Assembly (NCBI GenBank): GCA_049301475.1
Contig: JBAQKZ010000004.1
Location: 1-41,196 of the forward strand
DNA length: 41,196 nt
Source: Geobacteraceae bacterium
GTDB lineage: Bacteria > Desulfobacterota > Desulfuromonadia > Geobacterales > Geobacteraceae
Direction: 5' to 3'
Made by a program: the position numbers and the translations under genes. Positions 1-41,196 of this stretch are shown piece by piece (position 1 is the first letter of the stretch; the number at the start of each line of letters is the position of its first letter). The notes beneath the pieces are model-generated. The model had not been told where the DNA came from, did not search any database, and worked only from the letters and a program-made list of their open reading frames with translations.

Positions 1-37
1 TTGGAACATTATTTCTTTCGCATTGTTGATTTTGTAG

Positions 38-128
38 GTTGGGTTAGGCGGGTGTATGCCGTAACTCAACATGACCAGGCCGATGGCATTCAAAGCTGTT
101 GGGTTACGCGATGAAACCGCTAACCCAG
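38..128. repeat. Two degenerate copies of a ~31-33 bp stem-loop repeat (GTTGGGTTA...TAACYCAAC/G)
   Basis: 38-70 GTTGGGTTAGGCGGGTGTATGCCGTAACTCAAC and 98-128 GTTGGGTTACGCGATGAAACCGCTAACCCAG. In each, the outer arms are inverted repeats (7-9 bp) around a small inner GC stem. Confidence 0.4.
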
Positions 129-182
129 TCTACGAAAAAACAGGTGTTACACGGTAGTAGAGTGGTTTGAAATGGAGTAACG

Positions 183-1220
183 ATGTTTTCAGGACAATTT
201 TTCGCGCTGCTATCTGCCGTGCTTTTTGGCGTCTCTCCGGTATTGTGCAAGCTGGTAATCGGCGACATGTCACCCGCTCTACTGGCTGGCCTGCTGTATC
301 TGGGCTCCGGCGTTGGTCTGCAAGTTGTCCTTCTAATCCAGCGCAAGGACTCCTTAAGGGAGTTGAAGAGATTGTCTCCCCGGCACCGTCTCAAACTCAT
401 GGGGGCGATAGTGTCCGGTGGGGTCATAGCTCCGTTATGCCTTGCGTACGGCATTAAATACGGCACAGCCTCGGAGGTCTCCCTTCTGTTGAATTTCGAG
501 ACGGTTGCCACCACGCTAATCGCCTGGCTGATCTTCAAGGAATACGTCGGTCTGCGCGTATGGCTCGGCAAGATACTAATCATGATGGCGGCATTAATGA
601 TCATTCTCAGGACCGAAGGGGGATTGACCTTTTCCCTGTCCGGCCTGCTGGTGATTCTGGCCTGCATTTTCTGGGGGATCGACAATAACCTGACCCGTGA
701 CGTGGAGGAGTTGCCGGCAACGGTTCTGGCGAGCATCAAGGGGTTCAGTGCCGGAACTTTCACCACCCTGTTGGCTCTGATCTTTTCCACCGGGACGCCA
801 ACTCCCCTGCAGTCACTGGGCGCCCTCCTGATTGGCGCGATGAGCTTCGGCATGAGCCTGGTCCTGTTCATCGAGGCATTGCGGAGGATCGGCTCCGCCA
901 GGACCAGCACCTTCTTTGCCATAGGCCCCTTTGTCGGGACGGTTCTCTCCGTCCTTGTCCTCGGCGAACGCCCGCCAATGGCATACTTGTTCGCAGCTTC
1001 ACTCATGCTTGGGGGGATAGTACTTCTCTACCGCGAAAGGCACGGTCACGTACACACCCACGAACCGCTGTCGCACAGACACAGGCATGTTCACGACGAG
1101 CATCATTTGCATAAGCACGATAACGGCGAGGGAAAGGTGCTCCATGACCATTACCACGTGCATGAACCGCTGATCCATGTCCATGTCCACTGGCCGGACA
1201 TTCATCATCGCCATAGATGA
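183..1220 (+). CDS. DMT/EamA-family transporter with a His-rich C-terminal tail
   Basis: 345-aa ORF with about 10 hydrophobic helices in two EamA-like halves. GGAG lies 5 nt upstream of the ATG. The last 62 aa contain 22 His. Confidence 0.85.
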   Translation: MFSGQFFALLSAVLFGVSPVLCKLVIGDMSPALLAGLLYLGSGVGLQVVLLIQRKDSLRELKRLSPRHRLKLMGAIVSGGVIAPLCLAYGIKYGTASEVSLLLNFETVATTLIAWLIFKEYVGLRVWLGKILIMMAALMIILRTEGGLTFSLSGLLVILACIFWGIDNNLTRDVEELPATVLASIKGFSAGTFTTLLALIFSTGTPTPLQSLGALLIGAMSFGMSLVLFIEALRRIGSARTSTFFAIGPFVGTVLSVLVLGERPPMAYLFAASLMLGGIVLLYRERHGHVHTHEPLSHRHRHVHDEHHLHKHDNGEGKVLHDHYHVHEPLIHVHVHWPDIHHRHR

Positions 1221-1305
1221 CTATCAAGTTAGCTCAGGAACCCTTTCCAAGAAGGCAATCAGTGTTATACTTGCTGTAAAGAAGCACTGAGAGGGGGGGC
1301 TGAGT

Positions 1306-1836
1306 ATGTCTCAACGAGAATGCATATGGTTTTTCGAGTTTCAGAATCGTTTCAACACTGAAGAAGCCTGCCATGCTTATCTTTCCAGCATGCGCTGGCC
1401 CAACGGCTTTGTTTGCCCGGCATGCGGACATAAAGAGCATTACTTCATGGAAACGCGCCATCTATACCAGTGCAAGGCTTGCCGTCATCATACATCCCTT
1501 ACTGCCGGCACCGTCATGCACAAGACCCGCACGTCACTGCAAAAATGGTTCTGGGCCATTTTTCTTGTAGCAAGCGACAAGAGAGGCTATTCCGCTCTTG
1601 GGTTACAGAAACACCTTGCTGTCAGCTATCCTACCGCCTGGCTTATGCTCCACAAGATCAGAAGGGCTATAGCCAGCCGGGACAGTTCATATCAGCTTTC
1701 CGGACTGATCCAGTTGGACGAAGCCTTCTTTGGCGGGCCAAACGGCAAGCAGGGGCGAGGCACCGAAAAGGTGCCAGTATTCGTAGCCGTTTACACGACA
1801 CCTATCTTTCCCGGAAGGTTCCCTGATGCTGCATGC
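1306..1836 (+). mobile_element. Truncated IS1595-family transposase gene (N-terminal zinc-ribbon part only; pseudogene)
   Basis: The N-terminus carries CPxCG...CKxC and the motif LDEAFFGG...GRGTEK..VFVAV, typical of IS1595/ISXO2-like transposases. Only about 165 aa of homology remain, the DDE core is missing, and the ORF reads on into a repeat fragment. Confidence 0.75.
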
Positions 1837-1921
1837 GGCTGTAGTAATGTACGTGGTTGTACGCCTTCGTAGCCTTAATCCTCGCCGCCTTGATTTCATC
1901 CTCGATTTGAAATTGGTATTA
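1837..1921. mobile_element. Partial MITE copy (right-hand ~80 bp, orientation A) ending ...GATTTGAAATTGGTA + TTA
   Basis: Aligns with the right half of the full copies at 37524-37646 and 39888-39968. The terminal inverted repeat ends at 1918 and is followed by TTA. Confidence 0.65.
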
Positions 1922-1946
1922 GTTGTTGATGCACTCGCAAAATGTC

Positions 1947-1973
1947 ATTCCCGCAGCGATTCTGAGCGGGAAT
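1947..1973. repeat. 8-bp stem hairpin ATTCCCGC-N11-GCGGGAAT, a short intergenic hairpin whose motif resembles a dispersed repeat type
   Basis: Perfect inverted repeat, 1947-1954 against 1966-1973. The motif resembles widespread GCGGGAAT-type intergenic repeats. Confidence 0.4.
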
Positions 1974-2063
1974 CCAGGTTTTAACTCATTGAAATAATGG
2001 ATGCCAGATAGAAGCATTCGGGCATGACAAAACGAATTTGCGAATGCATCATACACTAACTTC

Positions 2064-2093
2064 TTGACAGTTTGGGAAGAAGTCTGACATGAT
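2064..2093 (+). promoter_or_regulatory. Candidate sigma70 promoter for the czc-type block
   Basis: TTGACA at 2064-2069, an 18-nt spacer, then CATGAT at 2088-2093, about 13 nt before the ATG at 2106. Confidence 0.3.
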
Positions 2094-2105
2094 TCAAGCA
2101 CATTT

Positions 2106-2471
2106 ATGCGTAAATTAATCCCCCTGAAATTCTTTTCCTGGGTTCTCCTCGTGCTGATGTTGACCGCCACGATCCATTGCGCGCATGAAAGCGCTCATGC
2201 CATGCAAGGTCACGTGTTGGCGGCAAGTGATCAAACATCACCTTCCAATTTATCCGCATCCCATTCGTGTCCTTGTACCCCTAATGAGCAACACAAAGAT
2301 TATGATGGTTGCAATACGTGCGTGAACTGCGCTTGTAATGCATCTCTGCTCATTCATCAGTATCAGCTTGGTTACAATCCCGTTATTGTTGATCTGAGCA
2401 TATCTGATCCGTTTAAATTCTTACCCGAAGTATTTCTTTCCAAATTCATTCCCCCTCACATTCTAAGCTGA
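2106..2471 (+). CDS. Small exported Cys/His-rich protein (hypothetical), first gene of the czc-type block
   Basis: 121-aa ORF with an N-terminal hydrophobic signal-like segment, 7 Cys (SCPC, GCNTCVNCAC) and 8 His. It is AT-richer than its neighbours. Confidence 0.55.
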   Translation: MRKLIPLKFFSWVLLVLMLTATIHCAHESAHAMQGHVLAASDQTSPSNLSASHSCPCTPNEQHKDYDGCNTCVNCACNASLLIHQYQLGYNPVIVDLSISDPFKFLPEVFLSKFIPPHILS

Positions 2472-2595
2472 AGATAGCGCCTCATCCTGAAGCCTGGAGG
2501 GATTGGCGCATCTATAGGCGCAGTCATCTCCGTTTCGGCTATTTCTATTAATCACAGATCAATCACAACCGAATAAATTGACTAGGAGGTTTGTC

Positions 2596-3891
2596 TTGGT
2601 ACGAACAGTTTCTGTAACGGGAGCAGTCTTCCTGTACCTGGCCGTTTGCAGTTTGTCAGGCGAGGCATTGGCATCAATCGAGGTAAAGATATTTACGCTT
2701 CAGCAGGCAGTGGAATTTTCACAGGAAAACAACGGTGAATTGAAAGCGCTCCGGTGGGAGAAGGGAATACGGGAGGCCGGAAAAATCAAGGCCGGTCTTT
2801 ACCCGAATCCGGTTCTGGAGATAGACGGCGCAACCGGGGAACTTTCCAGCAGTTCCTCGGAAAATCGGATATCAGTCGGCATTTCCCAGGAATTACTGAT
2901 TATGGGGAAAATGGGGAAGCGTCTGCAAGTAGCAGATAAAGAAATTGAAAGCTTTGACCTACAGGTCGAAAACTCTGGCCGACTTCTCGTGGAAGAGGTC
3001 AAGGCCACCTTTTACGATCTCCTCCTGGCGGAAAAAAGGGTGGAACTTGCGGAGCGCTCCATCGCCCTCAACAATCAGCTCCTGGGGGTCACGAAACTGA
3101 GGTTTGAGGCGGATGATATCCAGGAGCTGGAGGTGAATCTGGCCCGAGTGGAGGTGGCGCGGAGCGAAGGAAGGAAGGTCGAAGCGGAGCGGGAGCTATA
3201 TCCGGCCAAGGCGCGGCTTCTTGCCCTCATGGGGCTTTCACCGGATGAAACGGCAAGCTTCAGCGGTTCCCTTGAGACAAAGGCTTTTGTGAAAACCCTT
3301 GGATACCTGAAAGGTCTTGCATTGGCAAAGCGTCCCGACATAAGGGCGCTGGAAGCCGAAAAGGGAAAAAGCGACGCGGAAATCTCCTTGGCGCAAGCGG
3401 AACGGATTCCCAACATCACGGCGGGGATAGGGTACCAAAGAGAGCATACGGCTATCGAAGTTATGGGAAATGACGTGAAAAGCCAGGATAATCTTATTGG
3501 CCTTAAATTCTCGATTCCCATTCCGCTGTTCGACAGGAATCAGGCCGGTATCCGCGAGGCTAAAGCGCGGAAAGGGAGCGCCGAGAGCCGCTACCTGTTT
3601 GCTCGAAAGGTTGTCGAACGGGAGGTGGAGGCGGCCTATGCCAGGCTGACATCGGCTGAAAAATTTTTATCTATCTATACAAGGGATATCATTCCCCAAC
3701 TCGAGGAAAACCTGAAGCTGGTGCAGGAGGCCTATCGTCTCGGCGAGGTGGGGATTCTCACGGTCATTGAGGAGCAAAAAAAGTTTTTTGAGGTCAACGA
3801 TGGCTATCTAACGGCGCTGCATGACCGGCATACAGCTCTAGTGAAGCTCGAATCAGCAGTGGCAACAGAACTTACCGGAGGTGTGCAGTGA
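2596..3891 (+). CDS. czcC: TolC-family outer-membrane efflux protein (CzcC-like)
   Basis: Two OEP-type repeats with coiled-coil-rich sequence. The track ORF starts at 2578, but the in-frame TTG at 2596 lies 6 nt after AGGAGG (2584-2589). The stop overlaps the next start (GTGA). Confidence 0.85.
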   Translation: MVRTVSVTGAVFLYLAVCSLSGEALASIEVKIFTLQQAVEFSQENNGELKALRWEKGIREAGKIKAGLYPNPVLEIDGATGELSSSSSENRISVGISQELLIMGKMGKRLQVADKEIESFDLQVENSGRLLVEEVKATFYDLLLAEKRVELAERSIALNNQLLGVTKLRFEADDIQELEVNLARVEVARSEGRKVEAERELYPAKARLLALMGLSPDETASFSGSLETKAFVKTLGYLKGLALAKRPDIRALEAEKGKSDAEISLAQAERIPNITAGIGYQREHTAIEVMGNDVKSQDNLIGLKFSIPIPLFDRNQAGIREAKARKGSAESRYLFARKVVEREVEAAYARLTSAEKFLSIYTRDIIPQLEENLKLVQEAYRLGEVGILTVIEEQKKFFEVNDGYLTALHDRHTALVKLESAVATELTGGVQ

Positions 3892-5114
3892 ACAAGAAAG
3901 CAATCATCATAGGACTTATCCTGGCTGTTGCCCTGAGCGGCGGCTTTCTCTATCGGTTCACCAACCTCAATAGCGGTGGCGAAGAACATGCTGAAAAGCA
4001 GGAGTCTGACCACAAGGAAGAAGAAGCAGATGGGCATGATGAGCACGAAGAGTCGGGCAGCGTCAAGATGTCCGCCGAGATACAGAAGGAAAATGGCGTG
4101 GTCGTCGCTCCAGCTAAAAAACAGCGACTGGGCGGAGTGATCGGCGTTACCGGCAAGGTGGAGGCCAACGCCGACCGGATTGCCCATGTATCGCCGCGTA
4201 TCAGCGGCAAGATCGTCGCCGTCAGGGCTTCTTTAGGTGACAGCGTCTCCGCCGGACAGTCTCTGGCAACCCTCGACAGTGTAGAGCTTGGCGAAGCCCT
4301 GGGCCGTTACCACCAGTCAAAAACAAAACTTGCCCTGGCGCACTCCAACATGGAGCGGGTCAAGAATCTGGTTGAGAAGAAGATCGCGGCCCGCAAGGAT
4401 ATCCTACAGGCCGAGACCGAATTTAAGACCGCCCAGACTGAACTGCATACAGACGAAGAACGCTTGACCCTCTATGGCGTCTCGGTATCCGACCTAAAAG
4501 GAGATGACCACAAAAAACCGCTCCTGCCGGTTCGTTCCCCCATCGGTGGCATCATCACCGAAAAACACGCCATGGTCGGCGAACTATCCGATCCCTCCAA
4601 AAGTCTCTACACCGTGGCCGATCTTTCCACAGTCTGGGTGCTGGTGGACATCCATGAAAAGGATCTTGCCAAGGTGCACAAAGGACAGGCGGCAATCGTC
4701 ATTGTTAACGCCTATCCTGATCTGAAATTCCGGGGCCGAATAAATCATATTGCCGACGTAGTGGATCAATTCACCCGCACGGTCAAGGCGCGTGTCGCGG
4801 TTGCGAATCCTGGAAGGAAGTTGAAGCCGGAGATGTTCGCCAGCGTCGAACTGGCGCTGCCAGATGATGCGCCGCCGGTATTGACGGTCCCCGAAGAAGC
4901 AGTACAGGATATTGATGGCAAAAAAGTGCTCTTTGCCTTGGCTGAAAAAGAAGATGAGTTCGAACCACGAAAAGTGGAATTGGGCCGCTCTGCAGGCGGC
5001 ATGGTTGAGATTGTTTCCGGGCTGAAGGAGGGTGAACGCTATGCTGTCAAAGGTTCATTCATTCTTAAATCGGAGCTGAAAAAAGGCGAACTTGTTGATG
5101 AACATGGCCATTAA
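3888..5114 (+). CDS. czcB: Efflux RND periplasmic adaptor (membrane fusion protein, CzcB-like)
   Basis: 408 aa with an N-terminal anchor, an acidic/His-containing linker, and HlyD/biotinyl-lipoyl and beta-barrel signature regions. It is translationally coupled to czcC. Confidence 0.9.
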   Translation: MNKKAIIIGLILAVALSGGFLYRFTNLNSGGEEHAEKQESDHKEEEADGHDEHEESGSVKMSAEIQKENGVVVAPAKKQRLGGVIGVTGKVEANADRIAHVSPRISGKIVAVRASLGDSVSAGQSLATLDSVELGEALGRYHQSKTKLALAHSNMERVKNLVEKKIAARKDILQAETEFKTAQTELHTDEERLTLYGVSVSDLKGDDHKKPLLPVRSPIGGIITEKHAMVGELSDPSKSLYTVADLSTVWVLVDIHEKDLAKVHKGQAAIVIVNAYPDLKFRGRINHIADVVDQFTRTVKARVAVANPGRKLKPEMFASVELALPDDAPPVLTVPEEAVQDIDGKKVLFALAEKEDEFEPRKVELGRSAGGMVEIVSGLKEGERYAVKGSFILKSELKKGELVDEHGH

Positions 5115-5135
5115 ATTAACGGGAGAAAATCACTA

Positions 5136-8100
5136 ATGTTAGAAAAGTTGATTACATACACGTTAAAGCAGAAAGGAATGGTCATATTCCTTTCACTTCT
5201 GATTATTGTATTCGGATTGTATTCGTACTTGAAATTGCCGATTGACGCTTTTCCGGATGTAACAAATATTCAGGTAGAAGTCGTCAGCCACGCAGATGGC
5301 CTGTCTGCAATAGAGATTGAGCGGAATGTAACCTATCCGATCGAAATGGCGATGCGCGGTTTACCGGACATTGAACAGATGCGCTCGGTTACAAAATTCG
5401 GTCTGTCAATTATAACCATCGTTTTCAAAGACAATGTCGATATTTATTTTGCGCGACAGCTAGTATTTGAGCGACTGGCGGAAGCAAGAGAAAAGGTCCC
5501 CAAGGGAGTTGAAATTGCAATGGGTCCGATCGGGACGGCAATGGGCGAGATTTATCAATATACCATTGAAGGAGAAATGCCAAAGGATCCACTTCAGAAG
5601 GTATCTTACCTGACAAACTTGAGGGCAATTCAGGAGTGGATTGTTTCGCCGCAGTTAAAAAGTGTGGCGGGAGTAAATGAAATCAACTCCTTCGGGGGAT
5701 ACTTCAAGCAGTATCAGGTAATCGTATCGCCGGAAAAGTTGATTAAGTATTCAGTATCCGTAGACGATGTTTACTCTGCAATCGGCAACAACAATGAAAA
5801 CGTCGGCGGCAATATCCTCGAACGGCATTCGGAACAATATATTGTTCGCGGAGTCGGATTAATAAAAGATATCAGTGACATAGAAAATATTGTCCTGAAA
5901 TCTCAGGGAGGAACGCCGACGTACATACGCGACGTAGCTCACGTCAGGATCGGCGAAGCCGTGCGAATGGGCGCGGCTATGAAGAACGGCAAAGACGAGG
6001 CAGTTGGCGGCATAGTCATGATGCTGCGCGGTGAAAACAGCCGTGACGTTGTCAATCTGGTAAAGGACAAAGTACGCGAAATAAATGAGAACAATGTCCT
6101 CCCTGTGGGGGTCAAACTCGTTCCTTATTACGATAGAAGCGATATTGTGAATGCAAGCGTCAGCACGGTAAACAAGGCGCTGCTGGAAGGCTCTATCCTT
6201 GTGTTGATTGTGCTCTATTTATTGCTGAACAGTTTTAGGGGAAGTTTTGTAGTGCTTATTGCATTACCTCTTTCGCTGCTGGCGACATTTATTGTCATGA
6301 AGCTTGTTGGCATAAGCGCAAATCTTATGTCGCTGGGTGGCCTTGCAATTTCAATCGGCATGATAATAGACACGACCATAATTCAAGTTGAAAATGTCCA
6401 GCGCCATTTAAGCGAAGAGGGAGCTAACCATCCCAAATTGTATACAGTACTTAAGGCGGTGATGGAGGTCAGGAAGCCGAGTATATTCGGCGAACTTATT
6501 ATTGCGATCACGTTTATACCCATTCTTTCCCTGGAAGGGATTGAAGGGAAGATGTTCAGCCCGCTGGCAACAACAGTTGCCATTGCGCTTCTGGCGTCGT
6601 TGTTCCTTTCAGTATTTGTTATTCCGGTTCTCTGTATCCTCTTTCTGAAACCACAGCCGGAAAAAGAAAGCTTTATCATGAGGTATGCAACGAAATGGTA
6701 TCTGCCGCTTCTGGAATTTGCAATGATCCAGAGAAAAGTAATCCTGGGTACAGCCGCTGGTTTGTTGATTGCTTCACTGTTTTTGGTAACAAAATTGGGG
6801 ACCGAGTTCATACCGGCAATGGATGAAGGCTCGTTTGACATGGATGTCTCCATGCTTCCCGGTGTCTCCCTGGCGAAAGCGATGGAAGTAAATCAACGTG
6901 CTGCGGAAAAGCTGAAGCAGTTTGATGAACTGGATATCGTGGTGTCAAGGACAGGACAGACCGGCGTCGCCATGGACACAAGGGGTCCGGATAAAACCGG
7001 GTATGTCGGGATATTCAAGCCGAAGAGTGAATGGAAACGGGATATTTCCAAAGAAGAATTGACCAATGAGATGCGGAACTCTTTGGAATCGATAGCGGGC
7101 ATCACTTTCGGATTCAGCCAGCCTATCCAGTGCAGAATTGATGAACTTGTTGCCGGAACACGTGCGCAACTGATTTTGAAGCTCTTTGGCGAAGATATTG
7201 ATGTGCTGAATACTACATCGGCTGAAATTGCCAAAGTTCTTTCTACCATCAAGGGGGGTACCGATCTGAATACGGAAAAGGTTTCGGGACAGCCATACCT
7301 GACAGTAAACATCGACCGGGCAAAAATAGCCCGGTATGGATTGAATATCAATGATGTGCAGAAGGTAATCGAAATAGCTGTCGCCGGGAAATCTGCATCT
7401 CAATTTTATGAAGAGAACCGGAGTTTTGATATAACGGTTCGTCTGCCGGAAGAAAATAGAAATTCCCTTGCATCGATCAAGAATATTCTCATTACCACAA
7501 AATCAGGCATGAATATTCCGCTAGAACAGTTGGCTGATGTGAAGATGATTGAAGGGCCGGTGCAGATAAGCCGTCAGGACGGCATTAGAAGGATCGGGAT
7601 CGAGATGAATATAACCGGTAGGGATATAGGCGGTTTTGTGGCGGAAGCAAAACAGAAGATAAAAGAGCAAGTCAAGCTGCCTGCCGGTTATTATCTTACC
7701 TGGGGCGGACAATTTGAGAATCAGCAGCGGGCGATGAACAAACTGATGATTATCGGACCGGTTGCTATAGGTCTGATACTGCTACTACTGTACGTGACGT
7801 TCAGATCAATACGCCTGGCGCTGCTGGTAATTTCCAATCTGCCGTTTGCCTTAATTGGCGGAGTATTCGCGCTCTATATTTCCGGGCAATATCTGTCTGT
7901 TCCGGCGTCTGTCGGTTTTGTAGTCTTGTTTGGCGTTGCTGTGCTGAACGGCCTGGTGCTGGTATCGCGCATCTCGCAATTGCGTGAAGAAGGATTTGAT
8001 TTGCAGGAGGCCATCAGAAAGGGGAGTCTTGACCGCTTACGCCCGGTACTGATGACGGCATCCATCTCCATTTTCAGCCTGATTCCGATGCTGCTTGCCA

Positions 8101-8240
8101 GCGGGACGGGTTCCGAAATACAAAAGCCGCTTGCAACAGTTGTTGTTGGGGGATTGATCACTTCAACCTTGCTTACCCTGTTGATTATTCCATCGGTTTA
8201 CAGTTGGTTTGAAAAGAGAAACGTCGAAGCAGAAATGTAA
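5136..8240 (+). CDS. czcA: Heavy-metal-efflux RND transporter (CzcA/CusA family)
   Basis: 1034 aa with 12-TM RND architecture. The N-terminal motif IDAFPDVTNIQVEV... is typical of HME-RND pumps. GGGAGAA RBS. Confidence 0.93.
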   Translation: MLEKLITYTLKQKGMVIFLSLLIIVFGLYSYLKLPIDAFPDVTNIQVEVVSHADGLSAIEIERNVTYPIEMAMRGLPDIEQMRSVTKFGLSIITIVFKDNVDIYFARQLVFERLAEAREKVPKGVEIAMGPIGTAMGEIYQYTIEGEMPKDPLQKVSYLTNLRAIQEWIVSPQLKSVAGVNEINSFGGYFKQYQVIVSPEKLIKYSVSVDDVYSAIGNNNENVGGNILERHSEQYIVRGVGLIKDISDIENIVLKSQGGTPTYIRDVAHVRIGEAVRMGAAMKNGKDEAVGGIVMMLRGENSRDVVNLVKDKVREINENNVLPVGVKLVPYYDRSDIVNASVSTVNKALLEGSILVLIVLYLLLNSFRGSFVVLIALPLSLLATFIVMKLVGISANLMSLGGLAISIGMIIDTTIIQVENVQRHLSEEGANHPKLYTVLKAVMEVRKPSIFGELIIAITFIPILSLEGIEGKMFSPLATTVAIALLASLFLSVFVIPVLCILFLKPQPEKESFIMRYATKWYLPLLEFAMIQRKVILGTAAGLLIASLFLVTKLGTEFIPAMDEGSFDMDVSMLPGVSLAKAMEVNQRAAEKLKQFDELDIVVSRTGQTGVAMDTRGPDKTGYVGIFKPKSEWKRDISKEELTNEMRNSLESIAGITFGFSQPIQCRIDELVAGTRAQLILKLFGEDIDVLNTTSAEIAKVLSTIKGGTDLNTEKVSGQPYLTVNIDRAKIARYGLNINDVQKVIEIAVAGKSASQFYEENRSFDITVRLPEENRNSLASIKNILITTKSGMNIPLEQLADVKMIEGPVQISRQDGIRRIGIEMNITGRDIGGFVAEAKQKIKEQVKLPAGYYLTWGGQFENQQRAMNKLMIIGPVAIGLILLLLYVTFRSIRLALLVISNLPFALIGGVFALYISGQYLSVPASVGFVVLFGVAVLNGLVLVSRISQLREEGFDLQEAIRKGSLDRLRPVLMTASISIFSLIPMLLASGTGSEIQKPLATVVVGGLITSTLLTLLIIPSVYSWFEKRNVEAEM

Positions 8241-8315
8241 ATGGGTTGGAATATGAGTATCTGGTGAATTCATCGCTCACATATCAAACAATGACTATTA
8301 GAAAAGGAGACTACA

Positions 8316-8657
8316 ATGAAAGAGATAAAAGCAATAATAAGACCGTTAAAATTATTGGAAGTAACCGAAGAACTTCATAAAATTGACGGATTGCCGGGAG
8401 TGACTGTATCAGAGATCAAAGGATTTGGCAAAGGCAGAGCTAAGAACGCAAAGGATAAGATTGTTTATGAAATGGTGGAGTTTGTTCCACGCATACAACT
8501 GGAAGTTGTTATAGATGATGAAATGGTTGATGAAGTTGTCAACGTAATTCAGAAATCCGCTTATACCGGCAATACCGGTGACGGGAAGATATTTGTGTCT
8601 ACTGTTGATGAAATAGTAAAAATAAGAACAAATGAAAGAGGAAAAGATGCGATTTAG
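8316..8657 (+). CDS. PII (GlnB-fold) family protein, divergent T-loop, czc-linked
   Basis: 113 aa that aligns along its length with GlnB (IKAIIRP.KL, KGFG, TGDGKIFV, IRT.E). The T-loop reads KGRAKNAKDKIVYEM instead of RQKGHTELYRGAEYM. Confidence 0.85.
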   Translation: MKEIKAIIRPLKLLEVTEELHKIDGLPGVTVSEIKGFGKGRAKNAKDKIVYEMVEFVPRIQLEVVIDDEMVDEVVNVIQKSAYTGNTGDGKIFVSTVDEIVKIRTNERGKDAI

Positions 8658-8699
8658 TCTCGAAAAACCAACAGATATTTTGGGCCAAAAGGAGAATTC

Positions 8700-9086
8700 A
8701 TGAAAAAGAACATTCTTATCGCTGTCGCCCTGGCGGTCGGCATCGCATTGACTTATGCACTTTTCTTCAGGGGAGGCGCTAACGCCCTTCAGGTCAATCA
8801 GGTTGCCTCTGATCCTTCAGCCTACAGAGGAACGGTAACGGTCACCGGTATTATGGCGGGCACGTCCCCGCAAGATCCAAGCGTTTTCGGCATCTTCGAT
8901 CTTAAGGAGCTTAAGTGCACCACCCCCAACTGCAACAAGTTATACTTACCGGTCAGGTACAAGGGTACCATGCCGAAACCGGGTGACGAGGTACGGGTAG
9001 ATGGCAGTTTCATCCAGACAGCGGGCGGCTACATTTTTTCTGCCTCAAGCGTAACGGTGGTACGTAACCACCGTATCGGGGGGTAG
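8700..9086 (+). CDS. Small membrane-anchored hypothetical protein (possible OB-fold, CcmE-like topology)
   Basis: 128 aa with an N-terminal TM helix followed by a beta-rich domain. Good RBS (AAGGAGA). Its TAG stop abuts the ATG of the next gene. Confidence 0.6.
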   Translation: MKKNILIAVALAVGIALTYALFFRGGANALQVNQVASDPSAYRGTVTVTGIMAGTSPQDPSVFGIFDLKELKCTTPNCNKLYLPVRYKGTMPKPGDEVRVDGSFIQTAGGYIFSASSVTVVRNHRIGG

Positions 9087-10250
9087 ATGACACCGGCCAA
9101 GCTCGTTTTTAGAAATATAACCCGACGCAGGGGAAGGTTCGTTTTTACACTACTCGGCATCACCATAGGTATTGCCTCCTTCGTTACATTCATGGCAATG
9201 GGTGGCAATCTCAAGCGCGAGATACATCGCGAGACAGCTGCACTAGGTGCCAGCCTGTTGGTGATACCAAAAGGGTCGTGCGGCTACGAACAACTCTCGA
9301 TCCTGACCGGCGACCAGATGCCGACCAATATCACATATGACGAAGTAAAAAAAATACGAGGAATCAAGGGATTGACAGCGGTTCCCTATCTCTCGCAGCA
9401 GACCGCCATCAACAACCGGCCGGTCAGTGTCACCGGCATTGAGCCTCAGGCGACATTCGCCTTTAAGCGCTGGCAGATGGCGCAGGGAAGTTATTTTAGC
9501 GGTGAGGAGTCAAAAGATGCTGTTATCGGGGTGGTGGCCGCCAAACAGTTCGACCTGAAACCGGGCTCCGCAATAACCGTCCGTGGTGAGCGGCTGACCG
9601 TGATCGGGATACTCTCTGAGACCGGCGGCAGAGACGATGCCGGGATATTCCTTGCCATGCCGATGGCCCAGCGGCTCTTCAAATCCCCGGAGCACGTATC
9701 GTACGTGGCGGTCAGGGTGGACAGCCTGGCCCAGACCGATGCGTATATAGAAAAAATCCGCGCAGTGGTGAGCCTGGGAGTGGTTTCAGACAAGCAGATG
9801 CTCAAGTCGGTGATGGGGATCGTAGGCTCGGTAAATATTACCCTGCAGTTGATCGCCGCAGTGGCGGTGCTGGCGTCCGCCTTCGGCATCGTCAACACCA
9901 TGATGGCAGCCACCTACGAGCGCAAGCGCGAAATCGGTATCCTCCAGGCACTGGGGGCGAGCCCACGAATGATCTTTGCCCTGTTCATGATGGAATCCGG
10001 CATCTACGGGGTCATCGGCGGAGTGAGCGGAGTCGTTGCCGGTCTGTTGGCCGCTGCTGTCGCAACCCCCTACATAGCCCAGAATGCCTTCACGACCATA
10101 GTCAAGGGATCCGGAAGCGGCGCCCTTATCGATGTAAAGGTTATTATCTATTCAATCCTTTTCTCAACCGTAGTAGCCATCGTGGCCGGCATCTACCCTG
10201 CCTGGCGAGCGTCACGACTCACACCGGTGGAGGCGATCAGCTATGAATAA
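9087..10250 (+). CDS. ABC transporter permease, FtsX/MacB type
   Basis: 387 aa: TM1, a large extracytoplasmic MacB-like domain, then 3 C-terminal TM helices with an FtsX signature. Confidence 0.9.
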   Translation: MTPAKLVFRNITRRRGRFVFTLLGITIGIASFVTFMAMGGNLKREIHRETAALGASLLVIPKGSCGYEQLSILTGDQMPTNITYDEVKKIRGIKGLTAVPYLSQQTAINNRPVSVTGIEPQATFAFKRWQMAQGSYFSGEESKDAVIGVVAAKQFDLKPGSAITVRGERLTVIGILSETGGRDDAGIFLAMPMAQRLFKSPEHVSYVAVRVDSLAQTDAYIEKIRAVVSLGVVSDKQMLKSVMGIVGSVNITLQLIAAVAVLASAFGIVNTMMAATYERKREIGILQALGASPRMIFALFMMESGIYGVIGGVSGVVAGLLAAAVATPYIAQNAFTTIVKGSGSGALIDVKVIIYSILFSTVVAIVAGIYPAWRASRLTPVEAISYE

Positions 10251-10914
10251 CATAATCCGTACCGAACATGCAGCCAAGACCTATACGACTGGCGAGATCA
10301 CTACCACTGCCCTCAGGGACGTATCCCTGGAGATTCCGCAAGGGGCATTCACCTGCATAATTGGCCCGTCCGGCCATGGCAAAAGTACGCTAATGCACCT
10401 GATCGGTGGACTTGACCGGCCAAGTTACGGAAAAGTCTACATCGGTGACATCGAGATCAGCCGCATTACCAACAACGACCTGGCCCGCCTACGGGCTAAA
10501 CGGGTGGGTTTCGTGTTTCAATTCTTCAACCTTCTGCAGGGGCTTACAGCAATCGAGAACGTGGAGATTGCCATGATGCTGGCGGGGGTTCCTGATCGTG
10601 AGCAACGGGTTAGGGCAGAGAAATTGCTGGACCTGGTGGGCCTGGCAGAGAGAGGCGACTCGAAACCAAGTCAGCTCTCCGGTGGTCAGCAGCAACGGGT
10701 GGCCATTGCCAGGGCACTGGCCAATAATCCCGATATCCTGCTGATGGACGAGCCGACCGGCAATCTGGACTCAGTGGCGGAAGCTGGAGTGTTGAACCTT
10801 CTGCATACCCTCCACCGCCAAGGGAAAACTGTGGTTATCGTCACCCACAGCGACGAGGTTGCCAAGCGGGCAGAACTGATTATCCGGGTTAAGGACGGGC
10901 TTGTTGATAAATGA
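10243..10914 (+). CDS. ABC transporter ATP-binding protein (MacB/LolD-like)
   Basis: Walker A GPSGHGKST, signature LSGGQQQR and Walker B LLMDEPT. It overlaps the permease gene by 8 nt. Confidence 0.95.
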   Translation: MNNIIRTEHAAKTYTTGEITTTALRDVSLEIPQGAFTCIIGPSGHGKSTLMHLIGGLDRPSYGKVYIGDIEISRITNNDLARLRAKRVGFVFQFFNLLQGLTAIENVEIAMMLAGVPDREQRVRAEKLLDLVGLAERGDSKPSQLSGGQQQRVAIARALANNPDILLMDEPTGNLDSVAEAGVLNLLHTLHRQGKTVVIVTHSDEVAKRAELIIRVKDGLVDK

Positions 10915-11010
10915 AAAGTCTTAAGAAATCCTGTAATAGATGTAACCAGCGGTAATCAAGCAGGGGTGGACAAACCGCCATTTACGCTCGCTGTGCCATT
11001 CACTCGTCAC

Positions 11011-11277
11011 GGATTCAGGTATATTAATGAAATCCTCACCGTATTTAGCTATTGACTTCTCAATCGTCAATTGATATTGCATTTGACTGTGCTTCGTAAT
11101 ACAGGGCTCGTGGATTTCGCTCAGGATGGCGCACAGCGCTGCTACTACGTATCTCGTCCCATCATTGTGCAAACTATTGTTGCCGTGTTGTCAGAAGGTG
11201 AAGTAGTTGTCCGAAAAAACAAGCAAGACATCGACAGGGAAAAACATTCATCAGGGGAGGATTGCTATGTCTGGTGA
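11011..11277 (+). pseudogene. Decayed ArsR/SmtB-family regulator remnant
   Basis: Frame 1 reads FRYINEILTVFSY-TGA-LLNRQLILHLTVLRNTGLVDFAQDGAQRCYYVS. The recognition-helix/wing motif (HL..L...GLV....G....Y) is present. There is an in-frame TGA at 11053, and the helix-turn-helix region is about 10 aa too short. Confidence 0.35.
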
Positions 11278-11409
11278 CGATAGTTCTCCTCTTTTTGAAC
11301 ACGATCATGCTGACAGACCGGTGTTCCTTCCCTGCAACATGCTTGAGTCAGCCGCAGGTCTGCGCCACTGCACTTGCAGCCGCCTTGAACATGCAGCAGG
11401 AGAAACCCC

Positions 11410-11988
11410 ATGAAAGTCCGTGACAGCGGCATGCCCGATGAAGGGATGTGGACAGGTTTTTTCGATCCGGCCAAGGTACTGGCTGTTTTCGGCCTTGACC
11501 GGGGAGTCCGGGACCTGGTGGAATTCGGTTGCGGCTATGGAACATTTACCCTGGCCGCCGCCGGAATCACCGCAGACGCTGTGCATGCCCTGGACATAGA
11601 GCCGGAGATGGTGGGTGTAGTCCGGCAAAAATGCGTCGAAGCCGGCATTGCCAATGTCCGGGCAACGGTACGTGATTTCGTGATTGAGGGAACCGGACTT
11701 GACGACAATTCCATGGATGCCGCCCTGCTTTTTAACATCCTGCATCACGAAGAGCCTGTAGCCCTGATGAAAGAGGCCCTTCGCGTGCTCAAGCCGAACG
11801 GCATGCTGGCCGTCATTCACTGGAACTATGATCCCACGACCCCACGAGGTCCGGCCATGGAGATTCGCCCCCGACCGGAACAGTGTATCGAGTGGGGGAG
11901 AGAAGCCGGATTCCGTTTCGATGAGCAAAACCGCTACGACCTGCCGCCATACCACTACGGCTTGCTCTTCAGGAAACCCTTCGCCTGA
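11410..11988 (+). CDS. Class I SAM-dependent methyltransferase
   Basis: 192 aa with motif I VEFGCGYG and post-I/II motifs (LDIEPEM, LLFNILHH, LKPNG). Its ATG overlaps the TGA of an upstream 48-codon ORF. Confidence 0.85.
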   Translation: MKVRDSGMPDEGMWTGFFDPAKVLAVFGLDRGVRDLVEFGCGYGTFTLAAAGITADAVHALDIEPEMVGVVRQKCVEAGIANVRATVRDFVIEGTGLDDNSMDAALLFNILHHEEPVALMKEALRVLKPNGMLAVIHWNYDPTTPRGPAMEIRPRPEQCIEWGREAGFRFDEQNRYDLPPYHYGLLFRKPFA

Positions 11989-12010
11989 TAACGCCTTTAC
12001 TGCCCGTGAG

Positions 12011-12139
12011 TCATACCAATTTCAAATCAAAGATGCAGTCAAGGCGGCGAGGATTGAGGCGACGAAGGCATACATCCAGTATGTTGAGGAGCCGAAGACG
12101 AGCCAACGAAGAGGGCGCTTTGATTTGGAATTGGTATCA
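12011..12139. mobile_element. Full-length MITE copy (orientation B), 123-bp core 12014-12136 flanked by TCA/TCA
   Basis: Terminal inverted repeats are TACCAATTTCAAATCAAAG and CTTTGATTTGGAATTGGTA (18/19 matches). TCA flanks it directly on both sides. It differs at 2-3 positions from the copies at 37524-37646 and 39764-39886. Confidence 0.8.
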
Positions 12140-12164
12140 GCCATTACAAAGGGGGGAGACAATC

Positions 12165-12494
12165 ATGAAGGTAGGCATCATTCGTTGTCAATTGACCGAG
12201 GATATGTGCCCCGGCAGCACCGATTTCAAGGTTGCCGGGGAAGGCACAATGGCCTTCGAGGAGACCGGTCCGGTAGAGATTATCGGATTTCTTTCGTGCG
12301 GCGGCTGCTCCGGCAAGAAGGCCGTCACACGGGCCAAGATGATGGTTGACCGGGGGGCAGAGGCAATCGTGTTCGCCTCTTGCATGAAAAATGGCAACCC
12401 CATAGGGTATCCTTGTCCGCACTTCGCGGCTATCAAAGCGGCGGTCGAGAAAAGACTCGGGGCCGATACGAAGATCATAGACTGGACCCACTGA
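12165..12494 (+). CDS. CGGC-domain protein
   Basis: The real start is MKVGIIRCQ..., after a GGGGGGAGA RBS. It contains the SCGGCSGKK motif. The 5' extension in the track ORF (from 12006) is translated MITE sequence. Confidence 0.8.
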   Translation: MKVGIIRCQLTEDMCPGSTDFKVAGEGTMAFEETGPVEIIGFLSCGGCSGKKAVTRAKMMVDRGAEAIVFASCMKNGNPIGYPCPHFAAIKAAVEKRLGADTKIIDWTH

Positions 12495-12503
12495 AATTCT
12501 GCC

Positions 12504-12668
12504 ATGACCTATGCCAACTTGCAGGAGGCGCTTCGGGTTCTTGGCCTAGGTGAGCGAGCCACCCTCGCTGAAATCAAGGCCCAGCACCGGGAACTGGTAA
12601 AACGCCACCACCCTGACACCCGCAATGCCGGTGATATTTTACTTTCTTTCCAATCAACTGTAACATAA
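12504..12668 (+). CDS. 54-aa J-domain fragment ORF (helices I-II plus HPD)
   Basis: MTYANLQEALRVLGLGERATLAEIKAQHRELVKRHHPDTRNAG... matches the DnaJ J-domain through the HPD motif. The sequence then ends after about 14 more residues. It is below the ORF-track length cutoff. Confidence 0.4.
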   Translation: MTYANLQEALRVLGLGERATLAEIKAQHRELVKRHHPDTRNAGDILLSFQSTVT

Positions 12669-12717
12669 CTGCAACCTTTTGCCTGTAACTTGTTAATAGC
12701 TCCCAAAGGAATACACA

Positions 12718-13398
12718 ATGAAAACAATCCTCATCATTGAAGACGAAAACGATCTTGCGGAACTCGTGGCCTTCAACCTGGGAAAAGAAGGATACCGGCC
12801 TCTTATCGCGCATGACGGCCCTTCCGGCCTGGAGTCCGCCAGATCCGCCCCCCCAGACCTGATTCTTCTTGATCTCATGCTTCCAGGGATGTCGGGTATC
12901 GATGTCTGCAAGATTCTTAAGAGCAGCGAGAAGACCGCACGGATACCGGTCATCATTCTGACTGCCAAGGGAGAGGAAATCGACCGGGTGGTGGGTTTCG
13001 AGATCGGCGCCGATGATTACATGGTAAAGCCGTTTTCCACGAGGGAGCTGCTATTGCGCGTAAAAGCGCTGTTCCGTCGCGCCGGTCATGGGGAAGAAAC
13101 AGGGAAAATCATCAAGGTCGGCCCCCTTGCAATCGACACCGACAGACATACGGTAACTATCGAGGGGAAAGAGGCGCTTCTCACGATGACCGAGTTCAAA
13201 TTACTCCTCTGCCTGGCCGAACGGCTGGGAAGGGTGCAGAGCCGAGAACAGCTCCTGAAGACCGCATGGGGCATGGCCCATATTGGCGACACGCGAACCG
13301 TGGATACCCACGTCACCAGGCTTCGCACCAAGATCGGGGCCGCCGGCGACCTTATCAAGACCATTCGAGGCTTCGGCTATAAAATGGAGGAGGAATGA
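12718..13398 (+). CDS. phoB: OmpR/PhoB-family response regulator
   Basis: Receiver domain (D..DLMLPG, K at PF) plus a winged-helix output domain. It sits next to phoR and the pst genes. Confidence 0.9.
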   Translation: MKTILIIEDENDLAELVAFNLGKEGYRPLIAHDGPSGLESARSAPPDLILLDLMLPGMSGIDVCKILKSSEKTARIPVIILTAKGEEIDRVVGFEIGADDYMVKPFSTRELLLRVKALFRRAGHGEETGKIIKVGPLAIDTDRHTVTIEGKEALLTMTEFKLLLCLAERLGRVQSREQLLKTAWGMAHIGDTRTVDTHVTRLRTKIGAAGDLIKTIRGFGYKMEEE

Positions 13399-15173
13399 GG
13401 GTCAATATACGCTGGAAACTGATGGGGGCATTCCTCCTGGTAATACTGCTGATGGGTGGTGTTCTCTACTTTTACCTCTCCCATACCCTGGAAAATTACC
13501 TGGTCATGGAAACGGAAAAAGGGCTTTCCCACGAGGCTCGGCTTGCCCGCCTCATGGCCGGCAAGGAGGTCAAGGATATGCGGCGGGATGCCCCTTATCT
13601 GGCATCCACCATCTTCAGGGAGACCGGCACCAGGGTCACCATCATCTCCTCCCAGGGCGAGGTAATGGGGGATTCCGCTATCAAGCCGGACAAACTAAGG
13701 GAACTGGAAAACCACCTGGGGCGCCCCGAGGTGCAGGAGGCGCTGAAAAGCGGCCGGGGTAGCTCAATCCGCTATTCTTCAACCATTGAAACTCCCATGC
13801 TTTATGTGGCCTATCCGTTTAATTCCGTCGGGGGAGAAGCAGGGATTATACGGCTGGCTTTCCCCCTTACGGCACTTGAGAAAGCAAAAGCAAGCCTCCA
13901 TTCCATCCTCGGCTTTTCTCTGCTCATGGCAATGCTGGTTTCGCTGGTCTTAAGTTTTATTCTTTCGCACGTAACCTCGCGGTCGTTGCGTGACCTGGCG
14001 GCAAGCGCGGCCCGGATCGGCAAGGGAGAATACAAGAGACGGGTTACGGTAGAAAGCAGGGATGAAATAGGGGAACTGGCCGAGGTTATGAACGACATGG
14101 CCATCAGGATCGAAGGCCAACTGGCAAGCATATCCGCGGAAAAGAACCGCCTCGATGCGATCCTGCGCGGGATGGGGGAAGGGGTAATGCTTACAGACGC
14201 CTCCGGGGTCATCACGCTTGTCAACCCCGCTTTTCTGGAGCTGTTTTCATTGGAGAAAGAGGAGGCCGAAGGAAGGCCGCTCATCCACATTACCCGCCAT
14301 CCCTCCCTCCACGCTGCCTTCAGGTCGGTTGTGGAGACGAAAAACGAGCGTCTTGAAGAGATGACCCTTCCCCTGAACGGCGAAAAAACCGCCCTTACCC
14401 ACTGGGTTCCCCTGTTGGAAGGTGGAGAAACGAACGGAGTGGTGGCGGTGTTTCACGACATCAGCGACCTGAAGCGTCTGGAAAAGGTCCGTAAGGACTT
14501 TGTGGCTAACGTCTCCCACGAATTGCGCACACCGGTGACGGTAATCAAGGGATACACGGAAACACTCCGGAGTGACTTGATTAGAACAGACCCGGAATGC
14601 GCCCTTCGTTTCATCGGCATCATCCATAATCATGCGGAACGCCTAGCAAATCTCATAAGCGATCTACTTATCCTCTCTGAGCTGGAATCGGGCGCCATGT
14701 CGCTGAAAATGGGCGCGGAAAGCATAGAGGCGGCGGCACAGCGCGCCTGCGCACTCCTGGAGATGAAGGCCGGCGACAAGCGCATAACCATGGAGTTGAG
14801 CGGTACCAGGAAAGCCCCGCCGGTCCTGGCGGACAGTAAGAGGATTGAGCAGGTGCTGATCAACCTCATCGACAACGCCATTAAATATACCCCTGAGAAC
14901 GGCACGATCACGATATCCGCGCATGAAGAGGGCGATATGCTGGCAATAGAGGTTAAAGACACCGGCATCGGCATCCCTCCCAATGATCTGCCGCGCTTAT
15001 TCGAGAGGTTCTACCGTGTGGACTCGGCGCGCAGCCGCGAACAGGGGGGGACCGGACTCGGACTTTCGATCGTCAAGCACATCGTGCAGTTGCACGGAGG
15101 GACCGTGGCCGTGGAGAGCACGCCGGGCAAAGGCTCCATATTCTCCTTTACCTTAAGAAAAGCATACTGCTAA
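13395..15173 (+). CDS. phoR: PhoR-type sensor histidine kinase (2 TM, periplasmic domain, HAMP, PAS, HisKA, HATPase_c)
   Basis: H-box SHELRTP, N box LIDNAIKYT and G boxes DTGIGI / GGTGLGLSI. The ATGA overlap couples it to phoB. Confidence 0.9.
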   Translation: MRVNIRWKLMGAFLLVILLMGGVLYFYLSHTLENYLVMETEKGLSHEARLARLMAGKEVKDMRRDAPYLASTIFRETGTRVTIISSQGEVMGDSAIKPDKLRELENHLGRPEVQEALKSGRGSSIRYSSTIETPMLYVAYPFNSVGGEAGIIRLAFPLTALEKAKASLHSILGFSLLMAMLVSLVLSFILSHVTSRSLRDLAASAARIGKGEYKRRVTVESRDEIGELAEVMNDMAIRIEGQLASISAEKNRLDAILRGMGEGVMLTDASGVITLVNPAFLELFSLEKEEAEGRPLIHITRHPSLHAAFRSVVETKNERLEEMTLPLNGEKTALTHWVPLLEGGETNGVVAVFHDISDLKRLEKVRKDFVANVSHELRTPVTVIKGYTETLRSDLIRTDPECALRFIGIIHNHAERLANLISDLLILSELESGAMSLKMGAESIEAAAQRACALLEMKAGDKRITMELSGTRKAPPVLADSKRIEQVLINLIDNAIKYTPENGTITISAHEEGDMLAIEVKDTGIGIPPNDLPRLFERFYRVDSARSREQGGTGLGLSIVKHIVQLHGGTVAVESTPGKGSIFSFTLRKAYC

Positions 15174-15259
15174 TAAAATTCGCCATCTTTTCACACATTC
15201 ATAATATCTCCGTAACATAGCCATGTTATCGTTGGCAAAAATGGAAAAGGAGAATTGAA

Positions 15260-15697
15260 ATGTGGAAAGAGGACACTATCGACCTGAAACTGAAGAAATT
15301 CTTCGACATCTCCGCCCAGGCTATCCTGAGCCTGCTTATCGTTGCCATTCTGCTGGCGATTCTGGCGGGCGTCATCTACACCTTCTACGACATGCGCCTG
15401 ATCTATCGGATGGATTTCCTGGGGGCCTTCAAGACCATACTGGTCGACATGCTTACTGTTCTTGCGCTTGTCGAGGTGCTGCGTACGGGCATGGCCTATT
15501 TTTCCGAGGGGCGGGTCAAGGTCACCTACATCATCGACACGGTCATGGTCGTTGTGCTGACCGAGGTGATGGCTTTCTGGTATAAGGAAATGGAGTGGCA
15601 GAAGGTCGCCATGGTGATCGCCCTGATTCTTTCCCTGGCCTTCGTCAGAATCATCGCCGTCAGTTTTTCACCCCAAAGGGTGCAGGAAGAATTATGA
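15260..15697 (+). CDS. psiE: PsiE-like phosphate-starvation-inducible membrane protein
   Basis: 145 aa with 4 TM helices and a PsiE-like pattern (LVEVLR..., VMVVVLTE). It lies between phoBR and pstS. Confidence 0.7.
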   Translation: MWKEDTIDLKLKKFFDISAQAILSLLIVAILLAILAGVIYTFYDMRLIYRMDFLGAFKTILVDMLTVLALVEVLRTGMAYFSEGRVKVTYIIDTVMVVVLTEVMAFWYKEMEWQKVAMVIALILSLAFVRIIAVSFSPQRVQEEL

Positions 15698-15760
15698 ACC
15701 CATGCTATTATTTCACAGGATTCGTTGGTTTGGACCAGAATTTACCGAATCTTCGAGAAC

Positions 15761-15793
15761 CCGTCACATGAATGCAACATTGCCATGCTATGT
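15761..15793 (+). promoter_or_regulatory. Candidate Pho box plus -10 element upstream of pstS
   Basis: CGTCAcatgaaTGCAAcat places two TGTCA-like pentamers 11 bp apart. TATGTT follows 10 nt downstream at 15788-15793. TGYAAC-like motifs also occur upstream of phoB and psiE. Confidence 0.3.
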
Positions 15794-15839
15794 TTAAGTC
15801 CAATGTACGACAATAAACCCACTTGAGGAGGAAATTTAA

Positions 15840-16871
15840 ATGTTAAACGGAATCCGGAAAAGCATTCTCACATTGGCCCTGGTAGCAGTAATGGCCGTTG
15901 CCGGCCAGGCCTCAGCCGCAACGCTCATTAACGGCGCCGGCGCAACTTTCCCCTACCCACTGTATTCCAAATGGTTCAGCGAATACGCCAAGGTAGACCC
16001 GAGCGTAAAGTTCAACTACCAGTCGATCGGCTCAGGCGGCGGCATCAAACAGATTACCGCCCAGACCATCGATTTTGGCGCAAGCGACAAGTTCCTTACC
16101 GATGATGAGTTGAAGGCGGCTCCAGGCAAGATCATCCATATCCCGACCGTCATGGGGGCGGTGGTGGTCACTTACAACATCCCCGGCGTGGCGAAGGGGC
16201 TGAAGCTCTCCTCCGAGGACGTGGCGGACATCTTCCTCGGCAGGATCACCAAGTGGAACGATCCCAAGATCGCTAATGACAACCCGGGAGTCAAACTCCC
16301 CGGCCAGCCGATCATCGTCGTGCACCGTTCCGACGGGAGCGGCACCACCGCCATATTCACCGATTACCTCTCCGCCGTGAGCGCGGAGTGGAAGAGCAAG
16401 GTCGGCATGGGCGCCTCGGTCAAGTGGCCGGTCGGACTCGGCGGCAAGGGTAACGAAGGGGTTGCCGGTCAGATCAAGACCACGCAGTACGCCATCGGCT
16501 ACGTGGAACTTGCCTACGCCTTCGAAAACAAGCTCTCCTACGCCACTCTCAAGAACAAGAGCGGCGCCTTCGTGGAGCCCTCCATCAACTCCACCAGCGC
16601 TGCCGCGGCAAGCGCCGCCAAGCAGATGCCGGCAGATTACCGGGTATCCCTGGTTAACCAGCCGGGCAAGGATACATATCCCATCGTAGGCTTCACCTGG
16701 CTCCTGGTCTACGAGCATCAGAAGAACCCGGTCAACGGGAAGAAACTGGTGGAATTCCTCAACTGGAGCATGACGAATGGACAGAAGATGGCCAGCGCCC
16801 TCCTCTATGCGCCTCTTCCAGCCAATGTGTCAAAGATGGTGGAGAAAACCATCAAGGGCATCAAATACTGA
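15840..16871 (+). CDS. pstS: Phosphate ABC transporter substrate-binding protein
   Basis: 343 aa with a signal peptide and the motifs GAGATFPYPLY and SDGSGTT. GAGGAGG RBS. Confidence 0.95.
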   Translation: MLNGIRKSILTLALVAVMAVAGQASAATLINGAGATFPYPLYSKWFSEYAKVDPSVKFNYQSIGSGGGIKQITAQTIDFGASDKFLTDDELKAAPGKIIHIPTVMGAVVVTYNIPGVAKGLKLSSEDVADIFLGRITKWNDPKIANDNPGVKLPGQPIIVVHRSDGSGTTAIFTDYLSAVSAEWKSKVGMGASVKWPVGLGGKGNEGVAGQIKTTQYAIGYVELAYAFENKLSYATLKNKSGAFVEPSINSTSAAAASAAKQMPADYRVSLVNQPGKDTYPIVGFTWLLVYEHQKNPVNGKKLVEFLNWSMTNGQKMASALLYAPLPANVSKMVEKTIKGIKY

Positions 16872-16891
16872 TTTTCACCCTGCTATGCTTT

Positions 16892-16938
16892 GCCCGGACA
16901 GACACCCTTCCTACTTGGTATGTCCGGGCTCTTTTTCT
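16892..16938 (+). terminator. Intrinsic terminator/attenuator after pstS
   Basis: GCCCGGACA (16892-16900) pairs with TGTCCGGGC (16921-16929) around a 20-nt loop, followed by TCTTTTTCT. Confidence 0.55.
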
Positions 16939-16983
16939 GGATAGGGAATTGTTGAGATCAGGTTAAGAATTGATGACAGGGGT

Positions 16984-17970
16984 ATGACAACTCCTGCGGA
17001 GAAAACCGTGTCTACTAAAGCGGAAACCCATCGGTGGAAATCCGGGAAAGAGGTGAACAGCGACTCCATATTCAAGGGAGTTACTCTCCTCTTCGCCTTC
17101 TCGATCTTCGTCATACTCCTCCTGATGGTGGCTGAGATGACATATGAGAGCCTTCCCGCCCTCAAGGAGTTCGGCTGGCGATTCATTAGAAGCAGCGACT
17201 GGGACGCCGTCCAGGGTTCCTTCGGCGCTCTCCCCTATATCTGGGGATCGGTGGTCTCCTCCATCCTGGCGATCTTCCTAGCCGCCCCCCTGAGTGTCGG
17301 CACAGCCATCCTTATCACCGAGATCGCGCCGAAGAAACTCGGGAATATGGTGGCCGCCCTGGTGGAGCTGCTCGCCGCCATTCCGAGTGTCATTTACGGC
17401 CTGTGGGGAATCCTGGTCATGGCCCCCTGGCTTCAGAAAACCGTTGAGCCGTTCCTCAACGAGCGGCTCGGCTTCATCCCCTTGTTCCGGGGGGCGCCAT
17501 ACGGAGTGAGCATGCTCGCCGCGGTCTTCATCCTGACGATCATGATTGTGCCGATCATCACCTCTATAGCAAAGGAGGTATTCCTTGCGGTGCCGTTAAG
17601 CCAGAAAGAGGCCTGTTTCGCTCTGGGCGCGACCCGCTGGGAGATGATCCGGATGGCGGTTCTCCCTTACGGCAAATCGGGGATCCTCGGGGCAGTGATC
17701 CTGGGGCTTGGCCGGGCCATCGGGGAAACCATGGCGGTCACTATGGTCATAGGCAACTCCCCACAGATATCGCTCTCGCTACTCGCACCCGCCTATACCA
17801 TGCCTAGCGTCATCGCCAACGAGTTCGCCGAAACCACCTCAAAGCTTCACGCCGCGGCGCTCATGGAGATCGGCCTTATCCTGCTGGTCGTGACCGTAAT
17901 CATCAATGCCCTGGCCAGACTCCTTTTGTGGAGCGTCACCCGCAAAGAGAAGGGAGGGGGGAGGTTATGA
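16984..17970 (+). CDS. pstC: Phosphate ABC transporter permease PstC
   Basis: 328 aa, 6 TM helices, EAA-type loop. It lies in pstSCAB order. Confidence 0.95.
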   Translation: MTTPAEKTVSTKAETHRWKSGKEVNSDSIFKGVTLLFAFSIFVILLLMVAEMTYESLPALKEFGWRFIRSSDWDAVQGSFGALPYIWGSVVSSILAIFLAAPLSVGTAILITEIAPKKLGNMVAALVELLAAIPSVIYGLWGILVMAPWLQKTVEPFLNERLGFIPLFRGAPYGVSMLAAVFILTIMIVPIITSIAKEVFLAVPLSQKEACFALGATRWEMIRMAVLPYGKSGILGAVILGLGRAIGETMAVTMVIGNSPQISLSLLAPAYTMPSVIANEFAETTSKLHAAALMEIGLILLVVTVIINALARLLLWSVTRKEKGGGRL

Positions 17971-18806
17971 ACACTCTTACCCGGCGCAAGCTGAAGAATT
18001 CGGGAATGACGCTGCTTATGGCGGCCGCTGCCCTGGCTGTCCTCATTCCCCTTGTCCTGATTTTTACTCATATCATCAAGATGGGGTTCAGTTCAATCAA
18101 CCTCGACTTCTTTACCCAAATACCGAAGCCGACCGGCGAGACCGGAGGGGGAATGGCCAACGGCATGGCCGGCTCCGCCATGCTCATACTGCTAGCCTCG
18201 ACACTTGGCATCCCGATCGGCGTCTTCGGCGCTATCTACCTCGCGGAATACGGAGGCAACAGAATATCCGGCATAATCCGCTTCAGCGCAGACATCCTTT
18301 CCGGCATCCCTTCAATCATTACCGGAATGGTCGCCTACACCCTTCTGGTGGTCCCGATGAAGGGGTTTTCGGCATTGGCCGGGGCGTTCGCACTGGCGCT
18401 GATAATGATCCCCATCGTGCTCCGCACGACCGAGGAACAGTTGAAGCTGGTCCCCAACGCCCTGCGCGAAGCTTCTCTTGCCCTCGGGGTGCCGCTCTGG
18501 CGCACCAGCCTCAAGGTGACGCTGCGGAGCGCCATGACAGGGGTGATGACCGGGATACTCCTGGCCATAGCGCGCATCTCGGGGGAAACAGCGCCGCTCC
18601 TCTTCACCGCGCTCGGAAACCAGTTCTGGGGTGGCAAGCTGACCGAGCCGATAGCCGCAATGCCGCTACAGATATTCAGTTTCGCCATCGCCCCGTACGA
18701 AGACTGGCACCGCCTCGCCTGGGCCGGAGCGCTGGTGCTGGTTTTGATCATGTTCGCGCTGAGCCTGACAGCGCGTTATTTCGGCAGAAGCAAACAAGGC
18801 GGATGA
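17967..18806 (+). CDS. pstA: Phosphate ABC transporter permease PstA
   Basis: The likely start is the ATG at 17967 (MNTLTRRKL), which overlaps the pstC TGA as ATGA. The track start at 17928 would overlap pstC by 43 nt. Confidence 0.93.
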
Positions 18807-18813
18807 GGTTCTT

Positions 18814-19572
18814 ATGCAAAGCAAGGTAAAACTCGACAATCTGAACGTCCATTTCGGAAAGACCCATGCCGTCAAGATGGTCACCATGGATTTTCGCGCA
18901 AACAGCGTAACCGCCATTATCGGGCCGTCCGGCTGCGGCAAGTCCACCGTGCTCAGAAGCATCAACCGTATGCACGATCTGGTTCCGGCAGCGCGGGTAA
19001 CGGGAAAGGTTCTGCTGGACGGTACGGACATCTACGACAAGGACATTGATCCGGTCTCCATCAGGAGGCGGATCGGCATGGTGTTCCAGAAGCCGAATCC
19101 CTTTCCCGCCATGTCCGTTTATGATAATGTAATAGCCGGTTACAAGCTGAACGGCCGAATGAAACGGGATGAGGCCGATGCGGTTGTAGAATCGAGTCTG
19201 AAACGGGTGGCTCTGTGGGACGAGGTCAAGGACCGGCTGAAGGCAAACTCCATGGAGTTGTCCGGAGGACAACAACAAAGGTTATGCATCGCCAGAACCA
19301 TCGCAATCAAGCCGGAGGTGATCCTGATGGACGAGCCGGCATCGGCCCTCGACCCTATCTCGACCCTGAAGATCGAAGAGTTGATCGAGGAATTGAAGGA
19401 GCGGTACACAATCATCATCGTCACCCACAATATGCAACAGGCCGCCCGCGTCTCCGATTTCACCGCTTTCCTTTACCTGGGTGAGTTGATAGAATTCAAC
19501 GACACAAAGAAGATATTCACCAACCCCGACAATAGGCATACCGAAGACTACATTACCGGTCGGTTCGGATAA
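18814..19572 (+). CDS. pstB: Phosphate ABC transporter ATP-binding protein PstB
   Basis: Walker [10 protein letters not shown], signature LSGGQQQRL and the typical PstB C-terminus [10 protein letters not shown]. Confidence 0.97.
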
Positions 19573-19612
19573 GACGCCAGGCAGAGGATTTACATTCTTT
19601 ACCTTTACCTTT

Positions 19613-19742
19613 ATTACTCCGGCAATTAAACATATCAATGGTAGGGGCGGCGCTTGCTCCGCCCAATCGGGGCGCGGCAAGCAGGGGCGCGGCAAGCAGC
19701 GCCCCTACATCATGGGTTGTGATGTTTAATTGCCGGAGTAAT
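19613..19742. repeat. 130-bp palindromic element between pstB and phoU
   Basis: The outer arms are perfect over 21 bp: ATTACTCCGGCAATTAAACAT (19613-19633) against ATGTTTAATTGCCGGAGTAAT (19722-19742). Inner arms are TAGGGGCGGCGCTTGC and GCAAGCAGCGCCCCTA. The core has a tandem GGGGCGCGGCAAGCA x2. A T7 run sits at 19750-19756. Confidence 0.8.
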
Positions 19743-19766
19743 ACCTGTGTTTTTTTGGAGGTTTTG

Positions 19767-20444
19767 ATGGGAAGAGAACACTTCAGCAAACTATACGACG
19801 CGGAACTTAACGAGATCAGGGAAAAACTCCTGGAAATGGGGGGGAAGGTGGAGGTGATGATCGCCAACGCCATGAAGGCCCTGGTGGACCGGGATTCCGG
19901 GCTGGCCGAGCGAACCATCGCCTTTGACCACGAGATCAACCACCTAGAGGTGGAGATCGATGAAAAGTGCCTGTATGTCCTTGCCAGGCGCCAACCTGCG
20001 GCTCGCGACCTGCGGTTCATAACCCTGGCGCTGAAGATCGTCACAGACCTTGAACGAATCGGCGACCAGTGCGCCGCTATCGCCAACCGGGCCATTGAAC
20101 TCAATCAGGAACCGCCGCTCAAACCCTACATTGACTTGCCACGAATGGCCCAGTGGACGGGAATCATGGTCAAGGAATCCCTCGACGCCTTCGTTCGGGG
20201 TGATGATGCGCTGGCGCTCAAGGTCTGCGGGGACGACCAGTTCGTGGATGACTTAAACGAGCAGATACAGCGGGAACTTTTTACCTTCATGATGGAGAAC
20301 CCGGAAACCATCTCCCGCGCAATCAAGATCAACTACATCTCCAAGTGTCTGGAGCGGATCGCCGACCACGCCACCAATGTGGCGGAAATGGTGATCTTCA
20401 TGGTCAAAGGGAAGGACATCCGTCACACGACACCTGCCATGTAA
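19767..20444 (+). CDS. phoU: Phosphate signalling regulator PhoU
   Basis: The real start is MGREHFSKLYD..., after a GGAGG RBS. The protein has two PhoU repeats (E..ID, RIGD / RIAD). The upstream part of the track ORF (from 19638) is translated palindrome. Confidence 0.95.
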   Translation: MGREHFSKLYDAELNEIREKLLEMGGKVEVMIANAMKALVDRDSGLAERTIAFDHEINHLEVEIDEKCLYVLARRQPAARDLRFITLALKIVTDLERIGDQCAAIANRAIELNQEPPLKPYIDLPRMAQWTGIMVKESLDAFVRGDDALALKVCGDDQFVDDLNEQIQRELFTFMMENPETISRAIKINYISKCLERIADHATNVAEMVIFMVKGKDIRHTTPAM

Positions 20445-20521
20445 TACCAATTCCAAATCAAAGCGCCCTCTTCGTTGGCTCGCCTTCGGCTCCTCAACGT
20501 GCGTGGTTGTGCGCCTTACGC
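20442..20521. mobile_element. Partial MITE copy (left ~77 bp, orientation A) starting right after the phoU stop TAA
   Basis: TAA + TACCAATTCCAAATCAAAGCGCCCTCTTCGTTGGCTCGCCTTCGGCTCCTCAAC... matches the consensus left arm and interior. Similarity is lost about 17 nt before the rnpB 3' end. Confidence 0.65.
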
Positions 20522-20537
20522 TACATGTAACAAAATT

Positions 20538-20909
20538 GGTCGAAGCAGCCCATAAGCCGGGTTCTGTCCCCGCCGCGGGTTACCCTGCGACAGGTGATGG
20601 CCATTCCTCTAGGACCGCCGTTACCGACGGCCTCAAGCAGCCAACCCGGAAGCACGGGCGGGCCACCCTTAACGCTTCCCTATTTGGCCTTGCTCCTGGT
20701 GGGGTTTACCTGGCATCCGTCGTCACCGCCGGACCCGGTGAGCTCTTACCTCACCCTTTCACCCTTACCCGCCGAAGCGGGCGGACTGCTCTCTGTGGCA
20801 CTTTCCCTGGGGTTGCCCCCGCTGGACGTTATCCAGCACCATACCCTGCGGAGCCCGGACTTTCCTCCCCCTGCGCAAGCAGGCGGCGGCCATCCTGACT
20901 GCTTCGACC
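20538..20909 (-). ncRNA. rnpB: RNase P RNA, bacterial type A
   Basis: The reverse complement reads GGTCGAAGCAGTCAGG...GGAGGAAAGTCCGGGCTCC...GGTAAGGGTGAAAGGGTG...ACAGAACCCGGCTTATGGGCTGCTTCGACC. The P1 stem is formed by the two ends, and the conserved P4/CR-I and CR-V motifs are present. Confidence 0.95.
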
Positions 20910-20919
20910 AAACCTTTTT

Positions 20920-21639
20920 CTACCCGTTATTCGTTTCAAGCCTGAGCAGCAACACCCGCTGGCAGTGGGGACAGGCAATCAACTCATCACAGCGAAACAG
21001 ACTGTTATAAAGCTGCGGTGGCAGGTTCATGTTGCAGCCAAGGCATGAGCCGTCCCTTGCCTCGACAACAGCCACCCCCTTGCGTTGTTCCCTCAGAGCG
21101 CCGTAACGTTTCAGCATCGAGGCCGGAAGGCCTTTGGATGAAGCTTCTCGAGTAGTGAGGTCTTTGGCCATGGATTTATCCAACTGGTCCATCTTGGTCA
21201 GCGCCTCGGCCCGCTGTACGGCAAGACTCTCCTCCAGCGCCCGTAAATCCGACTCACAGGCTGCGATGCTACTCTGCAACTCTTCCGCCAGGCCGATTTT
21301 TTGCAGCAGTTGTTCCTCCAGTTCGGCCTTCAATTTCTTGGCGGTTGCTATTTCCTTGGAAACAGCTTGGTATTCCTTCTGTGTTTTTATCTCCCTTAGA
21401 CGCGTCTCGGAGCGAAGAATATTCTCAAGCTCATCAGCAAGACCCCCCTCCAGTTCCTGTTTTTCCGCCTCCACTGCTGCAAGCTCAGCCTGCTTGACGG
21501 AAGTATTATTCCGTGCCTCGGTAATGTGGACGTCCATCGCCGTGATATCTTTCAGCAAAGCTTCTTTTCCTTCTCGCAGTGCGTCCATCCTAAGGTCAAT
21601 CTTCTGCAGCATATCCAGCATATTCAAATTTGCTCGCAA
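20920..21639 (-). CDS. Coiled-coil protein with a C-terminal C4 zinc ribbon (COG1579/DUF164 type)
   Basis: 239 aa with a long heptad-rich region and a C-terminal CLGC...CPHC. Classically found as a neighbour of nif3. Confidence 0.85.
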   Translation of the reverse strand: MRANLNMLDMLQKIDLRMDALREGKEALLKDITAMDVHITEARNNTSVKQAELAAVEAEKQELEGGLADELENILRSETRLREIKTQKEYQAVSKEIATAKKLKAELEEQLLQKIGLAEELQSSIAACESDLRALEESLAVQRAEALTKMDQLDKSMAKDLTTREASSKGLPASMLKRYGALREQRKGVAVVEARDGSCLGCNMNLPPQLYNSLFRCDELIACPHCQRVLLLRLETNNG

Positions 21640-21697
21640 ACCCTGCCCTCCCTTTTCCTACGGATGTTGTATTGTATGGTTAACAAAATTTTCTGCA

Positions 21698-22816
21698 TCA
21701 GATAAAGCTGAATGGCTCCCTTTCTCCTTCGTACGGTATGATCTCTGCGGTAAATCCACTGTTGCGCAACTCTTCATCAAGCTGTTCTGTGAATTCCATT
21801 ATCATCGGCCGCTCGGTGGCAAAATGTCCGGCATCGATCAGCGAGAGACCCAGAGCCTCGGCGCTCCGTGCCTCGTGGTACTTCACATCGCCTGTGATTA
21901 GCAGATCCGCACCCTGCCAGTGGGCTTCCTGTATCAACAATGCGCCGCTCCCCCCGCAGAGTGCGACTTTGCGCACAATGCGTCCAGGCTCACCCACAAA
22001 TCGCAAATTCTTAGCGCCTAGCCGCTGTTTAACGTCAGCGGCAAACTCCGCAAGGGGAATCGGCTCAGGGAGTTCGCCGATCCTCCCCAAACCCAGCCTG
22101 TTTCCTTTATTTAGTACTGGATAGAGATCGAAGGCCGGTTCCTCGTATGGATGCGTCTTTTTCATGGCATTCAGCGCCGCATTGATATCTTCCTTGCAAA
22201 GAAGCACCTCTATCCGATTTTCCGAAACGATCTCACGGCTGCCAATTTTTCCCGTGAAAGGCCGTGCCCCTTCCAGAGGCCGGAAAGTGCCTATACCACT
22301 GGTTCTAAAGGAGCAGTCATTGTATTTGCCAATGAAACCGCTGAAACGGAACAAGGATTCAAGTACCTGCTCCTCGTACCCCTCGGGGACGAAGACCGAT
22401 AGCTTCACCAACTCCTCTCTCCCGACAGCTTTGAGCGGTTTGTGAGAAGATATCCCAAGCCGCTCAGCCAGCAGAAAGTTCATGCCTCTGGGGGCAATGT
22501 CGTAGTTGGTGTGGAGCGAAAGAATTGTCAAGTCATGTCGTACGGCATGAAAAATAAGGCTTCCGACGGAGTCGTCAATGACGATCTTCTTGAGAGGGGT
22601 GAAGATTAATGGATGATGGGTCAGCAGGAGTTGACATCCCGCTGAGACGGCGGCTTCCACCGTGTCTCTGCCGACATCGAGCGCCACCATGATGCGCTTG
22701 ACAGGGGCAGCGGTGTCTCCTACTTGAAGACCGACGTTATCCCACTCCTCCGCGTACGCGAATGGGGCTATTTTGTTAATAATTCCGGTTACATCTGAAA
22801 CCATGGGGGTCAGCAT
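21698..22816 (-). CDS. Nif3-like dinuclear metal-centre protein (YbgI/YqfO family, long form)
   Basis: 372 aa with the motifs LLLTHHPLIF and GDVKYHEA and an inserted middle domain. Confidence 0.9.
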   Translation of the reverse strand: MLTPMVSDVTGIINKIAPFAYAEEWDNVGLQVGDTAAPVKRIMVALDVGRDTVEAAVSAGCQLLLTHHPLIFTPLKKIVIDDSVGSLIFHAVRHDLTILSLHTNYDIAPRGMNFLLAERLGISSHKPLKAVGREELVKLSVFVPEGYEEQVLESLFRFSGFIGKYNDCSFRTSGIGTFRPLEGARPFTGKIGSREIVSENRIEVLLCKEDINAALNAMKKTHPYEEPAFDLYPVLNKGNRLGLGRIGELPEPIPLAEFAADVKQRLGAKNLRFVGEPGRIVRKVALCGGSGALLIQEAHWQGADLLITGDVKYHEARSAEALGLSLIDAGHFATERPMIMEFTEQLDEELRNSGFTAEIIPYEGEREPFSFI

Positions 22817-22827
22817 CGCGCTCCAAA

Positions 22828-22864
22828 GAAAAAGAGTGCACCCTTACGGTGTGCACTCTTTTTC
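22828..22864 (-). terminator. Strong hairpin between tRNA and nif3 (terminator- or attenuator-like, bidirectional shape)
   Basis: AAAGAGTGCAC (22831-22841) pairs with GTGCACTCTTT (22851-22861) around a 9-nt loop. A-runs and T-runs flank it on both sides. On the minus strand it ends about 10 nt upstream of the nif3 RBS. Confidence 0.6.
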
Positions 22865-22937
22865 GTCCCCGGAGGGGCATTATGTTGTCTCAACAAGCGC
22901 TTTAAGGGCATCCCCACATCATCCCTCTGTTTTTAGG

Positions 22938-23014
22938 TGGTGGGCCCACCAGGACTCGAACCTGGGACCGACCGGTTATGAGCCGGTAGCTCTAGCCAAC
23001 TGAGCTATAGGCCC
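22938..23014 (-). tRNA. tRNA with CAU anticodon (elongator Met or, more likely, lysidine-modified Ile2), CCA encoded
   Basis: Reverse complement: GGGCCTATAGCTCAGTTGGCTAGAGCTACCGGCTCATAACCGGTCGGTCCCAGGTTCGAGTCCTGGTGGGCCCACCA. It gives a full 77-nt cloverleaf. The G1-C72 pair excludes an initiator tRNA. Confidence 0.93.
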
Positions 23015-23029
23015 GCAAAGCTGAGCTTG

Positions 23030-23058
23030 AATATATGTCATCAGTGCAATAGTGTCAA
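23030..23058 (-). promoter_or_regulatory. Sigma70 promoter for the tRNA
   Basis: On the minus strand: TTGACA (23058-23053), a 17-nt spacer, then TATATT (23035-23030). The -10 element lies 15 nt upstream of the mature tRNA 5' end. An AT-rich tandem repeat sits just upstream in UP-element position. Confidence 0.6.
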
Positions 23059-23116
23059 GGTATTTTCACAGGTATTTTCACAGACACGGCTCCCCTTGGG
23101 CATGTCCCCTTGGGCG

Positions 23117-23145
23117 TTGACTCATCATCCTCGCTCTGATAATAT
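23117..23145 (+). promoter_or_regulatory. Sigma70 promoter for terC
   Basis: TTGACT (23117-23122), a 17-nt spacer, then TAATAT (23140-23145). The start codon is 27 nt downstream and is preceded by GGGAGAG. Confidence 0.55.
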
Positions 23146-23171
23146 GCCCCCACCTCGAAGGGAGAGTTGAA

Positions 23172-24104
23172 ATGCACCTGCAAATCATTATGTGGCTTGG
23201 TTTCGCATCTATCATAGTCATCATGTTCATTCTGGATCTGGGAGTATTCAACCGCAAAAGCCATGCGATCAGCTTCCGCGAGGCGCTTGCCTGGACCCTG
23301 GCGTGGGTCTCGCTGGCGATGGCCTTCAATATCTGGATATGGTACGCCATGGGGCCGACCAAGGCGTTGGAGTTTCTCACATCCTACCTCATCGAAGAGT
23401 CGCTGTCGGTGGACAACCTATTCGTCTTCATCATGATCTTCTCCTATTTCCACATCTCCAAAACCCACCAGCCTAAGATCCTGAAATGGGGAATAATCGG
23501 CGCGCTGGTTTTGCGAGCGATCTTCATAGTGATCGGCATCGGGTTGATAGAGCGGTTCCACTGGATGATTTACATATTCGGCGGCATACTCGTTATAACC
23601 GGCGTAAAGATGGCTTTTGGCGGCACGGAAAAGATCGAGCCGGAGAAGAACCTGCTGGTGCGGCTGGTGCGGCGCTTCGTCCCGATCACCAAACATGTTC
23701 GGGACGACCGCTTCTTTATCAAAAAGGGGGGGATACGAGCCGCTACCCCACTGTTTCTGACCCTGCTGGTAGTGGAGTCGAGCGACCTGATTTTCGCCAT
23801 TGACTCCATTCCGGCGGTGCTGGCGGTAACCCGCGACCCTTTTATCGTCTACACATCCAACGTCTTCGCCATTATGGGGCTCAGGTCCCTGTATTACTTG
23901 CTTGCTAACGTCCTGGAAATGTTTGTCTTCCTCAAGCTGGGGGTTTCCATAATCCTCGCTTTTGTCGGCGCGAAGATGCTCCTCTCCGACATTTACCCGA
24001 TCCCCATCCCCTTTTCACTCGGGGCTATCGTAGGGATTCTGGCCATCTCCATCATTACCTCAATCACCATCGGCAATAAGAGCGGGCGCCTTCCCATCCC
24101 CTGA
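23172..24104 (+). CDS. terC: TerC-family integral membrane protein
   Basis: 310 aa with about 9 TM helices and the TerC motifs EESLSVDNLFVF and ESSDLIFAIDSIPAV. Confidence 0.9.
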   Translation: MHLQIIMWLGFASIIVIMFILDLGVFNRKSHAISFREALAWTLAWVSLAMAFNIWIWYAMGPTKALEFLTSYLIEESLSVDNLFVFIMIFSYFHISKTHQPKILKWGIIGALVLRAIFIVIGIGLIERFHWMIYIFGGILVITGVKMAFGGTEKIEPEKNLLVRLVRRFVPITKHVRDDRFFIKKGGIRAATPLFLTLLVVESSDLIFAIDSIPAVLAVTRDPFIVYTSNVFAIMGLRSLYYLLANVLEMFVFLKLGVSIILAFVGAKMLLSDIYPIPIPFSLGAIVGILAISIITSITIGNKSGRLPIP

Positions 24105-24127
24105 AATGGCGCAAAATGAGAGGGCAA

Positions 24128-25441
24128 TCAAGGCCCCTCCGTCTCCCTCCGGACAATCCGCACCCGCACGATAGCGTTTTCTTTCACCTCCTCGCAGATC
24201 ATGAGAAATCCTTCCACCTCAAGTTGTTCCCCTCTCTCCGGGAAGCGCCCCAACTGGTGAAGAATCAACCCGGCCAGGGTATCATAAGGGAGAGTCTCTC
24301 CAAACCTCATTTGCAGCAGGTCCTCCAGGTCGTTAATGGAAATCAGCGCATCCATCAGCAGGCTGCCGTCGGGAAACCGCTGCACCCGCTGTGGATCGCC
24401 TGCGTCGTGCTCGTCCTCTATCTCTCCCACCAGTTCTTCCAGCAGGTCCTCGGTAGTTACCAGCCCGCTTATGCCGCCGTACTCGTCCACCACCAGGGCT
24501 ATCTGGCTCCTGTTTCGCTGCATTTCCTTCAGTAGCTCGTTGACCTTTTTACCCTCCGGCACGTAGAACGGTGGACGGATAATAGAAGCCATGTCGAAAT
24601 CGGCATCGCTCACCATCTCCCCCAGAAAGTCCTTTGCGTGAATGAAACCGGCAATGTTCTCGATGCCAGCGCTAAACACAGGGTAGCGGGAATATTGGTT
24701 TTCCAGTATGAGGCGGAGAATCTCGTCACGGGACAGATCAAGATCGATGGCCGCCATCCGGGTGCGAGGCACCATTACCTCACGTACCGACGTACGAGAA
24801 AAATCCAGGATATTCTTGATGAATTCCTGTTCCGTTGCGCTGAACACACCGGTTTCACGCCCCTCCGCCACAATGTGCGCCACCTCTTCGCGGGCGATGA
24901 ACGCCTTTTCCCCCTCCCCTCTCACCCCCATGAGACACAGGACGGCCTTGCTGGACAGGGTGAGGAAGGCGACAGCCAGCCCCCCCACCCGTGCAAGAAT
25001 GTCTATCGGCTTGGCCACCAGGAGCGCCATGCTGTCGGCATAGTGGAGAGCTAGGGCTTTGGGCACCAGTTCCCCCAGGATGAGCGAGAAGTACGATACG
25101 ATAACGACCACTATCGCCAGTGACAGTGGAGACGCCGCATCCCTTACGAACTCGAAAGGTGCGGCCTGGAGAAGGGGTTTTATGAACTGAACGGCAGTCA
25201 CTCCGCCGACGGCGGAAGCCATTGTCCCGACCAGGGTGACCCCTATCTGCACCGTTGCCAGGAAACGGTGGGGATCATTTTGCAGTCTTTCGACTGTTTT
25301 CGCCCTCTGGTCCCCGGCGGCAAGTAAATGGGCGATCCGGCTCTTTCTTGCCGAGATGATCGCCAGCTCCGCACCGGCAAAAAAACCGTTGGCCAGGATC
25401 AACGCGACGATGACCGCAAATTCCTCCCAGACTGATTCCAA
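24128..25441 (-). CDS. CNNM/HlyC-CorC family protein (DUF21 - CBS pair - CorC_HlyC)
   Basis: 437 aa with an N-terminal 4-TM DUF21 domain ([10 protein letters not shown]), a CBS pair and a C-terminal transporter-associated domain. Confidence 0.9.
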
Positions 25442-25533
25442 ACGAACACCCCATAACCACGTTATATTGTCCCATTCTCCACATAGAAGCCCATTTTGTC
25501 AACCAATTGCAGGGACACCTATAAGCCTCTTTC

Positions 25534-27462
25534 TCAACAGTAAGTTTTTTTCTGGACGGAGCTGCGTTTGATGGCCCCAAGCAGCAGCGTAAGTCTCCGG
25601 ATCTCGGCGGCGCAAAGCCTCCTGTCACGATAGACGGCGCCTGCGTAAATTGCCGCGAATTCCCGCGCCGACGGCTCTTTAATTTTGTAGGCAAGTTCAA
25701 AAATGCCTGTGGAGGGATCGGGCGCAATCCGACATCTTGATGCTATGAGACGAAGGAATTTACGCAGAATACGCTCTTCCGGGGAACGCCTGCGCCATGA
25801 GCGAGGAAAAACAATCATCATTGTCACGACCAGGAGAATGCCGGTGAACAGCGGCAGGTATTTCATGAAGTCGGCGAAGGAGAGCCTTTTCAGCCGGTTA
25901 TTGGCGTTGCTCAACAGTTGCACCTGCTTTTCCAGATCGTAATTGATTACCGCCATGTTCCAGAAATAGCTTAAGGCGTCAAGCGACATGCCGATGCGGC
26001 GGAAGAGACCGGGAGGGGCGGCTTGGCGTATGCCGGCGGAATTAACCGCCCACAGGCTCGGATCAACCGTAACCCATCCTTTGCCGACTAGGTAGACCTC
26101 CACCCAGACGTGCGCCATCGCTTCGGTAACAAGGTAATAGCCACCCACCTCGTTGTACTCACCGCCGTAATAGCCCCCTGCCAGCCGGGACGGCACTCCC
26201 GCCGCCCGCAGAAGCGTGGCCAGTGACGAGGCGAAAAACTCGCAATTCCCCCGCTTTTTGTCGAACAGGAACTGGTCCAGCGGCTCTTTGCCGACCGGCA
26301 GCGTCGTGGTGGCATAGATAAAGCGACCGTTATTGTAAAAGTCCTCCAACAACCGCAACCGACCAACGTCGCTCCCGCCGCGTCTCCCTATTTCCTTGCC
26401 GAGGGCGAGGGTGCGTTGAGAAATCCGTAAAGGGAGCCTCAAATAGAACTCCCTGTCGATCCCCTTCCGGGTCCGGATGCTTGCGCCGGGCAACGATATA
26501 ACCTCGTACCGGCTGCGTCCGGCGCTTGTCCTGCTCCTGGTTAGGACAAAATCGGAACTTGTGCCGGAGCGCACCCCCGAAACCTGGCGCGGGACGTTCA
26601 GGGCAAACAGATACCGCTGTGCCGCCGATTCTGTAAAGATGGTCTGCTGAACTGCCCGGCCGGCGTCAATATAGGCCGTTTCGCCGGGCGGCGGCTCTTT
26701 CCGTATCCAGGCATTGTTGCTGAAGCTGTTGAGAACTATCCCCCGCCAATAGAGCTCTTCTTTCGGAAGCCTTACAGATGCCGCCCGGAACGCCACCCCT
26801 TTTTCTTCACCGATGGAAGCCGCGTTCCCCGGCTGAACCTTTTCGCTGAAACCTGCGCTCTTGCCACCCGTCACATTCAGAAAGTTCCAGAGGGGGGTCT
26901 GTGCCCGCGGCATTATGATGAAAAAAAAGAGCATGAGAGGGAGTGCGGCGGCAGGCATGATGAGCGCAACAGCGAGTATCCTCTTCAAGCCGGACCGGGG
27001 AAGGGAAAGCTCGTGGTCGGTTTCGTAAAAGGTAAGGATGACCAGTGAAACCGCTATCAGGAAAAGGAGCAGGAGAAGGTAGAGGAGGAAAACGGCGTCA
27101 AGAGTCAACAACGAGGAGCCTGCCAGGGCGAATAGCGACAGGGCGAATATCTGTAGATAATTGCGGGCGGATTTCTCACTGACGAGCCGGACGGCCAGGA
27201 GTGTGACCAGGAGATTCATCGCCGGGCCGACCAGATTTGCAGTGCTGAACTGCACTGCATAGTAAATGAAAAAAACAAGCGAAATAATGGTGGGGAATAT
27301 ACCCCTCAGTTGATAGCCGAAACGGTCGGCTAAGAGGCTGCCCGCAAAGGCCGCCGGAAACAGAAACCGGGAGGCGCTGTCCAGGTAGGCAAACAGGGGA
27401 ACGAACCCGATCAGGGCAATGGTACATGAAAGGAGCGTGATGACCGTTCTAATCCGTACCAT
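25534..27462 (-). CDS. Membrane transglutaminase-like protein (TgpA type: polytopic N-terminus plus TGase core)
   Basis: 642 aa with about 6 N-terminal TM helices. The TGase triad context is GNCEFFAS, AHVWVEVY and VTVDPS. There is a C-terminal TM helix. It overlaps the DUF58 stop by 14 nt. Confidence 0.85.
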   Translation of the reverse strand: MVRIRTVITLLSCTIALIGFVPLFAYLDSASRFLFPAAFAGSLLADRFGYQLRGIFPTIISLVFFIYYAVQFSTANLVGPAMNLLVTLLAVRLVSEKSARNYLQIFALSLFALAGSSLLTLDAVFLLYLLLLLFLIAVSLVILTFYETDHELSLPRSGLKRILAVALIMPAAALPLMLFFFIIMPRAQTPLWNFLNVTGGKSAGFSEKVQPGNAASIGEEKGVAFRAASVRLPKEELYWRGIVLNSFSNNAWIRKEPPPGETAYIDAGRAVQQTIFTESAAQRYLFALNVPRQVSGVRSGTSSDFVLTRSRTSAGRSRYEVISLPGASIRTRKGIDREFYLRLPLRISQRTLALGKEIGRRGGSDVGRLRLLEDFYNNGRFIYATTTLPVGKEPLDQFLFDKKRGNCEFFASSLATLLRAAGVPSRLAGGYYGGEYNEVGGYYLVTEAMAHVWVEVYLVGKGWVTVDPSLWAVNSAGIRQAAPPGLFRRIGMSLDALSYFWNMAVINYDLEKQVQLLSNANNRLKRLSFADFMKYLPLFTGILLVVTMMIVFPRSWRRRSPEERILRKFLRLIASRCRIAPDPSTGIFELAYKIKEPSAREFAAIYAGAVYRDRRLCAAEIRRLTLLLGAIKRSSVQKKTYC

Positions 27463-28354
27463 ACAATGCGAGCTCCCTTAACATCCTCAGCCTGTGGGCC
27501 TGCGTGGATGCGGGAGGAATAATCCGCTCTCCCAGTTTCAGGCCGACAGGCCGATTGCCCCTGATCAGACGGTTTATCAGATACACCGCGCAGGAAAGGT
27601 TTTCCTCCGGGTCTCTGCCGGGGAGCGCTGTCAGGTCAATCAGCACCGGCTCCCGGAGTGTGCCGCATAACTCCTTCACCTTGAGCGCCCCATGTTTTGC
27701 CGAAAGCCGCCAGTGGATAAGCTTCAGCGGTTCGCCGCCGGTGTAGTCAACTATCTTTGAAATGTCCCCCTCATACCCCTTGAACGGCGCGGAGAGCGCC
27801 CCGGTACGAAGGCGGCCTTCCGGAGCAAATGCCGCGTGACAGGGGCGCGGGGTGGGAAACACCATAAACCGTTCCTCTATGGGGACGCGTTGACGGCGGA
27901 CAAAGAAGTTTACGGGAAACACCGAAGAGATTTCGCCGTCGCCTACAGCCGCCATCCCCCTGACCGGGAAACGGTATGGACAGGAGAAGTAGTCCTCCAC
28001 CGAGACGGGAAGCACCGGAAACAGAGATGACTCGTCACGGATCGTAAACCGGATGAGAAAGGATGGGAAAAAGCGCTTGCGGTTGGTCAGACGCACCGTC
28101 AGGAGGGTGTCAACTCCCGCGTAAATTTCGCCGGGCAGTGTCGGGACAACTGAGATATCCCTTATATTCAGCCAGCCGATAATGCCGGAAACCGCCATGA
28201 AGCCGAGGAGTGCGGCCACAATAAGGAAGAGGAGGTTGTTGCCGGTATTGACCGCTGCAAACCCGAGCAGCAGGGTAATGGCGATGTAAAAGCCGCCAGC
28301 TGGGGTCAGGGTCAGACCAGCGGCACGGGAATGTTTCTTAGAATAGAGCTTAAT
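27449..28354 (-). CDS. DUF58-family protein (start uncertain; proposed AUU at 28354)
   Basis: The track ORF starts at GTG 28219. The conserved N-terminal TM/NTGNNLLFL segment is encoded upstream, in the same open frame. An in-frame ATT at 28354 is preceded by AAGGAGGA. The gene is a MoxR partner. Confidence 0.8.
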   Translation of the reverse strand: MKLYSKKHSRAAGLTLTPAGGFYIAITLLLGFAAVNTGNNLLFLIVAALLGFMAVSGIIGWLNIRDISVVPTLPGEIYAGVDTLLTVRLTNRKRFFPSFLIRFTIRDESSLFPVLPVSVEDYFSCPYRFPVRGMAAVGDGEISSVFPVNFFVRRQRVPIEERFMVFPTPRPCHAAFAPEGRLRTGALSAPFKGYEGDISKIVDYTGGEPLKLIHWRLSAKHGALKVKELCGTLREPVLIDLTALPGRDPEENLSCAVYLINRLIRGNRPVGLKLGERIIPPASTQAHRLRMLRELALYGTD

Positions 28355-29253
28355 AGCTCCTCCTTGTTCAGAGTCGTCTGTTCCGGCGGGCAGGTCAAGC
28401 GGTGGGCGCCTACGGGAATGGCCACCTCCTTGACATCCTCGGGCGCCACGTAATCCCTCCCCTCCAGATAGGCGTTTACCCTGGCCGCATCAAGCAGGTT
28501 GATGCCTCCACGGGTAGAGAGCCCCGTGAGGATCAATGCATGCGCCCTTGTGGCGTTGACAATGGCGAACAGGTAGTCGATCACCTTGTCCGAGACATAG
28601 ACATGCTCCCGCACCGCCCGCCGGGCCTCCAGAATATCCTCCAGCTTCAGCATGGGAAGGATATCCTTGAGGTCGTCGCGTATGCTGCCATACTTGATGA
28701 TGGACTTTTCGATCATCTCCGGCGGGTATCCGATTCCGGTACAGATGAGGAACCGGTCCAACTGTGATTCGGGAAGCGGGTAGGTCCCCACCTGTTCCGC
28801 GGGGTTCTGTGTGGCGATCACAAGGAACGGTTCGGGCAAGGGATAGGTTACCCCTTCCACGGTGACGCGCCTCTCTTCCATGGCTTCCAGCAAGGCGCTC
28901 TGGGTCTTTGGCATGGCGCGGTTGATTTCGTCCAGAAGGACGATGTTATTGAAGATCGGCCCCTTGACGAAACGGAACCGGCTGTCGTCCCGGTCAAAGA
29001 TGGAAAGGCCGGTGATGTCCGAGGGGAGAATGTCACTGGTGCACTGAATTCTGCCGAACGACAGGCCGAGTGCGTTCGCAAGGGCAAGTGCCAGGGTAGT
29101 CTTGCCGAGACCCGGAATATCCTCCAAAAGGATGTGACCGCCTGCCAGGAGGGTGGAAATTACCAGCCTTATGGCCCGTACCTTACCCTTCAGATAGCTC
29201 GATGAAAGGGTATCTATCACAGCGAGTATTTCGGTTCGCTTTGGCAGCTCCAT
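28312..29253 (-). CDS. MoxR-family AAA+ ATPase
   Basis: 313 aa with Walker A GLGKTT, Walker B LLDEINR and the motif ATQNP. Confidence 0.95.
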   Translation of the reverse strand: MELPKRTEILAVIDTLSSSYLKGKVRAIRLVISTLLAGGHILLEDIPGLGKTTLALALANALGLSFGRIQCTSDILPSDITGLSIFDRDDSRFRFVKGPIFNNIVLLDEINRAMPKTQSALLEAMEERRVTVEGVTYPLPEPFLVIATQNPAEQVGTYPLPESQLDRFLICTGIGYPPEMIEKSIIKYGSIRDDLKDILPMLKLEDILEARRAVREHVYVSDKVIDYLFAIVNATRAHALILTGLSTRGGINLLDAARVNAYLEGRDYVAPEDVKEVAIPVGAHRLTCPPEQTTLNKEELLSSILRNIPVPLV

Positions 29254-29419
29254 GTATTGCCCCGGTTCCTTTCCGATTCAATTCTATCACAATTTCTGCC
29301 CCTGTAATTGCCCTGGAGTTATGACAGCCGCCGGTTTTGTATCAGCGGCCGTCTGTGCCGTGCGATCCCTCTGGTGCTGGTGTTGTCGGTGAGTTTGGCG
29401 GCAATAATATCACACAAGA

Positions 29420-31393
29420 TCATTTTGTTGCGAAGCAGATTTTACTCCCCACTTCAGCAACAGCATGGGTTAAGGCAGTACGGGCAGCATCAATCATGTC
29501 GCTGGGTGAATCCCCATGTTCCGGAAAGGAAGCGATACCTATGCTGGTGGTCACAGCTTCCGAATGCGGGGCGCCATTGCCGCCCCCCAGTTCTTTACTC
29601 ACCATGAGCTCAATCCGTTCGGCAACGACCAGAGCGTCCTTCGCCGGCGTCTCCGGCAAAATCAAGAAAAACTCCGCTTCGCTGGCGCGCCCGACCAGAT
29701 CGATGTCGCGTAGTGACGAGTCGAGAATCCGTGCCATCTTCTTGACGACACCATTGCCGTGAGCCCTTCCGTGGGCTTCATTGTAGGAGTTGAAATCGTC
29801 CAGGCTGACGATCATCAGGGTGAGGTTCAGATTATGGCGTAGTGAGCGACTCAATTCCTCGTTGAGCCGCTTTTTTATGAAACGTATGTTGTACAGGCTG
29901 GTCAACGAATCGGTAACGGTGTTCAGTCTGGCCTTTTTGAGGGTAGTGGCGCGCTCCAGGATGACCGTGGCTTGTTCAGTGAAACTGGACAGGATATCCT
30001 GATCGGCAGGAGTGAACGGCGCGTTGTTCTTCTTGTCGGCGAGATTTAGGACGCCGATGGTCTTACCCTTGAAGCGAAGGGGGAGACTGATGCACGATCT
30101 GGAGGCGAACCTGATCCAGTTCTGCCTCCCAACCTGAGGTTCCTGTTCGATGTCCCTTATTAAAAGCGGTATGCCGCTGACCGCCACCCTGCCGGCGATC
30201 CCTTCTCCCATAGTGGCTGAAAGTTTACGCGCCACGAGGAGATGCATCCCGAGAGCCGAGACAACGCGTAACTCCTTTTTTTTCTTATCAATGATCATTA
30301 GCGAGCCTTTTGATGCACCGACCAACTCAGCAGACATCTCCATGATCAGGCGGAGCAGATCATCCTGGCTTTCCGTCAGTACCAGGGTACGGATCATTTC
30401 GAGCAGCCTTACGACGCGCTGCTGGCGCCTGGTATCCAAGTCCATGATCGTCTCCTTCAGCTTTTCTACAAGCTTATCGGTGAGAAGTTCGGCAAGGGCG
30501 AGTTCGTTACTGTTAAAAAGGACGTCAAACAGCGCCACCATGCCGAAAAGCTCGGCATCGTCGGCGAGTGGGAGACATACTGCGCTGGCCGCATCCGTCC
30601 CGGGGAACAATTCCCGTAATTCGTCTCCGCTCAGGAATGTCGGGACGTAGTTGTTTTCCTGAAAAGGGAGTGTCTGCCCGGTTAGGTAGGAAGGTCCGGA
30701 GAACGCTCCCCAGCAGGTCTCTATAAGCCAGCATGCACTTTCATCGTCCCTGCGGACGAGGGTGATCGCGGGAACATCTAACAGTATGCCAAGCGTTTCG
30801 CTAAACAGCGCGATCGCCCTGTCAAAACTCTCCGCAATCCTGATTGCTGCGGCTATATCCGCAAAGGCGTCCTCTAAATGGCTACCGGCACCAGCCACCG
30901 GCATCTTCTCACCGGTCGTGAACGATGCGATGAGGCGCTCCGTCTTCAGGATCGTTTCTCTGAACTCTTCCTCGGTGCTGACCGGGAACTTTTCCAGCTG
31001 TTCCAGCAACTCGAAAGGATCTATGTTTTCCCTGTTTTTCAGGTCTTCAAACTGCTCAGAACCGAATAAGTAAAGATCGAACAGGTTCTCGCGCACCCCG
31101 CCACACACCAGGCAGGAATCGGCGGATATGGGGATGGCAAAAGCCAGCATCCCTAGCGGGCAGCGAAAAAAAACCGGCTCCCTGCCGGTCAGGGCATCTT
31201 TTATTGCGCAATTCACGGATGGCAGGCATATCTTATGACAGAGGTGGGGGATGCCGCGCGTTCCGCAAAGGTGCCTGTTGACCTTGCCAGGCGCGGGATC
31301 CGCGACCAATGGATGTATGGACAGGCAGTAGTTTTCCAACAACGGCGTATTCTTCAGGTAGCTTAATAACGGCTCTGACTGCTGTGAAGTCAT
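29420..31393 (-). CDS. PocR-like Cys-rich sensor - GAF - GAF - GGDEF-domain protein with degenerate active site (SEAEF)
   Basis: 657 aa. The N-terminus has FRCPLGMLAFAIPI plus many Cys. The middle has GAF signatures. The C-terminal GGDEF fold reads RDID-LVGRA-SEAEF. Confidence 0.9.
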   Translation of the reverse strand: MTSQQSEPLLSYLKNTPLLENYCLSIHPLVADPAPGKVNRHLCGTRGIPHLCHKICLPSVNCAIKDALTGREPVFFRCPLGMLAFAIPISADSCLVCGGVRENLFDLYLFGSEQFEDLKNRENIDPFELLEQLEKFPVSTEEEFRETILKTERLIASFTTGEKMPVAGAGSHLEDAFADIAAAIRIAESFDRAIALFSETLGILLDVPAITLVRRDDESACWLIETCWGAFSGPSYLTGQTLPFQENNYVPTFLSGDELRELFPGTDAASAVCLPLADDAELFGMVALFDVLFNSNELALAELLTDKLVEKLKETIMDLDTRRQQRVVRLLEMIRTLVLTESQDDLLRLIMEMSAELVGASKGSLMIIDKKKKELRVVSALGMHLLVARKLSATMGEGIAGRVAVSGIPLLIRDIEQEPQVGRQNWIRFASRSCISLPLRFKGKTIGVLNLADKKNNAPFTPADQDILSSFTEQATVILERATTLKKARLNTVTDSLTSLYNIRFIKKRLNEELSRSLRHNLNLTLMIVSLDDFNSYNEAHGRAHGNGVVKKMARILDSSLRDIDLVGRASEAEFFLILPETPAKDALVVAERIELMVSKELGGGNGAPHSEAVTTSIGIASFPEHGDSPSDMIDAARTALTHAVAEVGSKICFATK

Positions 31394-31636
31394 GATTTGG
31401 CGGCCTCCTTAGATAACATAAAAAGCGATCAGGCAAGCACCGGACATCAGGCATGCTACACTAATATCACGTGCATTTCAACGTGCCAATGAGGTTGGCA
31501 GTGACTCAGGTTCTTGCGATGCTGGTAAGTCGGTTGCTAATCTTAAAATGTTGACTAAGAAAGAGCGTAATTAGCTGAGGGTAAGGTAACCGGTGAGAAG
31601 CCGAAGGCAGTCCATGAAATTCCGCCCGGCCTGGGA

Positions 31637-31942
31637 ATGGGAGAGTCTCTACCGCTCTTAACCCCGAAAGTGGAAAAATCGGAGCATACGCCCGGTGAGC
31701 GCACCCAGCCTGAAAAGTATGAAAAACTGAAGGCCAGAATGCTGATCTACTGGGGATGCGGGGAAAACATCGGCAAAGGCCAGCCCAAGGTGCTAGATAC
31801 CGTAAAGATGAGCATGTCTGAGTTCGGCAAGGCCTTTGCCGGTCGCGGGCCGACCCATAAGGCCCCGCCGTCGCCTCGCAAACTCAATACAAAAAGCCCG
31901 CTTGATTTAAGTCCGTTAGCATGGTATAACTTCTCCAAATAG
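31637..31942 (+). CDS. Hypothetical 101-aa ORF, possibly a gene fragment
   Basis: Open frame with a coding-like core (ARMLIYWGCGENIGKGQPKVLD...). There is no clear RBS and no recognised family. Its 3' end overlaps a good promoter. Confidence 0.25.
   Translation: MGESLPLLTPKVEKSEHTPGERTQPEKYEKLKARMLIYWGCGENIGKGQPKVLDTVKMSMSEFGKAFAGRGPTHKAPPSPRKLNTKSPLDLSPLAWYNFSK
31902..31930 (+). promoter_or_regulatory. Sigma70 promoter with extended -10, driving the candidate sRNA
   Basis: TTGATT (31902-31907), a 17-nt spacer, then TGgTATAAC (31922-31930). Confidence 0.5.
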
Positions 31943-32162
31943 ATTGTCTCTCTGCTGTGCGCGTGAGGTTTTTAAAGCCCAGGCGGAATACTCATTTGCA
32001 CGGGAGCCTTGCGAAGTCGTGGTGTGCTGCCCCTTTACGCGGGATTTGCCTGAAGCGGCTCCAAGTGTCCCACTTTTTAGGGAACTCGCTCGGAGGCCCT
32101 GTAACCAACGGCATGGCGGAGAGACAAGCTAAGGGGGGCTGATTACAGCCCCTTTTTATTTT
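31937..32162 (+). ncRNA. Candidate structured small RNA (~190 nt body plus terminator), 6S-like rod architecture
   Basis: A 17-bp closing helix pairs 31944-31960 with 32111-32127. Inner helices include GGAGCC/GGCTCC (32003-32008 against 32057-32062). An asymmetric internal bubble carries a small 3'-side hairpin (TCCC..GGGA). There is no convincing ORF, and the unit is bounded by its own promoter and terminator. Confidence 0.5.
32133..32162 (+). terminator. Rho-independent terminator
   Basis: GGGGCTG (32135-32141), loop ATTA, CAGCCCC (32146-32152), followed by TTTTTATTTT. Confidence 0.75.
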
Positions 32163-32502
32163 ACTCAACTTTGGGCTTGTTTTATTTCGTCGCAGGTCGC
32201 ATAAAGCAGGGTACCTAGCGTCCTTGGGTCTGCCGTGGTTCTCTTGCCTATCTCCAAGATGACGTAGCGACCGGTATTGTGATCGTGTACGCGGGCCAGC
32301 AGTTCAACATGCTTGCTCCGATATCTCAGGAACAAGGTGTCCTCAACAATCAATACCTTGCGGGTCGATTCTCAGTCCTCGCCGCCCTGATTTCTACAAG
32401 ACCTGACATATCATGTGCTCGTGACACGCCCGCGCAAAGTCACTCCTCCTTGCAAATTCGCCTGAAATTTGAATTAGTACCCAAAAATACTCTTGGGGAG
32501 CC

Positions 32503-33087
32503 GTGAACGCCACTACGTTTTTTACAACATTCGGCATTATCTTTCTGGCGGAACTGGGGGACAAAACCCAGTTGACCGCAATGGCGCTTGCCACAAGGCA
32601 TCCCTGGCGTAAAATATTCGTCGGCATCGCGCTGGCCTTTGCCCTGCTCAACCTGGGAGCCGTGCTTGTAGGCAAGCTGCTGTTCGCGTTTCTCCCCCTG
32701 TTCTGGATCATGCTCGTCTCCGGCGTTTTGTTCCTGTTTTTTGGCGTGAACACCATACGGACCAGCGGATACGATTCGGAGAAGGAGACGACCGGGGAGC
32801 AGCGGATCAGAGCGATGGGGCCGATAGTGACATCATTTTTCATGATCCTGCTGGCGGAACTGGGGGACAAGACCCAATTGCTCACCACGAGCCTGGCGGC
32901 CCAGCATGACTCCCAACTAATGGTCTTCGCGGGTTCGACCCTTGCCCTCTGGACGGTTTCCCTGATCGGCATATTCGCTGGAAAACAACTGACACGCTTC
33001 ATATCACTCTCCACCATCCACAAGGCGGCGGGCTGCCTCTTCATAGTATTCGGCCTGGCCATCCTATGTCGGTTATCACTCCACTAA
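32503..33087 (+). CDS. GDT1/TMEM165 (UPF0016) family cation transporter
   Basis: 194 aa with two copies of the signature E-L-G-D-K-T-Q-L. GTG start after GGGGAG. Confidence 0.9.
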   Translation: MNATTFFTTFGIIFLAELGDKTQLTAMALATRHPWRKIFVGIALAFALLNLGAVLVGKLLFAFLPLFWIMLVSGVLFLFFGVNTIRTSGYDSEKETTGEQRIRAMGPIVTSFFMILLAELGDKTQLLTTSLAAQHDSQLMVFAGSTLALWTVSLIGIFAGKQLTRFISLSTIHKAAGCLFIVFGLAILCRLSLH

Positions 33088-33155
33088 CCGCCGGTTGCAA
33101 TTTAGGCCGTCTCGACTTACAATAATTCGCATAAATAAGCCTGACAGGGACCCTG

Positions 33156-34004
33156 ATGTCCAACCGGTTCATCGAAAAAGCCTTTCTCTATCTGCTCGTC
33201 TTTTCTCTTCTGCTGCATGCGGCCGTCTTTGTTCTGCTGGATGTTTTCGCCGATAAACCGACAGTGGCCCGCCAGGAGCCGGTGATGGTGGATCTGCAGG
33301 AAATGCCGGAAAGCGTCCAGCCTACGGCAAAGCCTGACAAAAAGCCTCGCAGACTGGATGAAAAGCGTCGGCGCGTTCCAAGGGAAGTGTTTCCGGAAGG
33401 TAAGATGGCGCGGGACAAAAGCGCCACTCTGCCGAAGCCGCCGACTTATGCTGTGCCGGAGCAGCGAAGGGGTGAGCAAAGTGTTGCACAGCCACGTGAG
33501 GGGGAAAGGCCGCAGTCCCGTGAGCCGCCTCGTGTGGAGAGCCTTGTACGCCCAGATTGGCAAAGAGAAGAAAAGCTGTCGAAGTTGCTTCCAAGCGCTG
33601 AGAAGATGGCCAAGCTGGAAGAGAATTACCGCAAAAAGTTCGAGTCGGAGATAGCAGAGGGAGAGGCGAAGTTTCTCAATACCGATGATTTCCTGTTCGG
33701 CTCCTTCCTGCGCCGGTTCGAGACAGCGGTGTACGGAATCTGGAGATATCCGTCGGAAGCGGAACGATTGGGGATCGAAGGAGTGACGCCGGTGAAGATC
33801 ACCTTCAACCGCAAGGGAAATATAGAAAAGATGGAAATATTGGAGAGTTCGGGGAGCAGAATCCTTGATGACGAGGTATTGAGGACCCTGCGCATGGTAG
33901 GACCCATTGGCTCCTTCCCTAGGGGGTATGACAAGGAGCATTTCAACCTGATCGCTTTTTTTCGGTATGATATTTTCCGGGGTGGAAGTCGCACACTTCG
34001 CTGA
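33156..34004 (+). CDS. TonB-family energy transducer
   Basis: 282 aa with an N-terminal TM helix, a charged Pro/Lys/Glu-rich spacer and a C-terminal TonB domain (GIEGVTPVKITFNRKGNIEKMEILESSG...LDDEVLR). Confidence 0.8.
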   Translation: MSNRFIEKAFLYLLVFSLLLHAAVFVLLDVFADKPTVARQEPVMVDLQEMPESVQPTAKPDKKPRRLDEKRRRVPREVFPEGKMARDKSATLPKPPTYAVPEQRRGEQSVAQPREGERPQSREPPRVESLVRPDWQREEKLSKLLPSAEKMAKLEENYRKKFESEIAEGEAKFLNTDDFLFGSFLRRFETAVYGIWRYPSEAERLGIEGVTPVKITFNRKGNIEKMEILESSGSRILDDEVLRTLRMVGPIGSFPRGYDKEHFNLIAFFRYDIFRGGSRTLR

Positions 34005-34096
34005 TAAGGGGCATGGTTTTGACCCGCAGGTTTTTTGGGTGGGTCGTAAACCATGTTGAAATAGTCCGTCAACTGCTGCATCTAGGCCAATGCCTC

Positions 34097-34125
34097 TTGA
34101 CTGTTAAAAAGTAAAGCTGTAGTTT
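34097..34125 (+). promoter_or_regulatory. Candidate sigma70 promoter for iorAB
   Basis: TTGACT (34097-34102), a 17-nt spacer, then TAGTTT (34120-34125). Confidence 0.3.
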
Positions 34126-34172
34126 CCATCCGGAATTCCCGGACGATAAACCAGCCCAAAAGGAATTGCCTG

Positions 34173-35918
34173 ATGAAGAAAATCATTTCCGGAAACGAAG
34201 CAATCGCTCTGAGCTTTTTGGATTCAGGCGGTGTATTCGCCTCCGGTTATCCCGGAACGCCCGGCACCGAAGTCCTGGAAGAGGTGGCCCGCCTCGGCGG
34301 CGCATGCTGCGAATGGGCGCCCAACGAAAAGGTTGCACTGGAATCTGCCATCGGCGCTTCCATCGCCGGCGGAAGGGCTATGGCAGCCATGAAGCACGTC
34401 GGCGTGAACGTGGCCGCCGATCCGCTCATGACCATAGCTTACATCGGCGTCAACGCCGGCCTTATTCTCATGGTAGCCGACGACCCAGGTATGCATTCGT
34501 CCCAGAACGAGCAGGACAGCCGCAATTACGCCAAGTTCGCAAAAATTCCGATGCTCGACCCTGCCGACTCTCAGGAAGCCTACGACTTCGTCCGTGCCGG
34601 GTTCGATATCTCCGAGCAGTTCGACACGCCGGTAATGCTTCGCACCACGACCCGCATCTCCCATGCGAATGGGGTCGCCGAACAGAGGGAGAAAATCCGA
34701 CCGCGGGTTGGCAAGTGGGTCAAGGACGTGCCCAAATACGTCATGCTCCCCAGTTTCGGCAAGATCAAGCATCTTGAAATTGAAGAGCGCCTCCTGCGGC
34801 TTCGTGAGTTCGCCGAAATCACACCACTTAACCGGGTAGAAATGGGGGATACCGGCCTCGGTATCATCACCTCCGGCGTCTCCTATCAGCACGTAAGAGA
34901 AGCATATCCCGACGCCTCAATACTCAAACTCGGGCTGATCCACCCGCTCCCTGAAAAGATGATCCGTAAGTTCGCGGTCAAGGTCGGGCGCTTAATGGTA
35001 GTCGAGGAGCTTGACGCCATTTTTGAGGAACAGATACGCGCCATGGGAATCCGTGTTAATATCGGCAAGGAGAGGATTCCACTCTGTGGCGAGATCAGCG
35101 CTGACATCATCCGGGCCGCTACGGGAGACGCAAGGACGTCAGAGAGCGTCGCTCCCGTTGCGGGCCTCCCTGAGCGCCTCCCCACCTTATGCCCCGGCTG
35201 CGCCCATCGCGGGATATTCTCCGTACTAAGCAAGCTCAAGCTCTTTGTCTCCGGCGACATCGGCTGCTACACCCTGGGCGCCCTTCCCCCGATGAGCGCC
35301 ATCCATTTCTGCATCTGCATGGGGGCCAGCATCAGCGCCGCCCACGGGATGGCCAAGGTCAACGAAATCGCTGGAGGGCGGGAAAAACCTGTCGCCATAA
35401 TCGGTGACTCCACCTTCTTCCATTCAGGGATCACGGGGCTTTTGGGCATGGCCTACAACAGCGGCAACGCTCTGGTCATAATCATGGACAACCGCACCAC
35501 CGGAATGACCGGCGGGCAGGAGAACCCCGGTTCCGGGCGGCTCCTTTCGGGTGAGCCCTCCCGGCAAATTGACATTATGGCGCTCGTTAAAGCGCTCGGC
35601 ATCGAGAACGTCGTTGAAATAAACTCCTACAACCTTAAGGAAACCGAGGCCGCCGTCAAGAAGGGCCTTGAGACCGTCGGTCCCTACGTTCTTATTGACA
35701 AAAATCCCTGCGTTCTCCGCTACCGGTTGAAGCGCCCGGTTATGACCGTAGATCAGGACAAATGCACGGGTTGCAGTGCGTGCCTGACGGTCGCGTGCGT
35801 GCCATTGGGACTGACTTCCTCCGGCGGCAGTCCGAAAGTCAGTGTCGATCCCAATATCTGCAACGGCTGCGGTGTCTGCACACAACTCTGCAAATTCAAC
35901 GCGATGTCCAAGGTTTGA
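34173..35918 (+). CDS. iorA: Indolepyruvate ferredoxin oxidoreductase subunit alpha
   Basis: 581 aa with a TPP-binding region (GDSTFFHSG) and a C-terminal 2x[4Fe-4S] motif (CTGCSAC...CNGCGVCTQLC). Confidence 0.9.
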   Translation: MKKIISGNEAIALSFLDSGGVFASGYPGTPGTEVLEEVARLGGACCEWAPNEKVALESAIGASIAGGRAMAAMKHVGVNVAADPLMTIAYIGVNAGLILMVADDPGMHSSQNEQDSRNYAKFAKIPMLDPADSQEAYDFVRAGFDISEQFDTPVMLRTTTRISHANGVAEQREKIRPRVGKWVKDVPKYVMLPSFGKIKHLEIEERLLRLREFAEITPLNRVEMGDTGLGIITSGVSYQHVREAYPDASILKLGLIHPLPEKMIRKFAVKVGRLMVVEELDAIFEEQIRAMGIRVNIGKERIPLCGEISADIIRAATGDARTSESVAPVAGLPERLPTLCPGCAHRGIFSVLSKLKLFVSGDIGCYTLGALPPMSAIHFCICMGASISAAHGMAKVNEIAGGREKPVAIIGDSTFFHSGITGLLGMAYNSGNALVIIMDNRTTGMTGGQENPGSGRLLSGEPSRQIDIMALVKALGIENVVEINSYNLKETEAAVKKGLETVGPYVLIDKNPCVLRYRLKRPVMTVDQDKCTGCSACLTVACVPLGLTSSGGSPKVSVDPNICNGCGVCTQLCKFNAMSKV

Positions 35919-35921
35919 GGA

Positions 35922-36509
35922 TTGGATAAAATGATGGAAGTCTTCAATATCGTTATTGCCGGAGTCGGCGGACAGGGAGTGCTGACAGCTTCCAGGGTGC
36001 TCGCCGAAAGTGCCCTCGCCGGTGGGATGGATGCAAAGCAGACCGAAGTCCACGGCATGGCGCAGCGGGGAGAGAGCGTCATCTCATTCGTAAGGATCGG
36101 GGAGAAAGTTTACTCCCCGCTTATCACGCCCGGCAACGCAGACATTCTTATTGCATTTGAGCCGCTGGAGGCCTTGAGATACATCCATTATCTAAAGGCC
36201 GGTGGAATGCTTGTCTACAACAAGGTACCCATAAACCCGAGCACCGTAGCCTCCGGCCTGGCCGTATATCCCCCCGATGTCGAGGCCCGGATCGCCTCTC
36301 TCTGCGCCAACTCCCGAGGCATCGATGCGCTCTCCATCGCCCGGAAAGTCGGCGACACCAAGGCCGTCAACATGGTTATGGTAGGCTCCGTCATGAAGCG
36401 TCTCCCCTTCTCCCACTGCTTCATAGAGGGGGTAGTCAAGGCGCTATTCAGCAATAAGAGAGCCGAAGTCAATCTAAAGGCCCTCGCTGCTGGCGCTGTC
36501 GGTGTCTGA
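35922..36509 (+). CDS. iorB: Indolepyruvate ferredoxin oxidoreductase subunit beta
   Basis: 195 aa with the motifs GVGGQGVLTAS and HGMAQRGE, typical of the POR gamma/IorB family. It starts 3 nt after iorA ends. Confidence 0.9.
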   Translation: MDKMMEVFNIVIAGVGGQGVLTASRVLAESALAGGMDAKQTEVHGMAQRGESVISFVRIGEKVYSPLITPGNADILIAFEPLEALRYIHYLKAGGMLVYNKVPINPSTVASGLAVYPPDVEARIASLCANSRGIDALSIARKVGDTKAVNMVMVGSVMKRLPFSHCFIEGVVKALFSNKRAEVNLKALAAGAVGV

Positions 36510-36604
36510 TCTTTTCAAAAAGGGGACATTTTCAAAAAGCAACAAAAAGGCAACAAAAAGGGGACAGATTTATTTTAGGCGTTGTCAATAGGGAAAACGA
36601 AAGG

Positions 36605-36901
36605 ATGGCCATGTCAGAAATAACCGTAGTGGCAAAGGTCGTAGCGAAAAAGGAATCCGTGGAGAGCGTCAAGAACGAACTGTTGAAGCTCATCGCACCG
36701 ACCAGGAAAGAGGACGGGTGCATCGATTACTGTCTGCACCAGGACAATGACAATCCTGCCGTATTCATCTTCCATGAGAACTGGAAGAGCGAGAAGTGCC
36801 TGGCCAGGCATATGGATAGCGATCATTTCAAAAACTACGTCAGAGCTGTTGACGGCATGATTGAAGCGATGGCCGTTAACAAAATGACCCGGATCGAATA
36901 A
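36605..36901 (+). CDS. ABM-domain (antibiotic biosynthesis monooxygenase / quinol monooxygenase-like) protein
   Basis: 98 aa with an EPGC-like motif (EDGCIDY), FHENW and HMDSDHF, typical of YgiN-like proteins. Confidence 0.8.
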   Translation: MAMSEITVVAKVVAKKESVESVKNELLKLIAPTRKEDGCIDYCLHQDNDNPAVFIFHENWKSEKCLARHMDSDHFKNYVRAVDGMIEAMAVNKMTRIE

Positions 36902-36909
36902 GGAATACA

Positions 36910-37467
36910 TTGAAAAGGGATACGTTGTCAATTTTGCGTAAGCTACTACTGCTCTCTCTGATACTTCTTGGCCTGGCTGGATGCAGCACGAAAGATTGGC
37001 GCACGGCAAGCCGCGAACCGGCCGGAATTGCCCCTAACCCCGCAACGAGCAAAGAGGCCGTGCTTCAAATATACGGGGCTCCTGCCTGGGGGTGGCGCGG
37101 CTGGTTCGCCATACATACCTGGATTGCTGCCAAAAAGACCAACGAGGCGTCCTATACGGTCTACGAAGTCACCGGCTGGCGGCAACGGCGTGGCTTGCCG
37201 GTCGTGCGGATAGAGAAAGACCTGCCCGACCGCTACTGGTATGGGGAGCGCCCCAGGCTGTTCAAGGATTTCCGAGGGGTAGGGGTGGACAAGCTGATCG
37301 CTGCTGTTGACCAAGCCGCGAGAAGCTATCCTTGGCCCGGCACCTACAATGCCTTCCCAGGCCCAAACAGCAACACTTTCACCGCCTGGATATCCATACA
37401 TGTTCCCGAACTCGCTTTGGAGCTTCCTTTCTCAGCCATTGGAAGTGGATATGCGGGTAAACGATGA
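36910..37467 (+). CDS. DUF3750-family lipoprotein
   Basis: 185 aa with a TTG start, a lipobox LAGC, and the motifs HTWIAAK and PGPNSNTFTAWI. Confidence 0.75.
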   Translation: MKRDTLSILRKLLLLSLILLGLAGCSTKDWRTASREPAGIAPNPATSKEAVLQIYGAPAWGWRGWFAIHTWIAAKKTNEASYTVYEVTGWRQRRGLPVVRIEKDLPDRYWYGERPRLFKDFRGVGVDKLIAAVDQAARSYPWPGTYNAFPGPNSNTFTAWISIHVPELALELPFSAIGSGYAGKR

Positions 37468-37520
37468 GGATGGCGACGGATGAAAAACCCGGAAAAGCCT
37501 AAGTCCCCCTACTACACACC

Positions 37521-37649
37521 TTATACCAATTCCAAATCAAAGCGCCTTCTTCGTTGGCTCGTCTTCGGCTCCTCAACATACTGGTTGTATGCCTTCGTCG
37601 CCTCAATCCTCGCCGCCTTGACTGCATCTTTGATTTGAAATTGGTATTA
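37521..37649. mobile_element. Full-length MITE copy (orientation A), core 37524-37646 flanked by TTA/TTA
   Basis: Its reverse complement differs from the 12014-12136 copy at 2 positions. TTA flanks it directly on both sides. Confidence 0.8.
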
Positions 37650-37858
37650 TATATGCCTCGTCAACAGCGCGCCTCCTTTCTTCATCACTGTTTCATGATG
37701 GTCTCCTTTTGATATGTGTGAGTGGTTAATTCCTTGCAACAGATTGAATCTACGAAAAAATTTAGCACAAAGCCGTTATTGTGACAAGATAAATAATACG
37801 TTTAATACTGCTCCGACATTTCAATTCCCAGCACCCACCCAGGAATTCCGGCGGTGGA

Positions 37859-39013
37859 TTATCCTATTCTACGCAACCCGTCGGCAATGCGTATCGTTGC
37901 GCCGCGCCATGTGGGGAATATCCCTGCCACCGTTCCGATCAGTGCAGCAGCAGCCAGGTCCAGATAGATGGTAAGCGGGGAGACGGTAAAGGCGGGAAAG
38001 AACTGGGCGAGTTCGATTTCTATCCAGTGGGCCGCCGGGAAGGTGAGCAGCACCCCTGCAATGCCGCCGATCATCGTGATGACGAGCGATTCGCCGAAAA
38101 CGATTGCGGCGATATGGCAGGCACCGAAACCGAGGGTCTTCATGGTGGCGTACTCAGCGATCCGCTCTCTGGCGGTCATCGCCATGGTATTGGCCGACAC
38201 CACCATTATGATGATAATTACCACGTAAGAGACAATCTGTATCGCAACCATGATCGCCTCTGTCATAGAGACGAAGCCCATCTGAAAGGCCTTTTCCGTC
38301 TCTGTCAATGTTTCGGCAAGGGAGTTCCTGAAGGTTGTGTCCACGGCTGCCGACACTTCGGCAGCCAGTTCGGGCCGGGTCACTCCGATCACGTAGAATC
38401 CTGCCTGGTCGGCCCTGCGAGCGGTGGCCCGCCGCACTGTTTCGTTCAGGTAATCCCAGTGGAACAACAGGACTCGCTCTTCCGTGCTTTTTTCAGCTCC
38501 ACGGTAGACGCCGCGCAGCACGAACTCCCACTGTCCAGGAAAAATCGTCCCCCGTAACGTGATCTGGTCCCCCGTCTTCCAGCCGTACTTGTCCGCAAGC
38601 TTCTTGCCGACTATGCACCCCTTCCGGTCAAGAAGGAAGGCCGTCTTCTGCTCCGGGGCAAGGAGGAACTCCGGGTAGAGTTCCAGATAGCTCTTGGGCT
38701 CCACGGCATAATTGGCAAAAAAATTCTTTTCGTTGATGTAAATGCCGCCGAACCAGTTTCCCCACGAAACCCCTTTAACGCCTGGTATCTGGCGAATCCT
38801 GTCCTTGTAGGAGATGGGGAGAGAAAAAATCAGTGATATTGAATTGCGTGTGACCAGGCGGGTGGCGGAGGAGTGTTCAACCCCAAAGTACCAGAGTCCT
38901 ACCAGTGTACGGAGGAGACCGAAGGCGAGAATAGCTATGGCGACGCCTGCGACCGTCAACGCCGAGCGGAGTTTGTGGCGAAAGGCGTTTCTGATGATGA
39001 GTCGTATGAACAT
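37859..39013 (-). CDS. ABC transporter permease, FtsX/MacB type
   Basis: 384 aa with the same architecture as 9087-10250. Confidence 0.9.
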   Translation of the reverse strand: MFIRLIIRNAFRHKLRSALTVAGVAIAILAFGLLRTLVGLWYFGVEHSSATRLVTRNSISLIFSLPISYKDRIRQIPGVKGVSWGNWFGGIYINEKNFFANYAVEPKSYLELYPEFLLAPEQKTAFLLDRKGCIVGKKLADKYGWKTGDQITLRGTIFPGQWEFVLRGVYRGAEKSTEERVLLFHWDYLNETVRRATARRADQAGFYVIGVTRPELAAEVSAAVDTTFRNSLAETLTETEKAFQMGFVSMTEAIMVAIQIVSYVVIIIIMVVSANTMAMTARERIAEYATMKTLGFGACHIAAIVFGESLVITMIGGIAGVLLTFPAAHWIEIELAQFFPAFTVSPLTIYLDLAAAALIGTVAGIFPTWRGATIRIADGLRRIG

Positions 39014-39020
39014 GTTGCAC

Positions 39021-39707
39021 CTAGGCTGTTAAGACCCCTTTGTCCAACTGCCTGATAAGGTGCGCCCTTTCGGCTGCCCGCGCGTCATGGGTTACCATGA
39101 TGATGGTCTTGCCGAACTCATCCACGAGGCGCGCCATGAGTTGCAGGATATCCGCAGCGGAAACCCGGTCCAGATCGCCGGTCGGCTCGTCCGCCACCAG
39201 GATTGCCGGGTCGGTCACAACCGCCCGGGCGATGGCCACTCGCTGCTGCTGTCCGCCGGAAAGCTGTGAGGGATAATGTTCCATCCTGTCTGCCAGACTG
39301 ACCAGTTCAAGGGCCAACTCCACGTGCTCGCGCCGCTCCTTGCGGGAGAGGCCGGTCAAAAGGAGAGGAAGCTCCACGTTTTCATGGGCGGTCAGGACCG
39401 GGATGAGGTTGTAGAACTGAAAAATGAAGCCGACATTTGCGGCTCGCCACGTAGTGATATCCGCGTCGCTCATGGCGGTGATATCCAGACCTCTCACCCG
39501 GACGGCTCCTGAGTCCGCCTGGTCAAGCCCAGCGATCAGGTTTAGGAGCGTGCTTTTCCCTGACCCCGACGGTCCCATAAGCGCAAGAAACTCTCCATCG
39601 GCGATATCCAGGTTTATATCCTGGAGCACAGGGATGATCTGGGAGCCACGCCGGTAGGACTTGGAGAGATTTTTTATTTCGACTATGGGAGGTTTATTGT
39701 TATTCAT
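39021..39707 (-). CDS. ABC transporter ATP-binding protein (MacB/LolD-like)
   Basis: Walker A GPSGSGKST, signature LSGGQQQR and Walker B LVADEPT. Confidence 0.95.
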   Translation of the reverse strand: MNNNKPPIVEIKNLSKSYRRGSQIIPVLQDINLDIADGEFLALMGPSGSGKSTLLNLIAGLDQADSGAVRVRGLDITAMSDADITTWRAANVGFIFQFYNLIPVLTAHENVELPLLLTGLSRKERREHVELALELVSLADRMEHYPSQLSGGQQQRVAIARAVVTDPAILVADEPTGDLDRVSAADILQLMARLVDEFGKTIIMVTHDARAAERAHLIRQLDKGVLTA

Positions 39708-39717
39708 TTAGGTACTG

Positions 39718-39971
39718 TAATACCAATTCCAAATCAAGGTGCTGTATTCGTTGGCAGGTCTTATACCAATTTCAAATCAAAGATGCAGTCAAGGCGGCGA
39801 GGATTGAGGCGACGAAGGCATACAGCCAGTATGTTGAGGAGCCGAAGACGACCCAACGAAGAGGGCGCTTTGATCTGGAATTGGTATTAGGCTCCTCAAC
39901 GTACGTGGTTGTACGCCTTCGTCGCATCTTCCTCGCCCTGAGTCACTCATTTTGATTGCAACCTGATATGA
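39718..39971. mobile_element. Older, diverged MITE copy (orientation A) split by a nested insertion
   Basis: The left part (39721-39760) and the right part (39890-39968) together align with the consensus. The terminal repeat on the right is degenerate. Confidence 0.7.
39761..39889. mobile_element. Young full-length MITE copy (orientation B) nested in the older copy, core 39764-39886 flanked by TTA/TTA
   Basis: It differs at 3 positions from the 12014-12136 copy. Removing the core plus one TTA restores GTCTTAGGCTCC, against the consensus GTCTTCGGCTCC. Confidence 0.8.
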
Positions 39972-40000
39972 GGCCTTGAACTGAAAACCGTCAGCCGATT

Positions 40001-41196
40001 TTATTTCCCCAACAGTTTCCTGATTCTGGCAACCGCTTCCAGGGCATCTTTGGCATAGAGGTCGGCGCCGATCTCGTCGGCGTACTCCTGGGTCACCACC
40101 GCACCTCCCACCATGGTGAAGCTCTTGATCCCCCGCTCCTTAAGCAGGGCAATGACGTTTTGCATCTCGGACATGGTGGTGGTCATCAGCGCCGAAAGCC
40201 CGACGGCATCCACCTGGCGCTCCAGGGCAGCCGTAATGATCCGCTCGGCCGGGACGTTCTTCCCAAGGTCGATCACCTCGAAGCCGTGGTTTTCCAAGAG
40301 GATACAGACGATGTTCTTGCCGATATCGTGGATGTCCCCCTCTACAGTGGCCATCAGTATCTTTCCGAGGCTTGCCGGGGCTTTCCCTTTCATTTCCGTC
40401 TTCAGGCGGGCAAAGGCCGTCTGCATGGTTTCCGCCGAGAGCATAAGCTGGGGGAGGAAGATGATGTTCTTCTCGAAGCGCCTTCCTACCTCTTCAAGAC
40501 CCGGCAACAGCCCCTCGTTGCTTATCTGAAGCGGAGAGAAGCCATCAGCCAGAGACTCCTCCACAAACTTAAGTGCATTATCAGGGTCTCCGTCAATGAC
40601 CGCGCGCCCGACGCGGCTAAGCACGTCCTGCGGCTGGTCCGCAACCGGAACGGGGGTCGATTGCGATACAGTTTCCTTATATGCCCCAATATAAGCGGAC
40701 GCCCGCGGGTCCCGGTCAAGAAGGACCATTGCCGAGCGCCAGGCATCCATCATCGGCTGCTCCTTGGGGTTGATGATCGCCGCATCGAGACCGGCGGCCA
40801 TGGCCATGGCGAAAAAACTCGCGGAGATGACCGGCCGACAAGGAAGCCCGAAGGAAATATTGCTGACTCCGAGGGCCGTATTTAGGCCGAGTTGCTCCTT
40901 CACCATCCGCACGGCCTTGACGGTCTCCATGGCCCGCTTCTGTTCGGCGCTTACCGTCAGGGTAAGGCAGTCGATCACTACGTTTTCCGCTGCTATCCCT
41001 GCCTGAAGCGCGGCGGCCAGTATCTTGCCGGCCACATCCAGCCGACCTGCGGCGGTTTCCGGAATGCCGGTCTCGTCCAGAGTCAGGCCGATGACCGCCG
41101 CCCCATACTTTTTTACCAGCGGCAGCACCCTGGCCATGCTCTTCGCCTCGCCGCTCACCGAGTTGACCAGCGCCTTGCCGTCAGCCGCCTTAAGCC
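40001..41196 (-). CDS. metH: Cobalamin-dependent methionine synthase, C-terminal part (pterin-binding, B12 cap and B12-binding domains); 5' end lies beyond the window
   Basis: The frame stays open to the window edge. It carries the B12 motifs GDIHDIGKN, SALMTTT and GGA. The protein ends after the B12 domain, with no AdoMet reactivation domain. Confidence 0.88.
   Translation of the reverse strand, partial: LKAADGKALVNSVSGEAKSMARVLPLVKKYGAAVIGLTLDETGIPETAAGRLDVAGKILAAALQAGIAAENVVIDCLTLTVSAEQKRAMETVKAVRMVKEQLGLNTALGVSNISFGLPCRPVISASFFAMAMAAGLDAAIINPKEQPMMDAWRSAMVLLDRDPRASAYIGAYKETVSQSTPVPVADQPQDVLSRVGRAVIDGDPDNALKFVEESLADGFSPLQISNEGLLPGLEEVGRRFEKNIIFLPQLMLSAETMQTAFARLKTEMKGKAPASLGKILMATVEGDIHDIGKNIVCILLENHGFEVIDLGKNVPAERIITAALERQVDAVGLSALMTTTMSEMQNVIALLKERGIKSFTMVGGAVVTQEYADEIGADLYAKDALEAVARIRKLLGK

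Follow-up and report, generated by a model that had tools for sequence, protein, structure and literature searches.

The window, one entire metagenomic contig of 41,196 bp whose closest relatives are Geobacteraceae and Desulfuromonadaceae MAGs, carries between a methyltransferase gene (ending at 11988) and a CGGC-domain gene (starting at 12166) the first of three full copies of a 123-bp repeat (Table 1). In addition to these, the window contains one older copy split by a nested insert, and two half copies. When the family alignment was run against the window with nhmmer, the same six copies listed by the first-pass annotation were recovered and no others; a repeat search of the window agreed with this list. 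The 19-nt end common to all copies of the window, TACCAATTYCAAATCAAAG, found nine matches at three or fewer mismatches, as compared to 0.01 expected from shuffled sequences. The three full copies differed pairwise at two to four positions, so that their reported near identity held whereas the reported range of 2-3 differences was slightly too narrow; the triplets flanking them (TCA/TCA, TTA/TTA, and TTA/TTA) read exactly as claimed.

The half copy previously placed at 1837-1918 exists, but it was recognizable only from about position 1846. The profile search delimited the two parts of the split old copy at 39721-39763 and 39883-39968. The half copy at 20445 begins right after the TAA stop codon of phoU; a gap of 16 nt separates its other end from the 3' end of the RNase P RNA gene. 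Both half copies keep the hairpin and stop just past it, an observation on two cases only and therefore anecdotal.

Table 1. Coordinates of the repeat copies in the 41,196-bp window and of the internal features of full copy 1.
Feature	Position	Strand	Flanks or description	Basis or remark
Full copy 1	12014-12136	+ (purine-rich strand)	TCA/TCA	nhmmer profile match
Left target-site duplication of copy 1	12011-12013	.	TCA	identical to 12137-12139; single GCA here in L139
Right target-site duplication of copy 1	12137-12139	.	TCA	flank comparison
Left terminal inverted repeat of copy 1	12014-12032	+	TACCAATTTCAAATCAAAG	paired to 12118-12136; one position is T·G
Right terminal inverted repeat of copy 1	12118-12136	+	reverse complement is TACCAATTCCAAATCAAAG	
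Direct repeat 1 of copy 1	12055-12071	+	TTGAGGCGACGAAGGCA	left of the hairpin, overlapping its stem
Central hairpin of copy 1	12067-12085	+	GGCATAC-ATCCA-GTATGTT	minimum-free-energy fold, covariation
Direct repeat 2 of copy 1	12084-12100	+	TTGAGGAGCCGAAGACG	repeat comparison; deletion variants
Full copy 2	37524-37646	-	TTA/TTA at 37521-37523 and 37647-37649	nhmmer profile match
Full copy 3	39764-39886	+	TTA/TTA; sits inside the older copy	nhmmer profile match
Old decayed copy, split by copy 3	39721-39968	-	TAA, TGA; own parts 39721-39763 and 39890-39968	
Half copy	1846-1918	-	abuts TTA at 1919-1921	profile positions 1-72: one terminal repeat, one arm, and the hairpin
Half copy	20445-20520	-		profile match 20445-20517; profile positions 52-123: the hairpin, one arm, and one terminal repeat

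Copies outside the window were surveyed in one genome per species with a scan pattern that demanded TACC at one end, and the sample is biased in this respect. Among the matches listed, more than 100 further copies were present in at least about 25 Geobacterales/Desulfuromonadaceae genomes, with identities to the window copy of approximately 74-95%, mostly 86-95%; nearly all of these matches came from Geobacter, Geobacterales, or Desulfuromonadaceae MAGs. One diverged copy of 123 bp was located on pGLOV01, a plasmid carried by the isolate Trichlorobacter lovleyi SZ, where it overlaps the annotated start of cobN.

The modal length of the family was 122-124 bp and the G+C content of the element was 46%. 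The interiors contained on average 69% purine on one strand, in agreement with the strong skew described in the first-pass annotation. The terminal repeats, whose conservation beyond the window had been put forward as a check, were found paired over their 19 bp in 98.9% of the alignment cells, and 56 of 59 family members retained the single T·G position of this pairing as U·G. Since the end not selected by the TACC pattern was mostly TTCC, the terminal repeat has either A or T as its second base in the family as a whole. Two 17-nt direct repeats, TTGAGGCGACGAAGGCG and TTGAGGAGCCGAAGACG, flank the central hairpin; in the family consensus they agree at 14 of 17 positions, a score equaled by 18 of 2000 shuffles. 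Variants of 92-93 bp corresponded to exact deletions between these two repeats, and those of 75-84 bp to other internal deletions. Conserved inverted ends on a short non-coding element are the attributes of a MITE (a miniature transposable element with inverted repeats), and the family displays them.

Identical 3-bp flanks, the TNA duplications proposed for the window copies, were present in 55 of the 76 two-ended copies among the matches listed; all were of the form T-N-A (TAA in 29 cases, TTA in 23, TCA in two, and TGA in one). A comparison of filled and empty sites could be made for copy 1. The methyltransferase gene of locus L138 was 96% identical to that of the window, and the homologue in L139 and L140 was 90% identical. 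L138 was filled at this site, with one base difference from the window, whereas L139 and L140 were precisely empty: they read CCCGTGAG-GCA-GCC against CCCGTGAG-TCA-[123 bp]-TCA-GCC in the window and L138, and the predicted empty site aligned with them over the junction with no gap. For copies 2 and 3, the best homologues of the adjacent ATPase available for the same comparison were only 82% identical.

The nested insertion gave a second view of the process. When copy 3 and one TTA (126 bp in all) were removed, the older copy became uninterrupted, as the earlier description of a split copy implied: an intact element was restored in register, which matched copy 2 at 100 of 122 positions, and its junction (GGCAGGTCTTAGGCTCC) was of equal length to the corresponding segment of an intact copy (GGCTCGTCTTCGGCTCC). 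A duplication of TA, of the IS630/Tc1-mariner type, predicts five extra bases, which were absent both at the empty site and at the nested copy, and was rejected. Copies 2 and 3 lie around ABC-transporter genes; a composite transposon formed by the two was also discarded, because they carry separate duplications and the second of them is inserted in the old copy. All these data indicated that the family has been recently mobile, as suspected from the near identity of the full copies and now evident in the filled/empty polymorphism between window/L138 and L139/L140, and that it duplicates 3 bp at T-N-A, overwhelmingly at TAA or TTA.

For 15 of the 76 copies, the insertion point coincides exactly with a neighboring gene's stop codon, and the duplication regenerates the stop. 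A preference for stop codons was not sustained by the clean cases, for which eight were observed vs. 7.3 expected from the TAA and TTA sites per intergenic region; abutment to stop codons is a side effect of which target is used and of where copies survive, namely in intergenic DNA.

The central hairpin was the most distinctive part of the interior. On the purine-rich strand its consensus is GGCGTAC-N5/6-GTACGTT, that is, five Watson-Crick pairs and two basal G·U pairs. The forms noted earlier, CATAC...GTATG and CGTAC...GTACG, together with CGTGC/GTGCG at 20498-20513, which pairs through wobbles only, were all present as described; the compensatory change between the first two stood up and proved to be recurrent, but the stem reported as 5 bp comprises seven pairs when the two basal G·U are included. 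In the alignment of 60 copies, pair 57:72 was G-C in 35 distinct sequences, A-U in 22, G·U in one, and unpaired in one, and further covariation was found at alignment pairs 60:69 and 55:74. Two copies on a single contig, L031:528 (A-U) and L031:6491 (G-C), showed zero differences outside the hairpin; L080 departed from the main consensus only at the two positions of pair 57:72, and L048 presented the same G-C/A-U switch on the same background. The switch is thus recurrent and reflects more than one inherited event. Additionally, the loop-closing C-G was replaced by U-A in L068, L117, and L107, the basal G·U was replaced by G-C in several subfamilies, and long variants (145-232 bp) always had, at this same central position, an enlarged or an extra hairpin. 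For the structure as a whole, double changes affected eight pairs, in contrast with 2.8 ± 0.8 in shuffles and five or fewer in slid controls, and 43 cells as compared to 11 or fewer. The pattern of substitutions in the alignment indicates that pairing of the hairpin is under constraint and has been kept by compensatory change. Variants of 75-93 bp without the hairpin also occur, some of them with intact duplications; the hairpin may not be strictly required, or these variants may be post-insertion deletions.

Pairing was not supported in the same way for the rest of the interior. Purines predominate in both arms on one and the same strand, and the arms cannot pair with each other; in the 60-copy alignment the interior pairs predicted outside the hairpin were about as dense as expected by chance. 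Double changes at 25:107 and 45:86 were confined to one subfamily. A rod-like pairing of the whole interior was rejected, with pairs at chance level and covariation outside the hairpin coming mainly from one subfamily. Immediately inward of the terminal repeats some covariation was found (between columns 23-27 and 105-109), which could equally be explained by both ends fitting the same transposase.

Pfam scans covered 20 of the 38 predicted ORFs of the window (37 called genes plus ORF 1306-1872). The sole transposase-related gene among the 20 scanned was ORF 1306-1872, the N-terminal half of an IS1595-family transposase (PF12760 zinc-ribbon, E = 7e-20), which runs straight into the half copy at 1846-1918; this gene fragment had been missed in the first-pass annotation. 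Full-length IS1595 relatives (L155 and L156) carry (A)TGACTATCCAGTTAGCTCAG at their ends, and the same sequence lies at 1216-1240 of the window, upstream of the ORF. Because TGACTATCCAGTTAGCTCAG bounds the IS1595 relatives and is placed upstream of the ORF, the remnant is unrelated to the ends of the MITE, TWCCAATTYCAAATCAAAG, and it was discarded as the cognate partner. The earlier statement that no cognate transposase is present in the window was borne out among the ORFs scanned.

The search was extended to about 1.1 Mb of fetched loci, looking for inverted 19-mers (4-6 mismatches or fewer) or outer 12-mers separated by 0.5-4 kb. No pair of MITE ends enclosing a gene at such distances was found in these loci, and the search yielded only neighboring MITEs and chance intragenic matches. 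When metagenomes were scanned for the terminal repeat with G/T after it, a pattern meant to skip MITE interiors, only MITE variants and chance coding matches were obtained, and a viral scan for an autonomous partner gave nothing useful. All-against-all megablast showed no IS-like multicopy segment of 300 bp or more. ISGlo4 of plasmid pGLOV01, the single IS5-like element compared, was ruled out as a partner, its ends being unrelated to the TWCC... ends of the element, and tblastn with ISGlo4 detected no IS5-like gene in any locus.

Taken together, we consider it very probable that these copies form a family of non-autonomous DNA transposons (MITEs) of around 123 bp, present in Geobacterales/Desulfuromonadia and moved in trans by a TWA-cutting transposase. 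The MITE-type mobile repeat proposed from the window is supported by the ends, the duplications, the empty sites, and the nested insertion. A DDE-type transposase encoded elsewhere would bind the terminal repeats TWCCAATTYCAAATCAAAG, make 3-nt staggered cuts at TWA, and move the element in trans. The mobilizer would most likely belong to the IS5 family (IS1031/IS427/ISL2-group) or be PIF/Harbinger-like; this attribution follows from the length of the duplication and the TNA/TWA target and from that alone, and it stands at about an even chance. The hairpin would aid propagation, having been kept paired in the lineages that went on multiplying. As the copies descend from a few multiplying lineages, a constraint on its pairing that spans subfamilies would most simply act on propagation, possibly through a cruciform or a flexible hinge that brings together both ends of a short element; a host function of the hairpin seems less likely.

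A stronger version of this scheme, in which the hairpin and the direct repeats would constitute a cis structure required for mobilization (cruciform, hinge, or single-strand recognition) by a new TWA-specific lineage of PIF/Harbinger-related bacterial transposases, is possible but doubtful. If true, the family would stand in bacteria as the counterpart of Tourist MITEs, but subject to a requirement for structure that the latter are not known to have.

A different reading takes the copies as a structured non-coding RNA module (sRNA, or mRNA-stabilizing or regulatory hairpin) whose mobility is secondary. The fold of the purine-rich strand has an energy of -51.5 kcal/mol (z = -8.1 vs. shuffles), compensatory double changes exceeded those of shuffles as indicated above, and the G·U pairs work on only one strand. 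However, most of the folding energy is supplied by the terminal repeats, and the non-hairpin interior pairs, at chance density, came mostly from single subfamilies. Orientation with respect to co-directional flanking genes was unbiased (27 vs. 20 with crude ORFs and 24 vs. 22 with codon-usage-scored genes); among copies lying 60 nt or less upstream of a start codon, those in sense orientation were in weak excess (19 sense vs. 10 antisense, P = 0.14), the distance limit being chosen post hoc. Neither promoter-like nor terminator-like sites were found within the copies. The copy itself had no Rfam match up to E = 10, and at the gathering score only RNase P RNA, 6S RNA, and one tRNA were recognized in the window. 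Moreover, the duplications and empty sites imply that copies were placed by insertion and not by descent. Membership of an annotated structured RNA or gene family, which the first-pass annotation had named as one outcome that would overturn its proposal, found no counterpart in Rfam or in a family-wide open frame, and the RNA module is an improbable explanation.

Still less probable is a single-strand element moved by an HUH/Y1 enzyme (IS200/IS605 or REP/RAYT-like), for which the hairpin would be the recognition structure. A conserved, covarying hairpin with strand-specific wobble pairs, the strong strand asymmetry in base composition, and the position of the hairpin as endpoint of both window half copies would fit such an element. 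IS200/IS605 and REP elements are not known to have terminal inverted repeats or to duplicate their target, whereas the present family was shown to have inverted ends of 19 bp and to duplicate 3 bp, the target being found at each side of the insertion and not at one side only.

Derivation of the family by internal deletion from the IS1595-family element represented by the gene fragment at 1306-1872 is very unlikely: the PF12760-matching ORF does adjoin the half copy at 1846-1918, but IS1595-family elements generate 8-bp duplications, not 3-bp ones, and have the different ends given above. Equally unlikely is an in-frame peptide-encoding module resembling Rickettsia palindromic elements, which is suggested by an insertion of 123 + 3 = 126 bp, or 42 codons, by window copies open in frame 1 on both strands (ORFs 11828-12349 and 12006-12494 read through), and by the 33 of 60 copies of exactly 123 bp, and is contradicted by the lack of any frame open in more than 32 of the 60 copies, by lengths (122-126 bp) not multiples of 3 in 25 of 60, and by the scarcity of intragenic copies (1/76 with codon-usage gene calls, 5/106 with crude ORF calls).

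The MITE family is abundant in Geobacterales, which are important in metal reduction, bioremediation, and electromicrobiology. About 20% of the copies adjoin a stop codon, many are situated upstream of a start codon at a distance of 15-40 nt, and several are found at contig ends in metagenome assemblies. A catalog of the family would aid genome annotation and explain some breaks in metagenome assemblies, and the copies could be used as presence/absence markers for strain typing. The general understanding of how MITEs work is unchanged by these results. The compensatory changes that recur in the hairpin of this selfish element constitute a clean natural experiment, which points to a structural requirement for propagation.

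With regard to known systems, the element ends were absent from the full-text literature searched by sequence and from the supplements of the genome papers dealing with multicopy sequences of G. metallireducens, G. bemidjiensis, and P. carbinolicus, and the MITE family is apparently undescribed, although of an ordinary class. To our knowledge, Chunjie is the only named MITE of a Geobacter relative. It is an intergenic, multicopy element of G. uraniireducens Rf4 with terminal inverted repeats (PMC3184786, PMC10969869), 178-235 bp long, A+T-rich, and with terminal repeats of 21 bp and direct repeats of 9 bp (PMC3184786). The element of the window is likewise a MITE of the same bacterial group, but it is not Chunjie, given its length of 123 bp, its 46% G+C, its 19-bp repeats, and its 3-bp duplications.

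The hairpin-forming MITEs of other bacteria, such as Correia/NEMIS (Neisseria), ERIC, RUP, and bcr1, share with this family a length of 100-160 bp, inverted ends that fold as long RNA hairpins, and an intergenic location adjoining gene ends or starts. Correia elements duplicate TA, unlike the 3 bp duplicated here, and contain a central IHF-binding (bending) site, which is a possible functional analogue of the central hairpin of this element; no IHF-like consensus was found in the latter by eye. Unlike in elements of the Correia/ERIC type, only the ends and the central hairpin of 5-7 bp pair in this family. As for the IS1595 family, a truncated gene adjoins one half copy, but its terminal repeats are unrelated to those of the element.

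A close resemblance lies with the IS5 and Harbinger groups. The IS1031, IS427, and ISL2 groups of the IS5 family make 3-bp duplications at TNA/TWA, TNA being what the IS1031 group duplicates; IS5-family ends, however, usually begin with G and are G-rich, in contrast to the TWCC at the ends of this element. Canonical PIF/Harbinger elements, which have a relationship to the IS5 family, generate duplications of 3 bp at TNA/TWA (PMC12730594). The 3-bp T-N-A duplication of our element, mostly TAA or TTA, is shared with Tourist/PIF/Harbinger and IS5 elements, and like Tourist MITEs it is short, non-coding, multicopy, and bounded by terminal inverted repeats. It differs from Tourist MITEs in being bacterial and in having a conserved central hairpin between direct repeats, and this hairpin, with its compensatory mutations, is the one unusual trait of the family.

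The central hairpin of the MITE, which lies between two 17-nt direct repeats, seems to act as a hot spot at which sequence is inserted or replaced. In the 198-bp composite variant the hairpin gives way to a unit of ~84 bp that carries several G+C-rich palindromes (CCCTCAC...GGGAGAGAG...); this unit probably represents another small repeat family that was inserted into the MITE and subsequently propagated along with it. A longer, unrelated hairpin (GGGGACACGT...) occupies the same central spot in the variant of locus L105, and in that of L109 the stem is retained and the loop holds a 77-nt insert. Other variants are short and devoid of the hairpin, those of 92-93 bp being exact deletions from one direct repeat to the other; intact TAA duplications are still present at some of the hairpin-less variants, and such elements may still be mobile. 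A match to the MITE scan pattern in an unrelated metagenome contig (L115) was due to chance; a ~60-nt sequence (…CTGCAACAAACCCCGCGATGAC…TTCCAATWCCARATCAAAG…) occurs there three times with ~440-bp spacing, separated by stretches that may be coding, in an arrangement that resembles a cassette array.

Location of MITE variants and of other features (L-numbers are loci fetched from other genomes or MAGs)
Feature	Location	Remarks
198-bp composite variant	L011:3343-3540; L016:2587-2784; L058:4699-4896	three different MAGs
L105 variant	L105:503-648	
L109 variant	L109:5972-6171	
Hairpin-less variants, 92-93 bp	L006; L033; L120/L123	
Hairpin-less variants, 84 bp	L013	
Hairpin-less variants, 78 bp	L069; L072	
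Hairpin-less variant, 75 bp	L029	
~60-nt repeats	L115:4280-5190	
T. lovleyi pGLOV01 MITE copy	L144:5996-6118 (NC_010815.1 26215-26337)	
IS1595-family remnant	window 1216-1872	left end GATGACTATCAAGTTAGCTCAGGAA; partial transposase ORF
132-bp palindromic element	window 19612-19743	27-nt inverted ends TATTACTCCGGCAATTAAACATATCAA; distinct from MITE
RNase P RNA gene	window 20537-20906	minus strand
tRNA	window 22941-23014	
6S RNA	window 31946-32126	

Across the family, among copies with a start codon at most 60 nt downstream, 19 have their purine-rich strand in the same sense as the mRNA and 10 are oriented the other way (p = 0.14), a post hoc trend that is not significant; it might be explained by the CCUC-rich sequence that the opposite orientation would put beside the ribosome-binding site. 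Since the copy in T. lovleyi pGLOV01 overlaps the annotated start of a cobaltochelatase CobN gene, the annotated N-terminus of this protein may be element-derived or mis-called.

Within the window, copies 2 and 3, inverted relative to each other (37524-39886), bracket a two-gene ABC-transporter operon (37859-39707). This arrangement resembles a composite transposon, but joint movement is not indicated, because copy 3 sits inside an old copy and each of the two is flanked by a TTA duplication of its own. At the half copy 1846-1918, the transposase ORF of the IS1595-family remnant (1306-1872), which retains the zinc ribbon and the initial part of the DDE domain, is interrupted at the start of the MITE sequence; the left end of the remnant shares bases with the stop codon of an EamA-family gene.

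The other half copy (20445-20520) has the TAA stop codon of phoU on one side and, on the other, the RNase P RNA gene, whose 3' end faces it. The space from the end of pstB at 19572 to the likely start of phoU at 19768 holds the palindromic element of 132 bp, whose internal hairpins are G+C-rich; this element is present as one copy in the window and was not found in any fetched locus. As regards known elements, Chunjie-1 of G. uraniireducens has likewise been reported to lie within a phosphate-uptake operon.
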